Shown here one piece after another: positions 1 through 64,000 of a stretch of 64,000 bases of DNA. Positions within the stretch are counted from its first letter, which is position 1. Each line of letters starts with the position of its first letter. The DNA lies in the NCBI GenBank assembly GCA_965223265.1, contig OZ244999.1, positions 3,904,001 through 3,968,000 on the forward strand, written 5' to 3'. A program made the translations under genes and the position numbers. The stretch comes from Planctomycetota bacterium. Lineage in GTDB: Bacteria > Planctomycetota > UBA8108 > SXIK01. Under the pieces are notes generated by a model. That model did no database searches. It was not told the origin of the DNA and was given only the letters and a program-made list of their open reading frames with translations.

Positions 1-202
1 ACTGCGACAGTTCACCCAAGAGGCGCGCCTTGTGGAAGTAGGCAGCCACGTAGTTAGGGTCTGCTTGAAGGGTTCGGTCGAAGCGCCTCACAGCCTCGTC
101 GGCGTTCCCTTCCTTGGCGAGCTCAAAGGCTAGCGCGTAGTTGAGGAATGGATCGTCCGGAGACTCAACAAGGAGTCGTTCTAGTTGCTCTCGGCTCGGC
201 AT
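1..202 (-). CDS. Small TPR-repeat protein (3' end truncated by window edge)
   Basis: Manual translation from ATG at 202: MPSREQLERLLVESPDDPFLNYALAFELAKEGNADEAVRRFDRTLQADPNYVAAYFHKARLLGELSQ..., a typical TPR helix-pair pattern. Not in the ORF track. Confidence 0.8.
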   Translation of the reverse strand, partial: MPSREQLERLLVESPDDPFLNYALAFELAKEGNADEAVRRFDRTLQADPNYVAAYFHKARLLGELSQ

Positions 203-306
203 CTCGCTCGCGTCTCGGAAACGGAAGACTGGTCGTGATTCGCGGGGCCAGCCTGGCGCTCATGTCGCCGGCCGACATGAGCGCCAGGCGTGACCGAACG
301 ATTTGT

Positions 307-717
307 TCAATTGGTCTCAAGCGCTGCGCTCAGCGCAGCCTGCGCTGATTCCACCGTTGCGTTCGCGTCGAGGCGACCGAGAAGACGCTGATCAGGGCTC
401 AGGAGCACGATTTCCGGCACGTACCGGGTCGACTTAAACTGATAGGTCCGTCGATCGAAGGACGACGACCGCGGGTCCGCCTTCACCACCACGAACTTCT
501 CCTGCAGGCTCGCAACACGTCGATCGGAGAACACACGGTTCTCCAGGTCCACGCAGGCACCTCACCACTTGCCGCCGAACTTCAGAAGAATGGGACGCGA
601 GTTCGCCTTGGCTGTGGCCAAGGCCGCGTCCCAGTCGTCGCTGCCGCCTCCGGGAGTGCAGCTTCCCACGACCGTTGCAATAGCAATAAAAGCCGATGTC
701 GTAACGAGTTGTCTCAT
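307..717 (-). CDS. Thioredoxin-fold lipoprotein, probable selenoprotein (UxxC; in-frame TGA at 564-562)
   Basis: ATG 717 gives MRQLVTTSAFIAIATVVGSC (lipobox-like), then ...DWDAALATAKANSRPILLKFGGKW-TGA-GACVDLENRVF..., continuing in frame into track ORF 307-552. The TGA occupies the first Cys position of the WCxxC motif. Confidence 0.85.
526..544 (-). promoter_or_regulatory. Putative bacterial SECIS hairpin
   Basis: mRNA GGAGAAC-CGUGU-GUUCUCC: perfect 7-bp stem starting 17 nt after the UGA, loop 24 nt after the UGA, with G in the second loop position. Fits the general bacterial SECIS model. Confidence 0.65.
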
Positions 718-964
718 TGAGCTCAGCTCCTTTCCAGTGGCAGTATCTTACCCTCCGAGCGGGCAGTGCGATAGCGCGCATGAGGCGCAGAAATGTGGGA
801 CGCTGGCCGACGTGGGCAGCGGCATTTCACGACAGGGCGCGTTACAATCACTACTTACGATCAGGTTCGGTCCGCCGGAACGGCTTGCGGTCTGTTGTCG
901 CGGGAAGACCGCCGCCGACGCCCGGGGCCTGTTGTTGGTATCGGCTCCAAAGAGATCTTCTTCA

Positions 965-3900
965 GTGCCCATCGTCCTACGATTGTCGCACGGCCAGGTT
1001 GTTCCGCTTCACTCCGGCACGGTCATCCGTATCGGCGCCGCGTCAACCTGTCAGATTCGCCTCGACCACCCCGACATTCTTCCGCAGCATCTGGCGCTCA
1101 AGCTCGAAGGCGATCAGGTGCGTCTCGCTGCGGTGGCCGACGCCGGTGTCTACGTCAACGACCGACCAGTGTCGAAAGCACTCCTACGTGTTAACGACCG
1201 CATTCGAGTCGCGACGTTCGAGGCGACGCTCGAATCGAGTGGCGCGTACTCGCTCGAAGGCAAGGTCCTCGACGGCTATCGCATCGAAAGCTGCCTCGGC
1301 CGCGGCGCCATGGGGACGGTCTATCGTGCCACCCAACTATCGCTCGATCGAACCGTCGCCCTCAAGATCCTTGCCGATCACGCCACGGAAGATCACGCTT
1401 TCGTGCAGGCTTTTTTGAAAGAGGCACGAGCCATCGCCAAACTGAACCATCCCCGCGTTGTCCAGGTCTACGACGCCGGCCAATGCGACGGAAAGTTCTA
1501 CTTTTCGATGGAGTTTCTATCGGGTGGGACCGTCGCCGATCTGCTGACTCGAGAAGAACGCCTGCCGATGGAACGAGCCTTGACCATCGCGCTTGACGCG
1601 GCAGATGCGCTCGTGTGGGCGGAGGAGCAAGAGATCGTTCACCGTGACATCAAGCCAGCGAACCTCCTGCTCACCGAGGACGGCGCCGTGAAGGTCGGCG
1701 ACCTTGGCATCGCGCTCGACACGACCCAACGAACCGCGCAAGACGCCACGCGCAAGGCAGGTTCCCCGAAATACATGGCGCCCGAACAGGCACTGGGAAA
1801 ACCCGTCGATCGGCGCGCCGACATCTATGGACTTGGCAGCACGATCTTTCACATGCTTGCCGGCCGCCCGCCGTTCGAAGGGCAGTCGATGGCCGACCTC
1901 ATGCGTGCGAAGCTCGCTGAGGAGGCGCCAAGACTCGACGAATTCATGGCCATTGTGCCGCCACAAATCAATCGACTCGTCGCCAAGAGTCTGGCTCGCG
2001 AAGCGGAAGACCGCTTCAGCACGTGTGCTGAGATGCGAGATGCGATCGAGTCCGCGCTGCAGAGTCTTTCCCAACAGCAGGAGCCTCAAGAGAATAAAAG
2101 GATACACCGGACGCTCAAAAGAAAGCGCACCCTGGAGCGCCTATCGCTGTTCGCGTCTGTCGTGATCATTGTCGCCGCAGCCGTGTGGGCAACTCGCCCC
2201 AAGGACCCATCGGTGCAGCAGCCGCCCCCCACAACAACTGACGTGGATGTCGGAGCCAACAAACCGAAAACGCCGCAACAAGACTCGACCCACTCATCAG
2301 CTGACTCAAGCGACACGCAGCTCGCGGAGCTCCGGGACATTCGGCGGCGCTGGCAAAAAGGCTTGCTCACCGATGACGCCGCATTGCTTCAGTACAACAG
2401 GTTCCGCACGCTTCACCCAGGCGTGCATCGAAAGACTGTGGACGCGTTCCACGCCGAAGTCCAAACGGAGATCGTTCAAGCAGAGAAGAAAGTGGTCGAG
2501 CAGGAGGTTGCCAAACGAATTATGCCTTTGATCGACCGCGGTGAGTTCCGGCAAGCAGCGACTCATATTGCAAGCATTCGCGAGAAATACCGCCACGGAT
2601 CAGCGCCAGTGGACAAGGCGACGGACAAGATCCGGACGAAAGTAGGACTACTGATCGACGAGTCATTTGCCGTTGTCTCACAGCTCGTTGACGAGGGCAA
2701 GCTATCTTCTGCTCTCGATGAGCTCGACGCCCTCGCCTCGCTTGTGCCGTTCGAGTTCCGCAGTAAGGTGGACGATCGCCGTGAAGAAATCGACGCGATG
2801 GTCACGACTTTTTCGATTCGCGAGCGACAGCTCCGCGAGATCGAAGGAGACGTTTGGGTGGCACTCAGCCTTGGTGAAGCAGACGATGCCGAGGCACTGG
2901 CGCGTTCCGTCCCACCGGTCGCTCCGCTCTCCGCCGTCGATTCGCTCATCTCTGATCGCCGATCCGAGATGATCGGAGATGTCGAGCGGGCAGTGAGGAC
3001 CTGGAAGCGACTAAGAAAAGAGCTAAAAGACCTTCAGAAGCGAAGGAAGGCTTTCGTCTTCGCTTTCGCGCCCGATTGCCAGGAGAAGTTCGCCCGGTCG
3101 AAGTTTAGGGCATACGTCGGCGCACTAGGCGAAAGTCGTGTCACAGTTCACAGATCGAGAGGAGTGCGCCAACGAACGTTCGATGTGTTGGATCTCTCGG
3201 ACGAAGTGCTTCTCACACTGCTGGATTCGACCGAATCGCCGCCAGCGGAGATCAGCCAAGGCTTAGCGACGTTGCTGCTTCTAAGCCGAGGGCCGCAGCG
3301 CGCACGCCCCCTCTTGACGTCGCCTCGTCTGACGGGCGAGGATCGCGCGTCCAATCTCCACAAACTCGATGGAGGCGAGGAGAATTACCTGACTCGTGTG
3401 CTCTTTGGTGTAAGACGCCAATACGAGGCTGCTGCTACTCACTCGACGCCGGCACCCGTAGAGTCGCAAAGAAGAACCACTGAAGCCCTCGTACAGGCAT
3501 TGGTGCGTGTCATCACGAGCTATCGAGAAGATCCGGCATACGGAGAGCATCGCGCTGAGTTTTCTTCCCTCTTTCTCAAGTCGCACATAGCTCACGCTCG
3601 AGCCTACGGCGTTGAGACACTGTTCTCTGGCGAAGTGACGCGTTCAACCAACGACAGCGTTGACGTCTTCTACGATTTTTTGAGTAAGGAACAGCTCGCA
3701 GACTTCACGAAAACGACACCTGACACATCGACTCGCATCACAGACGAAGGTCTCGAGCTGTCAGGTGAGGTGAGACTGTTGCGGGGGATCCCCTTCAAGA
3801 GATACCTGAGCGTCACACTGGATGTACCAGCTGGTGGATACCATCTCAACGCTCCGAACATCAACCTCGCCCTCTGGACGCATGATGGCGATCTCGTCTC

Positions 3901-4414
3901 AGCGGGCCGCGGCCAATCCGCGGCGCGACCGAAGCAGAGCCCCGGCGACTACTTCGTCTTCGCGATCGGCTTCAAACCGTCGTCGATCAGTCGGTCCCAC
4001 CTACGAGTACGTGGGTTGAGCACCTCCGTACCCATGCCGGCCAACGCTTTCATGGGCGGCGAGCGCGGAACGAAACTCCTCACCTACCCGACCGACGAGT
4101 GTATCTGGGCATCCAGCGTCCAAGGAAAAACGCAAGGCGATCAACGTCTCGCGGTGGACATGAGCCCGCAGTCCCTCACCTGGACTGTGAATGGCGAAGC
4201 TATTCCCATCACCGATTCACGGGAAGCGGACCGCTTCAAGTCCCGCGCTTTTTACTCAGGTTCGTTCACACTATTCACGAACGGACAGAGGGTGGTCTTT
4301 CGCAGCTTACGCATCGGTGCGACGTTGTCGAGCGAGTGGATCGAAGAAGAGTTCGAGCGCCATGCACACGCCGCCCTCGAAACAATCGACCCGGTCGGGA
4401 CCGCGGAGGAGTAG
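965..4414 (+). CDS. FHA-domain membrane-anchored Ser/Thr protein kinase (Hanks-type) with large C-terminal region
   Basis: FHA-like N-terminus (IRIGA...CQIRL...PQH), LGRGAMGTVY, VALK, HRDIKPANLL, GDLG, YMAPE, DIYGLG; TM segment LSLFASVVIIVAAAVW. GTG 965 chosen because the upstream extension overlaps the thioredoxin gene. Confidence 0.9.
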   Translation: MPIVLRLSHGQVVPLHSGTVIRIGAASTCQIRLDHPDILPQHLALKLEGDQVRLAAVADAGVYVNDRPVSKALLRVNDRIRVATFEATLESSGAYSLEGKVLDGYRIESCLGRGAMGTVYRATQLSLDRTVALKILADHATEDHAFVQAFLKEARAIAKLNHPRVVQVYDAGQCDGKFYFSMEFLSGGTVADLLTREERLPMERALTIALDAADALVWAEEQEIVHRDIKPANLLLTEDGAVKVGDLGIALDTTQRTAQDATRKAGSPKYMAPEQALGKPVDRRADIYGLGSTIFHMLAGRPPFEGQSMADLMRAKLAEEAPRLDEFMAIVPPQINRLVAKSLAREAEDRFSTCAEMRDAIESALQSLSQQQEPQENKRIHRTLKRKRTLERLSLFASVVIIVAAAVWATRPKDPSVQQPPPTTTDVDVGANKPKTPQQDSTHSSADSSDTQLAELRDIRRRWQKGLLTDDAALLQYNRFRTLHPGVHRKTVDAFHAEVQTEIVQAEKKVVEQEVAKRIMPLIDRGEFRQAATHIASIREKYRHGSAPVDKATDKIRTKVGLLIDESFAVVSQLVDEGKLSSALDELDALASLVPFEFRSKVDDRREEIDAMVTTFSIRERQLREIEGDVWVALSLGEADDAEALARSVPPVAPLSAVDSLISDRRSEMIGDVERAVRTWKRLRKELKDLQKRRKAFVFAFAPDCQEKFARSKFRAYVGALGESRVTVHRSRGVRQRTFDVLDLSDEVLLTLLDSTESPPAEISQGLATLLLLSRGPQRARPLLTSPRLTGEDRASNLHKLDGGEENYLTRVLFGVRRQYEAAATHSTPAPVESQRRTTEALVQALVRVITSYREDPAYGEHRAEFSSLFLKSHIAHARAYGVETLFSGEVTRSTNDSVDVFYDFLSKEQLADFTKTTPDTSTRITDEGLELSGEVRLLRGIPFKRYLSVTLDVPAGGYHLNAPNINLALWTHDGDLVSAGRGQSAARPKQSPGDYFVFAIGFKPSSISRSHLRVRGLSTSVPMPANAFMGGERGTKLLTYPTDECIWASSVQGKTQGDQRLAVDMSPQSLTWTVNGEAIPITDSREADRFKSRAFYSGSFTLFTNGQRVVFRSLRIGATLSSEWIEEEFERHAHAALETIDPVGTAEE

Positions 4415-4432
4415 GTGCGCGTCGCGAATGCT

Positions 4433-5089
4433 TCAGGGCATTCGCTGGAAGCGAAGCACGGCTCGCGTTCCGAATCCGTGGGGGAGTTCGTATTGCATCG
4501 CGACCTCACCGTCGAACCCGAGACGCGAAGCAACGGAAAGCCCCTCTTCAAGCTCCTCACGAGCTTTCGGCCCCTTGTAAAGCAGAAGCGTACGAAAGTT
4601 CGCCGCTACCGGCTTCAGCAAACGCAGGAGCTTCGCTGCACTGCCCACGGCACGAGCGACGACAACGTCCACTTCACGATCGCGCAGTAACATCTCCGCT
4701 CGCTCCGCACACACCTCGGCGTCCGCACCAGACGCCTCGACAGCGAGACGCAAAAACGCAGCCTTCTTGCCCACGGACTCGCTCAGAATCACGCGCGCCG
4801 GCAGGCAAACGGCGAGAGGTAGGCCTGGAAAACCGCCGCCGCTGCCTAAATCGAGCACCGTGCGGGCCTGCCGCAATAATTGATAGGGAAAGACAGAGTC
4901 GACGACGTGCTTGACGACCATCTCCTGTGGCGACTGCAGCGACGTCAGGTTGACTCGCCGGTTCTCCTCCTTCAGCAAAGCGAGATGGCGGGCAGAGACT
5001 CGTACCAAAGCGTCACGCGCTGGAAGGTCGGACGGTAGCTCGCGCTCAAGGTGCTCTGTGAAAACTTCGCGCGCGGCTGGGTCAATCAC
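4433..5089 (-). CDS. rsmG: 16S rRNA m7G527 methyltransferase
   Basis: NLT, H..DS, DLGSGGGFPG and ARAV motifs. Confidence 0.9.
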   Translation of the reverse strand: MIDPAAREVFTEHLERELPSDLPARDALVRVSARHLALLKEENRRVNLTSLQSPQEMVVKHVVDSVFPYQLLRQARTVLDLGSGGGFPGLPLAVCLPARVILSESVGKKAAFLRLAVEASGADAEVCAERAEMLLRDREVDVVVARAVGSAAKLLRLLKPVAANFRTLLLYKGPKAREELEEGLSVASRLGFDGEVAMQYELPHGFGTRAVLRFQRMP

Positions 5090-5126
5090 ACATCAACTCG
5101 AGTTCGGTCACTCCTGCAGCGCTCTC

Positions 5127-6767
5127 TCACTCTGCGGCCTGACCGGAAGCCAACCACAGGTCGACGCCGTCCTCCGGACTATTCAAGATCTGCGGCGTCA
5201 CGTGAAATACTCGTCGGCCGGTCTTCTCCTGAACGGCGGCAAGAAACTCGACGTAGCTGTCGAATTTATCGCGAAGGTACTGGTCAACGTCAAGGTGGAG
5301 CTCTGAAGAAACCGTCACCGCCATGTCGATGGAAGCTCGGTCAAGCTCAAGCTGTATGCCGTGCTCGCGCGCGAACCTCTTCTCGAATTCGCGCACCTCC
5401 TGAACCTCGAACTGACCTTCGAGAGCACCTGGGTCTTCGAGAAGCGCCTCCAGCTGAACCCGCGGTTCTTGCACGATATCCGGCGTCACCACGAGACGTC
5501 GGATATCGGTGTCGGGAAGGGCAAATTTGAAATCTCGAAGCGCCTCCTCCAAAACCGTCATCAGACCACGAGCTCCTGTGTTCTCCTCTTTGGCTCTACG
5601 TGCCACAGTGCGGAGAGCGTCGTCGTTGAATGTCACCTCGATGTCGTAGCCGAGGAAACTCTCACGGTGCTGTTTCAAGATCGAACCCTCGGAAGTGGAT
5701 AAGATCTCGAACAGGTCTTCCTCAGTCAAGTCATCGAGTGCAACGCGAATCGGAAGGCGCCCGACAAACTCTGGTTCAAAACCATAGTCAACAAAGTCTC
5801 GGGTGGTGGCGAATCGCAGAAGATTCTGCTGGTCCGCGTCACCGCTCGAGCCCTCTTGCTTTGTCGAGAAGCCGACATTCCGCTCGGTCAGCCGCTTCTC
5901 GATGATCTCCGTTAGCCCAGAAAACGCGCCACTGACGACGAACAGGATGTGCCTCGTATTGATTGTGCGACGCACACTCTTGCCGTCACGCGCTTGGAAG
6001 AGCTCTTGAAACTGTGCGCTTATGTCGTTCGGGCTGCGTGCCGGCACGTCAGTCTCTTCCAATAGCTTCAGTAGCCCGGTCTGCACACCACGGCCGCTGA
6101 CATCGCGCCCAACCATTTTGTCGGCCGAAGCGATCTTATCGATCTCATCGAGAAAGACGATGCCGTACTCGGCGAGCTCAGCATTGCCGTCCGCCGCGCG
6201 AACTAGCTCTCTGACAAGATCGTCGACGTCACTGCCGACGTAGCCGGTCTCCGAAAACTTGGTGATGTCGGCCTTGACAAAGGGAACACCGATCAGTTGG
6301 GCAAGTGTGCGGATCAAATACGTCTTTCCAACACCGGTCGGTCCGAGCAGCATGACGTTCTGTTTGACGTACTCAAACCCCGCGACGACGTCGTCCTCGT
6401 CCGCCTCCACATCCTCGGAGCGCACTGCCTCGTCGCGATCGAGAGCTCGTCGGGCGTGGTTGTAGTGATCACAAACTGCCACTGACAGCGCACGCTTCGC
6501 ATCTTCCTGGCCGATCACGAACCGATCAAGTTGAGCTTTGATCTCTGAAGGACGCAGCGAAAGGTTGAGGGCCTCGAGCAGAGTCTCACGCGTTTCACTC
6601 TCGTCAACGCTCCCACCATCACCTGCCGCGGCCGGCGGAGGCGACGGCGTACCAACGGGAGAGATGATGACGTTCTCGCCGAATTTGCTCTTGAAGAAGT
6701 CCTGGAGGTCCCGTTGAATCTCCTCCGGCGACGGCGGACTCCCCTTCTTATCTTCTTGTTTATCCAT
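5127..6767 (-). CDS. ClpX-like AAA+ ATPase lacking the N-terminal zinc-binding domain
   Basis: VIGQEDAK, GPTGVGKT (Walker A), TGYVG, VFLDEIDK, RDVSGRGVQ, VGF loop, PEFVGRLP, TGARGL. Confidence 0.85.
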   Translation of the reverse strand: MDKQEDKKGSPPSPEEIQRDLQDFFKSKFGENVIISPVGTPSPPPAAAGDGGSVDESETRETLLEALNLSLRPSEIKAQLDRFVIGQEDAKRALSVAVCDHYNHARRALDRDEAVRSEDVEADEDDVVAGFEYVKQNVMLLGPTGVGKTYLIRTLAQLIGVPFVKADITKFSETGYVGSDVDDLVRELVRAADGNAELAEYGIVFLDEIDKIASADKMVGRDVSGRGVQTGLLKLLEETDVPARSPNDISAQFQELFQARDGKSVRRTINTRHILFVVSGAFSGLTEIIEKRLTERNVGFSTKQEGSSGDADQQNLLRFATTRDFVDYGFEPEFVGRLPIRVALDDLTEEDLFEILSTSEGSILKQHRESFLGYDIEVTFNDDALRTVARRAKEENTGARGLMTVLEEALRDFKFALPDTDIRRLVVTPDIVQEPRVQLEALLEDPGALEGQFEVQEVREFEKRFAREHGIQLELDRASIDMAVTVSSELHLDVDQYLRDKFDSYVEFLAAVQEKTGRRVFHVTPQILNSPEDGVDLWLASGQAAE

Positions 6768-6778
6768 GAGTTGCTGCT

Positions 6779-7912
6779 GTGACGGTGCTCAAAGTCTTGG
6801 CGGTCGACCCGTATTTAAGTGCGTCGCACCGCGAATTCTTAGAAGGTTATCAACGTTTCTCTAGTCATTCTATTGAGATCTGGTCGCTTTCGCCACGCAA
6901 GTGGAAGTGGCGGATGCGCGGCGCCGCACTCTACTTCGCAGAAAGAGCTCGCCGGCAGCCACCTCAGAATCAACCAGACGTTATGTTGGCAACGGACTTT
7001 CTGCAGCTCGCCGATTGGCGCGCCCTGGCACCGCGCCCACTGAACGATCTACCGACCGCGCTATACTTTCATGAGAATCAGATCACCTACCCGATTTCCC
7101 GCCATGCCACAGTCGAGGCGATGCACGAGTTCGGTTGGATCAATCTCCGATCTGCGCTCGCAGCGGACCGCGTGCTGTTTAACTCAAGCTACCATCGCAA
7201 CTCCTTCCTAAATGCGGTGACGAGCGTTATTGGGCAGATGGCAGACTTTATCCCACGCGAAAGCATCGATTCCCTGGTTGGGGTCTGCGACGTCTTCCCA
7301 GTAGGCCTCGATTTCTCAGAACATCGACGCGTTCTTGGCCGGGTTCCGCCAGCGAATAACGCCTCAGAGCCAACGATCGTGTGGAATCACCGCTGGGAAT
7401 ACGACAAGAATCCAGACCTCATGGTCGCGTGTCTCTCGACGCTAAAGGACCGAGGTACACCGTTTCGACTGATACTCTGCGGTGACGGACGAGACACTGA
7501 GTGCGCGGCGTACCGCCGTGCTGAGGTGGCGCTACGCGATCGTATCGAACACATCGGATTCATCGAGCAGCGCCCGGAGTACCTCCAGACCGTGGCATCG
7601 GGAGACTTCGTGCTGTCGACCGCTCAGCACGATTTCTTTGGTGTCGCCGTCGTTGAAGCGATGTTTTTAGGCTGCTTGCCCGTGTTGCCACACGACCTCA
7701 GCTACCCCGAGATCGTACCGTCGGATCTGCACTCGACGTTCCTCTATCGAGGCGAGGAGGAACTCACCGCACATCTCGACCGCTTGCTACGGTCACCACC
7801 GACTCAGTTCCGACAGGCCATTCGCAACGCTGCGGCGAGATACGACTGGGCGGTGCTCGCACCGCGGATGGACGCCATTCTCGCTGATACCGCAGCGCGT
7901 CGACGTCACTAG
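6779..7912 (+). CDS. DUF3524 / GT4-like glycosyltransferase (GTDC1/QTMAN-like)
   Basis: WKWRMRG, YFHENQ.TYP, FNS.YH, WNHRWEYDKNP and FFG....EA motifs. Confidence 0.85.
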   Translation: MTVLKVLAVDPYLSASHREFLEGYQRFSSHSIEIWSLSPRKWKWRMRGAALYFAERARRQPPQNQPDVMLATDFLQLADWRALAPRPLNDLPTALYFHENQITYPISRHATVEAMHEFGWINLRSALAADRVLFNSSYHRNSFLNAVTSVIGQMADFIPRESIDSLVGVCDVFPVGLDFSEHRRVLGRVPPANNASEPTIVWNHRWEYDKNPDLMVACLSTLKDRGTPFRLILCGDGRDTECAAYRRAEVALRDRIEHIGFIEQRPEYLQTVASGDFVLSTAQHDFFGVAVVEAMFLGCLPVLPHDLSYPEIVPSDLHSTFLYRGEEELTAHLDRLLRSPPTQFRQAIRNAAARYDWAVLAPRMDAILADTAARRRH

Positions 7913-8003
7913 TCTGGTTTTCACTTGCAACCAACGCTGCAGCGCCGCAAGATTCGGATCTTTCGGTGGTCGCACCGCCCGCATTCCTTGGTTCCTGTCG
8001 ACG

Positions 8004-9098
8004 ATGAAACAAGAAGCCACTGTCCAAGAGTTAGCAGACCTCGTAGGCGGCACCGCTACCGGCGCGACTGACCGCCGCATCACCGGTGTGGCGTCGATCC
8101 CTCATGCAAGGCCAGGCGATATCGTATTCGTCGAGCAAGCGCGCTTTCTCGACCAACTCGGCGAGTCGCAAGCGAGCGCCGCGATCGTCTATCAAGGGGC
8201 AAACGTGGACACGCAGATGGCGACGATCGAATCGCCGTTCCCGGCGCTCGCGATGGCGAAAGTCACGGACTTTCTTTACCCGCGTCGACGCCACTTCACG
8301 GAAGTCTCCGCGGCCGCAAACATCGGCGAAAACGTCGAGCTCGAGGCCGGCGTCGGGGTCGCTCCGGGAGTCCACATCGGCGATGGGGCGCACATTGGTG
8401 CCGGAACGGAGATTCATCCGAATGCGACGATCGGCGCCGGAACGAGAATTGGCGCCAACTGTGTCATTTACGCCGGTGTGCATATCTACCACGAGTGCCA
8501 GATCGGCTCACGAGTCATCATTCATAGCGGCGTTGTGCTGGGCGCCGATGGATACGGATTCCTGCAGGAGCCGGTCGCCGACAATCCCGAGGAACCAGTG
8601 CGACACCGAAAGATCCAACAGGTCGGGAACGTTGTCGTCGAGGACGACGTCGAGATCGGAGCGAACACCACGATCGACCGGGCAGCATTCGACGTCACTC
8701 GAATACGTCGCGGCACGAAAATCGATAATCTGGTCATGCTAGGGCACAACACCAGCATCGGCCGCCACTGTCTTTTGGCGGGTCAAACCGGAATCGCAGG
8801 TTCAACGAGCCTTGGCGACTACGTAACGCTTGCTGGGCAAGTCGGGGTCACGGGGCATGTACACATCGGATCGCGTGCGGTTGTTGGTGCCCAATCCGGC
8901 GTCACGGGAAACCTCGACGGATCGAAGACTTACTTGGGGTTCCCGGCTACGGAGATGAGCAGAGCGCGTCGAACCTACGCGACACTGCCTCACCTCCCGG
9001 AGATCAGGAAGCGGGCCAGCGAGCTAGAGCGACGGGTCCGTCGCCTCGAAAAAGAGGCGGGCGTTGAGGTCGACGACAGCGGCACGACCGAAGGCTAA
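8004..9098 (+). CDS. lpxD: UDP-3-O-acyl-glucosamine N-acyltransferase
   Basis: Hexapeptide repeats; GADGYGF, EIGANTTIDR, TKIDNLV.LGHN. Confidence 0.95.
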   Translation: MKQEATVQELADLVGGTATGATDRRITGVASIPHARPGDIVFVEQARFLDQLGESQASAAIVYQGANVDTQMATIESPFPALAMAKVTDFLYPRRRHFTEVSAAANIGENVELEAGVGVAPGVHIGDGAHIGAGTEIHPNATIGAGTRIGANCVIYAGVHIYHECQIGSRVIIHSGVVLGADGYGFLQEPVADNPEEPVRHRKIQQVGNVVVEDDVEIGANTTIDRAAFDVTRIRRGTKIDNLVMLGHNTSIGRHCLLAGQTGIAGSTSLGDYVTLAGQVGVTGHVHIGSRAVVGAQSGVTGNLDGSKTYLGFPATEMSRARRTYATLPHLPEIRKRASELERRVRRLEKEAGVEVDDSGTTEG

Positions 9099-9242
9099 GG
9101 CAGCGTTTGGTCGACGGCGATCAAGCCGCAGTCGTTCAACGGGCGCGCGGGTAATCGGTCGCCTTCTCGCTGAGCAAGCTCCTCTGGCCAGCTCGGCCGG
9201 CGCGAATAGCCGGAACCCGATCTCACACGTTATTGGGAGCTC

Positions 9243-10130
9243 TCACTCGCCGGAAAAGGCATCGCCTTGACGCTCGACCGAACCGAGGCCGTTGAGGAGC
9301 CCGACACTCTCGGTTTCCACTTCGCGTCGTTCCACGGAGGTTTCGCTGCTCGACGACTCGCTCCTCTCCGGTTCTGCTGAGGAGTCACCCGAGCCGTGGG
9401 AAGTCCCACCGCCATCAGGACTCGCTTCCTCTTTCATGCTCATACTGGCGACCAATCGGCGAAACGATTCTGACGCGGCCGTGAACTCCTTCGGTGGGGC
9501 GGAAAGGGTGAGGACCTGTTTCGCCGCGCCGAACTCGAGAAACAGTTTCCGTTCGCGAACGACGGTGCCGTCAAGTGCGTACTCGAAATCGATCTCCCAC
9601 GTTTGCACGTTTTGCCACACGTTTCCGAATCGCTCGCCGTGGAGCCGCATGCGGCTGCGCTGCTTCAACTCGGCTTTCTGGCGTGACGTGAGGCTCCAAA
9701 GCGATTGAGCCGTCGTTAGCTTCTCGACGCAGAATCGTATGTCAGTAGCCTTTTCGTGAAACGCAGTCTTCTCTTCAGTTTCCGATTCTTTGCGCCAACT
9801 CTTGGGCACGGCGAGGCGTAGCTGACGGTTGGTGTCGATCTCGATGACGTGCTCTGACGTGCGCGCACGAGCGTCCTCTCGGACGCCGGCGTTCTCTTCG
9901 TCGCTCACGACGTGTTCCGTTCGCTCGCCGAAGACTCTCTTCACCTGACGGAGCTCAAGCCGCAGTTCGCCGCCTTCGATCGACAGGACAATCGCGTCAC
10001 CGTCTTTCTCGACAAACTCACCTTCGAGAAGATTACCGTTCTTCAGTTCGACCACAACAGTTCCTGTGAGGCCTTCTCCGAAGCCGTCGGATTGAAGCAA
10101 CAAGATGATCGTCAGAAGGATCGTGTTCAA
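9243..10130 (-). CDS. Hypothetical exported protein
   Basis: 295-aa ORF with hydrophobic N-terminus, LKNG...EG small beta domain and Ser/Glu-rich tail. Confidence 0.65.
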   Translation of the reverse strand: MNTILLTIILLLQSDGFGEGLTGTVVVELKNGNLLEGEFVEKDGDAIVLSIEGGELRLELRQVKRVFGERTEHVVSDEENAGVREDARARTSEHVIEIDTNRQLRLAVPKSWRKESETEEKTAFHEKATDIRFCVEKLTTAQSLWSLTSRQKAELKQRSRMRLHGERFGNVWQNVQTWEIDFEYALDGTVVRERKLFLEFGAAKQVLTLSAPPKEFTAASESFRRLVASMSMKEEASPDGGGTSHGSGDSSAEPERSESSSSETSVERREVETESVGLLNGLGSVERQGDAFSGE

Positions 10131-10508
10131 GGGCTACCTCCTCTGACCGAAACCACGGGTCAAGTCGCGCGTTCCGATCCATTGGCGCTCGCGTGCGTCA
10201 TGAAGACACGAGCAAAAACGCCTTCTTCACTTCTTTGGAATGTGTGTGAAAGGCGCGCGGGTCGGTCGCCAGCGCGCCGCCTGCGTGTCGTTAACGCATT
10301 CTCCCTTTTCGGAGGAAGCGTTCACAATCCTGAACGTTCCACGTGCCGGCGTTGAGGAACGCCCCAGGAGGCACTCCGATAACCTCCACATGGCCTACTT
10401 CGCCCGGCTCGCGCTCCGACAGGCTTCCCTTCACCTGCGTTTGGTGGTGCAATGGTCCCTGGAGTCGCCTGTTCCAACTTGTGCTGAACGCTTCGCCGAA
10501 TCAACCGA

Positions 10509-11792
10509 ATGTTACGACCAGGTTTTGGAGCGCCCGAGGCTGTCTTCGTCGCCTGCGCGGTTCTCTTATCTCGTGGGGAAGTCCATGGCCAGTCTCGCCC
10601 GCTTAAGGCAAGTTCGAGTGTCGATGAGCGAATCGAATCGGCCCGAGAGGCGCTGTGTGGCGGCGATGTGAAGTCGGCCGCAGAATGGCTTGCACCCATT
10701 TTCGAGCGCCGGGCAGAGAACCGTCTCGACGCACGCCAGGAGACCGAGGCGCATCTTCTCTGGGGCACGATCTTGTTGACCCAAGAAGATCCGGAAGCCG
10801 CGCTCGTACACCTACAGAAAGCTCTGCGCGGCAACGCGGAATTTCGTCACGAGACAGCTGCGACAGCGGTGGAGGCCGCGCTCGCGATAGGGGACACACA
10901 GTCGGCCCGAGAAGTGCTCGACTCCATTCCAGGCGCATCGACCAAGTCATGGTCCCTTCGGCTCGTCGGCCATGTCGATTTGGCGGCAGGAAACTCCTCG
11001 GACGCGATCAAATCATTCGAGGCGAGTTTTCGCCTCGAGCCGTCCGCAGACGCGGCGCTGCAGCTCGGCATGCTTCGCTACGAAGCTCTTGACCTCCCGG
11101 CTGCGCGCCTCTGGTTCGATGCCGCGCTGCACCACGATCCGCGTTCGTACTACGCCCGCGTCTTTCGAGCACGCGTCGCTCTGCAGCTCGGAGATCTTGG
11201 CAGCTGCGCATCCGACGCTGAGATACTCATCGAGGAGTTCGAAACCCCAGAAGCTCTAACACTCGCTGGACGAGTCGCCCAACGCAAAAAGGAATGGTCA
11301 AACGCAGCGGCGATGTTTCGACGCGCCCTGAAGATCGAGCCGCGCAATCTCGAGGCGCGATTCGGACTAGCGACATCGCTCCGTCGTCTTGCCGACGATG
11401 ACGCTGGCGAAGAGTTCGCAAGATTCCGGCGACAGCAGCGCCAAGACTCCGAAACCCGCCGCCGACTCGAATCTGCCGAGCAGCTCCTCCTCCGTGAGCC
11501 GCAGAGAGTCGAGCTCCATCTGAACATCGCACAATCCGCCCTCGAGATCGGAGACATGCAGAAAGCGGAGAGCCACGCCTGGGCCGCAGTGCGGTCAAAT
11601 CGTCACTCCAGAGAGCCCCGTTTCTTTCTCGCAGCCACACTCCGAAAACAAGGGAGGTACCGTGCGGCATCGGTTCAGTACCAACGAATCCTCGTAGAAC
11701 ATCCGGATGACCCTCAAGCCCGCGCTCTTCTCAAGGATTTGATCGACCGGCATAGTCGACCCAGCACCAGACGAGACGTCCAGCAAAAGTGA
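10509..11792 (+). CDS. Exported TPR-repeat protein
   Basis: Multiple TPR-like helical repeats; 4-nt overlap with the next gene; start uncertain. Confidence 0.8.
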   Translation: MLRPGFGAPEAVFVACAVLLSRGEVHGQSRPLKASSSVDERIESAREALCGGDVKSAAEWLAPIFERRAENRLDARQETEAHLLWGTILLTQEDPEAALVHLQKALRGNAEFRHETAATAVEAALAIGDTQSAREVLDSIPGASTKSWSLRLVGHVDLAAGNSSDAIKSFEASFRLEPSADAALQLGMLRYEALDLPAARLWFDAALHHDPRSYYARVFRARVALQLGDLGSCASDAEILIEEFETPEALTLAGRVAQRKKEWSNAAAMFRRALKIEPRNLEARFGLATSLRRLADDDAGEEFARFRRQQRQDSETRRRLESAEQLLLREPQRVELHLNIAQSALEIGDMQKAESHAWAAVRSNRHSREPRFFLAATLRKQGRYRAASVQYQRILVEHPDDPQARALLKDLIDRHSRPSTRRDVQQK

Positions 11793-13576
11793 ATCGCTCG
11801 CCACGCCACCGCCGCCTCGTATCGAGGAGATTCCGACCGCCGCGAGCGGCGCACCTGCAATTGGCGGCGGTCTCTCTCCTCCCGTTGCTGCTGGGTTGTA
11901 CCCGTTCCACACCGGATGCGGAGTCAACTCGCCGGGCTCCCGGGACATCAGGAAAACAGCCGGACTCGGTCGAACGTGTGGCGTTCGTCGACATCGCGCC
12001 GGCGGTAGGAATCACGACACGGCTCGTCTGCGGCGACGAGCAAAAACTGCACATCATCGAGAACTTGGGCGTCGGGTGTGCTCTTTTTGACGCGAACAAA
12101 GACGGCCTTCTCGACGTTTACCTCGCTAATGCCGGCACCGTGACATCTTCCGAACTCGTGCCGGGACCTGGATGTGCCTATTACGAGCGCAGAAGCGACG
12201 GTTCGTATGCAAACCTTACGGCATCCTCGGGCTTGGGGTTTGCCGGTTGGGCGACAGGAGTCGCCGTCGGAGACATCGACAACGACGGCGATGCAGATCT
12301 GCTGCAAGCGTGCGTCGGTCGCAATCTTCTCTACCTCAACGACGGAGGCGGGCGGTTTCGTGAGGTGGGGCGCGAGTTCGGCCTTGTCGGCGAAGACTGT
12401 AGCACCAGCGTCGCATTTTTCGACTACGACCGAGATGGGTTCGTCGACCTTTACGTAACGAACTACGTCCTGTTCGATTTCGCCTCCCTGCCCAACGACG
12501 GCAAGCCGTGCTTAACCAAGAGCGTGCCGACTTCGTGCGGGCCTAGTTTCTACGAGCCCGCGCCCGACCGGCTGTTTCGCAACGTCTCGGGACAGCGTTT
12601 CGAAGACGTCTCGGACCGGCTCGGGATCGCCTCCGTCGAGCCAAGCTACGGACTTGGGCTAGTGTCCCAAGACTTCAACGACGATGGCTTCGTCGATGTC
12701 TACGTGGCGAACGACGGGCAAGCGAACTTCCTGTGGATGAATCGGCAGGCGCGAATCTTCGAGGAAACCGGCCTGCTCGCCGGCGTCGCGCTCGGCGAAG
12801 CTGGACGCGGGCAGGCGGGAATGGGAGTGGACGCGGCCGACGTTGATCACAATGGCCTTCCCGATCTCTTCGTGACGAACTTTGCCGAGGAGTATTTCGC
12901 ATACTACACGAATCAAGGCGAGGAACTCTTCGAGGACGCATCGCACGCAGCCGGTTTCGCCGCAGCGACCTATCACCATCTCGGCTGGGGCGTTCGGTGG
13001 ATCGATCTGACGAACGATTCGCTCTGCGATCTCATCGTCGCCAATGGTCACGTCTACCCGCAGGCCGATAGCATCTTTCCGAGGTCTCCATTCCGCCAGC
13101 CCCTGATCGCTTTTGTGCAGCGACCTGGAGGCAGCTTCGAGCAGCTGGCAGCCGGTCCGAACACCTGGCTACAGCAGCGGGCTGCCTACAGATCCATCGC
13201 TTCAGGCGACATCGACAACGATGGTGACATGGACCTCCTGGTTACGGTAATTGATGGCGTACCGCTGCTGCTCGAAAACCGCACGCAGCCGCACCAGCAC
13301 TGGACCCGCATACACCTGCAAGGGCGTCGTTCGAACCGCGAAGCCGTGGGCTCGAAGCTGATGCTGAGCGTCGACGGCACACCACGCCACATTCAAGTGA
13401 CACGCAGCGGCAGCTACTTGAGTGCCAGTGACGTGCGAGTGCACGTCGGCCTCGGCGCGGCAACGGCGTCCGGCCCGGTGGTGGTCCGCTGGCCAGACGG
13501 TACCGAAGAGGAGTTCCCGGGCGCACCTGCCGACCGCGAGCGGATGATCATCGAGGGCACTGGTCGCCGCCGCTAG
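11789..13576 (+). CDS. CRTAC1-family FG-GAP/VCBS repeat protein with ASPIC/UnbV C-terminus (probable lipoprotein)
   Basis: Repeated D.D.DG..D motifs; C-terminal GSYLS....VH.GLG...V.WPDG; LLLGC lipobox. Confidence 0.9.
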   Translation: MNRSPRHRRLVSRRFRPPRAAHLQLAAVSLLPLLLGCTRSTPDAESTRRAPGTSGKQPDSVERVAFVDIAPAVGITTRLVCGDEQKLHIIENLGVGCALFDANKDGLLDVYLANAGTVTSSELVPGPGCAYYERRSDGSYANLTASSGLGFAGWATGVAVGDIDNDGDADLLQACVGRNLLYLNDGGGRFREVGREFGLVGEDCSTSVAFFDYDRDGFVDLYVTNYVLFDFASLPNDGKPCLTKSVPTSCGPSFYEPAPDRLFRNVSGQRFEDVSDRLGIASVEPSYGLGLVSQDFNDDGFVDVYVANDGQANFLWMNRQARIFEETGLLAGVALGEAGRGQAGMGVDAADVDHNGLPDLFVTNFAEEYFAYYTNQGEELFEDASHAAGFAAATYHHLGWGVRWIDLTNDSLCDLIVANGHVYPQADSIFPRSPFRQPLIAFVQRPGGSFEQLAAGPNTWLQQRAAYRSIASGDIDNDGDMDLLVTVIDGVPLLLENRTQPHQHWTRIHLQGRRSNREAVGSKLMLSVDGTPRHIQVTRSGSYLSASDVRVHVGLGAATASGPVVVRWPDGTEEEFPGAPADRERMIIEGTGRRR

Positions 13577-13901
13577 CGCTAGCTGCGGTCGCCCCCGGAT
13601 TGTCGTCAACCGCCGCAAAAACGGTAGAGTTCACATGTCGGTGAACGGGCACGATGCGTCGATCGGCTGAAGAATTCTTCGAGAACTCGCCCTGCGGCCA
13701 CCCTCAACAGCCGCTCAAAAGTCATTCGGCCGAGTCCAGCGGGGTCTCGATGCCGGAGAGGGGAGTATCGAAGCCCTGCTTGCCCTTCTTGCGCGCGACA
13801 ACGCTCCTCGAAACTCGTCTCGGCGGCCAAAGTTCGAGCGAAGGAATCCCTTGCCGGGCTCGCACGCGCACCCAGCGCCTGAGCCTTGTCTCAACAGGCG
13901 G

Positions 13902-14804
13902 TCAACCGTCTTCAGCGCTGCGGATCCCCGCGGCGTCGAGAATCGCGTCCAGCTGCGCCGCGACTTCCTCGCCCACGGCACGGAGGGGGCGTCGCGGCGG
14001 GCCAGCCCGATACCCAAGGCGCTCAAGTGCGTACTTTAGCCCGGCGACACCGAAACGTGAGGTCACCGCCGCATTCAGCTCAAGCAAGCGAAAGTGAAGC
14101 TCACGCGCTGCGGGCAAGTCACCTGCGCGCACAGCCTCACAAAGTCGAACGCAGAGGCGCGGAGCAACCCCAGCAAGCGCCACAATGCCGCCGTCAGCGC
14201 CCATCGCCGCGGCATAGAGCAGCTGATGCCCCGACCCCGCATAGACACGGAACGCGTCGCTGCGATCACGCGTCAGGCGGGCGAGCAGCATCATGTCCCC
14301 GGAGGTGTCTTTGATGCCGATGACGTTTTCGTGGCGCGATAGGCGCTGCACCAGACCAGCAGAGAAAACGACGGGCGCAAACTTTGGCACGTGGTAAAGG
14401 ATCACCGGAAGCTCCGCTGCGTCGGCAACGCGCTCATAGTACTCGGCGACGACCGACTCAGTCATGCCGCCCAAGAAGTAGGAGGGAGGCACGACCAACA
14501 CTGCGTCGCACCCGCAGCCCGCGGCCCGCTGCGTGAGCTCGAGTGTCTCACGCAAAGACTGCCGCCCGGTCCCGGCGATCACCAATTTGCCCGGCGCGCG
14601 AGCCGTGACAGCGCACTCGAAGCAGGCTTCCGCCTCATCTGCGGTGAGATGGACCCCTTCGCCATTCGATCCGAGGACGACGTAGCCGGCGAGGCCCGTG
14701 GCGTTCCAGCGTTCGATGTTCTGCTGCAGCCCGTCAATGTCAACACGCTCGTCCTCGTGCAACGGCGTCACAATCGGCGGGAACACTCCGGCGCCAAGAC
14801 TCAT
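13902..14804 (-). CDS. DapA-family aldolase (4-hydroxy-2-oxoglutarate aldolase-like)
   Basis: GSNGE, LYHVP and GIKDTSG Schiff-base Lys motif; GGAGG before ATG 14804. Confidence 0.85.
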   Translation of the reverse strand: MSLGAGVFPPIVTPLHEDERVDIDGLQQNIERWNATGLAGYVVLGSNGEGVHLTADEAEACFECAVTARAPGKLVIAGTGRQSLRETLELTQRAAGCGCDAVLVVPPSYFLGGMTESVVAEYYERVADAAELPVILYHVPKFAPVVFSAGLVQRLSRHENVIGIKDTSGDMMLLARLTRDRSDAFRVYAGSGHQLLYAAAMGADGGIVALAGVAPRLCVRLCEAVRAGDLPAARELHFRLLELNAAVTSRFGVAGLKYALERLGYRAGPPRRPLRAVGEEVAAQLDAILDAAGIRSAEDG

Positions 14805-14834
14805 TCGTTCCTCCCGCAACCTGCGGTCGTGCGC

Positions 14835-16052
14835 TCAGTGGGTCGCGGGCACCACGACTCGATCGGCTAATCGTCCTATCGGCGGCAGCTCCCCGAGAAG
14901 TGGCAAAGCGTAGTCACGAAAGCTCGCCGCGATGTTGTTTCCTTCGGGAGCGACAAACTCCTGCGGTAGGCTTCTCGTGTTACGGGCAACATTGCTCAGC
15001 TCGGTCATCTCGTAGCGCACGGAATACTCAGCTCCAGGCTCGCGAATGATGACAACTGAACCGCTCTCGACGCGTCCCTCAGCAAGTGACTCGACAGCAA
15101 ATCTCCCGACGTCGCGTGCCTCGCGCGCGTCGACCTCAGAATGCATGCCAGGAAAACAGCGCTGGAGGTAACCGAACGTGTCTGCCCTCACCCGCGACGC
15201 GCCGACTCGCTTCTTCACCTGTTCAGCCAAAAAGTCGCCAAGGGCACCACTCCCTGAAAGCTGCACGTTGCCGTGAGAGTCGACCTCGCCAGTCGAGAAA
15301 ACGGGCGCGCCGTGACGATCACGGATGCCTTCGGAAACGGCCACGACGCAGCGCCCATGCTGATGGAGCACCCGAGCAACGTCGGAGCAAAACGCTTCCA
15401 CATCGAATTCCGCTTCAGGTACGTAGATCAGATGCGGTCCGTCATCTTCATGCTGGCGTCCAAGACTGGTCGCGGCCGTCAGGAATCCCGCATGCCGCCC
15501 CATGATCACGTCGATCTTGACGCCGCCGAGCGCGCGGTTGTCGAGATTGTCACCCATGAGAGCCATGGCGACGAAGCGCGCGGCCGAACCGAACCCGGGG
15601 CAGTGGTCCGTGACGAGCAAATCGTTGTCGATCGTCTTCGGGATATGAGCGACGCGAAAGTCATACCCCGCCTTGCGCGCCAATGAATCGACCAGGTGAG
15701 CTGTCTCCGCGCTATCGTTGCCGCCGATATAGAAGAAGTAACGAATGTCGTGCTTCTGAAAAATCCTGAAGATCCGCTCACACTCTTCGGCTTTGGGTTT
15801 CTTGCGGACCGAACCGAGGGCAGCGGACGGCGTCACCGCGACAGCCTCGAGCTCTGCGTCGCTCTGCGCCCCGAGGTCAATCAGCTCCTGCGCCAAAATG
15901 CCGCGGACTCCATGGCGCGCGCCATAGAAACCTGTGATCACATCGCCGAATTGCCGACTTGCCTGGACGGCGCCAACAAGACTCTGGTTGATCACGCAGG
16001 TCGGCCCGCCCGATTGGCCAATCAGCGCTTTTCCTACCAGACGACTAGTCAT
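14835..16052 (-). CDS. pfp: 6-phosphofructokinase, probably PPi-dependent
   Basis: QSGGP, YIGGNDS (Asp typical of PPi-type), PKTIDND, MGRHAG, GYLQR. Confidence 0.88.
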   Translation of the reverse strand: MTSRLVGKALIGQSGGPTCVINQSLVGAVQASRQFGDVITGFYGARHGVRGILAQELIDLGAQSDAELEAVAVTPSAALGSVRKKPKAEECERIFRIFQKHDIRYFFYIGGNDSAETAHLVDSLARKAGYDFRVAHIPKTIDNDLLVTDHCPGFGSAARFVAMALMGDNLDNRALGGVKIDVIMGRHAGFLTAATSLGRQHEDDGPHLIYVPEAEFDVEAFCSDVARVLHQHGRCVVAVSEGIRDRHGAPVFSTGEVDSHGNVQLSGSGALGDFLAEQVKKRVGASRVRADTFGYLQRCFPGMHSEVDAREARDVGRFAVESLAEGRVESGSVVIIREPGAEYSVRYEMTELSNVARNTRSLPQEFVAPEGNNIAASFRDYALPLLGELPPIGRLADRVVVPATH

Positions 16053-16387
16053 TTGTGTCCTCGAGATGACTGGATAGAATCCGGGTGCAGACCAACTCTT
16101 TTACCAGATGATCGTGACCCGGGAAAGCTTCGGGATGCGCGCAGCGACCACACACGACGCAAGCGCGCAGATTATGGCCAGAACGGGATGTTGCCAGAAA
16201 ACCGGGCAAAAACCAGCCATTCAATCTAAGTTCTTGTATTTTTGGATGATAGAACCGCGCCGCACATCAAGCCAGCGCTGAATGCATGGATTCTGCCCAC
16301 TTGCGACCATCGAGCGGATGACCACCCCTCCGCCGTAATCGCTGACATCTAAACCACTTGGGACATCTGAATGTTTTCTGCAGCAAA

Positions 16388-16403
16388 TGGAACAATGCTT
16401 GCA
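16388..16403 (+). promoter_or_regulatory. Sigma-54 -24/-12 promoter
   Basis: TGGAACAATGCTTGCA has the exact GG-N10-GC spacing and one mismatch to TGGCAC-N5-TTGCW; predicted start about 16414. Confidence 0.65.
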
Positions 16404-16413
16404 TATCGGACCT

Positions 16414-16621
16414 CACAGCAGCAAAAGAGTCCATGAGAGCGCCGCAAGGCGCGGAGTAAGAAAAAGGAAATCGGAGGGGTAACCTACGAAAGGGTAGGGT
16501 TGGGGTTGGGTATTCTCTCTTTGAGGGAGTTTGGGAGGGAAAGCAGATACCCATTTCTCCTTTTACTTGCTTCATTTCTTACGGAAGGGCGCCAGAAAAG
16601 ACGGTCTGGCGTCCTTTTTTT
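16414..16621 (+). ncRNA. Candidate sigma-54-dependent small RNA (RNA-1, about 205 nt)
   Basis: Lies between a sigma-54 motif and an intrinsic terminator; GCGCC-GCAA-GGCGC tetraloop hairpin, CCTAC/GTAGG and GGGTAT/ATACCC stems; no credible ORF. Confidence 0.55.
16585..16621 (+). terminator. Intrinsic terminator
   Basis: AAGGGCGCCAGA / TCTGGCGTCCTT stem ending in a T7 run. Confidence 0.8.
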
Positions 16622-16768
16622 GTGGGCTCGTCCAGCCGGCTCGTGGAGCGTTGTGAGTTTTTTGTTGCGCACCCCACGATTTGCCCCTAGGATGGCGCTA
16701 TCGATGTGCGTAGGGCCAACAGGCCCCTAAGATCGTGAGTTTTTAGGGAGACCTCTTGGCGCGCCGGG

Positions 16769-16973
16769 CGGCATTCATGCCGGCTTCCGCGGGTTCCGTT
16801 GGTTCCCAGTTCGGTTCCATGCTGGGGAGAGAACGGGGAAGTCCAGGGAAGCGTGGAACACCTGGCGGGTGAACGCTCATCGCGCGATGGCAGTTCGATA
16901 GACTCAAAGCTTTTTCATTTTTTCTCCTCGTTTGTGCCCCCTCGCCGTGGATCCTGCGCGAGGGGGTTTTTTT
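16769..16973 (+). ncRNA. Candidate structured small RNA (RNA-A) with anti-RBS tract; 5' end uncertain
   Basis: Consecutive hairpins, then the pyrimidine tract CTTTTTCATTTTTTCTCCTCG, then a terminator; no + strand gene lies upstream. No promoter identified. Confidence 0.5.
16936..16973 (+). terminator. Intrinsic terminator
   Basis: GCCCCCTCGC / GCGAGGGGGT stem with a T7 run. Confidence 0.8.
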
Positions 16974-17249
16974 GTGTCAGCCCGTTGACCTCGAGTCGAA
17001 TTCTCAGGTTGGCGAGAAACGGTACTCGGCGGCGTGGGTTGGTGGGCCTGAGGGTTTCTTGGTGCCGAATTCTCGCGACACTTGCTGCGCCATGCGCAGC
17101 TCTCCGGACGGCGATCGAGCCATCAACACCACGGCAGTCGGGCGCCGGATCGCGACGACAGTCCACAGAACCATTCCGTCAGCGGCTGGGACGTGACCAC
17201 CTGATCAGCGCCAGAGATCTGATCAGCGAAGAGATGCGGGGCCGCCGCT

Positions 17250-18518
17250 TCACGGACTCGTCGCGCCGTCGACACACGCCAGCTCGTCACTGATTCCGGA
17301 ATCCTCGCCAGGATACGGAAACGGACTCTCGGGCGCGGCACCCGAACGAAAGAGATGCCCGGCAAGAAACAGCGCGTCCGACACGTCAACAGCGCTGTCG
17401 TCGTTGACGTCCGCCGCGTCCGGGCATTCGAAAACTTCGCTGAGCGCGGCAATAGAGTCTTTGCCGCCGCCGACAAAAAGCCCATTGAGAATTGTCACCA
17501 CGTCAGCGAGATCAATCCGCCAGTCTCGATTGGAATCGCCGCGAACGAACAGTTCATCGCCGGAGACCACGCGAATCGTCATGGGACAAGCTCGAAACGG
17601 CTGCGCCGTGCCATCGCGCGAGAGCTCATTGACCAGCGCCGGGAAGCCATCAGCAGCAGGAACATCGGCAAAGCTGAGAATGATCTCCTCACCAACCGGC
17701 GCGTCGGGGCTGACGTCAAAAAGAAGGCGTCCAACAACACCGTTGTAAAACGACGGCAAAGGCTCGAATGGTGGCTGTAAGCCGATTCCAGCCGAGAAGG
17801 CAAACAACCCGTCGCTCGCCTGTCGGTCATACGGCAAGAAAAGCCCAGGCTCCACGCCGAGCTCGTCGAACACGGAGTCGGTGATCGAAACGGAACGCAT
17901 CGTCACGTGCTCAGGCGACACGCTGAGGCTGAGCGTGAAACCCTCAGTAGGTCCAGCGGTCGTGAGCAGGATGGGCACGCTCGCAGTCTGTCCCGGCATG
18001 ACCTTCACTTCACGGAGGAGTCGCACAAACTCAAGATCAGCGACACCGATGTCTTGGTCGCCGCAAGGTCCGCTGCGCGGCAGCCCACCGCCGCCACCAT
18101 CCCCTGCGAGAAGACCATCTTGCTCGAGATTGGCCGCGGAACGCTGACCGCAGGTGAGTCCATCAGGCGTTGGGTCTGTGCCGGCTTCGGCGCTGGGAGC
18201 CGGAATCAAGCCGCTTCGGAAAAACACACTGCCAATGAGGTAAAGTGGATCGACGAGGTCCAGCCGACCGGAATCGTCGACGTCAACGGCGTCCTCGCAA
18301 ACCACGGGAAACCCAAGGTGGAGGTGACGGAAGATCGCGAAAACGTCAGACAGCGTGACAGCGCCGTCGGCGTTTGCGTCGCCGCGAAGAAATGTAGGCT
18401 CCGCAGCACGTGCGGACGAACGGACAGAGGCTGCCAAGAAGGTGACAGCAACAGCAATCGCGACAGAGACGATCGCGCGCTCTCCACCCCTGCGCAGGAC
18501 ACAAGATCTCCAACGCAA
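17250..18518 (-). CDS. Secreted protein with two planctomycete-type dockerin-like (EF-hand) modules flanking a cohesin-like beta domain
   Basis: Signal peptide; FLRGDANADGAVTLSD...DAVDVDDSG and FVRGDSNRD..IDLAD...DAADVNDDS modules; GGAGG 7 nt before the TTG start. Confidence 0.82.
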   Translation of the reverse strand: MRWRSCVLRRGGERAIVSVAIAVAVTFLAASVRSSARAAEPTFLRGDANADGAVTLSDVFAIFRHLHLGFPVVCEDAVDVDDSGRLDLVDPLYLIGSVFFRSGLIPAPSAEAGTDPTPDGLTCGQRSAANLEQDGLLAGDGGGGGLPRSGPCGDQDIGVADLEFVRLLREVKVMPGQTASVPILLTTAGPTEGFTLSLSVSPEHVTMRSVSITDSVFDELGVEPGLFLPYDRQASDGLFAFSAGIGLQPPFEPLPSFYNGVVGRLLFDVSPDAPVGEEIILSFADVPAADGFPALVNELSRDGTAQPFRACPMTIRVVSGDELFVRGDSNRDWRIDLADVVTILNGLFVGGGKDSIAALSEVFECPDAADVNDDSAVDVSDALFLAGHLFRSGAAPESPFPYPGEDSGISDELACVDGATSP

Positions 18519-18668
18519 ATCATACCCTCCCGTGTAGCAGCCGCTGAACTCGCGGCTCAGTGTATAGTAAGGGTCAAATTCTAGAGCTCATCCGGCGCCG
18601 CATCAAGCTTCGTCCGGCAACGTTTTCACTTGAGGCCGGCTGGAATTCGACTCGAGCTGATGTGGGCC

Positions 18669-18775
18669 CGGAACAAAAGTTCCGCGCGACCATCGGAAGT
18701 GTAAATCGAAGGTTCAATTTGGCGCCGAATCCAGGCCGGAAAGTTTTCTATAAGATATTTAAAATAAATAATTTA
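18669..18775 (+). promoter_or_regulatory. Putative activator site (palindrome) and IHF-like AT-rich site
   Basis: CGGAAC-AAAA-GTTCCG at 18669-18684; AATAAATAATTTA at 18763-18775 has one mismatch to WATCAANNNNTTR. Order matches the UAS-IHF-sigma-54 layout. Confidence 0.5.
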
Positions 18776-18806
18776 CAACACTTCATCCAAGCCAAACAGA
18801 ACCCCG

Positions 18807-18822
18807 TGGCACGACCATTGCT
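18807..18822 (+). promoter_or_regulatory. Sigma-54 -24/-12 promoter
   Basis: TGGCACGACCATTGCT, a perfect consensus match; predicted start about 18833. Confidence 0.8.
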
Positions 18823-18832
18823 TTTAATTGGA

Positions 18833-18921
18833 CGGGTGGAAGTGGAGCCCTGAAACGGCCGCGGGGGCACAGGCGAGCGAGAAAAAAATGAAGTTCATGC
18901 GCCGTTTCAGGGAATCTTTTT
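18833..18921 (+). ncRNA. Candidate sigma-54-dependent small RNA (RNA-B, about 90 nt)
   Basis: Perfect 12-bp stem CCCTGAAACGGC (18848-18859) / GCCGTTTCAGGG (18901-18912) enclosing a 41-nt purine-rich loop, followed by AATCTTTTT; the 3' arm overlaps the activator stop codon in antisense. Confidence 0.55.
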
Positions 18922-21900
18922 GGAAACCCCTTCCTCAGAACCCTCGGGTTCTGCGGGCTCGAAACCGCGTCCCGGCGTGGACGGTCGAAGTTCGTGCTTG
19001 GCGATCAGCTGGCGCAAATAGCGTTCACTGATCCCGAGTGCGTGCGCGGCTTGGGGGACGTTTCCGTCAAACTCGTGGAGTGCGTCGAGAGCCAGCTGGC
19101 GCTCGGTCTCAAGACGTGCCTCTTTGAGCGTCGGAAGCTGTCTGGACGTCGACTCGCTCTGCAAAGGGACGCGGGGAGCCCGTATCACTTCTGGAGTCAC
19201 CTCGGCAGGCTGCTGGAGAAGCAGTCGAACGAGTTCGTTTTCAAGCTCGCGGACATTGCCGGGCCAGTCGTACTGCTGCCACAGCGTCAACACCTCGGGG
19301 TGTACAGCTGGGGACGGCGTGCCATGTTGAGCGCTGAGGTCTGCGATCAACAGGTTAACCAGCTCCGGAAGATCTTCGCGCCGCTGCCGCAAGGGCGGCA
19401 CGGTGAGCACCTCGCCGCTGAGGCGGTAGAAGAGATCCGATCGCAGTGTGGTACCGCTGGCCAAAACGCTGAGCGGCTGGCGACTGGAGGCTAACAGGCG
19501 AAAACTCACATCACGGTTCGAAGTGGCCCCGACTGGTCGCACGCGCCGGTCTTCGAGAACCTTCAAGATCTTTGCCTGAAGCGGCGCCGGAAACTCGGTA
19601 ACCTCATCGAGATACACGCTGCCGCCAGCCACCTGCTCAAAGATTCCGGGGCGATCCGCCGCCGCGCCGGTAAAGCTACCCCGCGCGAAGCCGAAGAGCT
19701 CCGCCTCGATCAAATTCTCCGATAGGTTGCAGACCTCGCTGAAGAACGGCAGTTCCCGGCGGCCGCCGAGCGCGTGGATCGCTCGCGCCACCAGGTCTTT
19801 CCCCGTCCCGCTCTCCCCGACGATGAGCACCGGAAGGTCGTGCTGAGCTACCCGCGAGACTCCATCGAGAAGCTCTTGCATGCGAGGAGAGCGACCGACG
19901 AGACGTCTTAACCACCCGCCGCCGGCAAGGACGCTCGTCTCCAGCTCACGCGTGGCACACTGCAGCTCCCGTCGCTGAGTCAACAGCTCAGTTTCAAGGT
20001 CCGACCGGCCGCTGGCAAGCATCTCGTTCAAGCGTCGCAGCTCATCCTCAGCTCGCGCCAACGCTGACTCCCGTTCGCGTAGGTTACTGCGCGTCGCGTG
20101 ATGCGACAGCACAGAACCAACAAGCAGGCCAGCAAGCAGGCAGGATCGACGCGTCTCAGGGTGCAGGGCGAGCTCTTCGCCGCCAAACTCGAAAACGACC
20201 TCGCGGCCGCGGATCCACTCTGTCGAGACGAATCGGCCACAGGTCTCAACGTCGCCTGACTCACGAGACGAGGCCCCACCACAGTGCTGCGCGAAGCGGC
20301 GCCAGTCCGCCGCCGGGGGCGCCGAGTACTCCAGACGACGCTCAGAACGACCGCCTGAGAAGACGAAGACAGCAGACGCTGCTAACCGCTGCTTCAGTCC
20401 GTCGAGAAAACCCTCAATTTCCGCCGCGCCCACGGAGTCGGGGAGAACTGTAGCTGCGAAGAGCGATGAGATCTCGGACGAGAGATTCGTTGCGGCGTCG
20501 GATCGGCTCGCGACGGCGCCCACGGCGCGCGGTGGCGTAGCATTCGTCAGCCCCCAAAACGTCTCAAAATCCGCTCGATCGGAATCGATCAGCCTCTGAG
20601 CGAGTCTCTGCCCAACTGTGAACTTCAGCCACTCCACTCGCCGTTGCACATCCGATGCCAGTCGGCGTCCTTCGACGAGCGCATGAGTGACAACGAACGC
20701 TTCCCACACATCCCCACGGGCAACGCCTGCCTGCAGCGCTCGAGTTAACTCCTCTCCTACAGACCCCGCGTCTCCTTCGAAGGACATCGCACCCGATAGC
20801 AAGGCCACGACGTCACGAGTCAACGCTTCGCGCTCCATCTCACTCAGCTCGCTGCGACGCCGCAGCCAACTGCGCGCAAAGTGACGTCGACCGCGGCTTA
20901 CGAGATAGAGCAGGAGGTTCAGCTGGCCAATGCGCAGATGGGTCAAGTCGTTTGTTGCTCGACTGGCGGCGATCCCTCGTCGCAAGTATTTGACCGCGAG
21001 CGACTCGTTCCCCGCAACGAGCTCGAGCTGGCCGAGGCTGAGCGCACTGTAGCCAACGCCGCGCAAATCTCCGGCAATTTCGGCCGCTTGTAACGAGGAC
21101 TCGATCAAACTTCTTCCTTCGTTGAGCGCGCCGCAGCCCCACTGGACTCGACCTGAAAGACACCGTGTGAGTCGCTCGAGAAAAACACTGGAGATGTCGG
21201 CGGCGCGGCGAGAGGCGGCGGCGCAGTGCCGCCGCGCCTTGCGTAAGTGTCCGAGATTCAGATAAATCTCACCGAGATTGTTGTGCGCCAAGACGAGATC
21301 GTTCGGACGCGTTGCAACGGTGGGGCGCAGGACGCGCTTGTAGAGTCTCATCGCGTCCAATAGTCGACCGCGCTCCCTCAAGACTCCCGCGAACCCAAGC
21401 CAGACAGTGGTCACCAAGGTGTGTCGACCGATCTCATCCGACAACGCACGTGCGCGATGAAAGAGCGATTCCGCTTCGTCAAGCTCGCGCCGTCGATAGT
21501 GAATCACAGCTCGATTGTAAACCGCACGCAGCGCTAAGACCCGGTCGCCCCGTCCACGTGCCAGTTCCTCGAGCTCTCTAAAGGACTCTTGCGCTTCATT
21601 CCACCTGCGTTTCTTGACATGAAGAATGCCGAGCTCGTTGAGCGCTGAACTCAGCACGTCGGGACGCCCGCTTTGACGCACCTCTTCAAGGTTGTGAGCC
21701 AAGGCTTCGACGAAGGGGCCGTCGTCACCATGGACTCCGAGGGCTTCAGCGTACAAGAAGAGCGTCCGGGTCCCTGAGAGCTGGCGGAGAGCTGGCGGCA
21801 GCCCCGAGAAGAGACGCAAAAACTCACTAGCTTTCTCCAGATGATGGGCGCCGCTGTCGACGTCACCGAGCGCAAAGCAAGTCGGGGCTAGTCGCGCATG

Positions 21901-24237
21901 CCACTCGTGAGCCGCGAGTCTCTCAATCAGCGCGTCGCCGCGCGCACACTCACGTTCCAGCGCGTCCTCCAGTACATCGTGCGCCTCCGCCGTGCGCCCG
22001 TTTGCACGCAGCGCTTCGAACGCGAGGCGAGCCGCCTGCCGTTGAAACCAAACTGGCGAGATGCGATCGCGATCCAAGGCCGTCAACACGTCGTCGAATC
22101 GGGACAGACGAAAGTAAGCTTGCGCCAATCGCAGTCGGAGAACAAACGACCGCCCGTCTGTCGTCGCCTGAAGCGCGTCACGACCACCGCAGCGCTCCGT
22201 CGCCGCAACGAACTCGGCGTCCAATTGGCGATGCAAAAGCCTCGAGGCGACTCGGCTGAGCTGCCGCATTGCGGCCTTAGGTGCTCCGAGCGCGGCAGTG
22301 TTTTCTGCATAGATCAGAAGCTCTCGACATGAGAGGTGCCGCGTCGCGCCCGGCTTGGGTTGAAAGTAGGTCGCGATTTGCTGGCGCAGACGCAACCATT
22401 CCTTCGGCTCAAGCAACTCCGCATGCTCGGAAACGCGCACGGTCGCCTCAAACTCCGGACGCTCGGGAGTGCCGACCAGCCGACAGACACCGTGAGCGCG
22501 CAGCGAATCAAGAGACGAGCGCCAATCCAGAGAGGTCTCGTGTGGAAAGTATTCGATCAACTGTTCGAGCGTCGCACGTTCACGTACGAGCAGCAGTGCA
22601 CCCAACACGACTTTCTCAGCTTTCGACAGAGACTCGGCGAGGGACGTCTCCACGTTGACGAGTCGGTCAGGAAGCTCTCGAGGTACGCGAAGATGTCCGA
22701 ATGAGTCGACCTGCAGCCCGAGCTGCTCTAGCCGAGCCAACGCCTGAAAGACGCGCTGTGGTAGTCCTTCTGACTCAGCCTCGAGACGCTTTATGAGCCA
22801 ATCAGGAGCCTCGTCGACAAGAAAGAACTCGCGCACGATAGCGCGGATCTCCGCCGATCCAAGAGGATCGAGATGAAGTATCTGGACTCCTGCGGGCGGC
22901 GCAGCAGCAGTGGCGAGAGCGCGCGCCAAATTCTTCGTCGCAATGAGCAACCGCGGCGATTTACGGTTCCCATCGAAGCGCTGACGGGAGGCAACCGCGC
23001 GAACGAACAAACGAGCCGGCGAGTTCGAAGGATCGTCCGAAGCTGAATCCTTCGACGAAGCGTCGAACACGTCACTCAGTAAAATGACCACGGATCTCTT
23101 GCGAAGACGCAGAAGCACGTCAGCAACGTCATCCTCTTTCGACGACAAACTCGACGATGGCGAAGGTTCATCGAGCTCACCAGCGAAACGCTGCACGGCA
23201 CGGAAGGTCTCCACGTCGTCCCAATGCTTGAAAGAAAAGACATGTAGACCTTCCATCTGAAGGCGGCCCGCGATCGCTTCAAGAAAAGCTCCGTGGCCAC
23301 TTCCTTCCGGTCCGACGACCAGATGCACTCGATCGGCGACCTCCACGACACGTCGCGCGCAGCTCGGGACGAGCGCTGCACGCCCGGCGAACCACAGATG
23401 TTGACGCCACTCCCCGCCGGTCGTCGTTCGACGCACGGCAACTCGCTCCTGCAGAACGTCGAGTGCCTCCCTCGCCCTCAGGAAGCGGCGAGGCCCAGAC
23501 ACGCTCGTCAGTCGCTCGACCAGGTCATTCAGTACGGGCGAGACGTCGTGAATGATTTGACGAAGCTGCGCCGGCCGACCAGCACGATGCCACTGCTCAA
23601 GGCCCGCACGATCGCCAAGTCGAAACGGAAGCCGCGCTGCGACCACGTGATAGAGCGACATACCGAGCGCGTAAAGATCGAGGTTCACATCACCGGCATC
23701 GACACGTGCTCGGTCCGGCTGGTACGCCGGGGTACCGCCGGCGACGGCGGCTTCGTTCATGCGATAGTGCTGCGACGTACCGAAGTCGATGAGACGCAGA
23801 CGCCCCTGCGGCGATTCGTTCGAAGTCTGGACGAGAAGGTTGGTCGGTTTCACGTCATGGTGCAGGATACCCCGGTGATCCAGATAGGCGAGCGCCGCGA
23901 GCGCGTCCGCCGCAATCTGAAGAATCCACTGCTCCCGCGCGCTCGCATCGACCCTTTGGAACGCCTGAAAAAGGTTTCCGCCGCCCACATAGTCGCTGGT
24001 GTAGTACGGGCCTGTCGACGTTTCTCCGTAGTCATGGACTCGTGCGATGTTCGGGTGAAACAGGTCGAAGAGCGTCGCGAATTCGGCAGCAAGGGCGGAC
24101 GCAGGAAACGCGAGATTGCGGAGGCGCTTCAGAGCCACGGGGGTGTTGGCTCGTTCTCGATCGAGCGCCAGAAACACCTCACCGTGCGCCCCGCCACCCA
24201 AAGATTTCACGATGTTGTAACGACGTGGGAGGCTCAT
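18907..24237 (-). CDS. Ser/Thr kinase - TPR - sigma-54 enhancer-binding protein (AAA+, Fis-type HTH) fusion
   Basis: LGGGAHGEV, VALK, HHDVKPTN, IDFG; degenerate P-loop GPEGSG; TPRs; GESGTGKD, ELFG...GSFTGA, YLDEV, DLFYRL, WPGNVREL; C-terminal AA..LGIS HTH. Confidence 0.92.
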   Translation of the reverse strand: MSLPRRYNIVKSLGGGAHGEVFLALDRERANTPVALKRLRNLAFPASALAAEFATLFDLFHPNIARVHDYGETSTGPYYTSDYVGGGNLFQAFQRVDASAREQWILQIAADALAALAYLDHRGILHHDVKPTNLLVQTSNESPQGRLRLIDFGTSQHYRMNEAAVAGGTPAYQPDRARVDAGDVNLDLYALGMSLYHVVAARLPFRLGDRAGLEQWHRAGRPAQLRQIIHDVSPVLNDLVERLTSVSGPRRFLRAREALDVLQERVAVRRTTTGGEWRQHLWFAGRAALVPSCARRVVEVADRVHLVVGPEGSGHGAFLEAIAGRLQMEGLHVFSFKHWDDVETFRAVQRFAGELDEPSPSSSLSSKEDDVADVLLRLRKRSVVILLSDVFDASSKDSASDDPSNSPARLFVRAVASRQRFDGNRKSPRLLIATKNLARALATAAAPPAGVQILHLDPLGSAEIRAIVREFFLVDEAPDWLIKRLEAESEGLPQRVFQALARLEQLGLQVDSFGHLRVPRELPDRLVNVETSLAESLSKAEKVVLGALLLVRERATLEQLIEYFPHETSLDWRSSLDSLRAHGVCRLVGTPERPEFEATVRVSEHAELLEPKEWLRLRQQIATYFQPKPGATRHLSCRELLIYAENTAALGAPKAAMRQLSRVASRLLHRQLDAEFVAATERCGGRDALQATTDGRSFVLRLRLAQAYFRLSRFDDVLTALDRDRISPVWFQRQAARLAFEALRANGRTAEAHDVLEDALERECARGDALIERLAAHEWHARLAPTCFALGDVDSGAHHLEKASEFLRLFSGLPPALRQLSGTRTLFLYAEALGVHGDDGPFVEALAHNLEEVRQSGRPDVLSSALNELGILHVKKRRWNEAQESFRELEELARGRGDRVLALRAVYNRAVIHYRRRELDEAESLFHRARALSDEIGRHTLVTTVWLGFAGVLRERGRLLDAMRLYKRVLRPTVATRPNDLVLAHNNLGEIYLNLGHLRKARRHCAAASRRAADISSVFLERLTRCLSGRVQWGCGALNEGRSLIESSLQAAEIAGDLRGVGYSALSLGQLELVAGNESLAVKYLRRGIAASRATNDLTHLRIGQLNLLLYLVSRGRRHFARSWLRRRSELSEMEREALTRDVVALLSGAMSFEGDAGSVGEELTRALQAGVARGDVWEAFVVTHALVEGRRLASDVQRRVEWLKFTVGQRLAQRLIDSDRADFETFWGLTNATPPRAVGAVASRSDAATNLSSEISSLFAATVLPDSVGAAEIEGFLDGLKQRLAASAVFVFSGGRSERRLEYSAPPAADWRRFAQHCGGASSRESGDVETCGRFVSTEWIRGREVVFEFGGEELALHPETRRSCLLAGLLVGSVLSHHATRSNLRERESALARAEDELRRLNEMLASGRSDLETELLTQRRELQCATRELETSVLAGGGWLRRLVGRSPRMQELLDGVSRVAQHDLPVLIVGESGTGKDLVARAIHALGGRRELPFFSEVCNLSENLIEAELFGFARGSFTGAAADRPGIFEQVAGGSVYLDEVTEFPAPLQAKILKVLEDRRVRPVGATSNRDVSFRLLASSRQPLSVLASGTTLRSDLFYRLSGEVLTVPPLRQRREDLPELVNLLIADLSAQHGTPSPAVHPEVLTLWQQYDWPGNVRELENELVRLLLQQPAEVTPEVIRAPRVPLQSESTSRQLPTLKEARLETERQLALDALHEFDGNVPQAAHALGISERYLRQLIAKHELRPSTPGRGFEPAEPEGSEEGVSKKIP

Positions 24238-24328
24238 TCGGATGACGCGCCGACCAGCAGAAACGAAAAACGCAGACTCCGCGTACGATTATACCAGCTC
24301 CATCCGCGTCGACCCGGCGAGCATCGGC

Positions 24329-25246
24329 TCAGTTGTTCGTCGTGCCGGCACCGGCGGTCTTCGCCGATCGCGCGTGAAAGAATTGCTGGGCCGACTCGAG
24401 AAACGCTCGCGCCGCGTGGGAGAGCCGCTTGTCCTTGCGATGCACGACAGCGGATCGAATGACGAGACGCTTGGATAGCGGCACAACGGCGAGACGATCT
24501 CGACTTGAGTCGACAGCGGTTTCAGGAATCAACGAGACTCCCAGCCCGATCTCCACGTAGCGTTTGATAATCTCGAAGTTGCTCAGCTCCATCGCTCCGA
24601 TAGTCGACACACCCGCGCCTTCAAGCCCTTCCACGATCAAACGCTTCGTCGCGCTACCGGGCTCAAGCATGATGAATCGTTCCTTGCGCAGCGCGCTGAA
24701 CGACACCTTCCGGCGATTCGCCAGCGCGTGGGTTGGCGCGACGATACAACACAGCCGCTGTTCAAAGAGCGGAAGGACTTCGAGCCGATCGTCATTGACC
24801 GGCATCGTCGCGATGCCAATGTCGACGGTGCGCCCCAGAACACGCTCAACGACACCGGAAGAAAACGTACTGGCGATCGTCACTTCGATGCCGGGATGCT
24901 CTCGGACAAAACTGCCGACGAGATCAGGCAACAGGTGAATGCTTGTCGTGTCGCTGGCGCCGAGCGACAGCCGCCCCCTGTCGAGGCTCTTGAGGTCATC
25001 GACCAACCTCTGGACCTCTTCCAACTTACCGACAACCTCGGCCGCCTCCCGCAGAAGAATCTCTCCAGCCGGGGTCAAGCGAATCGTTCGCCCTCGACGT
25101 TCGAAGAGCTGCTCACCGAGTTCTTTCTCGAGTGCCTTGACTTGCAAGCTAATCGCCGGCTGCGTCAGGTACAGCCGACCCGCCGCCTCCGTGAAGCTGC
25201 CACACTTCGCCACGTAGTAGAAGCCCTTGAGCTGATCGTACTCCAT
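24329..25246 (-). CDS. LysR-family transcriptional regulator
   Basis: MEYDQLKGF...SFTEAA..LYLTQPAISLQVKALE.ELG..LFER HTH; true start is ATG 25246 (the track ORF extension is spurious). Confidence 0.92.
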   Translation of the reverse strand: MEYDQLKGFYYVAKCGSFTEAAGRLYLTQPAISLQVKALEKELGEQLFERRGRTIRLTPAGEILLREAAEVVGKLEEVQRLVDDLKSLDRGRLSLGASDTTSIHLLPDLVGSFVREHPGIEVTIASTFSSGVVERVLGRTVDIGIATMPVNDDRLEVLPLFEQRLCCIVAPTHALANRRKVSFSALRKERFIMLEPGSATKRLIVEGLEGAGVSTIGAMELSNFEIIKRYVEIGLGVSLIPETAVDSSRDRLAVVPLSKRLVIRSAVVHRKDKRLSHAARAFLESAQQFFHARSAKTAGAGTTNN

Positions 25247-25721
25247 GTCCGTCCACCGATTGATCCTGTCGAGAAGATGCCACGCCCGCCCGGCGGACCC
25301 CCGCTCGGCGGCGCTCACCAAGCGTACGCCGGCGTGCAGCAGCCATTCTGCCAGACAAACGCAGCTGCTGAAAGACTCCCACGAAGAGCTCGCTCGGAGC
25401 GCCGCCCACGCTATGAGCGACGATGGGTCGCTGCCGACGCAGCGAGCGTCATCTTCTCGGTGAATAGAAACCCGCTTGACAGGGAAACCGCGGCGTCTGT
25501 CTACTGGCGCCGCTGACCGAGAGTTGCCGTTGGCGTCGGCGCGGCCAGACAATTCACCGGGATCGAACCCGCAAGCAAGCAACATGCGCCGCGGTGGCCA
25601 GAGAAAAGCAGCTCGGCGCGTGGAGTGTACGTGCACCCCCGCGTTCGAATCCGCCGACGTGCCGTTATTTCGCAACGCGAGGGCCTCGCGAACGCTCCCT
25701 GCGCCGATAAGATAGAGGTCC

Positions 25722-26810
25722 ATGATCGAATCGAATCTCCACAACGGCACGAATACGTCGGCCGTCGAAACCGCGCCCTCGGGCGACACAACGAACACCA
25801 AGCGCCGCGCTTTGATCACCGGCATCACGGGGCAGGACGGCTCCTATCTCGCGGAGTTCTTGTTGGGTCGAGGTTACACCGTCGCCGGACTGGTTCGGCG
25901 CCATAGTGAACCTCGCTTTCAGCGCATAACACACCTACTCGAACGGCTGGAGCTGATCGCCGGCGACGTCACCGACGCCAGCGCGGTACTGCGCGCCGTC
26001 GATTCATTTCGCCCGACAGAAATCTACAACCTCGCGGCACAATCGTCCGTGCCGGAGTCGTGGCGACAGCCCTACTTGACCGGTCAGGTCACTGGGCTCG
26101 GAGTGATGCACCTGCTGGAGGCGATTCGCAACGTCGACCCGTCGATCCGTTTTTACCAGGCGTCGTCGAGCGAGATGTTCGGCAATGCACCGCAGTCGCC
26201 GCAGCACGAACGGACGCCTTTTCGTCCTCGTTCTCCATATGGTGCCGCCAAAGTCTACGCCCATCACTTGACCGTGAACTACCGCGAAAGCTACGACCTC
26301 TACGCCGCTTGTGGCATCCTCTTCAACCACGAGTCGCCGCGACGAGGCATCGAGTTCGTCACCCGCAAGGTCACGCAGGCGGCAGCCAAGATCAAGCTGG
26401 GACACGAAACACGTCTGGCAATGGGAAACCTGGACGCCGAACGTGATTGGGGCTATGCCGGCGACTACGTTCGTGCTATGCACCTCATACTCCAGAATCC
26501 CGACCCTGACGACTTCGTCGTCGCGACAGGACAGTCGCACTCTGTGCGTGAACTTCTCGAAATCGCTTTTCGCCATGTTGGACTCGATTGGCAAGATCAT
26601 GTGGTGACAGATGCACGGTTTCTTCGGGCGACGGATGTCGACTGCCTGGTCGGTGATGCAGCGAAGGCGTGTGAGACCCTCGGGTGGACTCCGCGCCTCG
26701 GATTCGGGCGCATGATCGAAGGCATGGTGGACTACGATCTCGCCCTTCTAGCCCCGGATCAAGGGGATCCATTGAAGCTACAGCGGTTAGAAGACTTAGC
26801 AGCTTGTTGA
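25722..26810 (+). CDS. gmd: GDP-mannose 4,6-dehydratase
   Basis: ALITGITGQDGSYLA, YQASSSEMFG, PRSPYGAAK, LFNHESPRRG.EFVTRK. Confidence 0.95.
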   Translation: MIESNLHNGTNTSAVETAPSGDTTNTKRRALITGITGQDGSYLAEFLLGRGYTVAGLVRRHSEPRFQRITHLLERLELIAGDVTDASAVLRAVDSFRPTEIYNLAAQSSVPESWRQPYLTGQVTGLGVMHLLEAIRNVDPSIRFYQASSSEMFGNAPQSPQHERTPFRPRSPYGAAKVYAHHLTVNYRESYDLYAACGILFNHESPRRGIEFVTRKVTQAAAKIKLGHETRLAMGNLDAERDWGYAGDYVRAMHLILQNPDPDDFVVATGQSHSVRELLEIAFRHVGLDWQDHVVTDARFLRATDVDCLVGDAAKACETLGWTPRLGFGRMIEGMVDYDLALLAPDQGDPLKLQRLEDLAAC

Positions 26811-27009
26811 AGGAAATGCCTCGAGACAAAACTGGTCTCTTCGCGTCCATTGAGCTGCAGGCGACGGCGCCGACAGCTCCGCGACGCAAGGAGCCCCCTT
26901 CGGACACAGTAGATTGAAAAGTTGCGGCTAATTTGCCGAAGAAGTGAAGGAAGAGGTGGGCTACAGTTCGCCCAGTTCGTAGCAAGCCGCTTGCAAGAGG
27001 AGATCCCAC

Positions 27010-27783
27010 GTGTCGGAACCGGCGAAAGCTGCCGTTCTCGGCCTCGTCCAAGGCATCAGTGAATTCTTCCCGATCTCCTCGAGCGCGCACCTTCGCGCGC
27101 TTCGCGTCATTCTCGACTTTCAGGTCGAGGGCTTGGCATTCGACATCGCCGTGCACGTCGCAACCTTGGGGGCGGTGGTCGTCTATTTTCGACGCGAGAT
27201 TCTCTCGATCGCTCGCGGTCCGAAGGCAGTCCCTGTTGCGTTGCGCTTGGCCGCCGCTTCGATCCCGCTCTTTCTGATCGGCTACCTATTCGGCGGCCAC
27301 CGCGAGAGCCTCTCCCTCTGGGTCCTCGTCCTCTGCTGGCTCTTCTCTGGTACGTATCTGCTACTCCTCAAAGGAATCAAGGGCGATAAGAACTTCACGT
27401 CACTATCGTTGCCGCGCATAGCATTGATCGGGGTCGCGCAGTCGCTGGCTTTCTTCCCGGGGATGTCGCGCTCCGGCTCGACCATCGCGGCTGGCCTCCT
27501 CGTCGGGCTCAGCCGGGATCAGGCCGCAACCTTCTCGTTCCTTCTGGCCATCCCCGCAATTCTCGGGGCCGGCGCCTATCAAACCCTGAAATTCGTCCGC
27601 GACGATGCAGACACTGGCTCCCTCGGCTTGGCGCTCGGCATTGCCATGCCGGTGGCCTTCGTCGTCGGCCTGCTCGCCATCCACCTCCTCCTCCGCATGG
27701 TCCGCGGGAACGCGTTCTATCGCTTCGGCTACTACAATCTCGCCGCAGCCATGGCGTTCGCGAGCTATTTGGTCTGGTCCTGA
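27010..27783 (+). CDS. uppP: Undecaprenyl-diphosphate phosphatase
   Basis: QGISEFFPISSSAH and PGMSRSG.T motifs; multi-TM. Confidence 0.93.
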   Translation: MSEPAKAAVLGLVQGISEFFPISSSAHLRALRVILDFQVEGLAFDIAVHVATLGAVVVYFRREILSIARGPKAVPVALRLAAASIPLFLIGYLFGGHRESLSLWVLVLCWLFSGTYLLLLKGIKGDKNFTSLSLPRIALIGVAQSLAFFPGMSRSGSTIAAGLLVGLSRDQAATFSFLLAIPAILGAGAYQTLKFVRDDADTGSLGLALGIAMPVAFVVGLLAIHLLLRMVRGNAFYRFGYYNLAAAMAFASYLVWS

Positions 27784-27869
27784 CCTAACCTAACCTCGAG
27801 TTTGGCCGTTTCGCGCCGGCCTGACCGGACGAGTGTGCCGGATTCAAAGGCCTTTCTAAATTCTTCGTT

Positions 27870-29069
27870 TTACGTGTGGTGCAACAGGCCCGACGGACGC
27901 TCATCAACGACGTGAAGAGAACGCGGCTCATCGCGCGGCGTGAGGTCAGGCGACGCCATGACACTCACGCGGCGGGACGCCACCGCGTACACGAGCGCCA
28001 CAGCGGCATAAGACGAGACAAGACTGGAGCCACCGTAACTCACGAACGGCAAGGTAAGTCCCGTGATCGGCGTCAGCCCCATAGCCATACCGATGTTCTG
28101 AAGACCTTGAGCTGCGAAGCCGACACCGACCCCTGTAGCGAGCAATCGCCCGAACGGCTCCCGTGCGTAGATCGCCACCCGAAGAATCATCACGACGAGG
28201 AGAAAGAACCCAAGAATCGACAAGGCGGCGCCAACAAATCCAAGCTCTTCGGCGATCACGCTGAAAATGAAATCCGTGTGCCGCTCGGGCAGAAAGTCGA
28301 GCCGATTCTGCGTTCCGAGGCCGTAACCTTTGCCCAGGAACCCGCCGGAACCTATAGCGATTTCGGATTGATCGAGTTGATAACCGTCGTCCTGCCGCGA
28401 CGCCTCACCGCGAAAGAGAAAAGCCGCGATCCTCTCGTATTGATACTCGCGGACGATCGGAACACCAATGCGGTAGGCAAAGTAGGCCGTCGGTAGCAGC
28501 GACGCGCCAATCACGATCGCGGCGAGTAGATACTTCCAGCGCGCACCAGCCACGAAGAGCATGCCGAGGAGGATCGGGGGAAACATGAGACTTGTACCGA
28601 GGTCGGGCTGCAAAAGCACCAGCGCCATCGGCAGCACTGTCAAACTGAACGGGATGACGAGGCCACGAAGTCGGTGCTGGTCCTCGCGGAAGCGGAGATA
28701 GCGAGCCAGAACCAGCACGAGTGCAATTTTCATAAGCTCGCTCGGCTGAATCTGGAACACACGCAGGTTGATCGAACGCAAGATCCCACCGCGGGAAAAC
28801 TTGGCGGCAAGCATCACGGCGAGGACACACATGAGGCCTACGAAAAGGACGTAGGCGTAGCGGTCCCAGAGTCGGTAGTCGAAACGCGAAATGATCACGA
28901 ACGCGCAGACGCCAACACATGCCTTGACGATTTGCGAGCGCGCATCTTGGCCGGGAAAGTCGCCCGAGTGGAGGTCGGTCGAATGGACGAACGCAACTCC
29001 CAGAACGGTCAACAACAGCGGCAACATGAGCAGCCCGAGTCTGGTGAACGGTCCAACCGTCGCCTTCAT
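27870..29069 (-). CDS. rodA: SEDS peptidoglycan glycosyltransferase RodA
   Basis: IQPSE..K, QPDLGT, HTDFIFS, LPFVSYGGSS; immediately downstream of PBP2. Confidence 0.92.
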   Translation of the reverse strand: MKATVGPFTRLGLLMLPLLLTVLGVAFVHSTDLHSGDFPGQDARSQIVKACVGVCAFVIISRFDYRLWDRYAYVLFVGLMCVLAVMLAAKFSRGGILRSINLRVFQIQPSELMKIALVLVLARYLRFREDQHRLRGLVIPFSLTVLPMALVLLQPDLGTSLMFPPILLGMLFVAGARWKYLLAAIVIGASLLPTAYFAYRIGVPIVREYQYERIAAFLFRGEASRQDDGYQLDQSEIAIGSGGFLGKGYGLGTQNRLDFLPERHTDFIFSVIAEELGFVGAALSILGFFLLVVMILRVAIYAREPFGRLLATGVGVGFAAQGLQNIGMAMGLTPITGLTLPFVSYGGSSLVSSYAAVALVYAVASRRVSVMASPDLTPRDEPRSLHVVDERPSGLLHHT

Positions 29070-31342
29070 CTCTCTGCTCCGGAAAGGAAGTACGCGTCCG
29101 GATCGACACTGGCGAAACGTTTTTTGATCATCCTGCTGACAATCGGCGCGCAGACGTCGGCTCCGTGCCCCCCCGTGCCTTCAACGACGACAACAAAAGC
29201 TATCCGCGGCGGCGCGTCGATCAATTCACCGCTAGCGGATGCCGGTGCGAATCCCGCAAGCCATGCATCGTTCGTCTCTCCAGCGCCGGGGCGTGCGGCA
29301 CGCTCGGCTGTACCGGACTTGGCTGCGACGCGAAGCCCGAGCAAACCGTGGTGCTCCTTGGCGGCAGTGCCGGGAGCTCCACGTCGATCATGAGTGACGC
29401 GCCACATCGCCCGTCGCAAGTACATCGCAGTCGACGCGTCGTTGAAAACACTCCCGCTGCGGTCAAAGCTCACGGCGCAGCCATCCGTGGAGCCGGGGTG
29501 CGGTCGCGGCGCCACGAGATGCGGCTGGATCCGCCGACCATCTGTCGCAATCGTGGCCACACTGGAGAGCACCTGTAGTGCTGTGGCGCGAACGTGAACC
29601 TGCCCGATCGAGTAGCGGCACACCTGAATGCCTTCCACGGCATCAGCAGGTTTGAGGAATCCAGACTGATCCAAGGGCACGAGGTCGATCCCCACCGGGC
29701 AGCCGTACCCAAGCCTCTCCGCCCAGGGATGAAATCGCTCCGCTGTCAGTCGCTGGAGACCAAGTTCGTAAAAATACGTGTTGCACGAAACCTTGAGCGC
29801 CGTCGACAGATCGAGACCGTCGAGACCATGGCCGGTCGTGCTGACGCAGCGCAGACCATAGGGCTCGTAGCGGTGCTCGCAGCGCAGCAGATCGGTGGGG
29901 GAGTAGCCAGTCTCGGCGGCCGACTCGAGAGCCGCCGCCGCCAGCACAAGCTTAAATACGGAGCCCGGATCCATCGCGTGTCGGCTTGGGCGGTCCAAAA
30001 ACCACCCGTCAGTCCGCCCACCCCAGCGTCGGGTCATCTCCTCGAGGTAACTAGCATACTCACGCCCGAGCATGCGATTCGGGTCAAACGAGGGCAAGCC
30101 GACGTACGCAAGCAGGGCTCCTGTACTCAGGTCCATCACGACGGCGCTTGCCGCAGCACCGCCGGACTGCCCGCGCAGCACGCTCTCAAGCTCGCGATGG
30201 AGGAATCTCTGCAGCTCGAGATCGACGGTACAGTAAAGATCGACTCCGTCCTCGGGCTCCACCTCGGCAATGACGCGAACCGTTCGGCCGACACTGTCGA
30301 CCTGCCGTACCCGCGCACCGTAACGACCACGCAGCTGGTCTTCATAGAACGCTTCGAGACCGAGAGCTCCAACAAGATCTTTCTCGCTGCGCAGGTACGG
30401 ACGCAAGGCGATGAATTCTTCGGTGTCGAAAGTGCCGTCGAACCGAGCCCGTTCGACGGTGAGCCCTTGAGCCCGCAGCTCCTCGATGAGCTCAGCTTCC
30501 GGCCGGCGTAAGTGGCCGAGAAACGAGCCACAAATTTCGCGCTCCGGATAAAAGCGCCGATCCGCATGGACGCACTTCAGACCACGAAAGTCCGTCGGGC
30601 TGTACTCAATTGCGGTCACCACATCAAGGGATACGTCGCGCAGAAGCGGTCGCCACTGCAACCGTAGCCCCGGCGCAATACGGCCGACGCTATCGACAAG
30701 CCGCTCGTAAATTTGAGTCACCGACTCGGACCCTCGCGCTGCGACGACTCTCGCCACCCGCATCAGCGCAAACTCCTCGTTGAAGAGGACCGTCGGCGAG
30801 AAGCAGAGCTCGTGCCGACGACCACCCTCTTCCATCGGACGCAGCAAAAACGCGCGCCGCACTGCTCGGCGCTGCCGCTTGAGCCGTTTTCGCAACCTCT
30901 CCGCGATGGGGCGATCGATCCGAGTCAGAAACGGTATCCATTGGGTGGGCTGACTGTGACCGCGAGCATCTGCGAATTGACTGTTCGTGATCGGGTCGAT
31001 TTCGGCCAGCTGTCGCATTCGCGCTTCAAGAGTCTGGCGATCGAAGCCGATGTCGCCCCGGAAAACCCTGAACAAGCTGTCCAGCAAGCGCTCTCTCGGA
31101 CTCAAGTCACGGTGGAAAACGTGCAATTCAAACGTCGGTTGGTTGACCGACAGCACGTGACCGTCTTGGGAAAGGATGCGCCCCCGACGTGGGGCCGGGT
31201 AACTGATGGCGAGGTGTTGCGAGCGGCGGAGAAACTCCGCGTGGCGTTCACCGTCGAGCTGAAGCGCCGCGAGCCGCACAGTCAACACTGCGTAGAGCGC
31301 GCCCAGTATCACGATCAACGTTGCGATGCGCCTTCGAACCAT
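29066..31342 (-). CDS. mrdA: Class B penicillin-binding protein 2
   Basis: N-terminal TM, APRRG.I, GLE..YE..LRG..G; SVFK, SCN and KSG catalytic motifs; mre operon context. Confidence 0.88.
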   Translation of the reverse strand: MVRRRIATLIVILGALYAVLTVRLAALQLDGERHAEFLRRSQHLAISYPAPRRGRILSQDGHVLSVNQPTFELHVFHRDLSPRERLLDSLFRVFRGDIGFDRQTLEARMRQLAEIDPITNSQFADARGHSQPTQWIPFLTRIDRPIAERLRKRLKRQRRAVRRAFLLRPMEEGGRRHELCFSPTVLFNEEFALMRVARVVAARGSESVTQIYERLVDSVGRIAPGLRLQWRPLLRDVSLDVVTAIEYSPTDFRGLKCVHADRRFYPEREICGSFLGHLRRPEAELIEELRAQGLTVERARFDGTFDTEEFIALRPYLRSEKDLVGALGLEAFYEDQLRGRYGARVRQVDSVGRTVRVIAEVEPEDGVDLYCTVDLELQRFLHRELESVLRGQSGGAAASAVVMDLSTGALLAYVGLPSFDPNRMLGREYASYLEEMTRRWGGRTDGWFLDRPSRHAMDPGSVFKLVLAAAALESAAETGYSPTDLLRCEHRYEPYGLRCVSTTGHGLDGLDLSTALKVSCNTYFYELGLQRLTAERFHPWAERLGYGCPVGIDLVPLDQSGFLKPADAVEGIQVCRYSIGQVHVRATALQVLSSVATIATDGRRIQPHLVAPRPHPGSTDGCAVSFDRSGSVFNDASTAMYLRRAMWRVTHDRRGAPGTAAKEHHGLLGLRVAAKSGTAERAARPGAGETNDAWLAGFAPASASGELIDAPPRIAFVVVVEGTGGHGADVCAPIVSRMIKKRFASVDPDAYFLSGAER

Positions 31343-31436
31343 GATTCGATTCCTGGCGAACCTCTGAACCTAGATAGGCGTCAAGACAAGGACCCGCCAA
31401 ATTCAAACGGTCAACCCTCTACGACTCACCTCGAGG

Positions 31437-31943
31437 TCAACCTCCCGATTGCAGAAAGGCAACGCGCGGCGTGGCAATTGACGCCCCGAGCGGCCTCAGA
31501 AGCTCGACGACGACAACGCTCATTGACACGTCGTAGACGGCTCGCGCCAGGACCACGCCCCACGCCGGAAGCAGGGAATCACCCGCCAAGACAAACAACA
31601 TACAGTGCGTGATCGCGTTGGCGTAAAGTGCCGAGAAAGCGACTGCTGAACTGCGTGTGAGAAAGTCTCCACCAAGGCGCCAGGCACGAATGCGCAGCAA
31701 AGCGAGCGCAGCAAGCACGTAGGCGATTGAATGCGTGCCCGCCGCATCGAGGGAAAAAAGCTCCACGACAAGCCCTGCCAGCGCCGCCGAGATCAAAACC
31801 CGCGCGGGAGGAGCAAATAGTGCGATGAAACAGAGTACTGCGAGGACGAAATCGGGGGCGATGCCGGCAAACGAGTACACGGGTAACGTCACCGCTTGAT
31901 ACACAAATGCGACAGAAAGGAGGACGAGCAACGTGCGATTCAC
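31437..31943 (-). CDS. mreD: Rod shape-determining protein MreD
   Basis: Very hydrophobic, about 168 aa, with G..PD and GL..E motifs; lies between mreC and mrdA. Confidence 0.75.
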   Translation of the reverse strand: MNRTLLVLLSVAFVYQAVTLPVYSFAGIAPDFVLAVLCFIALFAPPARVLISAALAGLVVELFSLDAAGTHSIAYVLAALALLRIRAWRLGGDFLTRSSAVAFSALYANAITHCMLFVLAGDSLLPAWGVVLARAVYDVSMSVVVVELLRPLGASIATPRVAFLQSGG

Positions 31944-31947
31944 CAGA

Positions 31948-32724
31948 TCACGACGACCTTCTGGTCGACACCTCCAGGTACGTGGGGTCCATAAGGTCGG
32001 GACGCAAGATGACATCTCGCAGCTCGTCGATGCGAACGCTCGCCTCGACAGTCAAACGACGATCCTCCGGCAACAAGCCCTCAGCCTCTCCTGAGACGAC
32101 GACTCCAATGAGGATCCCCGGTGGAAACGCTCCGAATGCGTCGTGGGTCTGCAGGGGAGTGCCGACCGGCGGCGGCGCCTCGCCGTCGAAAATTCGGGCC
32201 GTCAGAAGCGGGCGGCCGCTCGCGCCCACGACACCGGTGCCCTCCAGGATGCCGCTGCCATGCTCTGATTCGAAACGAACGCGGAATCCCCGGTCGAGCA
32301 CAGTCTGTACTCGCACGACACGAAACTGACCGGCACGCACCGACTCGAACGCGCCATCGCTATGACCGACCAGTCCATTGCGAAGCGTGACCACGGCTGC
32401 TCCGGCTGGTAGTGGAGTGGCGCCGCGAGTCACCGCAATCATGCTGCTACGGTCAGACGACAGATCGCCGATCGGCAAGACGCTTGCTAGGACCCGTCCG
32501 TAACGCGCCTGGTAAGGAAGAGCCCCCAGAGCTTCAAGTTCCCCCTGTGCGCGCTGGAGCTCGAGACGCAACTCGTGGGCAGCAGCGATGGCGTGAACGC
32601 TCGTGAGGTCGCCGGCGTTCACGCGCCGGCCGTCACGGACAAGTCGCACGCCGACTGGCAAAACAAAGAGAAGCATGCAAACGAGATGGCCGACGCTCCA
32701 CCGCCGACTCGATCGACGTGCCAC
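31948..32724 (-). CDS. mreC: Rod shape-determining protein MreC (divergent)
   Basis: TM plus short coiled coil, GLVG, G.FPPGI.IG.V; GGAGG before GTG; downstream of mreB. Confidence 0.75.
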   Translation of the reverse strand: MARRSSRRWSVGHLVCMLLFVLPVGVRLVRDGRRVNAGDLTSVHAIAAAHELRLELQRAQGELEALGALPYQARYGRVLASVLPIGDLSSDRSSMIAVTRGATPLPAGAAVVTLRNGLVGHSDGAFESVRAGQFRVVRVQTVLDRGFRVRFESEHGSGILEGTGVVGASGRPLLTARIFDGEAPPPVGTPLQTHDAFGAFPPGILIGVVVSGEAEGLLPEDRRLTVEASVRIDELRDVILRPDLMDPTYLEVSTRRSS

Positions 32725-32989
32725 TTGGGGCCTCCTCCGTCTTCTCTTCCTTCAACCCGCTTCGTCCTTCACCCCACTCGGCACCGAACCGCTGGCGCCT
32801 TACCGCTCGGCTTCACCCGCGCCTCGCCTGGTGCCGCTGCTTGCGGCGTTTCGCTTGCCATAACCGCGTTCGACCAAGATGGGTCGACGGGTGATGACGC
32901 CAAGCACGTCAGGCACTCAGGAGAATCGTAAAGAGCGGCAGTCATCGCTGCTCAAGACGCTGCGGGTATGTTCTCGGACCCTGCTTAAT

Positions 32990-34042
32990 CTACAGCTCGT
33001 CGTCAGCGCTCTCAAGGATATCTTTGAACTCGTCGAGCCGCTCCAAAAAGACGGCCGTGCCGCGGGCTACCGTCGTCAGTGGATCACGCGCAACGATCAC
33101 GGGCAAGCCGGTCTCTTCGGCCAACACAAGATCGAACCCGCGCAACAGAGCCCCGCCGCCGCAGAGCAAGATGCCGCGTTCGATGAGGTCGCCGGCAAGC
33201 TCAGGGCCGGTCTTTTGAATCACTGTTTCGATCGCGTCGATCACCTGCCGGATGGGACCTGAAAGGGCCTCACGCACGTCCGCTGAGGTGACTCGGACAG
33301 CGCGCGGCAAGCCCGCGATCAGATCCCGCCCGGTCACGGTAGCTTCTCCCTCCTCCCCTAGTCGCGACGCTGACCCAAGGTCAATCTTGAGCTGCTCCGC
33401 GGTGTGCGGGCCGACGAGAATGTTGTAGTTACGTTTGAGATACTGAACGATCGCCTCGTCGAACGCATCGCCGGCGACGGGCAACGTGTCGTAGACGACG
33501 ACGTCGGCGAGCGACAGAATCGCGATATCCGTCGTGCCGCCCCCGATGTCGACGATCATGTGAGCGTTGGCCTCGTGAATCGGCACGCCCGCACCGAGGC
33601 CAGCGGCTCTCGGTTCTTCCAGCAGAAACACCTGTCGTGCGCCGGCTCGCATGGCAGCGTCGAAAACGGCACGCTTCTGCACTTTCGTGACCCCCATCGG
33701 AATCGAGATCACGACTCTGGGGCTCACCCAACCGCGCCCAGCGCTCGCCCGGCGCATGAAGTGAGCCAACATAGCCTCGGTCATGTCGAAATCGGCGATG
33801 ACGCCTGCGCGCAGCGGACGCACTGCGTCGATGCTGAGTGGTGTCCGCCCGAGCATGGCCTTGGCCTTGGTGCCAATGGCGTCGCCATCGAGGAGGACAT
33901 GCTGGGTGCCCTTCTTGACGGCAACGACAGAGGGCTCGTTCACGACGATCCCGCGGCCCCCCGCGCAGACGAGCGTGTTCGCCGTGCCCAGGTCAATTCC
34001 TAGGTCGGACGAGAAATAGCGAAACAGCTTCGAAAAAAACAT
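32990..34042 (-). CDS. mreB: Actin-like MreB
   Basis: DLGIDLGTANT, NEPSVVA, RPLRAGVIADF, VDIGGGTT, GGGALL. Confidence 0.96.
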   Translation of the reverse strand: MFFSKLFRYFSSDLGIDLGTANTLVCAGGRGIVVNEPSVVAVKKGTQHVLLDGDAIGTKAKAMLGRTPLSIDAVRPLRAGVIADFDMTEAMLAHFMRRASAGRGWVSPRVVISIPMGVTKVQKRAVFDAAMRAGARQVFLLEEPRAAGLGAGVPIHEANAHMIVDIGGGTTDIAILSLADVVVYDTLPVAGDAFDEAIVQYLKRNYNILVGPHTAEQLKIDLGSASRLGEEGEATVTGRDLIAGLPRAVRVTSADVREALSGPIRQVIDAIETVIQKTGPELAGDLIERGILLCGGGALLRGFDLVLAEETGLPVIVARDPLTTVARGTAVFLERLDEFKDILESADDEL

Positions 34043-34226
34043 GCAACCCGCTAACGCCGTGGCGGCGGCGCCGTCCCTTTGACGACGCGATTCGGGCAGC
34101 AAGAATACCCCAACGCCCACCAAAAATGGCGCGCAAAAACCGAGCATCTCGAGTTCGTCCACGCCGCGACGGGATCAGGGCAGCGTCATGGTCAAACTCG
34201 AGATGGCGGCGCGGAATCGCGAGAGA

Positions 34227-34838
34227 CTACGCGTCCTCGTCGAGGTCTTCGTCGTCGAAGTCCTCGTCGTCGAAGTCCTCGTCGTCGAAGTCCTCGTCGT
34301 CGAGGTCGTCTGCGTCGAGGTCCTCGTCTGCGTCAAGATCTTCGTCCGCGTCGAGATCCTCGTCTGCGTCAAGATCCTCGTCTGCGTCAAGATCTTCGTC
34401 CGCATCGAGATCCTCGTCTGCGTCAAGATCTTCGTCCGCATCGAGATCCTCGTCTGCGTCAAGATCTTCGTCCGCATCGAGATCCTCATCGTCGAAGTCG
34501 TCCGAATCCGCGTCCTCGCTGACATCGTCTGCATCGTCGTCGACGTCGCCCGCGTCTTCGGCATCCTCGTCGCCAGCGGAATCATCTCCACTGTCATCGT
34601 CGAGGTCTTCAATTTCGTCTTCGTCTTCGTCGCCGGAGTCAACGGCGGCCGAGCTCAGTGCTCTGCGGTCTTTTGACCATTGAGCCTCACCGGGGCGCTC
34701 GCCCTCGCCGTCGTGGGCACGGATCTGCATGAAGCAGACCAATGTCGCGAGCAAAAGAGCAACGGCGCTGACGATCAAGCTAGCAGTCGCCACCGGATTG
34801 CTTTCAGTTTTCTCGATGATTTCGTCGGATTTCGCCAT
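34227..34838 (-). CDS. Single-TM protein with highly acidic low-complexity tail
   Basis: TM at about residues 17-36, then an Asp/Glu-rich region with (DADEDL)x9 and (DDEDF/L)x4; co-oriented with its neighbours. Confidence 0.75.
   Translation of the reverse strand: MAKSDEIIEKTESNPVATASLIVSAVALLLATLVCFMQIRAHDGEGERPGEAQWSKDRRALSSAAVDSGDEDEDEIEDLDDDSGDDSAGDEDAEDAGDVDDDADDVSEDADSDDFDDEDLDADEDLDADEDLDADEDLDADEDLDADEDLDADEDLDADEDLDADEDLDADEDLDADDLDDEDFDDEDFDDEDFDDEDLDEDA
34242..34478. repeat. Coding tandem repeats: 18 bp x9 (34317-34478) and 15 bp x4 (34242-34301)
   Basis: Units such as GATCCTCGTCTGCGTCAA / GATCTTCGTCCGCATCGA largely alternate; TCGTCGTCGAAGTCC repeats follow. Confidence 0.9.
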
Positions 34839-34891
34839 GTTTCAATCTTTCTTCGGGGATTCGTTCAATCGTTGCCAAGGCGACTGTCGCA

Positions 34892-35722
34892 TCAGTGAAT
34901 GCGAGTCGACGCTTTGTCACCCTGCTCGATTGCCTTGGCGGTGTGGACGATATGAGCTCCTGCCATGTTCGGGAGGACCTCGAACACCTTCACCTTTGCG
35001 ACGAACGAACTCTCACGAAAGACGGTGAACTCGTGGCCCGCTTCGACATTGTCATCGCTGCCAACAGAGAGAACGACGATTTTGTCTCCGACCGCGACGA
35101 CGCGTCCGTCGATCGGGGGCGCGGCTTTCGTCACGTCTCTGCCTGCTGCAATGGCGGCGGTCTCGATCTCTTGTCGCTGAAAATCCTGCGACAATTCGGC
35201 ATACTCCGCCCTCGCCGTGGTCAACTCCTCTTGCACTTTGGCCAAGTCGAGGCGAATCGCGTTGTGCCTCGCAACGGCTTCGTCCATTCTTTCGATCGCC
35301 TGTTTCCGCGACTCGATGGTCTCAGCAAGCCGCCGCTCCAGCGATTGAATCGTCCCCTGTGCCCCCTGAATCGTCCGCTGGCGTTCCGTTTCCATTTTGA
35401 GTGCTGCCTGCACACTCTTGCTAGCTTCAGCGAGCTCGAGGTTTTTCTGTGCGAGGTCTGCCTTCGCGGACTTGATGTCGCTGAGCGCCGCCTCAAGTGT
35501 CGCGTTGATCTTCTTGACGTCTGCATTCAACGTCGTCGCTAGCGCGGTCTTTTGGGCGATATCGCCGTTGAGACCCCGGATCGTGTTGGTTGATTCCCTA
35601 CTCAGTTTCTCGTAGGCGATCTTCCAGTCCTGCGTCAAGAGGTAGCTGGTCGACACCGCAGCGAAGAAGACGAGACTCAACACCAGGTTGATGACAATGA
35701 AGGTCTTGGCTAACGGACTCAT
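34892..35722 (-). CDS. Membrane-anchored coiled-coil protein with small C-terminal beta domain
   Basis: N-terminal TM, about 170-aa heptad-rich helix, C-terminal G.V......V.LSVG.DD.V..G..F.V.R; GGGAGG RBS. Confidence 0.8.
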   Translation of the reverse strand: MSPLAKTFIVINLVLSLVFFAAVSTSYLLTQDWKIAYEKLSRESTNTIRGLNGDIAQKTALATTLNADVKKINATLEAALSDIKSAKADLAQKNLELAEASKSVQAALKMETERQRTIQGAQGTIQSLERRLAETIESRKQAIERMDEAVARHNAIRLDLAKVQEELTTARAEYAELSQDFQRQEIETAAIAAGRDVTKAAPPIDGRVVAVGDKIVVLSVGSDDNVEAGHEFTVFRESSFVAKVKVFEVLPNMAGAHIVHTAKAIEQGDKASTRIH

Positions 35723-36293
35723 GTGCTAGATGCCTCCCTTCGGCTCGCACCGACTTGCTTGCATTTCTTCTCTTTTCGTGGCGGCAACGCGACGCCGAGC
35801 ACCTGGCGCCAGCTTCCGTCACCGCGGATTTAAGTTCTAACGTCGAAACGATTCCAAACCCCTCACGCCTCGACGAATGACCCGGGAGAATCCGCCTGTT
35901 TCCAGCACGCGTTCGAGGTGGGTGAACAGGTGCCAGATCAGGCTTTACACGCCAGGTTTGACGGTTGTCGCGAAGCAGAAAGGGGGGTTTCTGACAAGGC
36001 CAGACGTTGAATCATTTTTACGGAACATCTCCTCTAAAAGCAACCCTCAAAGGATGTAAAGGAGATCGTAGAGCTTCTGTGAAGCGTTTGTTGGGGGATC
36101 AAAGCCTCTGGATCGGCAAGGCGCTCGCCGTGCGCAGCTCGGGATCCTGCGCCCCACCTCTCTCGAAGCTCGCCGTCGCCACCGGGGACGCCCTTTGGGC
36201 GAAGCTCTCGGGGATAGCCGTGGCGGCGGAGCAGCACTCGAGGATCGGCCATCGGTTGACCCAGCCGCCAATGAGCGAGAGCTATATATATGA

Positions 36294-37583
36294 CTACGGC
36301 CTCCCCCTCTCAGAGCTGTACACCGTGTACACGACCGCCCGGCGCCGCTCGGTGCTCGGGCGCACCACCGCCCAACCGACTTGAGCGAGCAAAACGGGAG
36401 CCGAAAGGCGAAGACGCGCCGCGGACGAACTCAGGATCGTTGTCTCCCCGTGCCGACGAATCACGGGCAGGAGCTGCCAAGACTCCTCCGCCGTCAGATC
36501 TTCGCGCTGGACGGCCTGCGTCGACCAGTCCCAGGCGGCCTGGGCAATACCGAGCTGGGCCGCCAGTGCCGGAACGACGAAGAGGTCAAAGAAGGCCGCA
36601 GCCAACAGTGGTGCGCCCGGAAGACAGATGATGTCGACGCCCTGGGACTTCGCCAGCAGGAGAGCGGTCGCCGGCCGCAGCGCCACGGATTCGACCAAGA
36701 AGCGTGCACGGAGCCGCCGAAAAGCCTCGACGGTGCGATCGGTGAATCCACGGCCGGCGCCGCCCGCGAGCACCAAAGTCCTCAGTCCGCGGCGCTGTGC
36801 GTGGTGAAGCGTGTCAGCGAGGCGTTGTGGATGATCCGGAAGGATGCCGAGCGGCACGACTGTATGACCACGCTCCTCTAGCGTCGCTCCTAACCAGTAG
36901 CCTGTGAGGTCCGGGCGAATGACGCTCGTCCCTGCGGCTACGGACGCATCCAAATCGACAAGCTCGTCCCCAATGACTCCATAGCCGATCGGAGCCGGGG
37001 ACCGCACGCGAACAGACTCAATGCCTTGGCGCAGCAGTAGAGTGCGCAGTCGCGGGTCGAGCCGTGACCCAGCGTCGACTCTCATGCGCCCGGCCTGACT
37101 GGGGTGCGCGATGCCTTCACCGGGCGCACACGCTGCATCGATTCGGACACGGGCGGTGCCGACGATTGTAGCAGCGTCCAGCGGCAGGACTCGATCGGTA
37201 CCGGTTGGCAGCGGCGCGCCCGATTCAACGCGCCACAGCGAAGTGGGCGTCAGGAAGTCCGCCGCTGTGACGTCCGACGACGGGTCTGCCTCGGGCACGC
37301 CGCGGCCGAGGCAGTCCTGAACGCCGCCGACGACGCACACGCCGAGGAGGTCGTACACCGCACCGGCGCGATGGTGCGCGCCGACTGCGTATCCGTTGCG
37401 CGCCGCGATCGGCTCGGCTGCTCCTTGGACGGTCACCGCGCAGCTGACCTCGATGGAGTCCGCGAGGACTGCCGCGTCACCGACAAGCGTGCGGAGGTCG
37501 ACCTGCTGCGGATCGAGCGGATTCAGTCCGCCGGCAAACGCCCGCAGAGCCTCGGTGGGGGAGATGGGTTGAGCGGGAAGCAT
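36294..37583 (-). CDS. Divergent MoeA/gephyrin-like protein
   Basis: NGYAV, SGAPLP.GTDRV, IGDEL, GG...G..D and LPGAP are recognisable but altered MoeA motifs; start uncertain. Confidence 0.7.
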   Translation of the reverse strand: MLPAQPISPTEALRAFAGGLNPLDPQQVDLRTLVGDAAVLADSIEVSCAVTVQGAAEPIAARNGYAVGAHHRAGAVYDLLGVCVVGGVQDCLGRGVPEADPSSDVTAADFLTPTSLWRVESGAPLPTGTDRVLPLDAATIVGTARVRIDAACAPGEGIAHPSQAGRMRVDAGSRLDPRLRTLLLRQGIESVRVRSPAPIGYGVIGDELVDLDASVAAGTSVIRPDLTGYWLGATLEERGHTVVPLGILPDHPQRLADTLHHAQRRGLRTLVLAGGAGRGFTDRTVEAFRRLRARFLVESVALRPATALLLAKSQGVDIICLPGAPLLAAAFFDLFVVPALAAQLGIAQAAWDWSTQAVQREDLTAEESWQLLPVIRRHGETTILSSSAARLRLSAPVLLAQVGWAVVRPSTERRRAVVYTVYSSERGRP

Positions 37584-37975
37584 GTCAGCGGTCGCTGCCA
37601 GTGTGGGGGAGCCGAAACCAATTTCCTCGAAGCCACGACGGCTGCACAGGCGCGGATCGTTTCGCTGCACCGCGCCTCACCAGTGCAAACCATCTGGCAG
37701 AAGTCTCATTCGGCAGAAGTTGTCGGGCAGAGTCATCAGGAGAAATTCGTCGCCCAAAAGTCAGCGCCCGCCAGCTTTGAAGCTCGAAACTCACGCCGTC
37801 TCACCGAGCTCCGTTTTGACTCGCCACTTTTTTTCAGGCACTGGGGTGTGAAGCGGCTCCGATCGAATAGAATCAGTGGTTTCGCACCGGAACCGGTGCG
37901 AGTCGACCGGGCGATGCTCGCCCCCCGACACAGCCGCGTCGAGCCGTCGCCTCCAGGGGCCACGTTCACAGGACC

Positions 37976-38695
37976 ATGTTCACAGGAATCGTCGAAGCCA
38001 AAGCCGAAGTGATCGAGTCTACGCGCGGCCGCGGCAGCCTGCAACTGACGGTTCGCCGCCAACGCGGAACGCAGCCGAAGGATCGCCAACACGACGTCGC
38101 GCTGGGCGAGAGCATCGCTGTAAGCGGTGTGTGCCTGACCGTCGTCGATTGCCGGGCGAGTCAAGAAAGTGACGATCTCCGCTTCGATGTCGTCGAGGAG
38201 TCACTCGCGAAAACCACCCTCGGCGCACTTCGCCGCGGCGGCTGGGTCAACCTCGAACGGTCGCTGCGAGTTGGCGATCTCATGGGTGGACACTACGTGA
38301 CTGGCCACGTCGACGGTGTCGGCAGAATCTCCGAGCGCCGACAAGAAGCCACTCAGGTTCTGTTCAAGATCGCCGCAGCGCCGGCACTGATCGACCAGAT
38401 GCTGCCGAAAGGATCGATCGCTGTGGACGGCATCAGTTTGACCCTGGTCGAGGTCGACCGGAAGAACAACTGGTTCAGCTTTGCCGCCATCCCGCACACT
38501 CTGCACGTCACGACACTTGGAAAGCGGCGGCCGGGCGAGGAGGTCAACCTCGAGACAGATGCATTCGGCAAGTGGGCTCTCCACGGACTTCGTTCGCTCA
38601 CGGGCGACGATTCTCGAGACGAAAGACTGCGGCGCCTTCTGGGCGTCGTCGGTAGACGTCAGGTCGACATAGGGCCGGACGCAGAGAACACGTAA
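37976..38695 (+). CDS. ribE: Riboflavin synthase (alpha chain)
   Basis: MFTGIVE N-terminus, SIAVSGVCLTV, VNLERSL, GGH.VTGHVDG, KGSIAVDGISLT. Confidence 0.95.
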   Translation: MFTGIVEAKAEVIESTRGRGSLQLTVRRQRGTQPKDRQHDVALGESIAVSGVCLTVVDCRASQESDDLRFDVVEESLAKTTLGALRRGGWVNLERSLRVGDLMGGHYVTGHVDGVGRISERRQEATQVLFKIAAAPALIDQMLPKGSIAVDGISLTLVEVDRKNNWFSFAAIPHTLHVTTLGKRRPGEEVNLETDAFGKWALHGLRSLTGDDSRDERLRRLLGVVGRRQVDIGPDAENT

Positions 38696-38789
38696 TGCAA
38701 AAAACGCCGGCGCCGTTCGAATCCACCGGCCTGCCTCTCACCGCGGAGCAGCCGCGTGCGGCGCGACTCAACTCAGCACAGTTGCGGCA

Positions 38790-39710
38790 ATGAAATACTC
38801 AAGGCGGTCGCCAGCCCAGCCCTCTCGGACTCGAATGCAATCCAAAGCCTTGGAATCCGCCGCCCGCCGGCTGCAGCCGGCGTTCGACTTTCACATTCAC
38901 TCGTCGTGCTCAGACGGTTGTCGATCCCCGTCTGAGCTGCGGCAGCTTGCCTGCGAAGCCGGGCTGACAGGGATCTCGATCACCGATCACGATACGCTCG
39001 ACGCGTACGGGCAGTGCAAACAACGTGTCGACGACGACGAAACCGCCGCGAGTGTCGATGCCCTACGGATCCTTCCTGGGGTCGAATTCAGCACTCGGGT
39101 GGACGACGAAGAGCTCCATATCCTCGGCTACTTCCCAGCGGGAATCTCGACGCCGCTGCACGACTACGTCGAGTCGATCCTCGAAGCTAGGAACGAACGG
39201 ATTCGAGAGGGACTGAGTCAACTGCGCCGCCGTGGCGTCTCGATCTCGCTGCGGGAGTGTCGCGAGCTGGCAGCCGGACGCGTCATCAGCCGCACCCACA
39301 TTGCACGGCTGTTAGTGCAGAAACGATACGTGAGCACCGAAAAACAAGCCTATCGTCACCTGCTCTCAAACGCGCATTTTCCCAAACCACATCCCAAGGC
39401 CGGCGACGTGATCCAAAAGATTTCCGCGCTCGGCGGCATCAGCATTTGGGCGCACCCTTTCACCTCTCAGATCGACCGCCATCTCGACCGCATGGTAGAC
39501 GACGGCATCGACGGCATCGAAATCGCGACCCCGTGGCGGCGCCCGAGCGATGCAGCGCTCTTGCGGGACCAGGCAGCGCGCCGCAGTCTTTTGACCACCG
39601 CAGGATCGGACTGGCATACGCTGCGAGGTAACTGTGAGTTGGGGGACTTTCGTGCCAGTGCGGCTGAGGTGGGGGAGTTCCTCGAACGCATCGGCTGGGA
39701 GGCCTCCTGA
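38790..39710 (+). CDS. PHP-domain phosphoesterase (TrpH/YciV-like)
   Basis: DFHIHS..SDG, ITDHDT, GVEFS, HILGY, WAHP, GSDWH; alternative start at 38835. Confidence 0.9.
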   Translation: MKYSRRSPAQPSRTRMQSKALESAARRLQPAFDFHIHSSCSDGCRSPSELRQLACEAGLTGISITDHDTLDAYGQCKQRVDDDETAASVDALRILPGVEFSTRVDDEELHILGYFPAGISTPLHDYVESILEARNERIREGLSQLRRRGVSISLRECRELAAGRVISRTHIARLLVQKRYVSTEKQAYRHLLSNAHFPKPHPKAGDVIQKISALGGISIWAHPFTSQIDRHLDRMVDDGIDGIEIATPWRRPSDAALLRDQAARRSLLTTAGSDWHTLRGNCELGDFRASAAEVGEFLERIGWEAS

Positions 39711-41284
39711 TGGCGGCAGCAGAAACAGAAGGAGTTCGCGGTGTTCTCGGCGTAGTCGGCGGCCGTGAGGACGAGGTCGAGCGCCAGCTCGAACTGGCAG
39801 GCCACGAGTCGTCGCTCAGCTCCATTGAAGTGCGTGCCGATCTCTGTGAATCTCATGAGGCGGCGCTGGCGATTGTCCGCAAGGTTCAGTCGCGCTTCGC
39901 AGTTTTGTTCACGCTAAGAACCAAAGCCCAAGGCGGCGCCTATAGCGGCGATGAGTCGGCGCGCCTCGGGACGTTCGAAGCCGCACTCAAGGCGGGCGCC
40001 GCCGCGGTGGACGCCGAGTGGGGAACACAAGTGGCGACGCGCCTGGCGGTCGCGGGCCGACCGGTCGTCATCTCGCATCACGACTTCAACGGCATGATGG
40101 GCGTCGGCGAGATCGCCCGGTTGACGCGCGAAGCAAGCGCCTTGCGCCCTGTCGCGCTGAAGTTCGTCCCCACGGCCCAGCAGCCTCTCGACAGCGTCCG
40201 TATGCTCGAGTGGGTCGGTGCGGCCGAACGTGGTGATCCGCAGCGGGTCGGCTTTGCCATGGGGCCTTACGGAGTCGCTAGTCGTATCCTCGCCGTCGCC
40301 GCGGGAGCGCCATGGACCTACGGCTCGATCACACAAAGCGTGGCTCCGGGCCAGGTGAGCATGCGAGAGATGCTCCGTCTCTACCGCGCTCACGAGCTCG
40401 CCAAGGACGTCCAGGTGCTCGGCGTTGTGGGACGGCCTGTAGGCCACTCCTTGTCACCACACATGCACAATCCAGCACTGCAGGCGCGGGACTTGAATTA
40501 CGTCTACTTGCCGCTCGAGCTTCGCGAACTGGCCGACATCAATGACCTCGTGACGCCACTGCGCGTGCGGGGCGTCAGCGTGACGATTCCGTTCAAGGAA
40601 GACGCGTTTCGCTTGGCAACAGAACTCGACGACGCCTCCAGAGCCGCAGGCGCGACAAATACACTCGTCTTCGCGCCCCATGCAATCGCGCCACATCACG
40701 GCGCGAAAGTAGCGCCCAACGAGAGCGCAGTAGCGATGCAGGCGCGCGGCTTCAACACCGACGCCAGAGGCGTCGTCGATCCGCTGCTCCGACGCGGCGT
40801 CGCCCTGAAGACATGCTCGGTCGCCATCATCGGCAATGGCGGTGCCGCGCGCGGCGCTGTCGGCGCGCTCAAGGCTTACGGGGCGAGCTGCACCATCTAC
40901 GCTCGCAACCCCGAGCGTGGGGCGACCGTGGCGCGCGACTTAGGCGTTACAGCGAGACCGCTGGAAGAGCTCCGGGGTCAACCGCACGACCATGACCTGC
41001 TGGTCAATGCAACCCCGCTTGGCCTGAACGCCGGAGATCCATCGCCCGTACCACGGGCGGCATTCAACGAACACGTCATCGCGTTCGACATGATTTACGG
41101 TTCGGCGCGGACACCGTTTCTCGAGGCGGCAGAGGCAGGCGGGGCAACAGAACTCATCACCGGGCGTGAGATGCTCATCTGCCAAGGGATCGCGCAGTTT
41201 CAATACTTCACCGGCGAACGCGCCTCGTACGAAGAGTTCGAGGCTGGTTTTGACGCTGGGCAGGCGAATCGTTCCCGGGCGTGA
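39710..41284 (+). CDS. aroDE: Bifunctional type I 3-dehydroquinate dehydratase / shikimate dehydrogenase
   Basis: N-half E.R.D, T.R, SHHDF, APGQ; C-half HSLSP.MHN, SVTIPFK, NT, NTD, GNGGAA, NATPLG. Confidence 0.9.
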   Translation: MAAAETEGVRGVLGVVGGREDEVERQLELAGHESSLSSIEVRADLCESHEAALAIVRKVQSRFAVLFTLRTKAQGGAYSGDESARLGTFEAALKAGAAAVDAEWGTQVATRLAVAGRPVVISHHDFNGMMGVGEIARLTREASALRPVALKFVPTAQQPLDSVRMLEWVGAAERGDPQRVGFAMGPYGVASRILAVAAGAPWTYGSITQSVAPGQVSMREMLRLYRAHELAKDVQVLGVVGRPVGHSLSPHMHNPALQARDLNYVYLPLELRELADINDLVTPLRVRGVSVTIPFKEDAFRLATELDDASRAAGATNTLVFAPHAIAPHHGAKVAPNESAVAMQARGFNTDARGVVDPLLRRGVALKTCSVAIIGNGGAARGAVGALKAYGASCTIYARNPERGATVARDLGVTARPLEELRGQPHDHDLLVNATPLGLNAGDPSPVPRAAFNEHVIAFDMIYGSARTPFLEAAEAGGATELITGREMLICQGIAQFQYFTGERASYEEFEAGFDAGQANRSRA

Positions 41285-41717
41285 TCCGGGGACTGCCCTC
41301 TCGACACCCAAACGGCGACGACGTCCACCGCGAGGCCGTTCCACTCGTGTTTCGCCAACCCGAAGGCCAAATGAGGGTAAGCGGAAGACTGAGGTCCCCC
41401 ACCGCGGCCCGATAATGACTATTATGATGAGTTAATGATGGATCCAGGCCCGCGTCGACGAACGAGGGCCAAAAGAAAGCCTCTGCGATTCAAAAACGTT
41501 GATCGAGGAGGTCAGCCCCGCAGAGCAGGCTTGCGGGAGGATGCACCGAAAAAGCCACAAGTTTGAGCTACCGCGTTCCGATACACAGGACGTTAGCTTT
41601 TTCGGCCTGTTTGAGGTATAGAGCTGACTCAATCGGATTGGTTTGCGTCCGAGGCCGTTCGCCCTCGGCAGCGGACGCGCGACAGTTCTTTACCACAATT
41701 CCCTTGTGGAGGATTTC

Positions 41718-42047
41718 ATGCGTATCTTGAAAATTGCCGTCGTTCTCCTCGTGGGCGCCGGCTTCGTCGGCTGCAGCATCAGCCCACACATCGGTCCGGG
41801 TGGCGGCGGAATCTTCTCGGATTTCCACGTCCCCGCGATCTACGACAGCGTCAACCAGGTGGGCCCGGGAAGCAAGAACGGTTCGTCCGAACTGACGTCG
41901 TACTTGGGCCTCGTCAATCTCGGCGATGCCAGTATCTACACGGCCGCGAATAACGGCGGCATCTCAGAGATCAAAACAGTTGATCACCACTACACGAGCA
42001 TCCTCGGCATCGTTCAGACCTGGAAGACGAACGTCACCGGCGAATAG
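41718..42047 (+). CDS. TRL-like family small lipoprotein
   Basis: GGAGG RBS, FVGC lipobox, K.G.S....LGLV..GDASI..AA..GGI..I..VD.....ILG pattern. Confidence 0.8.
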   Translation: MRILKIAVVLLVGAGFVGCSISPHIGPGGGGIFSDFHVPAIYDSVNQVGPGSKNGSSELTSYLGLVNLGDASIYTAANNGGISEIKTVDHHYTSILGIVQTWKTNVTGE

Positions 42048-42093
42048 CTCACCGGACGTTCAACCTTTCTTCGTCTGAAGGGCGATCGAACTG

Positions 42094-42133
42094 AAACGAG
42101 ATCAAGGCATCGGCTTTGGTCTCGTTTTTTTTT
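42094..42133 (+). terminator. Intrinsic terminator after the TRL-like gene
   Basis: AAACGAGATCAAGGC / GCTTTGGTCTCGTTT stem ending in a T9 run. Confidence 0.8.
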
Positions 42134-42639
42134 GCGCCGTTAGCTCGCGTTTAGCCGTTTCGCCTCGCTGTTCGCTCCGCACCGACGCCAGGGCGCGGTG
42201 AGGCGAAAACGAGCGCCCCCGGCGCGTCGAGGCCAACGAGCGGCCCAGGCGCGCGATCGCGCTGCGATCGATCGCAGCGTCCGAAGGCGGCAGACATCGG
42301 CACTCTTGGCACTCCTGAACAGGCGGCACCGGGCTCTTCTAAGCCGAGTGTGCGCTCGAAAGGCGACGCGGGCGCGAGCACCGTTCGCGGCCACACAACG
42401 CGTTACAGACGCCTCCCCCAACGACATGAGTGGACCGCTGCGTTTTGACCACCTCGCCTGTCGACGCCCACACGGTTCCTCGCAGACGAACGGCGACATG
42501 CGAATCCGCGCCGCCGCCGAATCAGAGGTCTGACAACTTGAGCTCGAAGAAAAATTCGCGACGTCAAAACACCGTCGACTGCGAAGGGGAGACGCCGAAG
42601 AAAAAAGAGCAGATGATGTCCCGGCCAAATGTCCGAGAT

Positions 42640-42792
42640 AAAAGAAGGGCGTCCCGGGCACGAATGCCCGGGACGATACGGAGGGTAAGAATGCGGGTCG
42701 CCCTAGTCAGGAACTAGGGCAGAAGGATATGGGGTATGGGGTCTATTTGTAGATGCGGTAACGGCTCACTCTCTTCTAAGAGCCAGCACCGC
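42640..42792 (-). ncRNA. Candidate C-rich small RNA (RNA-C, at least 150 nt)
   Basis: In a 1.2-kb region with no credible CDS: hairpins at 42755-42792 and 42700-42720, C-rich linkers, and a perfect 11-bp UUCG-loop stem (42650-42675) followed by CCCUUCUUUU. Confidence 0.5.
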
Positions 42793-43269
42793 GGCTCAGC
42801 ACCGGTTCGGCACGAGAATCGGCGGAAACGATAGAGGCGTCCCCTCCCCACCTCCACCGCTCGCGCCGTACCGATACACCGAGCGTTCATTCGCTTGCTC
42901 TCCCCTTCAACACGCGAGCACCTCTTCATGTGCGCCGCGCTGGCCACTGCCGGACCTGGACCTCAGCGTGTGACCAGTTTGCAGTTTCGATCTTCTCTTC
43001 GGATTACCGGTCACTTCTGTTTCTGCTCTGCATATCGACAAGAACGCATCGCGACTTGAGACTTTTTTCAAAAAAAGTTCGAGCACCCACGCCACACAGC
43101 ACGGCGGTCGTTGTGTGAACGCGTCGTTCTCTCCGAATCGATCGCTCGTGGCAGGTCCGAGCTCGACGCGGAAAAGCGCTTGCCCTTGAAAACCGCTCAT
43201 GACACCTTTGGTGTCTCTGCGCTTTTTCGTCAGCCTCGTCTGAACTACGTGATCCGAAAGGAGCCCACG

Positions 43270-45312
43270 ATGCAGGCTAGTCGAGTGCGTTACGCTCTCT
43301 TTGCGCCGTGCCTTCTCGTCTGCGGCCTCTGGGCGGACGACAACCTGCCTAACCGCGATGACATTGCCACGTTGTTGGCGCAGCCAGTTCTTCCAGCAGG
43401 TCGTTCGCTGGAGGAAATTCGTGAATTCGCAAGGCCGAGAGTCCCCGTCATGTCGGCCTTCGGTTCGATCGACGAATGGACGGCTCGAGCCGAGCAGATT
43501 CGTCGAGACATGCTGGAGCGCGTGGTCTTCCGAGGCGACGCGAAGAAGTGGCGATCGGCACCAACGCAAGTTGCCTGGCTGGACTCGATCGAGGGTGGTC
43601 CAGGTTACACGATTCGCCGCTTGAGATATGAGGCGCTGCCCGGAATGTGGCTCCCCGCTCTAGTTTACCTCCCCACCTCTCTCGAGGGACGTGTGCCCGT
43701 TGTCCTGAACGTCAACGGCCACGAAACGAAGCTCGGCAAGGCGATCGCCTACAAGCAAATCCGCTGCATCAATCTAGCCAAGCGAGGAATGATCGCGTTC
43801 AATCCGGAGTGGCTGGGCATGGGGCAACTGAACCACGCGGACAATTCCCACTACCGTGCGAAGCAGTTGGACCTCTGTGGGTACAGCGGGTTAGCACCGT
43901 TCTACCTCGCGCTTGAAAAAGGGCTCGACGTGGCATTGTCTCTCGAAAATGCCGACCCCAAGCGCGTCGCCGTCGCCGGACTTTCAGGTGGCGGCTGGCA
44001 GACGGTCTTCCTCAGCTCACTCGACGAACGCGTGACGCTCGCCAATCCTGTCGCAGGGTACTCGAGCCTGCTCACGCGCATCGACGTGCCGGCAGATCTG
44101 GGAGATCCAGAACAAATGCCCACGGAGATGGCAACCGTAGCGGACTATTGCCATCTCACCGCCTTGATCGCTCCGCGACCGACGCTGTTGACTTACAACG
44201 AGTTCGATCAATGCTGTTTTGCAGCCGACGACGTGCTGCCGAAACTGCTTCAGGCTGCCGAGCCGGTCTATCAGCTCTTCGGCAAACGCTCCTCTCTGCG
44301 CACTCACGTCAACTACATCCCCGGTGACCACAACTTTGGACTCGACAACCGCTTGCAGCTCTATCGATTCCTACGCGATCACTTTTTCTCGGGGGAAGTG
44401 AGTGTTCCGCTCGAGGAGATCTCCTCTGAGGGCGAATTGAAGACGGCCGATGAGTTAGAGATTCCGCTGCCTCGCGAGAACCTCACATTCAATTCCTTGG
44501 CGAAACGACTGGCTGCCGACCTGCCGAAGCTCCCAGCTTTACCGACCTCGAGAGCTGCGGTTGCGGCATGGCAGACAGCTCGGCGCGCCCAACTGGCCGA
44601 ACTCGTGCGATGGTCCCGTGGCCAGATCGAGGCAAAGCCGGTCGGCCACGCGCGCACGGATGTCGCGCACTCGATCCGCTGGCAGTTGAAGTTCGGTTCG
44701 ACTTGGACCATACCAGCGACTGAACTGGGCGGTGGCAGCGCCGAGTCGACAGTGCTCCTCATGGCGGATCAAGGTCGCAAGACGACTGCAGCCCAGGTGG
44801 CGACGCTTCTCTCGATGGGGCACCGCGTCATCGCGCTGGATCCACTCTTCATCGGTGAGTCCGTTCCTGGCGAGAAGGCCCCACTTCTCAGTCTCCTGCT
44901 GTCATGCGTCGGCTCGCGTCCCCTTGGCGTTCAGGCGAGTCAAGTTGGCGGTATCGCACGGTGGGCCCGAAAAGACGCCGATCACCCAGTCTACATCCAC
45001 GCCAACGGACCGCGCACGTCGCTCGTGGCGCTGGTCGCTGCCGCACTAGAACCTACAGCGATCGCTGGGTTGAGTCTGAAACAATCGCTCGGAAGTTTGA
45101 AAGACACCATCGAGCAGAACTTGTCAGTCACGCAGGCCCCCGAGCTTTTCTGCTTCGGGCTGCTCGAACATTTCGACATCAAACAACTGACGGCCCTGGT
45201 CGCACCAAGGAAAGTCAAATTCGACTCACCGAGCAATCGTGTGCGCCGCGACCTGGCCGGCTTGGCAAAGTTTTACGGTTTGAACGGCGTCGATTTTGAT
45301 CCCGTTCGATAG
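43270..45312 (+). CDS. Secreted alpha/beta-hydrolase (acetylxylan esterase-like, duplicated fold)
   Basis: Signal peptide, P.VL...GH, GLSGGG nucleophile elbow, APRP, DQCC, GDHN. Confidence 0.82.
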   Translation: MQASRVRYALFAPCLLVCGLWADDNLPNRDDIATLLAQPVLPAGRSLEEIREFARPRVPVMSAFGSIDEWTARAEQIRRDMLERVVFRGDAKKWRSAPTQVAWLDSIEGGPGYTIRRLRYEALPGMWLPALVYLPTSLEGRVPVVLNVNGHETKLGKAIAYKQIRCINLAKRGMIAFNPEWLGMGQLNHADNSHYRAKQLDLCGYSGLAPFYLALEKGLDVALSLENADPKRVAVAGLSGGGWQTVFLSSLDERVTLANPVAGYSSLLTRIDVPADLGDPEQMPTEMATVADYCHLTALIAPRPTLLTYNEFDQCCFAADDVLPKLLQAAEPVYQLFGKRSSLRTHVNYIPGDHNFGLDNRLQLYRFLRDHFFSGEVSVPLEEISSEGELKTADELEIPLPRENLTFNSLAKRLAADLPKLPALPTSRAAVAAWQTARRAQLAELVRWSRGQIEAKPVGHARTDVAHSIRWQLKFGSTWTIPATELGGGSAESTVLLMADQGRKTTAAQVATLLSMGHRVIALDPLFIGESVPGEKAPLLSLLLSCVGSRPLGVQASQVGGIARWARKDADHPVYIHANGPRTSLVALVAAALEPTAIAGLSLKQSLGSLKDTIEQNLSVTQAPELFCFGLLEHFDIKQLTALVAPRKVKFDSPSNRVRRDLAGLAKFYGLNGVDFDPVR

Positions 45313-45381
45313 CCGACAGCCCTGACCCAAACAGGTCCTTCCGTCCGATGGGTGGGGCGAGTCTCGAAGTGAGCGCGCTCG

Positions 45382-45873
45382 TTACGGCGACACGCGCGTC
45401 AAGCCGTCGCTTGCATCCAGGCGGCGCCCATTCATCATGCCCCACAGATCGACCCGCCAGCCTTCGTCCTCCCAAACAAAGAGGACGTACGCCTCGAAGC
45501 GCAGCCGTTCATGCTTGCCCTGCACGTAGACACGCGCTCTCTCATCAAACTCTTCGGGCTCGGCGCGGCGATGCAGCGCGCCGACGATCAAATCGTACAG
45601 CGGCAAACCTGAAACCGGGTCTTCCCAATACTTGATCCCAAGCCCGAGAAGCCTCGAGCCTGTGATCTGCAGGCGATCACGAGACTCCTTGGAAATACTC
45701 TCGTAGACGTAGTCCCACTGCTCAGTCTCGACCGCGTAAACAAAACTGCTCAACGCCTCGCGGACGTACTCGCGGCTGAAGTACTTCTCGGCCGGCGGCG
45801 CGTTCGTGCAGCACCCCCCCAAGACTCCTAGAGCGAGTACGAACATCGTTCGCACGGCGGTTTGGCCCGTCAT
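45382..45873 (-). CDS. Hypothetical lipoprotein
   Basis: LGGC lipobox; NTF2-like ending E..GWRV; co-oriented with its neighbours. Confidence 0.7.
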   Translation of the reverse strand: MTGQTAVRTMFVLALGVLGGCCTNAPPAEKYFSREYVREALSSFVYAVETEQWDYVYESISKESRDRLQITGSRLLGLGIKYWEDPVSGLPLYDLIVGALHRRAEPEEFDERARVYVQGKHERLRFEAYVLFVWEDEGWRVDLWGMMNGRRLDASDGLTRVSP

Positions 45874-45900
45874 AGTCCCCCTCTGCGCGCGCCCTTCGCG

Positions 45901-46413
45901 CTATCGATCCTGCGGCGCGAATTCGTTCAGGTTTGTGCTCGTCACGATCGGGCCGACGCTACGAATCTCGCCGTCGCGCACCAGCTCCCAAAGCTGCACG
46001 TCGCCGGTACGTCGGTTGCACACCCAGACGATACTGTGCCAATTGCGATCGCTTAGAACATAACTCGTATCTTCGGGCGGGAACGCCCGCTGATCGATAC
46101 GCGCCACTCTCGATTTCTGTACAGTCATGAACTCATTGTTGATGAACTCGTAGTTCACCATGCGCCCGCTGTCTCGATTGACGACCCAAACCGTGCGGCG
46201 CGACGGAAGAAACAGATAGTCTCCGTCGCCCAGATCATTGAGCGCCTGGGCATTGAGCGACGGGAAGAGAAGGCTCGAAAGTTCACTGTGATACGGGCCC
46301 GCCGCACGATCGGAGTCGACGTAACGCGTCACCGCGTGGCCAGCGAGAAAAACGCCCAGCAGAACGCCCCAGAGACCGATTCGACGCCAGCGGAGTCCAC
46401 TCAAACTTTCCAT
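45901..46413 (-). CDS. Hypothetical membrane-anchored protein with internal duplication
   Basis: N-terminal TM; VWVVNRDSG and VWVCNRRTG repeats. Confidence 0.7.
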   Translation of the reverse strand: MESLSGLRWRRIGLWGVLLGVFLAGHAVTRYVDSDRAAGPYHSELSSLLFPSLNAQALNDLGDGDYLFLPSRRTVWVVNRDSGRMVNYEFINNEFMTVQKSRVARIDQRAFPPEDTSYVLSDRNWHSIVWVCNRRTGDVQLWELVRDGEIRSVGPIVTSTNLNEFAPQDR

Positions 46414-47039
46414 TCCTCACCGTCCTCATCATCGTCTTCGATTTCATCGTCGAAACAACCGAGATCACCGAGAAACGATTGTTCTTCTTCGTCTCCCTCA
46501 GGGCAGAAATCGAAGTCCATTTCGTCGATCGTTTGCGAGAACGCTCCTTCGGCGAGAACGCCCCCACCCAATTGGCCAGAACTCAATGACCCCTCGACGT
46601 CGTCGGCGATGTTCGTCACGTCTGGCACGCGCTCAAAAACCTCGCTGGTGACGAAGAGGTCGACCTTGTTCTTCAGCGCCATAACGAAACAATCGCTGGG
46701 ACGCGCGTCGATCCGCACCTCGTTACGCTTTGAGCTAAGCTCGCCCCCATTCTCCTCCATCGGTTGGGAAAGTATCAGCGTGGCGCAAAAGGTGTTCTCG
46801 ATGATGCTTGAGATGATCACTTGCTTGATCTTGACGTCGAACCCCAAAAAGACGTTCTGAATCAACTCATGCGTCAAGGGTCGAGCTGGAACCTCTTTGT
46901 TGATCTCACGGATGAGAGCGGCGGCCTCGTAAAAGCCGATAAAAATAACGAAGGTCTTCTTGTCGTTGCCGAGAAGCACGGCGGCACCACTCGGCGTTGG
47001 ACCGATAATTCGTTTGATTTTGACCTTCTCTAAGTCCAC
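46401..47039 (-). CDS. Bifunctional nuclease (DUF151/BFN) family protein
   Basis: IFIG..EA, RPLTHEL, F.A.L, IDARPSD; acidic tail. Confidence 0.9.
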   Translation of the reverse strand: MDLEKVKIKRIIGPTPSGAAVLLGNDKKTFVIFIGFYEAAALIREINKEVPARPLTHELIQNVFLGFDVKIKQVIISSIIENTFCATLILSQPMEENGGELSSKRNEVRIDARPSDCFVMALKNKVDLFVTSEVFERVPDVTNIADDVEGSLSSGQLGGGVLAEGAFSQTIDEMDFDFCPEGDEEEQSFLGDLGCFDDEIEDDDEDGEEWKV

Positions 47040-47310
47040 GGGTGCTTCAATTCCGTCTTTTCGTGGCTGTTTCCGTGCGCTGCGGTGAAATCCGCTCGCG
47101 CGCCAGGTCCCCTCGACTGCACGTTCTAGGTTCCGCTGACCCGCGTCAGCTGCAGTTGCATCGGTTGAAAGTGACGTCGAACCTTAATTCCAGTTAACAG
47201 CCTGCCTGAAAAAGTGCTTCTCAGTCAGGGCGAACGCCACTGCGGTCGAAGATCTCCGCACGTCGTGTTTCGGGCAGACTGCGAACAGATTAACGCCGGT
47301 CGCTGGGCGA

Positions 47311-47736
47311 TTACCACCCTAACTGCTCGAACGTGTCTCCAAGCTGCTCGAAGGAGGTCTCGCCGATAAAGATCGATTGCATATCCTCCAGCACCTCGCC
47401 TGGCCCACTTTCCATGTGGAGCAGTGTCTTCGTCGACCACATGAACTCGTTGACCTGAAATCGAAACGACGTACCGGGAAAGCTCCCGCAACCGCTGAGA
47501 CCAAGAAGAGCGGCGATGACTCCAACGCCGAGCACGGCGCGCGAACCAAGCAGGATCCGACGCACCCGGGCGCGGGCCTGATCCCGACGGAAGAGCAGCC
47601 AGAGCGCGGCGAACGCGCTGTAGACGCCCTCCCACAGCACCGAAGCGACCAGCAAGGGAGCACTGATCCAGAACCCACACCACCGGGGCAGCCAACCATT
47701 TCGTTTTCCGGTAACGTTCGGCGCTAAGCTCTTCAT
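47311..47736 (-). CDS. Hypothetical membrane protein
   Basis: Two hydrophobic segments and an internal LSGC; best ORF in the gap. Confidence 0.5.
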   Translation of the reverse strand: MKSLAPNVTGKRNGWLPRWCGFWISAPLLVASVLWEGVYSAFAALWLLFRRDQARARVRRILLGSRAVLGVGVIAALLGLSGCGSFPGTSFRFQVNEFMWSTKTLLHMESGPGEVLEDMQSIFIGETSFEQLGDTFEQLGW

Positions 47737-47974
47737 GGCAAAATCGGTCTTGAACTCGCCTGACAAAATCAGCGGCAATGAGTCGTCCTGCGAAAGCTAA
47801 ATACCTACGGGAGCAAACGTTAAAACCGCTGACAACCTGCCGGCGTGATCAGCTGATTTGCTCTTGCTCCCGTTCACATCCTTCGGCAAGAATCTCCCTT
47901 CTCGTGGAATGAGTCTACTGCACACCCCAGGCATTCACAAGTTTAGCGGTGCCGACGGGGCTGCCCGCGTAGCG

Positions 47975-49093
47975 TCAGGTCAACACGGATTCGTGCAGCG
48001 CGGCGATCGCGGCCGCCGCTCTCGACCATGTGAACCCAAGCGCACGCTCGCGACCGGCTCGAACCCGCGCCTCGACCGCCCCGCCACCGCTGAGAATCTC
48101 GCGCAGATGCGACTCAAGGCACCTCGAGTCGTCGGGCTCAGCGATCCACGCCGACGTTCCAGCCGTTTCCGCCAGTGCTCCGCGACGAGCGACGAGAACC
48201 GGCGTGCCGACCGACTGCGCTTCCAAAACGGTCAGTCCGAATCCTTCGTAGTGTGATAGCTGCAGGACGCACTCCGCTTGTGCCATAGCCGCCCAAAGCT
48301 CTCCGCGAGGTAGATAGCCCGCGACAACGACACGCGGTGAAGAGGACGCGGCCCGCTGCGTTGCGCTCCCCTCCCAGCCAAAGTCCGGCGCCCCGGCTAA
48401 GACAAGACGAAGCTGTGGCCAATCCGCCGCGACGCTGTGAAACGTAGCGATGACGGTGTCGAGATTCTTCCGCGGACAAAGCGCGCCTGCCGCCATGATA
48501 AAGGGCGGACGTATACCTCGCGCGGAGAGCGCGTTGAGAAGTTCGCTTCGGATGAGATCCGCGTCCGCGGGCACGTCGAGACCCGGAGGAATGACTTCAA
48601 CTCGACTCGCTGAGCCGAATCGTTCCAACACGGCCTGGCGAATCGTTTCAGCGAGCGTCACGATGACATCGGCGCGACCGACGATCTGTTCGTACGCGGC
48701 CGCCTTACGACGCCGAAAACGTGAAGGCGAGAGATCGCGCTGCGAGGCAAGCGGCAACAATGAAAGCGTGTCAAAAATGGTCGCTACGAGCGGTCCGCTG
48801 TAGCGCGCGGGCAATCGTGTGTCGAGAAGATGAAGCAGCCGCACGTTGGACGCCAAACGGTAGCCAGAGCCGTACGCGCCCAAGCTCAAGCCTGGCAGTC
48901 GCCGTTTCAAAATCGTTCGACGACGCCAACGTCCGACAGGGTGAAGCAGTCGCACATCCTCCGTCGCATCATCGCCAGACGTCGTTCGATGCTGCATGTA
49001 GCCCCGGATCAGACCGAGACCGTATCGTGCGATGCCCGAAGGCTGGTCGCACATAAGACCGGAGACTTCGAATGCGATGGGTCGCACGAACAC
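47975..49093 (-). CDS. GT4 glycosyltransferase
   Basis: SGIARY, PRKN, EGFGL.VLEA...G.PV. Confidence 0.9.
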   Translation of the reverse strand: MFVRPIAFEVSGLMCDQPSGIARYGLGLIRGYMQHRTTSGDDATEDVRLLHPVGRWRRRTILKRRLPGLSLGAYGSGYRLASNVRLLHLLDTRLPARYSGPLVATIFDTLSLLPLASQRDLSPSRFRRRKAAAYEQIVGRADVIVTLAETIRQAVLERFGSASRVEVIPPGLDVPADADLIRSELLNALSARGIRPPFIMAAGALCPRKNLDTVIATFHSVAADWPQLRLVLAGAPDFGWEGSATQRAASSSPRVVVAGYLPRGELWAAMAQAECVLQLSHYEGFGLTVLEAQSVGTPVLVARRGALAETAGTSAWIAEPDDSRCLESHLREILSGGGAVEARVRAGRERALGFTWSRAAAAIAALHESVLT

Positions 49094-49118
49094 CTCTCAC
49101 GCGCACAACGATGAAGAG

Positions 49119-50159
49119 TCAGTGGCTCGACACTTGATGCGGATCCGAGGCGCTATTTGCTCCCTCGCCTCGAGCATCGCCGTCTGAGTCAGCGATCTTC
49201 ACCGCTTCGCGCACAGAAGTTCGCCTACGGAGATAGAGAAGACAACCAATCCCAGCCCAGGCGAAATATACGACACGCAGCACAACGAGCACCAAGCCGC
49301 CGCGTGACATTCCGCACCGTGCAAACAGGTAGTCGCAGGCCGCTTCGCCCGTGCCAATGGCCCCAGGAGTGATCGGCACCGCCATCGCCACGTTGGCCAA
49401 AGGCACGACGACAAAGAACGACGCGATCGGCAGCTCACCAGGAATGAGCGCTGCAGCGGCGCAGTACATCGCGAGGATGACGCAGACGTGCAGCATGGCC
49501 GTAAGGACGAAGGCGCCCCCAAGAATCCGCGGGTGTTGGCGGTACACAAGCAGCGCCTCGCGAAACTTCAGGAGGAGATCGCGCCCCGGAAGGCGCGCTC
49601 CCCAGCCGCGGCGCTCGAGGAACGATTGGACGCGACGGGAATAAAAGAGCGCGCCACCCACGACCCCACACGCTAGCAGCCCGGCCGTAGCCGCTACAAA
49701 CGCCCTGATCGGCGAACCTGGGCCGACGGCATTCCAGTTGTACGCACCCGCAATCACCGCGATCACGAGCAACACGCCGAGTCCGAACGCACGGTCAAAA
49801 ATCACAGAGATCACCGCGGCACTGCGTCGCGTGGGATTCTCCATCGCCACGACATATGCCTTCACCGTGTCACCGCCGACGATGCCAAGCATCACTTGAC
49901 TGAAAAAAAATCCGATCAGCGTCAGTACATAGGACTCTGAAAACGAGTAGCGGATTCCCTGCGCCCGAAGAAAGAGTTGCCATCGCCACGCCGCGGCGAC
50001 CAAAACGACGCCAACCAGCGCGCAGCTCGCCACCACCCACTGCCACCTCTCTCGAATCGAGAGGATCCTCGAGAATTCGAGTCGACCAGAGGAGACAAGC
50101 CAAGTCACCAGAAGCGCTGCAAGAATCAGCTTCGCGGCGGGAATTATGTAACGTTTCAC
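49119..50159 (-). CDS. UPF0104 / lysylphosphatidylglycerol synthase TM-domain (flippase-like) protein
   Basis: RW..L, GGD..K, DR..G, P.TPG..G..E; multi-TM. Confidence 0.85.
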   Translation of the reverse strand: MKRYIIPAAKLILAALLVTWLVSSGRLEFSRILSIRERWQWVVASCALVGVVLVAAAWRWQLFLRAQGIRYSFSESYVLTLIGFFFSQVMLGIVGGDTVKAYVVAMENPTRRSAAVISVIFDRAFGLGVLLVIAVIAGAYNWNAVGPGSPIRAFVAATAGLLACGVVGGALFYSRRVQSFLERRGWGARLPGRDLLLKFREALLVYRQHPRILGGAFVLTAMLHVCVILAMYCAAAALIPGELPIASFFVVVPLANVAMAVPITPGAIGTGEAACDYLFARCGMSRGGLVLVVLRVVYFAWAGIGCLLYLRRRTSVREAVKIADSDGDARGEGANSASDPHQVSSH

Positions 50160-50220
50160 CCATCCATCCGGTCTGAAGGCCTGGTTGGCGCGGCCGCGTG
50201 ATTCGAGACGAAGTGTTAGG

Positions 50221-50922
50221 CTAGCCTTCGTTTATCGTCTCGGAAGCTGAGAACTTTTCATTGTAGTACTGTTGCCATCGCTCAATCTCGGCCGGCCCAT
50301 AATTCCTGCCGCTGAACGATTTCACCCCGCCATGGATTTTCAGGAGCATGGCATCGTAACGCTCGGTGTCATCGATCAACATCTCGAGAAGCACCTTCAG
50401 CGCAGCGTCAGGGCCGAGCGCGATGAGCGCGCTCACAATCTCGGTTTGCACCTCGGGTCTCTGCTCACGGCGCAGCTGCGCGATCACGGCCTCAGCGGCG
50501 AGTGGTGACGGGTTGCGCGCAAGCGCCTGAGCGGCGGTGAGACGTACCCACCAATGAGGCGAGCTGAGAGATTCTACGTAGAGGGGTGCCACTTGCGGCC
50601 TATGCAGTCGGCCCAGGGCCAGGAGCGCCTGCGCCTGAATATGGGGATTCTCGTCCTTTTGGACGATCTCCTGCAGAAACGCAACCGCCGCTTCGGCGCC
50701 CGCGTCATACGGGATGCCGGCTGCTTCGAGCGATTCGAGACGCTCGCCAATCGCGGCGATCGCCTCACGCATGTCCGCTGGATCCCCCCCTTCCGCTTCG
50801 ACGAGAAGATCAACGAGCGTTGCTTCGCAGCCGACCACTGAAGCGGCGACGCAAACCCACAGCGCGACGGTCCACGGAGGCATCGCGCCGAGAGTTCGAC
50901 GGATCAAGATTCGATAACGCAT
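50221..50922 (-). CDS. HEAT-repeat lipoprotein
   Basis: VVGC lipobox; VR..AA.AL HEAT repeats; start uncertain. Confidence 0.75.
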   Translation of the reverse strand: MRYRILIRRTLGAMPPWTVALWVCVAASVVGCEATLVDLLVEAEGGDPADMREAIAAIGERLESLEAAGIPYDAGAEAAVAFLQEIVQKDENPHIQAQALLALGRLHRPQVAPLYVESLSSPHWWVRLTAAQALARNPSPLAAEAVIAQLRREQRPEVQTEIVSALIALGPDAALKVLLEMLIDDTERYDAMLLKIHGGVKSFSGRNYGPAEIERWQQYYNEKFSASETINEG

Positions 50923-50978
50923 TGCAAAGCTTTCAGAAGTAACGCGGTGCACCGGGCGGTAACCGGCGCCCGTGTCGT

Positions 50979-51755
50979 TCAAGTCGACGGCTGCGCCAGC
51001 CAAAAGAGTTGAACTCCGAGAAATGCCGTCATGCCGACAATCAGAACGAACGCAGGAATCATTTCCACCAAGAGCGCTTTAGTGAGTTCCATACCGTGAG
51101 TCCGAGCCAGGCCGATCGATTCTATCCAGACGCCTGCCGTTAGAAAGAGCAACTCACCAAAAACCGGCACCGCCAGTAGCGGCGCGAGGCTGGCGCTCGT
51201 GTAGGCGACGACGCGATAGCTCACCTCGAAACGCTCCTTCGCCGCGCTCTGAAACAGCGCTGAGAGATGGATGACCTGAGCTCGCACGTAGACGTAGGCG
51301 GCAGGTGCGACCAGCACGACAGCAGCGAGCGTCGCTCCGCGCATCGGGGTGGGACGATCAGCCCAGCCGCCGAGAAGAGCCTTTGCCGCGAGGGAGAGTC
51401 CCCCACTCACAAAAACAAACGCTGTGGCAAGCGCGAACCCGCCGCGACGCCGAAAGCACAAAAAGCTGCGCTCCGGGGCCGTCACGATCGCCTTTGCAGT
51501 CTCCAGAGTCCCGGCAACCGAAGCCGCCACCAGCCGCAAAAGCAGGACGACGTTTGCCCCACCACCGCCGCGTCTCGAGTGACGCTGCAGAACATCGTGA
51601 ATTCGCCGCTCAAGAGCTGGCTCTGCCCAGTCACGCTGTGGAGGCAGAAGAACTGCCCCGCAGCTGCCGCACGCCGCTTCGCCCACTTGATTCGTGGCAC
51701 CGCAAAGAGCGCACTCGGTCGTTGCCGCGCTGTCACCCGCACGTTGTGGACTCAT
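50979..51755 (-). CDS. Zinc-ribbon + Yip1-like membrane protein
   Basis: CALC...CGSCG N-terminus; P...F, F..SYRVVAY, VP..G; several TMs. Confidence 0.7.
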   Translation of the reverse strand: MSPQRAGDSAATTECALCGATNQVGEAACGSCGAVLLPPQRDWAEPALERRIHDVLQRHSRRGGGGANVVLLLRLVAASVAGTLETAKAIVTAPERSFLCFRRRGGFALATAFVFVSGGLSLAAKALLGGWADRPTPMRGATLAAVVLVAPAAYVYVRAQVIHLSALFQSAAKERFEVSYRVVAYTSASLAPLLAVPVFGELLFLTAGVWIESIGLARTHGMELTKALLVEMIPAFVLIVGMTAFLGVQLFWLAQPST

Positions 51756-52189
51756 AGGCGGAATGATAACGCCCCGCGTTGAATTCTTCGAACCCGGGTT
51801 ACGTCCGTCGCGGCCGACGAACTCGTTCGGCTGGAAAAACTGTGCTTCGAAGCCCTCGGGCGGGACTCAAGTCCCGACTGTGCGGTCGCTCCCAGCCCGG
51901 CTCGAAAGGGCCAGACTCGAGCCCGGCAGCCGGTTCGAAGCTTCGCTTTTTCAGTTCAGCTACGGCGAACGCTAGGAAATCTCCGCGATTCTCGAGGCTC
52001 GCCGCGGCCGAATCTGGGCGGGAAGAGGCACCGGCTTGTCAGCCGAGTGAACCTCTCGGTGCACCGCTGGGAAAAATGCTCGGGGCGATAAAGATTCTTC
52101 CTTCCTGCGCCGATAACTGGAACTGGCGTACTCCGTTCGGCGTCACCCACAGCCGTGGACCACTTTCTCCTCTCACCGAGTTTCTTTCT

Positions 52190-53494
52190 ATGAACTTCCC
52201 AGCCAACTCCGGACGCCCAAGCCCCTGGGCATTGCCCCTCCCGCCGACAGCCCGCTCTCAGGCGACGATTCGCAACGCGATCCTTCTGGCACTCGTTCCA
52301 GCACTGCTCGCGACAGTTGTGTCCTCCACAAGCGTCGCTGGCGAGTCACGGACTGCTGGCTTCGGCGTCCGCGCGATCTGGGTAACCCGCTGGGATTATC
52401 AGACCGAACGCGATGTTCGCGGCGCAATTCGAGCCGCCGCAGCGCTCGGCCTCAACCGAGTGCTCTTCCAAGTCCGAGGCCGCGCCGATGCGTTCTACCC
52501 ATCGCAAGTTGAACCATGGGGCGAAGAGATCGGTGGACGACATCCAGGTTTCGACCCTCTGCAAGTTGCGATTGAAGAAGCCGCAGCGACCGGCATCGAA
52601 CTAGACGCCTGGCTCAACGTACTTCCCGCCTGGAAAGGATCCAAACCGCCAAAGAATCGCCAACATGTTTACTACACACACCCGGAGTGGTTTCTCGTGG
52701 ATCGCAGCGGTCGCCGCTTGCTCCTAGATGCCGACAAGTACACTGTGCTGAATCCGTGCCTTCCACAGGTACGGAACTACCTCGTTCGCATCGTCGAAGA
52801 CATTGCGTCACGATACCGTTTCGACGGACTTCACCTCGACTACGTACGCTTCGTGGGTCGCAAGCCGGGAACGCGACACGACTTCCCCTACGATGCCAAC
52901 ACGCTTCGATTGTTCGAAAACTACTCCGGTGGTCTCCCCTCGACGCAGCCAGCAGAGTGGAACGAGTGGCGTCGACGGAGCGTGAACACGGTGATCTACC
53001 GGCTGTCAAACGCCTATCGCGCGCTCCAGCCACATGGACGCGTCTCGGTCGCGGCGATCAAGGATTACGCCCGAGCTCGCGAGAACTTCTTTCAAGATGT
53101 CGTCACCTGGCAGCGCCGCGGCTGGGTCGACGAGGTATTCCCGATGACCTACGACAAGACGACCTCAGGCTTCACCACCTTCGCGTCGCGTGCACTCAGC
53201 GTCCCGCAGCGTGACAACGTCTACCCAGGTGTCGGTGTATACCTTCACGACAACGCGAGGCAGCTGGCGGCGCAACTGCAGCAATTGGAGCGTATGAACG
53301 CCAAGGGCTATGCGCTCTTTGCTCTGAGCAACTTCTATCCAACTCCGTCGCACGAATCGCGAAGCGACGAACGTTCACGCGCGCTACGAGCGTCGATGCG
53401 ACGTGCAGTCGCCAACCTGAACGCTACAGGCTCAGGACCGACAACCACGAGCATCAGAGCCTCCCAACGCCCCAGGTACGCAGAAGGCAAGTAG
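52190..53494 (+). CDS. Glycoside hydrolase-like GHL10 (DUF187/YddW-like) exported protein
   Basis: RAIWV, FQVR..ADAFYPS, FDPL, LNP..P.VR, DGLHLDY.R, PMTY. Confidence 0.87.
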   Translation: MNFPANSGRPSPWALPLPPTARSQATIRNAILLALVPALLATVVSSTSVAGESRTAGFGVRAIWVTRWDYQTERDVRGAIRAAAALGLNRVLFQVRGRADAFYPSQVEPWGEEIGGRHPGFDPLQVAIEEAAATGIELDAWLNVLPAWKGSKPPKNRQHVYYTHPEWFLVDRSGRRLLLDADKYTVLNPCLPQVRNYLVRIVEDIASRYRFDGLHLDYVRFVGRKPGTRHDFPYDANTLRLFENYSGGLPSTQPAEWNEWRRRSVNTVIYRLSNAYRALQPHGRVSVAAIKDYARARENFFQDVVTWQRRGWVDEVFPMTYDKTTSGFTTFASRALSVPQRDNVYPGVGVYLHDNARQLAAQLQQLERMNAKGYALFALSNFYPTPSHESRSDERSRALRASMRRAVANLNATGSGPTTTSIRASQRPRYAEGK

Positions 53495-53529
53495 CCACGA
53501 TCGGTCGCCGAGCACATGACGTGACAGTG

Positions 53530-54513
53530 CTATCTCTGCCCCGCTCTTTCCTCGGGAAGCGGTTCAGACTCAACGTCATGCTCTTCCTCGGTCGGTAGAG
53601 GACACACAGCATCCGCCTCGCTTGCGCTCAACCAGCGCAAGTTACTGAGTGTCTCCTCCAAGACGACGGGATCGTTGCCTCCGATCTCGGGACGAAACGG
53701 GTCCCGTTGCCTTCGTTCGGCCTGACTTCTGACCCTTGTATGAACACGGCGCATTGCGATGTGGAAACCGTCCTGGACGACGTAGTCGTCATACCGCACG
53801 CGATGAACACTGCCGACGACGAACGGGTGGGATCCTGAGTAGACGACTTCGTGAAGCAAGCCTGACGCCTCATTCTCGATCAACAAGTACGGGCCGAACG
53901 GCAACGATCGCTCCACCGGCTCGAGCTCAACCCGTGGAACTGTGGTCACGTGCCAAGGTGCCATCAAGCTACGAAACGTCCAGCGACCGAACGACGAGAG
54001 GAGACCAGGCTCGAGGAGGAAGCGAATCGAGCGAAGTGCGAAGTCAAAGTCCGCGGGCGTCGCATGAGACGAGGAAGCTACGGGAGTCGCGAACACCTCG
54101 CCATGGAGAGTTCGTGACGACGGCCGAAGCTGCGAAGAGCGAGTCGCACGCGTGTGGTGTGCGTCCGAGTCGGCCTCTTCGGCCGGCCCAGCAAGCAAGG
54201 AGGCCTCTGGGTCACCTGCAAACCAGACGTGCTCAAAGTCATCGAACCGGAAAGCTAGGTCGCGTCGAAAGACGTTCCCCTTGGCGTCAGCGGCGGTGTA
54301 CGTGAACTGAACGCCTGCGAAACGTCGGAACCTCTCAGCACCACCGTGCACGTGGCGCAGGCGGGTCATGAGAGCTCCGCTTTGTGTCGTCTTGAAATCG
54401 ATTTTCGACGCCGTCGCAAACGAACACGCCGCCACAAGCGTCGACAGCGCCAACATGACCGACAGACGCCGGACGAGTGCTACGAGAATCGCCACCAGGA
54501 CCTCCTTTGGCAC
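53530..54513 (-). CDS. Hypothetical exported/lipoprotein
   Basis: 327-aa ORF, VAAC lipobox-like, HGG...F motif. Confidence 0.6.
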   Translation of the reverse strand: MPKEVLVAILVALVRRLSVMLALSTLVAACSFATASKIDFKTTQSGALMTRLRHVHGGAERFRRFAGVQFTYTAADAKGNVFRRDLAFRFDDFEHVWFAGDPEASLLAGPAEEADSDAHHTRATRSSQLRPSSRTLHGEVFATPVASSSHATPADFDFALRSIRFLLEPGLLSSFGRWTFRSLMAPWHVTTVPRVELEPVERSLPFGPYLLIENEASGLLHEVVYSGSHPFVVGSVHRVRYDDYVVQDGFHIAMRRVHTRVRSQAERRQRDPFRPEIGGNDPVVLEETLSNLRWLSASEADAVCPLPTEEEHDVESEPLPEERAGQR

Positions 54514-54802
54514 TACAGGATTATCGGCTCACGTGTTAAGGCTCGCTCCTCAACTCTTTTCGGCATGCTGCGCCTCTCGGCTCACCCCCGTGGCGCCCAA
54601 AAAAATCGCTGCGACCGACCGACACAGGCGCCTGCAAAGAATCCACATCTTAGCAGCTCTGCCAGGTTGAGCTTTGGCCAGCGTAGTTATAGACTCGCGC
54701 TAGCCCGCGCCTCATGAGTTTCGTCGCGCGACGTGCTGCGTAGGCACGTGCGCCGATGCCGTCGCCCAGACACAGCATGAGAGAGACACGGCCGCTGCGC
54801 CC

Positions 54803-55378
54803 ATGAGTCTTCGCCCGCAACTTCGCTGCACTCTCCTGCTCGTTTGCGCGCTTGTCGTTTCTTGTCGCGCTCCAGCACTTCAGGTAACCGGTGACCCGGA
54901 AGCAGATCTCGCAAACTCTGACCCTCGTGTCCGCATTGCAGCAGCGCTGCAAGTCGTCGAGGAGGGGCGCCGCGACCTCGCCTATCGCCTGGTCGAGAAC
55001 CTCTCCGATCGCGACGAGGCTGTACGCTTCTATACGTCGATCGCGGTACGAAAGGTGACAGGAATGGATTTCGGCTTCAAAGCATACGACGACATCGCGG
55101 AGAGAGCTCGAGCCATTCAGCGGTGGCAGGAGTGGCTGGAGTCCATTGGACAGGCCCAGGACGAGCCGGCTCTCCCACCTGAAGAGCCACGCGGCGAATC
55201 TTATCGAATCGATGACGGACAGCGGTCGGAACCGGCACCAACAAATCCTGTCGACCATGCTCGCGCACCGCACAGACGCGAGAGCGCGTCGTCGTATCGA
55301 CACCGGCGTGTTCCGCCTCGCGTCTCGGTCGTCAGTCAATCGAGGCTGCAATGCGGCAGGCGCCACTCCTCCGGCTGA
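54803..55378 (+). CDS. HEAT-repeat lipoprotein
   Basis: VVSC lipobox; DP.VRI.AA, L.D.DEAVR, TG..FG...W..W. Confidence 0.75.
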   Translation: MSLRPQLRCTLLLVCALVVSCRAPALQVTGDPEADLANSDPRVRIAAALQVVEEGRRDLAYRLVENLSDRDEAVRFYTSIAVRKVTGMDFGFKAYDDIAERARAIQRWQEWLESIGQAQDEPALPPEEPRGESYRIDDGQRSEPAPTNPVDHARAPHRRESASSYRHRRVPPRVSVVSQSRLQCGRRHSSG

Positions 55379-55393
55379 GGATTTACGTAACAG

Positions 55394-56518
55394 ATGCGAA
55401 GTCGAAGGTTCTTGATTCTGGTCGCTGCGGTCGCCGTGCTCGCTTGCGTCGCTTTTGCGCTCAAGGGCGCTCTTGCGTCTCTGCTGCAGCGCGAAACGAT
55501 CGTCGATGTAGAGTTTCGCGACGCACGTGGTTTGCGCGCGGGCGATCCCGTACTCCTCCTTGGAGTCGACGTCGGCCGCGTCAGGAGTGTAGAGATCGCT
55601 CCGCACACCTCCGTGGCAGAGCCTCGCGTACGGGTCAAGATATCCCTGCCCAATGCCTTAACGGAGCACCTTCGCGTCGACTCGCAGGTGACGATTGCGG
55701 AGACAGCCCGCGACCCTGTCTGCGTCCTCATTCAGGGCGGTCGGGGACCGCGATTCTCGGGTGACAAGGCGATCGTCGGTAGCCACAACGGCGACTTAAA
55801 CGACCTGACCGCTAGACTAGATGGCGTCGCCGCCAACGCAGAACGGATCTCCGGAGCGGTCAGCAGAATACTCGAGGACCTCGAGACCAATGCAGACATC
55901 GCGCTGGCGGTGAGTGAGCTCGCCGCGTTCCCCAAAACCGTCCGCGAGGATCTCATCCCGGTCCGGGAGCAACTCGAGGATGTGCTGTCGACCGTCAAGG
56001 CGGTTGTCGAGGAGAACCGGATCGACCTGCGCCACACTTTGACAAGCTTGCGCGAGACAACAGAAAAGACAAGGTCCTTCGCCGACAAGCTTCTTGTGAC
56101 CCCCGAGATGCTCGAGCAAACGCTCCTGGACCTTCGAAACGTGGCCAACAAGGCACACGATGTTCTCAGCGAGAGCCGCCCCGAAGTGAAGATGATCCTG
56201 AGCGACCTGCGGGAAACGTCGACGAACACTGCGACTTTGACGGCAGAAATCAGACGAAGACCATGGCGGATTCTCTATCGTCCATCAGAGGACGAACTCA
56301 AATCGACCGATCTCTATGATTCGGCGTGGGCGTTCAACCTCGGGGCGACAGAGCTCAACCGCAGCTTGCAGGAGTTGATCGGACACCTGAACGCGCAGCC
56401 CAGTGATCAAAGCGACGCCGAGCTCGAGCTCGCCTACGAAAAAGTGCGTGCAGCGCTGCAGCGCCAGAAAGAGGCAGAAGAGGTGTTTTGGGCGCGACTA
56501 CGTGACCGCAGCCGTTGA
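55394..56518 (+). CDS. MCE/MlaD-domain protein with long helical extension
   Basis: TM; F.DA.GL..GDPV...GV.VG.V..V; helical repeats; RRPW..L near the C-terminus. Confidence 0.85.
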   Translation: MRSRRFLILVAAVAVLACVAFALKGALASLLQRETIVDVEFRDARGLRAGDPVLLLGVDVGRVRSVEIAPHTSVAEPRVRVKISLPNALTEHLRVDSQVTIAETARDPVCVLIQGGRGPRFSGDKAIVGSHNGDLNDLTARLDGVAANAERISGAVSRILEDLETNADIALAVSELAAFPKTVREDLIPVREQLEDVLSTVKAVVEENRIDLRHTLTSLRETTEKTRSFADKLLVTPEMLEQTLLDLRNVANKAHDVLSESRPEVKMILSDLRETSTNTATLTAEIRRRPWRILYRPSEDELKSTDLYDSAWAFNLGATELNRSLQELIGHLNAQPSDQSDAELELAYEKVRAALQRQKEAEEVFWARLRDRSR

Positions 56519-56532
56519 CATCAGCTCGACGT

Positions 56533-59217
56533 TCAGGGTGCCAGAAGAACGTTGAAGAGGAAGCGAAACGTACCAAAGGTCCAGCTGCGGTAATGCGGAC
56601 GAAAACCGCACAGCACCCAATCGCCTCGCCTGCCGGCCCCTGAGATGTGGAAGGCTACGGCTGTGCTATGAAGAGAGGCGCCGCTGAGTGCCAAACCAGC
56701 GGCCGTAGGTTTCTCTCCGTCAACGAGGAGAACTGCCTCGGCCACTTCGCTCGTTGGCGTACGATCCCGTGCTCTGTGGACGGCCTCGCTCCTCCAAACC
56801 GGCCCACGATCGTAGAGAACAATCGGCGCGGTCCCGACACCCCACAAAAGCGGCGAAGGAGCACTTTGATTCCGCTTGTCACGGTTGAACCGAGTGTTGA
56901 GCAGCGTCCCAGGGAAGGCGTCGGCTCCCACGTACAACTCCGAGACCGGCAACATCCCGAAGTTAGCAACCTTCGCGGCGGATCGTCCCATGGCGAAGAC
57001 GCGCGCTCCACGCGCCACGAGGCGCCGAAGCTCGACACCGAACGCGGGACCCACGCGCGTCGCGACATCGTCCGCGATGCAGACGACCTCTCGCGCGTCG
57101 GCTCTGATCGGCGCGCTTGAGAGACGATGCAAATCGCCGATGTCGACCGTTCGAAACCGAAAACGGTAATCCTCGAGCACGGCGCGTAGCCAGCCCTCGT
57201 CCTTGGCCGCGGCTTCACGAGTGACGACGACGACGTTCGGGTACTGAAACTTCACCAAATCGCCTGCGCGCCGCGGCTGGTCGAGGAGATCATCGTCGAT
57301 TTGAGAAACGTTGCAGCCGTCAGCGACGATCTCGCGAATCCAGCCGGAGTCGATTCGCGACAGGCACCAATCGCCGGCTCGCACCTGCGGCGTCACCTGC
57401 GACGAGCGCAGAAAGCGCTCAATGTGAACCCCGCGTTCCACCAGGTCGCTCAGGTGGCGGAAAAGGAAGAGACTGCGCTGGTCGACCACCCATGCGACCT
57501 CCGTTGATGCCGCGTGCGTCTCAGCAGGTGCGGACAACTCGCCAGACTCGACGAACTCGCTGCTCTCGACCGCGGCGCCGCTGCCGCCCCCATCCTGATC
57601 TGTTCGCCGGCGGGAGGGGAGCGCAGGAGTCGAAGCCCCCCCAGTGCTGGCGTCTACCGGGTTCTGTGCCAAGGAAGGCGGCGACACGCTCCCAGTGCCA
57701 TCGCCAGCTGTCGTTTGCCGCCCTTCGGGCGTCCCTCGTAGTGGCGCAGCCCTCACTGAACACCCAGTCAGCAGCGCCAGATTGTGGGCGCTCGTGTCGT
57801 AGGGAACATGATTGAACGTGCCGCGCCCAACCGTTCTCGACGCCGTTGGATAATCCTTGGTCGTCAGGAGCGACGCGCACCAACCACTCGCCCACGGCGG
57901 ATCATCAACTCGCCAGCGGCCGCGCGACAAACGCCGAACAGAAGCGCCGCCGCGCTGAAGAGCTCGCAGAAGTTCGGCGACCGCGCCGGGATCGGCCACA
58001 CCGCTCTCGACGATATATCCGCCACCCGGCTTGCGAGGTCGCCCCGTCTGAGACGGCAGTCGAGAGAAGCTCGCATCAGCCGCCGCGAGTCGAACCGCCA
58101 CTTCAATAGCGAGCGCTCCCAGTTCGCTCGCCTCCGCAAAGCTCCACACACCCCCAGGCCACGGCCTCGGGTGCTCCGGTGTCGCGTCGTTCCCGTCACG
58201 AAAGACCCAGAGCTCTTCTCCTCCGACTCGCGTCGCGTCGACCGAATTCGCGGAGGCAACTTCGATCAGAAACCTGACACCGCCGTGGTAGAAGGGATAG
58301 CCGCGCGCCGGCGACCAAGCATCATACGTCCATCGATGCGCGATTCCCGTGTGCCCCTGCTCAGTCAGCGACGTGGCGACGCGCCGGCCCAAATCTGCAG
58401 CGTAGGCCAGCAGTTCCTCTTCGATCGCGGGGTCGTTGGGTTCGGCATACGGCGGCACGAAGAGCCGCGGTCCATAGCGCCCCATCTGATGCACGTCGAT
58501 CGTCAGCGACGGGCGATACACATTGTGAACGCGTTCGATAATGCCGCGCACCTCGGGCTGTGTGCCAACAAGCCAATCCCGATTGAGATCGTGTCCACAG
58601 TAGCGATGTAAGAGCGGACGGGAGCGAGATCCTCGCATCCTCGAACGGATCCGTTCAGCAATGAGATCGGTGCCGTCAGGATTCAACGTCGGCACGACAA
58701 ACAGTACAACTCGCTCCAGGACCCCGGACGACCGTGAGTCTGGCGCGAGGAGACGCTCGACCCATGCAAAAAACGCCCCCGTCGAACTCACCTCTTCGGG
58801 ATGGATTCCGCACGTGACGAGAATCACCGGCGGCGTGGACTCTCGATCGCCGTGCAGCGCCCTAAGATTCCGTGGTGACGAGATGAGAAGCATCGGAACC
58901 GGACGTCCGTCTGTCGACAGGGCGACCGTCTTCACGTCGACGTCGTCGCGCGCTGCGATGGCGTCGCAGTAGAGCATCACCTGTCGCGTGTCAGCGACCG
59001 ACACTCGCGCGGGGTCGAACCCGAAGACCGCCTGCGGAGACAGCAATCGCGACGGCAGCTGTGCCTCGGCGGCGCCAGCGGCTGCGGTCGCTCCCACGAT
59101 CGCCGCGAGGAGGAGAGTGTTAGCTCGACTTTGGCCGTTTCGCGCCGGCCTGGCCGGACCAGTTTCAATGGAGTGCAATGCCGCAACGCGTTGTCGCAGA
59201 CAGCGTGAAAACGTCAT
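56533..59217 (-). CDS. M14-family zinc carboxypeptidase-like exported protein
   Basis: GIHPEE (HxxE), NPDG, DLNRD, DVHQMG; ATG overlaps the uvrA stop (ATGA). Confidence 0.85.
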   Translation of the reverse strand: MTFSRCLRQRVAALHSIETGPARPARNGQSRANTLLLAAIVGATAAAGAAEAQLPSRLLSPQAVFGFDPARVSVADTRQVMLYCDAIAARDDVDVKTVALSTDGRPVPMLLISSPRNLRALHGDRESTPPVILVTCGIHPEEVSSTGAFFAWVERLLAPDSRSSGVLERVVLFVVPTLNPDGTDLIAERIRSRMRGSRSRPLLHRYCGHDLNRDWLVGTQPEVRGIIERVHNVYRPSLTIDVHQMGRYGPRLFVPPYAEPNDPAIEEELLAYAADLGRRVATSLTEQGHTGIAHRWTYDAWSPARGYPFYHGGVRFLIEVASANSVDATRVGGEELWVFRDGNDATPEHPRPWPGGVWSFAEASELGALAIEVAVRLAAADASFSRLPSQTGRPRKPGGGYIVESGVADPGAVAELLRALQRGGASVRRLSRGRWRVDDPPWASGWCASLLTTKDYPTASRTVGRGTFNHVPYDTSAHNLALLTGCSVRAAPLRGTPEGRQTTAGDGTGSVSPPSLAQNPVDASTGGASTPALPSRRRTDQDGGGSGAAVESSEFVESGELSAPAETHAASTEVAWVVDQRSLFLFRHLSDLVERGVHIERFLRSSQVTPQVRAGDWCLSRIDSGWIREIVADGCNVSQIDDDLLDQPRRAGDLVKFQYPNVVVVTREAAAKDEGWLRAVLEDYRFRFRTVDIGDLHRLSSAPIRADAREVVCIADDVATRVGPAFGVELRRLVARGARVFAMGRSAAKVANFGMLPVSELYVGADAFPGTLLNTRFNRDKRNQSAPSPLLWGVGTAPIVLYDRGPVWRSEAVHRARDRTPTSEVAEAVLLVDGEKPTAAGLALSGASLHSTAVAFHISGAGRRGDWVLCGFRPHYRSWTFGTFRFLFNVLLAP

Positions 59218-62200
59218 CTCTCCGCCCCACCGCGCTGGTGACACAAGGATGAGCGGCCGGCACTCTCGGCCGCCAAAAACCGAGCCGTGGCGCTCGACGC
59301 CACTGTACCGATCTCCGTCGGCGGGCAGCTCGCGACGACCTCACCGCCTTCTTCTCCGGCGCCAGGGCCAAGATCGATCAGCCAGTCAGCAGATCTCAAG
59401 ACGTCAAGGTGGTGTTCGATAACAACGACCGTGTTCCCCTGATCGACCAGTCTCTGAAACACGTCCAGCAGCCGCGCCACGTCTTCCAAGTGCAGTCCAG
59501 TTGTTGGCTCATCGAGGATGTAGAGTACGTCCCCTGAGTTTCGGGCGGCGAGCTCCGTCGCGATTTTAACCCGCTGCGCCTCACCACCGGAGAGCATCTT
59601 CGCCGGCTGCCCCAGCCGTAGATAGCCCAAGCCAACGTCTTGGAGGCTCTGCAGAATCGACTGAATTCGCGGCTGATTTTCGAAGAACTCGAGTGCCTCG
59701 TCGACCTCCATGTCGAGGACATCTCCGACGGTCTTCCCCTTGAACTCAACTGAGAGCGTCTCGCTGTTGAAGCGTTTTCCGCGGCACGTTTCGCAAGGCA
59801 CCCAGATGTCCGAGAGAAAGTGCATTTCGACGAGTCGTGCGCCTTGACCGTCGCAGGCGCTGCACCGCCCCTCAGCGATGTTGAAACTGAATCGTCCCGG
59901 GCCGTAGCCTCGGACCTTGGAGGTCTGAAGCTGCGAGTAGAGCTCTCTGACATGGTCCCAAAGACCAGAGTACGTTGCGGCGTTCGAGCGCAGAGACCGC
60001 CCCAGCGGCCGTTGATCGACCTGGACAACACGGCGCAGCTGCTCGCCGCCCTCGACCTCGTCCACAACCCCATCAAGGGTGCCCAGAGACCGCGCCACCA
60101 ACCGCCGGGCGACGGGAGCAAGGACATCGAAAACGAGCGTCGACTTCCCCGATCCGGAGACACCGCTCACAGCCACGAGACGCTGCAGAGGCAAACTCAC
60201 TTCGACGTTCTTCAGGTTGCGGCGACGCACACCGCGTAGACGAATCCACTGCTCTGGCGACGAACGCTCGCGGAGACGAAACGCCTCCCGGCGGCCCGAA
60301 ATGAACGGCCCCGTCACCGAAGTTTCAGAAGTGACCAGGGCGTCTGGAGGTCCGTGGAAGGTCACCTCGCCACCGCCGCGCCCAGCGCCCGGGCCGAGCT
60401 CGATCACCAGATCGGCGGCGGCGATACAATCGCGGTCATGCTCGACGACGAGCACCGTGTTGCCAAGGTCGCGCAGTTGAAAAAGGGTCGTGATCAACCT
60501 CTCCGTGTCGGCTGGGTGGAGGCCAACGGTCGGCTCGTCCAACACGTAGATGACTCCTGCAAGTCGATGCCCGAGCTGTGACGCCAGGCGGATGCGCTGC
60601 GCTTCACCGCCCGAAAGCGTCCGCGCCTCGCGATCAAGGGTGATGTAGCCGAGACCGACGTCGACGAGAAACTCGAGACGATGCTGCAGCTCAGAGAGAA
60701 CCTGGTCGGCAACACTCGCTCGTACCGGAGTCAGCTCCAGTCGGCGCACGAACTCGAGGGCGTCCGCGATCGTCAACGCAGTGACGCCGTGCACATTGAG
60801 GCCGCCGAGCTGTACCGCCAGAATCTCCGGTCGCAGACGTCCGCCCCGACAAACCGAGCACGTTTCCTGATGAAAAAGATGCTGCAGCTTCGGTGCGTCG
60901 GCCCCGAGGGTCTCCAGCTGAGCGCCGCGCTCGAGACAGGACGCCAGGCCCTCCCACGCCACGTCGACTGTGACTCCGTTCTCCAGCGGCACCCTCACGA
61001 CCGGCACGTCGTCTCCAAAGAGAACCGCGCGTTTGTCTCCGTCGCCCCACTCGCGCAGTGGAGAGTCCTCGAGATGCCTCACCTTCAAGAGCTCCCGCAG
61101 CGCTTTCCAAACGGAAGGACGAGACGTGCGCAGGAACTCGAGAAACACAGGATCGGTGGCTTCCTGAAGCTTGTGACGGGGGTCGACGAAGAGCATTCCA
61201 ACGTCGACTCGATCTTCAAGGCCCAGCCCGCCGCAGCGCGTGCAAGCGCCCTGATGACTATTAAAAGAGAACATCCGCGGCGACAGTTCCGCGGTAAGCG
61301 AAAACCCGCAACGCGAACAACTCGGCCGCCGGAAATAGCGTTCGATCTCCTCGCCGGCGACCATGAGGCACGCCTCGCCGCTGCCCCAGCCGAACGCGGA
61401 CTCTAGCGACGCGGCCAATCGCGTCTGGTGTTTCACGTCGACGATCAAGCGATCGACGATCACGTGAACCTGCGATTCCGGTTCACCGTCCTCCGTCGTC
61501 TCGACCGCGTCGGCTCGTTCCCGCAGGAAAGACAAGAGTCGACGCACCGACACATCGCTTGCTTCATCCAGTCGCAGTTCCTCACCGATCCACAGACGCG
61601 TCAACCCGCCCTTAAGTAGCGACGAACAGAACGTCTCCACGTCACTCACCTGCGGGATCCCGCTGCGAGAGGGTGCCATCGGGATCGTTTGCGGTGCAAG
61701 TACGTAGAGTCGAGCACCGCCTCGGGTCGGGACGATCTCAGAGGCCAGTCGACTCGGCGTGGTCCAGTCGAGCGGCACTTCGCAGTGCGGACAGTGAGGC
61801 TCGCCAACGCGTGCGAACAGAATCCGCAAATAGTCATAGACCTCCGTTACGGTCGCCACGGTCGAACGGGGATTGCCACTCGAGTTGTGCTGATCAATCG
61901 CGATCGACGGGGCGAGACCTGACAGAGAGTCCACTGGCGGAGCAGGCGCTTGGCCGAGAAAGTGCCGCGCGTAGGTCGAAAGGCACTCGACGTATCTTCT
62001 TTGTCCTTCGGCAAAAATTGTGTCGATCGCGAGAGATGTCTTCCCCGAGCCCGACACGCCAGTGACGACGATCAGCTGGTCGTGGGGCAGATCGACGTCG
62101 ATGGCTTTGAGGTTGTGAAGGCGGCCACCACGCAGACAGATACTGCCTTGCCCGCCACCTGCGCGGCGACCATCATCATCCCGCGACACGCGGGGCTTCG

Positions 62201-64000
62201 CAGCTACTCGTCGCCCATCGCCCTCGCCGTCGCCAAAGAGTGTACGAAGAGCCGCGGCCGTGGGCGATTCACCCGCATGAGCGATCTCCTCGGGCGTCCC
62301 TTCGGCGACAAGCTCGCCACCCTCACCACCAGCCTCTGGGCCAAGATCGATCACATGATCGACGACCTTGATCACGTCGAGATTGTGCTCAATCACGATC
62401 GCTGTGTTGCCCCGGTCGACGAGATCTTGCAGTGCCTTGACCAGCTTGCTGATATCCTCGAAGTGGAGACCGACTGTCGGCTCGTCCAGGATATAGAGCG
62501 TGCGCCCAGTGTCGCGTCGACGCAGCTCAGCTGCCAGCTTGACGCGCTGAGCTTCGCCACCAGAGAGCGTCGTTGCCGGCTGCCCCAATGCAACGTAGCC
62601 GAGCCCAACTCGCTCGAGCTGCGAAATCGACCGGGCAATTTTCGGGTGATCAGAGAAAAACTCGTGCGCCTGAGAAACGGTCATCGACAAAACGTCGAAA
62701 ATCGTCTGCCCTCGGTAGCGAATCTCAAGCGTCTCACGGTTGTAGCGTCGGCCGCCGCAGACATCGCAAACGACCTCGACCGGAGCGAGAAACTGCATCT
62801 CGATGATCTTCACGCCGGCGCCTTCGCAGTCCAGGCATCGACCTTCACTCTTGTTGAAGCTGAACCGGCCCGGAGAGTAACCGCGCATGCGCGCCTCCGG
62901 AACCTTCGCAAAGAGGCTACGGATCTCGTCGAATGCCTTGACGTAGGTCGCAGGGTTCGAGCGCGGGCTTCTGCCGATCGGGCTCTGGTCGATGACCACC
63001 AGCTTGTCGATCTCTTGCGCTCCTTTGAGGCTTCGGAATGCTCCCGGCGCTGCATGTCGGTAGCCGAGATGTCGCCGCAGCGCTGGGTAGAGGACTTGGT
63101 TGATCAGCGAGCTCTTGCCGGAACCCGAGACGCCTGTGACGGCGACGAGACGTTCGAGAGGAAAGCGAACATCGATGTTCTTCAGGTTGTTGTGCTCGAC
63201 CCCATAGAGTTCGAGGAATCGTTCCGCCGCCCCGCGTCGCACGTCCGGAACCTCGATCGTTCGCCGTCGGCTAAGGTAGCTGCCGGTTAATGACTTCGGC
63301 TCGGCGATCAGGTCGTTCACCGTACCGGCGGCAACGATCTCACCGCCGAAGCGTCCGGCGCCAGGTCCGACGTCGATGAGGTAATCGGCCGTCTCCATCG
63401 TGTCGGCATCGTGCTCAACGACGACGACGGTGTTGTCCTGATCTCGCAGATGGCGAAGTGTCTCCAGCAGTCGAGCGTGGTCGCGGGTGTGGAGGCCGAT
63501 CGAAGGCTCATCGAGTACGTAAAGCACCCCGCGCAGTCCCGCGCCGACCTGGCTGGCGAGACGAATCCGTTGCCCCTCGCCGCCCGAGAGCGTCGCAGCA
63601 CTGCGTGAGAGGGACAAATAGCCAAGACCAACATGCTCGAGATACCGCAGCCGCGACAGCAGAGCAGCTTGAATCGGCTGCGCGACGGCCGCGTCAGACT
63701 GAGCGTCGAAACTGATCTCTTCGAGCCAAACCCGCAGCGCACCGACCGGCAAGGTCGAGAGCTCGTCGATCGTGCGCCCCTCGAGCACAACCGCACGCGC
63801 TGCGGCGCAAAGCCTTGAACCGCGGCAGTTGGGACACGTGACCTGCCGCACATAGGACTTAGCCCAAGCGCTGTCACGCGTGTCGATCACATCCTCGAGA
63901 GCGTGCATCCAGCCGCGAAAGTCACCCTCACCCCGCAGGACCGCGCGCTGCGCCTCCGGTGAAAGATCCGCCCAACTTGACTCCAACCCGAAACCATATT
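59214..64000 (-). CDS. uvrA: Excinuclease ABC subunit A, tandem-duplicated form (5' end outside window)
   Basis: Four LSGGE.QR + LDEP signatures, three GVSGSGK Walker A motifs in view, and CxxC zinc fingers; the frame stays open to the window edge. Confidence 0.95.
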   Translation of the reverse strand, partial: YGFGLESSWADLSPEAQRAVLRGEGDFRGWMHALEDVIDTRDSAWAKSYVRQVTCPNCRGSRLCAAARAVVLEGRTIDELSTLPVGALRVWLEEISFDAQSDAAVAQPIQAALLSRLRYLEHVGLGYLSLSRSAATLSGGEGQRIRLASQVGAGLRGVLYVLDEPSIGLHTRDHARLLETLRHLRDQDNTVVVVEHDADTMETADYLIDVGPGAGRFGGEIVAAGTVNDLIAEPKSLTGSYLSRRRTIEVPDVRRGAAERFLELYGVEHNNLKNIDVRFPLERLVAVTGVSGSGKSSLINQVLYPALRRHLGYRHAAPGAFRSLKGAQEIDKLVVIDQSPIGRSPRSNPATYVKAFDEIRSLFAKVPEARMRGYSPGRFSFNKSEGRCLDCEGAGVKIIEMQFLAPVEVVCDVCGGRRYNRETLEIRYRGQTIFDVLSMTVSQAHEFFSDHPKIARSISQLERVGLGYVALGQPATTLSGGEAQRVKLAAELRRRDTGRTLYILDEPTVGLHFEDISKLVKALQDLVDRGNTAIVIEHNLDVIKVVDHVIDLGPEAGGEGGELVAEGTPEEIAHAGESPTAAALRTLFGDGEGDGRRVAAKPRVSRDDDGRRAGGGQGSICLRGGRLHNLKAIDVDLPHDQLIVVTGVSGSGKTSLAIDTIFAEGQRRYVECLSTYARHFLGQAPAPPVDSLSGLAPSIAIDQHNSSGNPRSTVATVTEVYDYLRILFARVGEPHCPHCEVPLDWTTPSRLASEIVPTRGGARLYVLAPQTIPMAPSRSGIPQVSDVETFCSSLLKGGLTRLWIGEELRLDEASDVSVRRLLSFLRERADAVETTEDGEPESQVHVIVDRLIVDVKHQTRLAASLESAFGWGSGEACLMVAGEEIERYFRRPSCSRCGFSLTAELSPRMFSFNSHQGACTRCGGLGLEDRVDVGMLFVDPRHKLQEATDPVFLEFLRTSRPSVWKALRELLKVRHLEDSPLREWGDGDKRAVLFGDDVPVVRVPLENGVTVDVAWEGLASCLERGAQLETLGADAPKLQHLFHQETCSVCRGGRLRPEILAVQLGGLNVHGVTALTIADALEFVRRLELTPVRASVADQVLSELQHRLEFLVDVGLGYITLDREARTLSGGEAQRIRLASQLGHRLAGVIYVLDEPTVGLHPADTERLITTLFQLRDLGNTVLVVEHDRDCIAAADLVIELGPGAGRGGGEVTFHGPPDALVTSETSVTGPFISGRREAFRLRERSSPEQWIRLRGVRRRNLKNVEVSLPLQRLVAVSGVSGSGKSTLVFDVLAPVARRLVARSLGTLDGVVDEVEGGEQLRRVVQVDQRPLGRSLRSNAATYSGLWDHVRELYSQLQTSKVRGYGPGRFSFNIAEGRCSACDGQGARLVEMHFLSDIWVPCETCRGKRFNSETLSVEFKGKTVGDVLDMEVDEALEFFENQPRIQSILQSLQDVGLGYLRLGQPAKMLSGGEAQRVKIATELAARNSGDVLYILDEPTTGLHLEDVARLLDVFQRLVDQGNTVVVIEHHLDVLRSADWLIDLGPGAGEEGGEVVASCPPTEIGTVASSATARFLAAESAGRSSLCHQRGGAER

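Follow-up and report, generated by a model that had tools for sequence, protein, structure and literature searches.

In Vibrio cholerae the sponge QrrX, the small RNAs Qrr1-4 and QrrT make up one system (PMC9732341), and in Bacillus subtilis and Staphylococcus aureus RosA and RsaI, respectively, have G-rich stretches that pair with C-rich sRNAs, RsaI being a likely sponge as well as a direct regulator of mRNAs (PMC8216469). To these systems we liken, by analogy, a gene cluster with three predicted small-RNA genes that comparative genomics finds conserved across uncultured Planctomycetota. Like QrrX as described in PMC9732341, the candidate sponge of the cluster, RNA-B, stands alone, is conserved in its complementarity to the part of an sRNA, RNA-A, that binds targets, and has a dedicated candidate activator. 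The promoters are reversed relative to the Qrr system as described there, with a sigma-54 promoter on the sponge and a sigma-70-type promoter on the sponged RNA, and as candidate activator there is, instead of a LysR-type protein, a fusion of Ser/Thr kinase, TPR and AAA+ parts. Moreover, sRNA and sponge are neighbours here, no Hfq was found, and Rfam gives no sequence match between the two systems.

GlmY and CrcZ are under sigma-54 control, and the pairing of ChiX with the chbBC sponge, which is part of an mRNA and works with Hfq, extends into the terminator stem. As decoys, GlmY and CrcZ capture proteins (PMC13501541); for RNA-B, by contrast, the predicted partner is an RNA. The chbBC intergenic sponge is reported to mimic a target, to be inducible and to inactivate a small RNA of the anti-RBS kind (PMC13501541, bioRxiv 2021.04.25.441314), as we propose for RNA-B. 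RNA-B differs in having a predicted promoter, upstream site and end of its own. In Myxococcus xanthus, as presented in PMC10217877, the small RNA Pxr, with PxrK and PxrR, depends on a sigma-54 activator, as proposed here, and RNA-1 may resemble it in having a short active part within a long precursor, although PxrR is a two-component regulator and not a kinase fusion. The dual role given to RsaI is the layout we propose for RNA-1 and its candidate partner RNA-E; RosA and RsaI are described as CcpA-controlled RNAs of Firmicutes (PMC8216469), whereas RNA-1, unrelated to them in sequence, has a sigma-54 site, and the duplex predicted for it with RNA-E is longer, at 25-30 bp in the best cases. Literature searches on planctomycete small RNAs, at the level of titles, brought up no description of these RNAs; paper supplements could list some planctomycete RNAs. 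The cluster offers an sRNA-sponge pair that is legible from genomes alone, through covariation between two separate genes, and adds a sponge with predicted sigma-54 control and a defined candidate upstream site.

Three predicted small-RNA genes and a dockerin gene

The locus lies in a 64,000-nt stretch of DNA (the window), and comparative sequence evidence indicates that RNA-1, RNA-A and RNA-B are genuine, conserved elements. Both plus-strand sigma-54 promoters of the initial annotation are in place when scored against the sigma-54 consensus: that of RNA-1 (-24/-12; 16388-16403, predicted start ~16414) has one mismatch and that of RNA-B (18807-18822, predicted start ~18833) matches exactly. 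The 9.2-Mb genome contains 15 strict and 43 relaxed sites, compared with ~6 and ~12 in Markov simulations, and a search for rpoN, whose absence would have spoken against the circuit, found two genes. The proposed terminator-like hairpins of RNA-1 and RNA-A are found, with U-runs that end at 16621 and 16973, while a generic promoter/terminator scan missed all three RNA ends, its counts being at chance level. Pfam confirms the domains of the two minus-strand protein genes, one for a 422-aa protein that has two dockerin-I-like domains and is hydrophobic over a segment at its N-terminus (17250-18518) and one for a 1776-aa Ser/Thr kinase-TPR-sigma-54 AAA+-HTH activator (18907-24237). The promoters, the complementarity and the linkage to both genes are conserved in relatives, the dockerin gene being syntenic with the cluster, and none of the three RNAs matches a known Rfam family. 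At gathering score, Rfam covariance models had no matches in the window, and seven related loci gave tRNA only; three matches within the dockerin gene (E 0.2-2.4) were discarded as chance. Positions 16000-19200 are identical to contigs of three DNA runs, which may be the source sample.

RNA-1 (16414-16621, plus strand) is a predicted 208-nt small RNA with a variable purine-rich leader, a conserved 3' seed and a terminator. Of 59 genomes from a single Planctomycetota class, 48 carry it together with its sigma-54 site, invariant 3' seed and covarying terminator, and the site precedes the seed by pattern in 42 of 45 homologous loci, two of the others being degenerate and one truncated. The seed (16550-16579) consists of an anti-Shine-Dalgarno/anti-AUG block (16550-16564), conserved within the order and within family f5, and a core (16565-16579) that is class-wide; 15 columns are invariant in all 23 aligned copies, and the 14-nt core is found in 45 loci with a single change in one. 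Covariation also marks the intrinsic terminator (16583-16621), in which 92.9% of cells are paired, against 43-62% in slid controls, and 3 of 12 pairs have changed on both sides. The RNA-1 fold beats 200 of 200 shuffles (z -4.3). The seed is mostly unpaired in a 3' fragment and ~70% paired in the full-length fold, as it is with shuffled leaders; an internal anti-seed switch was rejected, being overall not above shuffled leaders. Outside the class, the RNA-1 model gives two weak matches (E ~8e-4) in 144 genomes, and three non-planctomycete pattern matches were dropped, having neither promoter nor terminator.

Between RNA-1 and RNA-B lies, as initially annotated, a third terminated segment, RNA-A (16700-16973, plus strand), a predicted small RNA of ~270 nt that follows RNA-1 in 19 genomes. 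Its sigma-70-type promoter (16665-16693), absent from the initial annotation, has a -35 element at 16665, a 17-nt spacer and a -10 element at 16688, a pattern that recurs with the 17-nt spacing in 14 of 19 RNA-A loci. A variable 5' part leads to an anti-RBS/anti-AUG seed (16913-16930), a segment predicted to bind RNA-B (16927-16941) and a terminator (16936-16973) with 4 of 11 stem pairs changed on both sides, all on the plus strand. By itself the fold is not better than shuffles (z -0.5). As judged from sequence, RNA-1 and RNA-A each have the promoter and intrinsic terminator of a stand-alone sRNA, and in both a conserved seed precedes the terminator with no conserved reading frame.

RNA-B (18833-18921, plus strand) is a predicted sponge of ~90 nt whose core (18863-18877) is complementary to RNA-A and whose last 15 nt overlap the activator gene, in antisense, at its 3' end. 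A long stem closes a large loop and is followed by an imperfect U-run to near 18921; this fold, too, is not better than shuffles by itself (z -1.7). BLAST with RNA-B in 60 relatives found no orthologue directly, only antisense matches to RNA-A and short chance matches, and orthologues were located by synteny. A two-strand energy scan of the spacers that lie upstream of the dockerin gene placed RNA-B in 8 of 8, always on the strand of a sigma-54 site, and it was further found in seven metagenome loci and in G002. The only sequence that the 16 loci have in common is the 15-nt complement of RNA-A. A degenerate 17-nt RNA-B motif occurs five times in 59 genomes, each time in synteny, and its reversed control once.

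Predicted pairing of RNA-A with RNA-B

The complementarity claimed for RNA-A and RNA-B holds: it extends over 32 of 38 nt (within-window E of 0.002-0.003) and is kept in all 15 loci that have both RNAs. Among 12 indel-free cores, 12 of 13 internal substitutions (A>G, C>U) preserve pairing, though these are of five types only and the related loci are not independent; in G005 both partners have changed in compensation. Pairing is broken by one substitution (G014), and three related loci have a 1-nt deletion. The RNA-B unit has the inverted orientation in 6 of the 15 loci; the inversion takes in motif and promoter in every one of these six, and also the upstream palindrome, described below, in the five that have enough upstream DNA. 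Pairing-preserving substitutions and joint inversion of motif, promoter and palindrome argue for RNA-RNA pairing and not a DNA repeat. In 12 of the 15 loci, net binding is stronger than in at least 19 of 20 shuffles. In the source genome, where RNA-B pays an energy cost for its own stem, net binding does not surpass that of shuffles, 7 of 20 being equally strong; nor does it in G001 (11 of 20) or m133 (18 of 20). The RNA-B complement covers the 3' half of the RNA-A anti-SD together with the 5' arm of the terminator, so that RNA-A would be sequestered. RNase E and RNase III are both present in the genome, and we have high confidence that the two RNAs pair; the pairing would sequester RNA-A and likely lead to its degradation by RNase III or E.

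Comparative evidence thus favours RNA-B as the sigma-54-driven, RBS-mimicking sponge of an anti-RBS RNA-A that had been proposed, and of the three conserved non-coding elements we consider RNA-B likely to be a signal-induced sponge that silences RNA-A by pairing. In this mechanism, a housekeeping promoter would supply RNA-A, which would block the translation of mRNAs whose start has the form GGAG-(A-rich)-AUG. On a signal, the kinase-TPR-activator would bind its palindrome and set off sigma-54 transcription of RNA-B, which would cover half of the RNA-A anti-SD and invade the 5' arm of the terminator; with RNA-A sequestered and likely degraded, its targets would be released.

Complementarity, however, is directionless. 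RNA-A could regulate, as its target, RNA-B or a longer transcript from the same promoter as RNA-B, or the duplex could be a threshold device of mutual destruction and not a means of freeing mRNA targets; the RNA-B of the source genome has an SD-like stretch and an AUG, and the half-life of QrrX is, according to PMC9732341, also shortened by Qrr1-3. We find this improbable, given that no other RNA-B sequence is conserved, that the AUG is missing from the motif flank in other loci, and that the RNA-A seed, which reaches past the RNA-B-bound part, is retained in g5 and f4, for which the search gave no RNA-B motif. It is quite improbable that the elements are instead protein-binding RNAs, with C/U-rich and G-rich tracts as sites for, e.g., RRM proteins and complementarity that is partly compositional. 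GGGU units are indeed repeated in RNA-1 leaders and ACCC units in RNA-E, the RNA-1 core has no near-perfect start-codon target, and the genome encodes three RRM proteins while Hfq, LSM, ProQ, CsrA and KhpA/B families, and with them the chaperone gene of an Hfq/ProQ-dependent sRNA, were not found in G000 (one contig, 91.65% complete); but the non-repetitive 15-nt RNA-A/RNA-B match, its wobble-only drift and the compensatory change are left unexplained.

An inverted repeat does surround the dockerin gene in the source genome, the RNA-A hairpin lies downstream of that convergent gene and the RNA-B hairpin overlaps the end of the activator gene, as would be expected if the motifs were DNA repeats or operators and the hairpins convergent-gene terminators. 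Yet the repeat is direct in 6 of 15 loci, the motif is always on the promoter's strand, the substitutions favour G-U wobble, the U-runs are on the plus strand and RNA-A persists in g5 without the dockerin gene, which makes such an origin very unlikely. Both seeds also show strong RBS-plus-AUG patterns on the minus strand and might be the ribosome-binding sites of small proteins in a layout like that of type I toxin-antitoxin systems. The antisense frames vary from 9 to 102 aa (RNA-1) and from 4 to 117 aa (RNA-A) with no common sequence beyond the seed, the RNA-A antisense AUG is absent from 4 of 13 loci, and in g5 the frame antisense to RNA-1 is shifted; there is no conserved small hydrophobic antisense protein, and we give this layout hardly any credence.

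Candidate activator, predicted targets and possible RNA-1 partners

The activator has no transmembrane segment, its kinase and activator motifs are intact, and with an AAA+ domain bearing Walker A/B, a GAFTGA loop and an arginine finger, plus an HTH, it has the features of a bEBP; the loop reads GSFTGA in the source genome, GAFTGA in four orthologues and GAFSGA in one. It scores under every NCBIfam equivalog cut-off shown (best 25 vs 36) and therefore belongs to no named subfamily. Its candidate site upstream of RNA-B (18670-18705, plus strand) comprises a palindrome, GGAAC-N4-GTTCC (18670-18683), with TGTAAA 16 nt downstream. The palindrome is found in 15 of 16 RNA-B loci, 114-148 bp from the promoter (the 16th locus is truncated), and of 11 exact matches across the genome only this one is intergenic; RNA-1 upstream regions have it in 0 of 41. 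The kinase-activator thus likely drives RNA-B only: of the claim that it turns on decoy RNAs in general, the part concerning RNA-B is more likely than not, with palindrome and conserved linkage in its favour, and the part concerning RNA-1 is not supported, the element being absent in 41 of 41 loci. RNA-1 also persists in genomes with no detected fusion.

The link between activator and upstream site is one of co-occurrence. A long activator match or syntenic copy occurs in 8 of 33 genomes, all eight with RNA-B, whereas ten g5 genomes have activator-domain matches only and no RNA-B motif. RNA-B and the palindrome also occur in G007, for which a long match to the activator was not found (89% complete, contig ends), and in G036 the activator adjoins a sigma-54 site and a similar palindrome, with no RNA-A or RNA-B motif; a search for a partner of the G036 RNA found none. 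On balance we think that RNA-B is switched on by the neighbouring kinase-TPR-activator, which would bind at the palindrome. The palindrome is a concrete candidate DNA target for a fusion of this kind, and the locus makes testable what such fusions control.

The dockerin gene flanked by the RNAs, initially taken as a target, ranks 1278 of 5410 starts for RNA-A. By longest helix, a scoring applied second to that by duplex energy, the top three of the 5410 are dockerin genes with signal-peptide-like N-termini, and the top 25 include 15 signal-peptide-like (p 0.001) and six dockerin (p 0.003) proteins. Moderate evidence points to secreted dockerin-domain genes elsewhere, not the neighbour, as the best predicted targets. 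By duplex energy the enrichment is weak (top 50, p 0.014 and 0.01) and is gone at the top 200, and as a class dockerin genes pair with RNA-A below average after correction for SD strength. In nine genomes or more, the start of one dockerin family has stayed complementary; the starts of this family do not pair significantly better in genomes with RNA-A than in others (17 vs 8, p 0.22). The idea that secreted proteins are released is moderately favoured by the helix ranking and the conserved family start and weakened by the duplex-energy scores and the between-genome comparison. That RNA-A, from its housekeeping promoter, blocks GGAG-(A-rich)-AUG mRNAs, with the abundant secreted dockerin-domain proteins as best candidates, is possible, if a little short of probable. 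The locus makes testable the regulation of the ~330 dockerin-like proteins in one genome, and likewise sRNA pairing without Hfq or ProQ.

A wider scheme is possible but less likely than not: riboregulation throughout the class with no known chaperone, by sRNAs and sponges paired in long duplexes, in which the cytoplasmic kinase-activator would reach translation of secreted dockerin proteins only via RNA-B acting on RNA-A, while RNA-1 would repress mRNAs and titrate RNA-E. RNA-1 had been annotated as an RBS-mimicking decoy of a distant RNA-C, a proposal at odds with its most conserved part, which is an anti-RBS/anti-AUG seed. RNA-C had been given no coordinates; the candidate we considered (~42600-42780, minus strand) has no homologue in 60 relatives, and 6 of 30 shuffles match or beat its pairing with RNA-1. 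Pairing with seven other RNA candidates of the source genome never exceeded 12.5 weighted bp. A ranking of mRNA targets for RNA-1 showed no enrichment (10 signal-peptide-like in the top 25, p 0.15). The sole near-perfect complement of the core lies in the leader of the window gene 34892-35722, a site of patchy occurrence in p276 leaders; the 276-aa protein matches only hypothetical Planctomycetota clusters in a protein atlas. Cognate RNA-1/leader pairs beat the shuffled-leader mean in 42 of 44 cases, but shuffling destroys the SD, and the best site is not fixed in place.

As a decoy, RNA-1 retains one candidate partner, RNA-E, a conserved RNA found in 19 genomes. RNA-1 may equally well be, or not be, a separate sigma-54 RNA under another activator with a dual role, its 3' seed serving mRNAs and its G-rich leader the C-rich RNA-E. 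Against RNA-E, the leader of RNA-1 outdid 30 of 30 shuffles in 7 of 14 cases; in G017 and in all four g5 genomes the pairing did not rise above shuffles. In the source genome, the leader segment 16487-16511 (plus strand), which also fits a G-quadruplex pattern, is complementary at 24 of 25 nt to the RNA-E loop (G000:C1:6766685-6766709).

RNA-1 and RNA-A in the window and among relatives

The window's host genome (G000) is a single contig of 9.18 Mb. The sigma-54 sites that the initial annotation had claimed lie in place at 16388 and 18807, as do the three terminated + strand segments, RNA-1 (16414..16621), RNA-A (16700..16973) and RNA-B (18833..18921), the dockerin gene (17250-18518, − strand) and the gene of a 1776-aa kinase-TPR-AAA+-HTH activator (18907-24237, − strand). 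The genome also holds two rpoN genes, on whose presence that proposal had been made to depend. Transcripts of the three RNAs are predicted from sequence, and the locus turned up in none of the RNA runs searched. Apart from a tRNA in the related loci, no Rfam family matched the window or those loci.

A search of 60 relatives found 85–100% identity only in the RNA-1 3' end and RNA-A. An alignment of 23 RNA-1 copies contains 15 consecutive invariant columns, and its terminator is paired in 92.9% of cells, against 43–62% in slid controls, with both sides changed in three of 12 pairs. The RNA-1 covariance model matches 53/59 genomes of the class, although in five of them the match is only to a paralogue, RNA-D, and the RNA-1 core is read in 48/59; beyond the class, weak matches occur in two of 144 genomes of the phylum. 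A sigma-54 pattern lies 135–368 nt 5' of the RNA-1 core in 42 of 45 loci (two of the others are degenerate and one is truncated), and the mreBCD-pbp2-rodA block is upstream wherever contigs extend far enough. Antisense reading frames in RNA-1 show no conservation across copies. The leader carries a G-quadruplex pattern (16492-16510, +), found in strict form in 4/23 copies. RNA-D itself (G000:C1:6487856-6487930, +; L191) is present in the order and in family f5. Its 3' end is pyrimidine-rich and hardly varies between copies; it also has a terminator and a promoter of the TTGACA type, and TGTGGA motifs lie upstream.

Downstream of RNA-1 and in the same orientation, RNA-A is present in 14 genomes of the order and in 5/5 of family f4; it was not found in f5, and f6 gave weak matches to the terminator only. 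A sigma-70-type promoter of its own is found in 14/19 loci, so that the predicted primary RNA here is ~270 nt. Its seed consists of an anti-SD and a U-run, in most cases with an anti-AUG as well, and its terminator has both sides changed in 4/11 pairs. Family f5 (L072, L077, L080, L033) has a second copy of the RNA-1 seed, without a sigma-54 site, which may substitute for RNA-A there.

RNA-B as a predicted sponge of RNA-A

The complementarity claimed between RNA-A and RNA-B holds at 32/38 nt and is, for either RNA, the top non-self match within the window. BLAST returned no RNA-B orthologues; synteny located them. Four genomes (G001, G005, G012 and G016) share the arrangement pfk, RNA-1, RNA-A, dockerin gene, activator, G014 and G017 retain it from RNA-1 through the activator, and G007 retains all except the activator, where its contig stops. 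Each of the eight spacers 5' of the dockerin gene has a sigma-54 site, and 3' of it, on the same strand, lies the spacer's best complement to the genome's own RNA-A. The same layout recurs in seven of 30 metagenome loci, those of sufficient length, and in G002 RNA-B adjoins the activator.

These RNA-Bs are 90–220 nt long and share, as judged by eye, only a 15-nt core. A degenerate 17-nt motif occurs five times in 59 genomes, always at the syntenic position. The 12 indel-free cores have 13 internal substitutions, of which 12, A>G or C>U, preserve pairing; both partners are altered in G005, one pair is broken in G014, and three related loci lack one base of the core. A repeat maintained at the DNA level is argued against by the inversion of the RNA-B unit in 6/15 loci, where it forms a direct DNA repeat with RNA complementarity retained. 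Net co-folding energy is better than at least 19/20 shuffles in 12 of 15 loci; it is not above shuffles in G000 (7/20 as strong), G001 or the metagenome locus m133. The core complements 16927-16941 and so covers the anti-SD's 3' half together with six bases of the 5' arm of the RNA-A terminator, and structure prediction for G000 has the duplex opening that entire arm.

In its predicted working the system resembles QrrX/QrrT (PMC9732341) and RosA/RsaI (PMC8216469), but it is a member of neither. The text examined of an enumeration of known sponges (PMC13501541) nowhere contains 'planctomyc', and that of a study of the phylum's kinase-TPR proteins (PMC11032199) nowhere contains sigma54. A literature search, with subscription papers mostly beyond reach, found no account of RNA-1, RNA-A, RNA-B, RNA-E (a further candidate) or a sigma-54-driven sRNA sponge.

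Activators and the proposed circuit

A palindrome followed 16–18 nt on by TGTAAA lies 114–148 bp 5' of the RNA-B promoter in 15/16 loci, and of its 11 exact matches genome-wide this is the sole intergenic copy. It is lacking in 41/41 RNA-1 upstream regions, which have a common, different GGCC-type dyad; this speaks against the earlier idea that one activator drives both RNAs. A long match or syntenic copy of the activator is found in eight of 33 genomes, all eight with RNA-B. The ten g5 genomes retain RNA-1 and RNA-A with activator-domain matches only, and the RNA-B motif was not found in them. The activator has intact kinase and activator motifs and no membrane segment. We infer that the kinase-TPR-AAA+ fusion activates RNA-B and that a different activator serves RNA-1. 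In G036, which belongs to another family, the activator is accompanied by a sigma-54 site and by a palindrome similar to the one above; neither an RNA-A motif nor an RNA-B motif was found there. Its site and palindrome (G036:C1 near 248700-249400; L244) precede a different, SD-like RNA candidate, for which a partner was looked for and not found.

Most likely, constitutive RNA-A would repress strong-RBS mRNAs, probably those of abundant secreted proteins. A signal sensed by the kinase-TPR part would activate the AAA+ domain and RNA-B would be made, pairing with RNA-A and opening its 3' hairpin; the duplex would then be cleared by RNase III or E, both encoded in the genome. RNA-1 would respond to a separate signal and likely act dually, in mRNA repression and RNA-E titration. 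No Hfq, LSM, ProQ, CsrA or KhpA/B family member was found in the genome, which encodes three RRM proteins.

Predicted targets and further RNA candidates

Targets were scored on our own gene calls (5410 of 6679 genes), and our own profile finds ~332 dockerin-like proteins. By duplex energy, the top 50 for RNA-A include 22 signal-peptide-like and eight dockerin genes, a weak enrichment gone by the top 200, and dockerin genes as a class pair slightly below average once SD strength is corrected. By longest helix, the second score applied, ranks 1–3 are secreted dockerin genes (17–19 bp), and the top 25 include 15 signal-peptide-like (p 0.001) and six dockerin genes (p 0.003). Among 124 seed-complement matches listed across 59 genomes, we examined 50 in relatives from RNA-A-carrying groups and 36 from groups in which RNA-A was not found; frame-opening matches are dockerin genes in 8/31 versus 0/32, a difference that the Fisher p of 0.002 overstates because seven of the eight belong to one orthologous family and control loci are partly shorter. 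That family keeps the complementary start across the order, and the contrast between its starts in RNA-A genomes and others is not significant (p 0.22). The flanked dockerin gene ranks 1278 of 5410. Overall, the case for RNA-A targeting secreted dockerin genes is therefore moderate. Near the rpoA-rplQ operon (G000:C1:4542164-4549146, −), three genes for secreted dockerin-domain proteins lie in tandem, and each belongs to the best-scoring predicted RNA-A targets.

For RNA-1, no target class enrichment was found among the 5410 starts. The genome's only near-perfect complement of its core lies in the leader (35723-35770, −) of window gene 34892-35722, which is conserved, encodes 276 aa and sits two genes upstream of mreB. 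This site, patchy among relatives, overlaps the start codon (AUG) of a short upstream frame of 11 codons, whose stop comes 3 nt ahead of the gene's own start.

The pairing of RNA-1 with RNA-C proposed initially did not hold up: the best RNA-C candidate (42600-42780, −), C-rich with a hairpin and U-run at its end, is neither conserved nor above shuffles. The G-rich RNA-1 leader is complementary at 24/25 nt to G000:C1:6766685-6766709, the loop of RNA-E (G000:C1:6766668-6766743, +; L111/L421), in which a stem closes a nearly invariant 46–50-nt C-rich loop followed by a U-run, without Rfam match. RNA-E occurs in 19 genomes (the order and f5), 13 with a loose sigma-70 pattern, and has a partial second copy at G000:C1:165565. 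Leader/RNA-E pairing is above 30/30 shuffles in 7/14 genomes, of which G000 and three of f5 shaped the search pattern and G001, G007 and G012 are independent of it; the result is borderline in G016 and G014 and negative in G017 as well as in four g5 genomes.

Elsewhere, downstream of another exact-type sigma-54 site (G000:C1:5197583, +; L113), comes a C-rich segment whose predicted pairing with the RNA-1 leader is above 30/30 shuffles. From G000:C1:8050034 onward, several copies of one palindrome, presumably parS-like, lie 3' of a sigma-54-type site. A ~95-nt element at 42215-42315 of the window has five more copies in the genome at 72–74% identity.

What the first reader, a model, noticed from the sequence alone, without database searches (positions are those of the whole stretch)
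16914..18892. 35-nt long-range complementarity between RNA-A and the loop of RNA-B, with G:U wobbles
Seen: the reverse complement of 16914-16948 (ACGGC-GAGGGGGCACAAACGAG-GAGAAAAAA-TGAA) aligns to 18855-18892 (ACGGCCGCGGGGGCACAGGCGAGCGAGAAAAAAATGAA) with 32/35 identities and three 1-nt bulges. Two of the three differences (AA vs GG) become G:U pairs only if both + strand RNAs pair, giving 34/35 paired bases. The pairing covers the anti-RBS tract and the 5' arm of the RNA-A terminator, and most of it is displayed in the loop of a 12-bp stem. Inferred: RNA-B is a dedicated sponge/antisense partner. A DNA inverted repeat bounding an invertible 1.9-kb cassette is a less favoured alternative.
Basis: partly seen in the sequence, partly recalled or inferred. 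Interest (0 to 1): 0.8.

Follow-up and report, generated by a model that had tools for sequence, protein, structure and literature searches.

The report
Conserved complementary small-RNA pair in Planctomycetia
The 35-base inverted match is real and marks two small RNA genes, kept side by side in many uncultured Planctomycetia, one of which appears built to base-pair with and probably silence the other.

Summary
In detail: 32 of 35 bases match with three 1-nt gaps, and these are the only two copies in the 9.18-Mb genome.

The left arm is the 3' module of a clade-specific small RNA, RNA-A. It has a U-rich/CUCCUC tract and an intrinsic terminator backed by covariation.

The right arm lies in a second small-RNA gene, RNA-B. 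This gene has a sigma-54 promoter, an upstream GGAAC-N4-GTTCC enhancer-like repeat and a TGTAAA motif. It sits beside a giant kinase/sigma-54 activator gene.

This layout, with a box complementary to RNA-A, recurs in 16 loci that also hold RNA-A, and in a 17th genome where RNA-A was not found. In 7 of the 16 the whole RNA-B module is flipped, yet its transcript stays complementary to RNA-A.

In 13 loci, RNA-B's core differs from the perfect complement by 11 G:U wobbles, one mismatch and no transversion. One lineage has a compensatory double change.

No invertase gene lies in the window, and assembled contigs are collinear.

Best reading: RNA-B is an activator-induced antagonist (sponge) of RNA-A. 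Pairing is well supported. Expression and the direction of control are untested. Neither RNA matches Rfam. I rate it a new member of a known kind.

The parts
16914..16948 (+). Left arm of the match. It is the RNA-A pairing region: complement of a start codon (UUCAU), U-run, CUCCUC anti-Shine-Dalgarno tract, GUUUGU, and the 5' arm of the terminator.
   Evidence: The 17-nt core is found with at most 1 mismatch in 10 of 21 genomes of the order, G000 included. The pattern read backwards hit once, in 1 of the 21 genomes.
16937..16973 (+). RNA-A intrinsic terminator: stem 16937-16945 with 16958-16966, loop 16946-16957, U-tract 16967-16973.
   Evidence: Across 38 homologues 91.8% of cells pair, 6 of 10 pairs change on both sides, and 0 of 500 shuffles reach the covariation score. 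Many U:G pairs fit the + strand only.
16665..16693 (+). Tentative sigma-70-type promoter of RNA-A: TTGCGC, 17 nt, TAGGAT. This would give an RNA of about 270 nt.
   Evidence: Read by eye, with similar TTGCNN-N17-TAGNAT arrangements upstream in G014, G016 and G011. Not scored statistically. The 5' end is unknown.
18670..18683 (+). Enhancer-like inverted repeat GGAACAAAAGTTCC upstream of RNA-B. It is the presumed binding site of the neighbouring activator.
   Evidence: at most 1 mismatch to GGAAC-N4-GTTCC, 114-148 nt upstream of the promoter, in 12 of 16 loci, and 2 mismatches in 2 more; the repeat followed by a sigma-54 promoter at that spacing occurs once in the whole genome, here.
18700..18705 (+). 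Conserved TGTAAA motif between the repeat and the promoter. Its role is unknown.
   Evidence: present 100-120 nt upstream of the promoter in 14 of 16 loci.
18807..18821 (+). Sigma-54 type -24/-12 promoter TGGCAC-N5-TTGC of RNA-B. The start is predicted near 18832-18835.
   Evidence: GG-N10-GC promoters with 0-3 mismatches lie at a comparable place in all 16 loci. Two rpoN genes are in the genome.
18855..18892 (+). Right arm of the match: the RNA-B box complementary to RNA-A. The conserved core is 18861-18877.
18848..18921 (+). RNA-B hairpin (12-bp stem 18848-18859 with 18901-18912, 41-nt loop holding the box), followed by AAUC and a U5 run (18917-18921). It is a possible weak terminator and overlaps the stop codon of the activator gene on the other strand.
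17250..18518 (-). Gene for a dockerin-domain protein (422 aa) lying between the two RNA genes. Its position is conserved.
   Evidence: Pfam Dockerin_1, E 1.6e-8. Synteny.
18907..24237 (-). Gene for a 1776-aa protein with a Ser/Thr kinase domain, TPR repeats, a sigma-54 interaction AAA+ domain and a Fis-type HTH. It is the candidate activator of RNA-B.
   Evidence: Pfam Sigma54_activat 1.6e-48, Pkinase 3.5e-28, HTH_8 1.7e-4. It is adjacent to RNA-B wherever enough flanking DNA was held.

Best explanation
RNA-A and RNA-B are two separate small-RNA genes flanking a dockerin-protein gene. The arrangement is conserved in a clade of uncultured Planctomycetia.

RNA-A (+ strand, ending at the terminator 16937-16973) carries a nearly invariant single-stranded tract. 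That tract is the antisense of a strong translation start (Shine-Dalgarno, A-rich spacer, AUG). RNA-A therefore most likely represses mRNAs by covering their ribosome-binding sites.

RNA-B (+ strand here, starting near 18833) is transcribed from a sigma-54 promoter. Activation comes from an enhancer-like repeat, presumably bound by the adjacent kinase/TPR/AAA+ activator. RNA-B presents a box complementary to RNA-A's CUCCUCGUUUGUGCCCCC.

When the activator fires, RNA-B pairs with RNA-A. It masks RNA-A's anti-ribosome-site tract and opens part of its terminator hairpin, so RNA-A is inactivated (a sponge or anti-sRNA) and its targets are released.

Shown: the sequences, their conservation, the promoter architecture, the strand-specific substitution pattern and the predicted duplex stability. 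Inferred: transcription of both RNAs, the activator-to-RNA-B link, which RNA controls which, and RNA-A's mRNA targets.
For: 1. Gene order. PFK, RNA-A, the dockerin gene and the activator gene keep their order in G001, G005, G012, G014, G016 and G017, partly in G007, and in further metagenome loci.

2. Box position. In 8 of 8 genomes whose dockerin-activator spacer was held, the best match to the genome's own RNA-A seed lies in that spacer. Eight more metagenome loci show the same, 1.5-2.0 kb from RNA-A. G002 has an RNA-B module as well.

3. Promoter. Every one of these 16 boxes lies 40-140 nt downstream of a GG-N10-GC sigma-54 promoter on the same strand. It is perfect in G000 and G001 and has 1-3 mismatches elsewhere. 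The GGAAC-N4-GTTCC repeat and TGTAAA lie at fixed distances upstream.

4. Orientation. The module is on the RNA-A strand in 9 loci and on the opposite strand in 7 (G005, G007, L088, L091, L095, L113, L121). In both classes the promoter-driven transcript is the one complementary to RNA-A.

5. Termination. The box is followed by an intrinsic terminator in G012, G014 and G016, and further downstream in L088 and G005. RNA-B is therefore a discrete RNA.

6. Substitutions. In 13 loci, over the 14-nt core (182 cells), there are 170 Watson-Crick pairs, 11 G:U pairs and 1 mismatch, with no transversion.

7. Compensation. In G005, RNA-A has G to A and RNA-B has C to U at the paired position.

8. Duplex stability. 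Duplexes beat shuffled RNA-B in 8 of 8 genomes, with z from -2.8 to -6.5.

9. Asymmetry. RNA-A's tract is invariant over 38 homologues while RNA-B varies. This is the asymmetry expected of a multi-target regulator and its dedicated partner.

10. Cellular parts. rpoN is present twice. The activator has the sigma-54 interaction domain and an HTH.
Against: - No transcript data exist for this organism, so neither RNA is shown to be made.
- The exact TGGCAC-N5-TTGC consensus is not enriched genome-wide: 19 sites against 28 for the reversed control. The promoter call therefore rests on conservation, not on the match itself.
- Cognate RNA-A/RNA-B pairs are not more stable than swapped pairs (2565 of 10000 permutations do as well). 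There is thus no lineage-specific co-variation beyond one compensatory change and the wobble bias, and related loci are not independent.
- Five C's of the paired region are locked in RNA-A's own GC-rich terminator stem, which is hard to invade after folding.
- The RNA-B hairpin in this genome has a 41-nt loop and a weak U-run, so its 3' end is uncertain.
- No mRNA target of RNA-A was established.
Confidence: 0.6

Rival explanations
1. The pair is the same, but control runs the other way or is mutual. RNA-B would be the sigma-54-dependent regulator with its own targets, and abundant RNA-A would buffer it or be co-degraded with it, for example through RNase III cleavage of the long duplex.
For: The duplex is long (15-35 bp) and very stable, which favours mutual destruction. 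RNA-B has a 65-125 nt 5' domain of unknown use in most lineages.
Against: RNA-A's pairing tract is invariant over 38 homologues and looks like a general anti-ribosome-site seed. RNA-B's box tolerates wobbles, a bulge and a deletion. RNA-B's 5' domain is poorly conserved and is almost absent in this genome.
Confidence: 0.2
2. Trans-acting anti-termination. RNA-B pairs with the nascent 5' arm of the RNA-A terminator, so transcription reads on into the convergent dockerin gene as antisense RNA and silences it.
For: The best conserved part of the box (GGGGGCAC) pairs with the terminator's 5' arm (GUGCCCCC). In G000 and G014, and partly in G012, L092 and L098, complementarity reaches through the arm. 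RNA-A is convergent with the dockerin gene in all syntenic loci.
Against: The time window for a trans RNA to catch a nascent 10-nt arm is very short. In locus L050, which comes from a more divergent Planctomycetota genome, the box pairs only with the single-stranded tract (13 nt) and not with the arm. Swapped pairs are as stable as cognate pairs even though the inner stems differ.
Confidence: 0.07
3. A DNA-level feature: inverted repeats bounding a cassette that a recombinase flips, or a shared protein-binding site.
For: Two collinear inverted matches flank the dockerin gene: the 35-nt arms and a perfect 14-mer at 16990-17003/18643-18656. The RNA-B module has inverted during evolution.
Against: - No serine or tyrosine recombinase gene lies in the window. 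The nearest hits are more than 200 kb away.
- One contig in each of 4 DNA runs (2 samples, 1 study, possibly the source of the assembly) spans 16567-19400 collinearly with no differences. Contigs cannot exclude a rare flipped form.
- In 7 loci the two arms are direct, not inverted, while the dockerin and activator genes keep their orientation.
- The G:U bias is strand-specific and has no meaning for double-stranded DNA.
- The inner flanks are not significantly alike: 45 of 500 shuffles do as well.
Confidence: 0.03
4. A decaying inverted duplicate of the RNA-A 3' end lying in the 3' UTR of the activator gene (minus strand), without a function of its own, or a chance match.
For: MAFFT aligns the minus strand of the right arm with RNA-A, including a degenerate second hairpin arm. 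The raw match is only borderline significant for a 64-kb window.
Against: The box is conserved in 16 loci plus G002, with its own promoter architecture on the opposite strand. The RNA-A covariance model finds one copy only in this genome. The wobble bias fits the RNA-B sense, not the RNA-A sense.
Confidence: 0.05

Closest known systems
CrfA sponge and SisA-D sibling sRNAs of Caulobacter crescentus (PMC12559287; abstract in the search listing and passages read)
   Same: A stress-induced small RNA base-pairs with the target-binding site of conserved, abundant sRNAs and so releases their mRNA targets. That is the logic proposed here for RNA-B acting on RNA-A.
   Different: CrfA/SisA was shown by RIL-seq and genetics and depends on Hfq; here nothing is tested. 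The sequences are unrelated. Here the two genes are neighbours, and the antagonist has a sigma-54 promoter next to its presumed activator.
QrrX sponge and Qrr1-4 of Vibrio cholerae (known to me only from the passage and reference list of PMC12559287; that Qrr are LuxO/sigma-54 dependent and that qrr1 lies beside luxO is recalled)
   Same: A sigma-54/activator-driven sRNA sits next to the activator gene, and there is an sRNA-sRNA antagonism.
   Different: In Vibrio the sigma-54-dependent RNA is the regulator and the sponge is driven otherwise. Here the sigma-54-dependent RNA is the variable partner and looks like the sponge.
SroC/GcvB and 3'ETS-leuZ/RyhB-RybB sponges (mentioned in the passages of PMC12559287)
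   Same: Pairing with an sRNA seed to titrate it.
   Different: Those sponges are processing products of other transcripts. RNA-B has its own promoter and, in most lineages, its own terminator.
Invertible DNA switches bounded by inverted repeats (recalled: Hin, Fim and shufflon types)
   Same: Inverted repeats flank a short cassette.
   Different: There is no recombinase nearby and no second orientation in the contigs. The repeats are direct in some relatives, and the substitutions are constrained at the RNA level.

Membership tests
Sigma-54 (RpoN) dependent, enhancer-activated gene | -24 GG and -12 GC elements with fixed spacing (TGGCAC-N5-TTGC). | tested here: met
   Perfect at 18807-18821 and in G001. 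It has 1-3 mismatches, with GG and GC kept, in the other 14 loci, at a comparable distance from the box. The consensus itself is not enriched in the genome.
Sigma-54 (RpoN) dependent, enhancer-activated gene | Upstream activator site (inverted repeat) about 100-150 bp before the promoter. | tested here: met
   GGAAC-N4-GTTCC lies 114-148 nt upstream with at most 1 mismatch in 12 of 16 loci and with 2 mismatches in 2 more. One locus was too short and one is unclear.
Sigma-54 (RpoN) dependent, enhancer-activated gene | rpoN and an AAA+ activator with a DNA-binding domain are present. | tested here: met
   Two Sigma54_DBD genes. The adjacent 1776-aa protein has Sigma54_activat and HTH_8 domains.
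Sigma-54 (RpoN) dependent, enhancer-activated gene | Transcription depends on sigma-54 and on the activator. | not testable with these tools
   Needs transcript mapping or genetics.
sRNA sponge / anti-sRNA pair | Extended complementarity to the sRNA's target-binding region, conserved in relatives. | tested here: met
sRNA sponge / anti-sRNA pair | Both RNAs are made and meet in the cell. | not testable with these tools
   No transcript data could be consulted for this organism.
sRNA sponge / anti-sRNA pair | The sponge lowers the activity or level of the sRNA. | not testable with these tools
   Needs an experiment.
Terminator-ended trans-acting sRNA (RNA-A) | Intrinsic terminator whose pairing is kept by covariation on the named strand. 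| tested here: met
   91.8% of cells paired, 6 of 10 pairs with double changes, 0 of 500 shuffles as high. The slid controls give 49-63% paired.
Any Rfam 15 family | A match to a curated covariance model. | tested here: not met
   No relevant hit at E up to 1 in window 14000-22000; the only hit is a chance lncRNA match. There is also no hit at the RNA-A-like elements of six other loci.
Invertible DNA switch | Site-specific recombinase gene next to the repeats. | tested here: not met
   No PF00239 or PF00589 hit inside the window.
Invertible DNA switch | Both orientations present in sequencing data. | tested here: inconclusive
   Only contigs were available. All four runs bridge the cassette in the assembled orientation.
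Trans-encoded type I toxin-antitoxin (recalled: TisB/IstR-1 type) | A small hydrophobic toxin reading frame downstream of the complementary leader. | tested here: not met
   The frame after the AUG at 18884 is basic rather than hydrophobic, and it overlaps the activator gene (my reading). In G012, G014 and G016 the box runs straight into a terminator.

The most novel reading that the evidence does not exclude
RNA-B is a trans-acting anti-terminator. By pairing with the 5' arm of the RNA-A terminator it would turn RNA-A transcription into read-through antisense RNA over the convergent dockerin gene. The kinase/sigma-54 activator would then control a secreted-protein gene through an RNA-on-RNA termination switch. 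A side possibility is that RNA-A belongs to a class of anti-ribosome-site sRNAs that also occurs in Patescibacteria-like contigs.
Probability: 0.07. Interest if true: 0.85.

Novelty: new member of a known kind. Interest (0 to 1): 0.6.

Why it matters
My three literature searches turned up no described regulatory small RNA from Planctomycetes; I know of none otherwise.

This locus offers a complete and testable circuit found from sequence alone:
- a sensor kinase/sigma-54 activator;
- its enhancer site and promoter;
- the small RNA it would induce;
- a second, invariant small RNA that the first is built to pair with.

It adds a case in which an sRNA antagonist has a dedicated transcription factor encoded next door. 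It also gives two new RNA families, plus a third neighbouring one, for databases and for target searches in an uncultured lineage.

Tried and rejected
- **Dispersed repeat:** rejected. There are only two copies in the genome. A third GGGGGCACA in the window lies in a stretch that reads like coding sequence (my reading) and does not continue the match.
- **Transposon ends:** rejected. The enclosed gene encodes a dockerin protein, not a transposase.
- **Conserved small reading frame on the minus strand of RNA-A:** rejected. The ATG is missing in several homologues, and the frames differ in length and sequence (my reading).
- **Extended inverted duplication of the flanks:** not supported. 45 of 500 shuffles score as well.
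- **Cognate-versus-swapped duplex test:** no signal. 2565 of 10000 permutations do as well. For G007 my script took a second, weaker box, which lowers that row.
- **Complementarity between the neighbouring RNA-0 and RNA-B:** none. z ranges from -2.4 to +0.4 in 8 genomes.
- **Rfam:** nothing relevant.
- **Literature:** four full-text searches listed no paper on sRNAs of Planctomycetes or on this motif. Only listings were seen, except PMC12559287, where passages were read.
- **RNA runs:** no RNA holder listed. The four DNA runs are contigs of one study and may be the source of the assembly.
- **Loci without an RNA-B box:** these were too short beyond the dockerin gene, rearranged (L105), or not of the Planctomycete type. 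They say nothing about absence.
- **Supplementary files:** none were needed or opened.
Full report
**1. The observation**

The reverse complement of 16914-16948 aligns with 18855-18892 at 32 of 35 identities with three 1-nt gaps. Two of the three differences are A versus G, which give G:U if both + strand RNAs pair. The third is a mismatch.

A score this high occurs in 4 of 3000 random segment pairs of the same genome in the same geometry. I estimate about one such match per 64-kb window if all pairs are tried. The match alone is therefore borderline.

It is not a dispersed repeat. The 9.18-Mb single-contig genome holds only these two copies.

The predicted duplex is -54.7 kcal/mol, against -31.6 +/- 3.5 for 200 shuffles. 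The 12-bp stem with the box in its loop is the centroid fold of 18834-18925.

**2. Context**

All real genes here are on the minus strand:
- DHDPS (13902-14819);
- phosphofructokinase (14835-16052);
- a dockerin-domain protein (17250-18518);
- a 1776-aa protein with a Ser/Thr kinase domain, TPR repeats, a sigma-54 interaction domain and a Fis-type HTH (18907-24237).

The stretch 16053-17249 has no convincing gene. It carries two + strand intrinsic terminators. Titles of related records place the organism among uncultured Planctomycetia.

**3. The left arm is the 3' module of a conserved small RNA**

The window stretch 16908-16975 is 83-85% identical to a single place in genomes of other families of the order.

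Its 17-nt core is found, with at most one mismatch, in 10 of 21 genomes of the order. The pattern read backwards hit once, in 1 of the 21 genomes. Two collection scans with exact patterns added many more copies.

An alignment of 38 copies shows an invariant tract, U-run then CUCCUCGUUUG, usually preceded by UUUCA. It is followed by a hairpin and a U-run.

The hairpin is kept by covariation: 91.8% of cells pair, 6 of 10 pairs change on both sides, and 0 of 500 shuffles are as high. The slid controls give 49-63% paired. The many U:G pairs fit only the + strand.

A covariance model of this module finds one copy in this genome. In a sample of 151 genomes of the phylum it matches 5, G000 included: G000 itself, G005 from its order, two genomes (G021, G025) of family f4 in the same class, and one weak hit elsewhere. 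RNA-A is thus clade-specific.

The tract is the antisense of a strong translation start (GGAG, A-rich spacer, AUG AAA).

**4. The right arm is part of a second, sigma-54-type small-RNA gene**

Gene order PFK / RNA-A / dockerin gene / activator gene is kept in G001, G005, G012, G014, G016 and G017, and partly in G007. It is also kept in further metagenome loci.

In 8 of 8 genomes where the dockerin-activator spacer was held, the best match to the genome's own RNA-A seed lies in that spacer. Eight further metagenome loci show the same at 1.5-2.0 kb from RNA-A. G002 also has the module.

In all 16 loci a GG-N10-GC sigma-54 promoter lies 40-140 nt upstream of the box on the same strand. It is perfect at 18807-18821 and in G001.

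Further upstream lie two more conserved elements:
- a GGAAC-N4-GTTCC inverted repeat (at most 1 mismatch in 12 of 16 loci, 2 mismatches in 2 more; here at 18670-18683);
- a TGTAAA motif (14 of 16 loci; here at 18700-18705).

In this genome the combination of repeat and promoter occurs once only. Two rpoN genes are present.

In G012, G014 and G016 the box runs directly into an intrinsic terminator. In L088 and G005 a terminator follows about 100 nt later. RNA-B is therefore a discrete non-coding RNA and not a leader.

**5. The complementarity is selected at the RNA level**

The RNA-B module is on the same strand as RNA-A in 9 loci and on the other strand in 7. The dockerin and activator genes keep their orientation throughout. 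In both classes the promoter-driven transcript is the one that can pair with RNA-A.

Over the 14-nt core in 13 loci (182 cells) I count 170 Watson-Crick pairs, 11 G:U pairs and one mismatch, with no transversion. The three closely related loci L088, L091 and L121 were left out of that count because they have a 1-nt deletion, which would bulge one U.

G005 has a compensatory double change: RNA-A G to A and RNA-B C to U.

Duplexes beat shuffles in 8 of 8 genomes.

Two results weigh against over-reading this. Swapped RNA-A/RNA-B pairs are as stable as cognate ones, because RNA-A hardly varies. And the loci are related, so the counts are not independent events.

**6. What is special in this genome**

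The promoter-to-box distance is only 40 nt. The complementarity is extended to 35 nt, adding the A-run, AUGAA and the inner terminator arm. The box sits in the loop of a long stem whose 3' arm overlaps the activator's stop codon.

A second, perfect 14-nt inverted match (16990-17003/18643-18656) is collinear with the arms and unique in the genome. The rest of the flanks is not significantly alike. I could not explain the 14-mer.

**7. Rival readings**

DNA inversion found no support:
- no recombinase gene in the window;
- one contig per run bridges 16567-19400 collinearly in 4 runs of one study, which cannot exclude rare forms;
- the arms are direct in 7 loci.

A decaying duplicate or a chance match is excluded by the conservation of the box with its own promoter.

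Reverse or mutual control, and trans anti-termination, remain open. In locus L050, which comes from a more divergent Planctomycetota genome, the box pairs only with the single-stranded tract. That speaks for seed masking rather than terminator invasion as the common function.

**8. Comparison with known systems**

The logic matches sRNA sponges such as CrfA/SisA and QrrX/Qrr (passages of PMC12559287). It also matches sigma-54-dependent sRNAs encoded beside their activator (recalled).

Neither RNA matches Rfam 15. Four full-text searches listed nothing on this motif or on Planctomycete sRNAs.

I file it as a new member of a known kind: a new sRNA pair with a dedicated sigma-54 activator. Expression and direction of control are untested.

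Noticed in passing
window 16388-16621 (+): A third candidate small RNA ('RNA-0') lies upstream of RNA-A. It has a sigma-54-like promoter TGGAAC-N5-TTGC at 16388-16402, a tract at 16550-16594 that is 100% identical over 45 nt to a genome of another family, and an intrinsic terminator ending about 16621. A sigma-54-like promoter lies 157-368 nt upstream of the conserved block in 8 of 10 genomes. There is no GGAAC repeat, and there is no complementarity to RNA-B. Its CU-rich tract resembles that of RNA-A.
   Followed up: partly
window 16990-17003 and 18643-18656: A perfect 14-nt inverted pair made of overlapping palindromes. It lies 16 nt after the RNA-A U-tract and 13 nt before the RNA-B enhancer-like repeat. 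These are its only two copies in the genome, and no equivalent pair turned up in a 10-mer scan of seven relatives. Unexplained.
   Followed up: partly
L045:3528-3629, L049:1259-1360, L051:2917-3018, L094:224-325, L096:5405-5506, L100:1955-2056, L111: The same U-run/CUCCUCGUUUG tract followed by a hairpin and a U-run occurs in contigs labelled Parcubacteria or Patescibacteria, or resembling them, some with GC of about 38-41%. Each has its own TATAAT-like -10 box 40-90 nt upstream. None matches Rfam. It could be convergence on an anti-ribosome-site tract, horizontal transfer, or partly a bias of my exact-pattern search.
   Followed up: partly
window 16267-16575 (-): A 102-aa open frame with no Pfam match and an odd composition overlaps RNA-0 on the other strand. 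It is probably not a gene.
   Followed up: partly
G000:C1:6486710-6486727 (-), outside the window: An 18-nt stretch with one mismatch to the complement of the RNA-A tract lies just after a TAGAAT -10-like box. It is a possible further partner or target of RNA-A. Two gene starts with a 14-nt exact match to the tract's complement (at 2602750 and 4544625) precede proteins whose N-termini look like signal peptides (my reading).
   Followed up: no
window 16545-16596: Contigs of the four DNA runs break or branch here and depth rises several-fold. One branch carries the RNA-A terminator sequence of genome G001. Several relatives sharing the invariant RNA-0 tract therefore live in the same samples.
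   Followed up: no
G000:C1:7158881-7159357 and 5073831-5074307: Two separate rpoN (sigma-54) genes are present in this genome.
   Followed up: no
L050:1819-1920 and about 3400-3600: This Planctomycetota record has an RNA-A with a different terminator stem. Its dockerin-activator spacer holds a 13-nt perfect complement to the single-stranded tract only, after a TGTAAA and a poor sigma-54-like site.
   Followed up: partly
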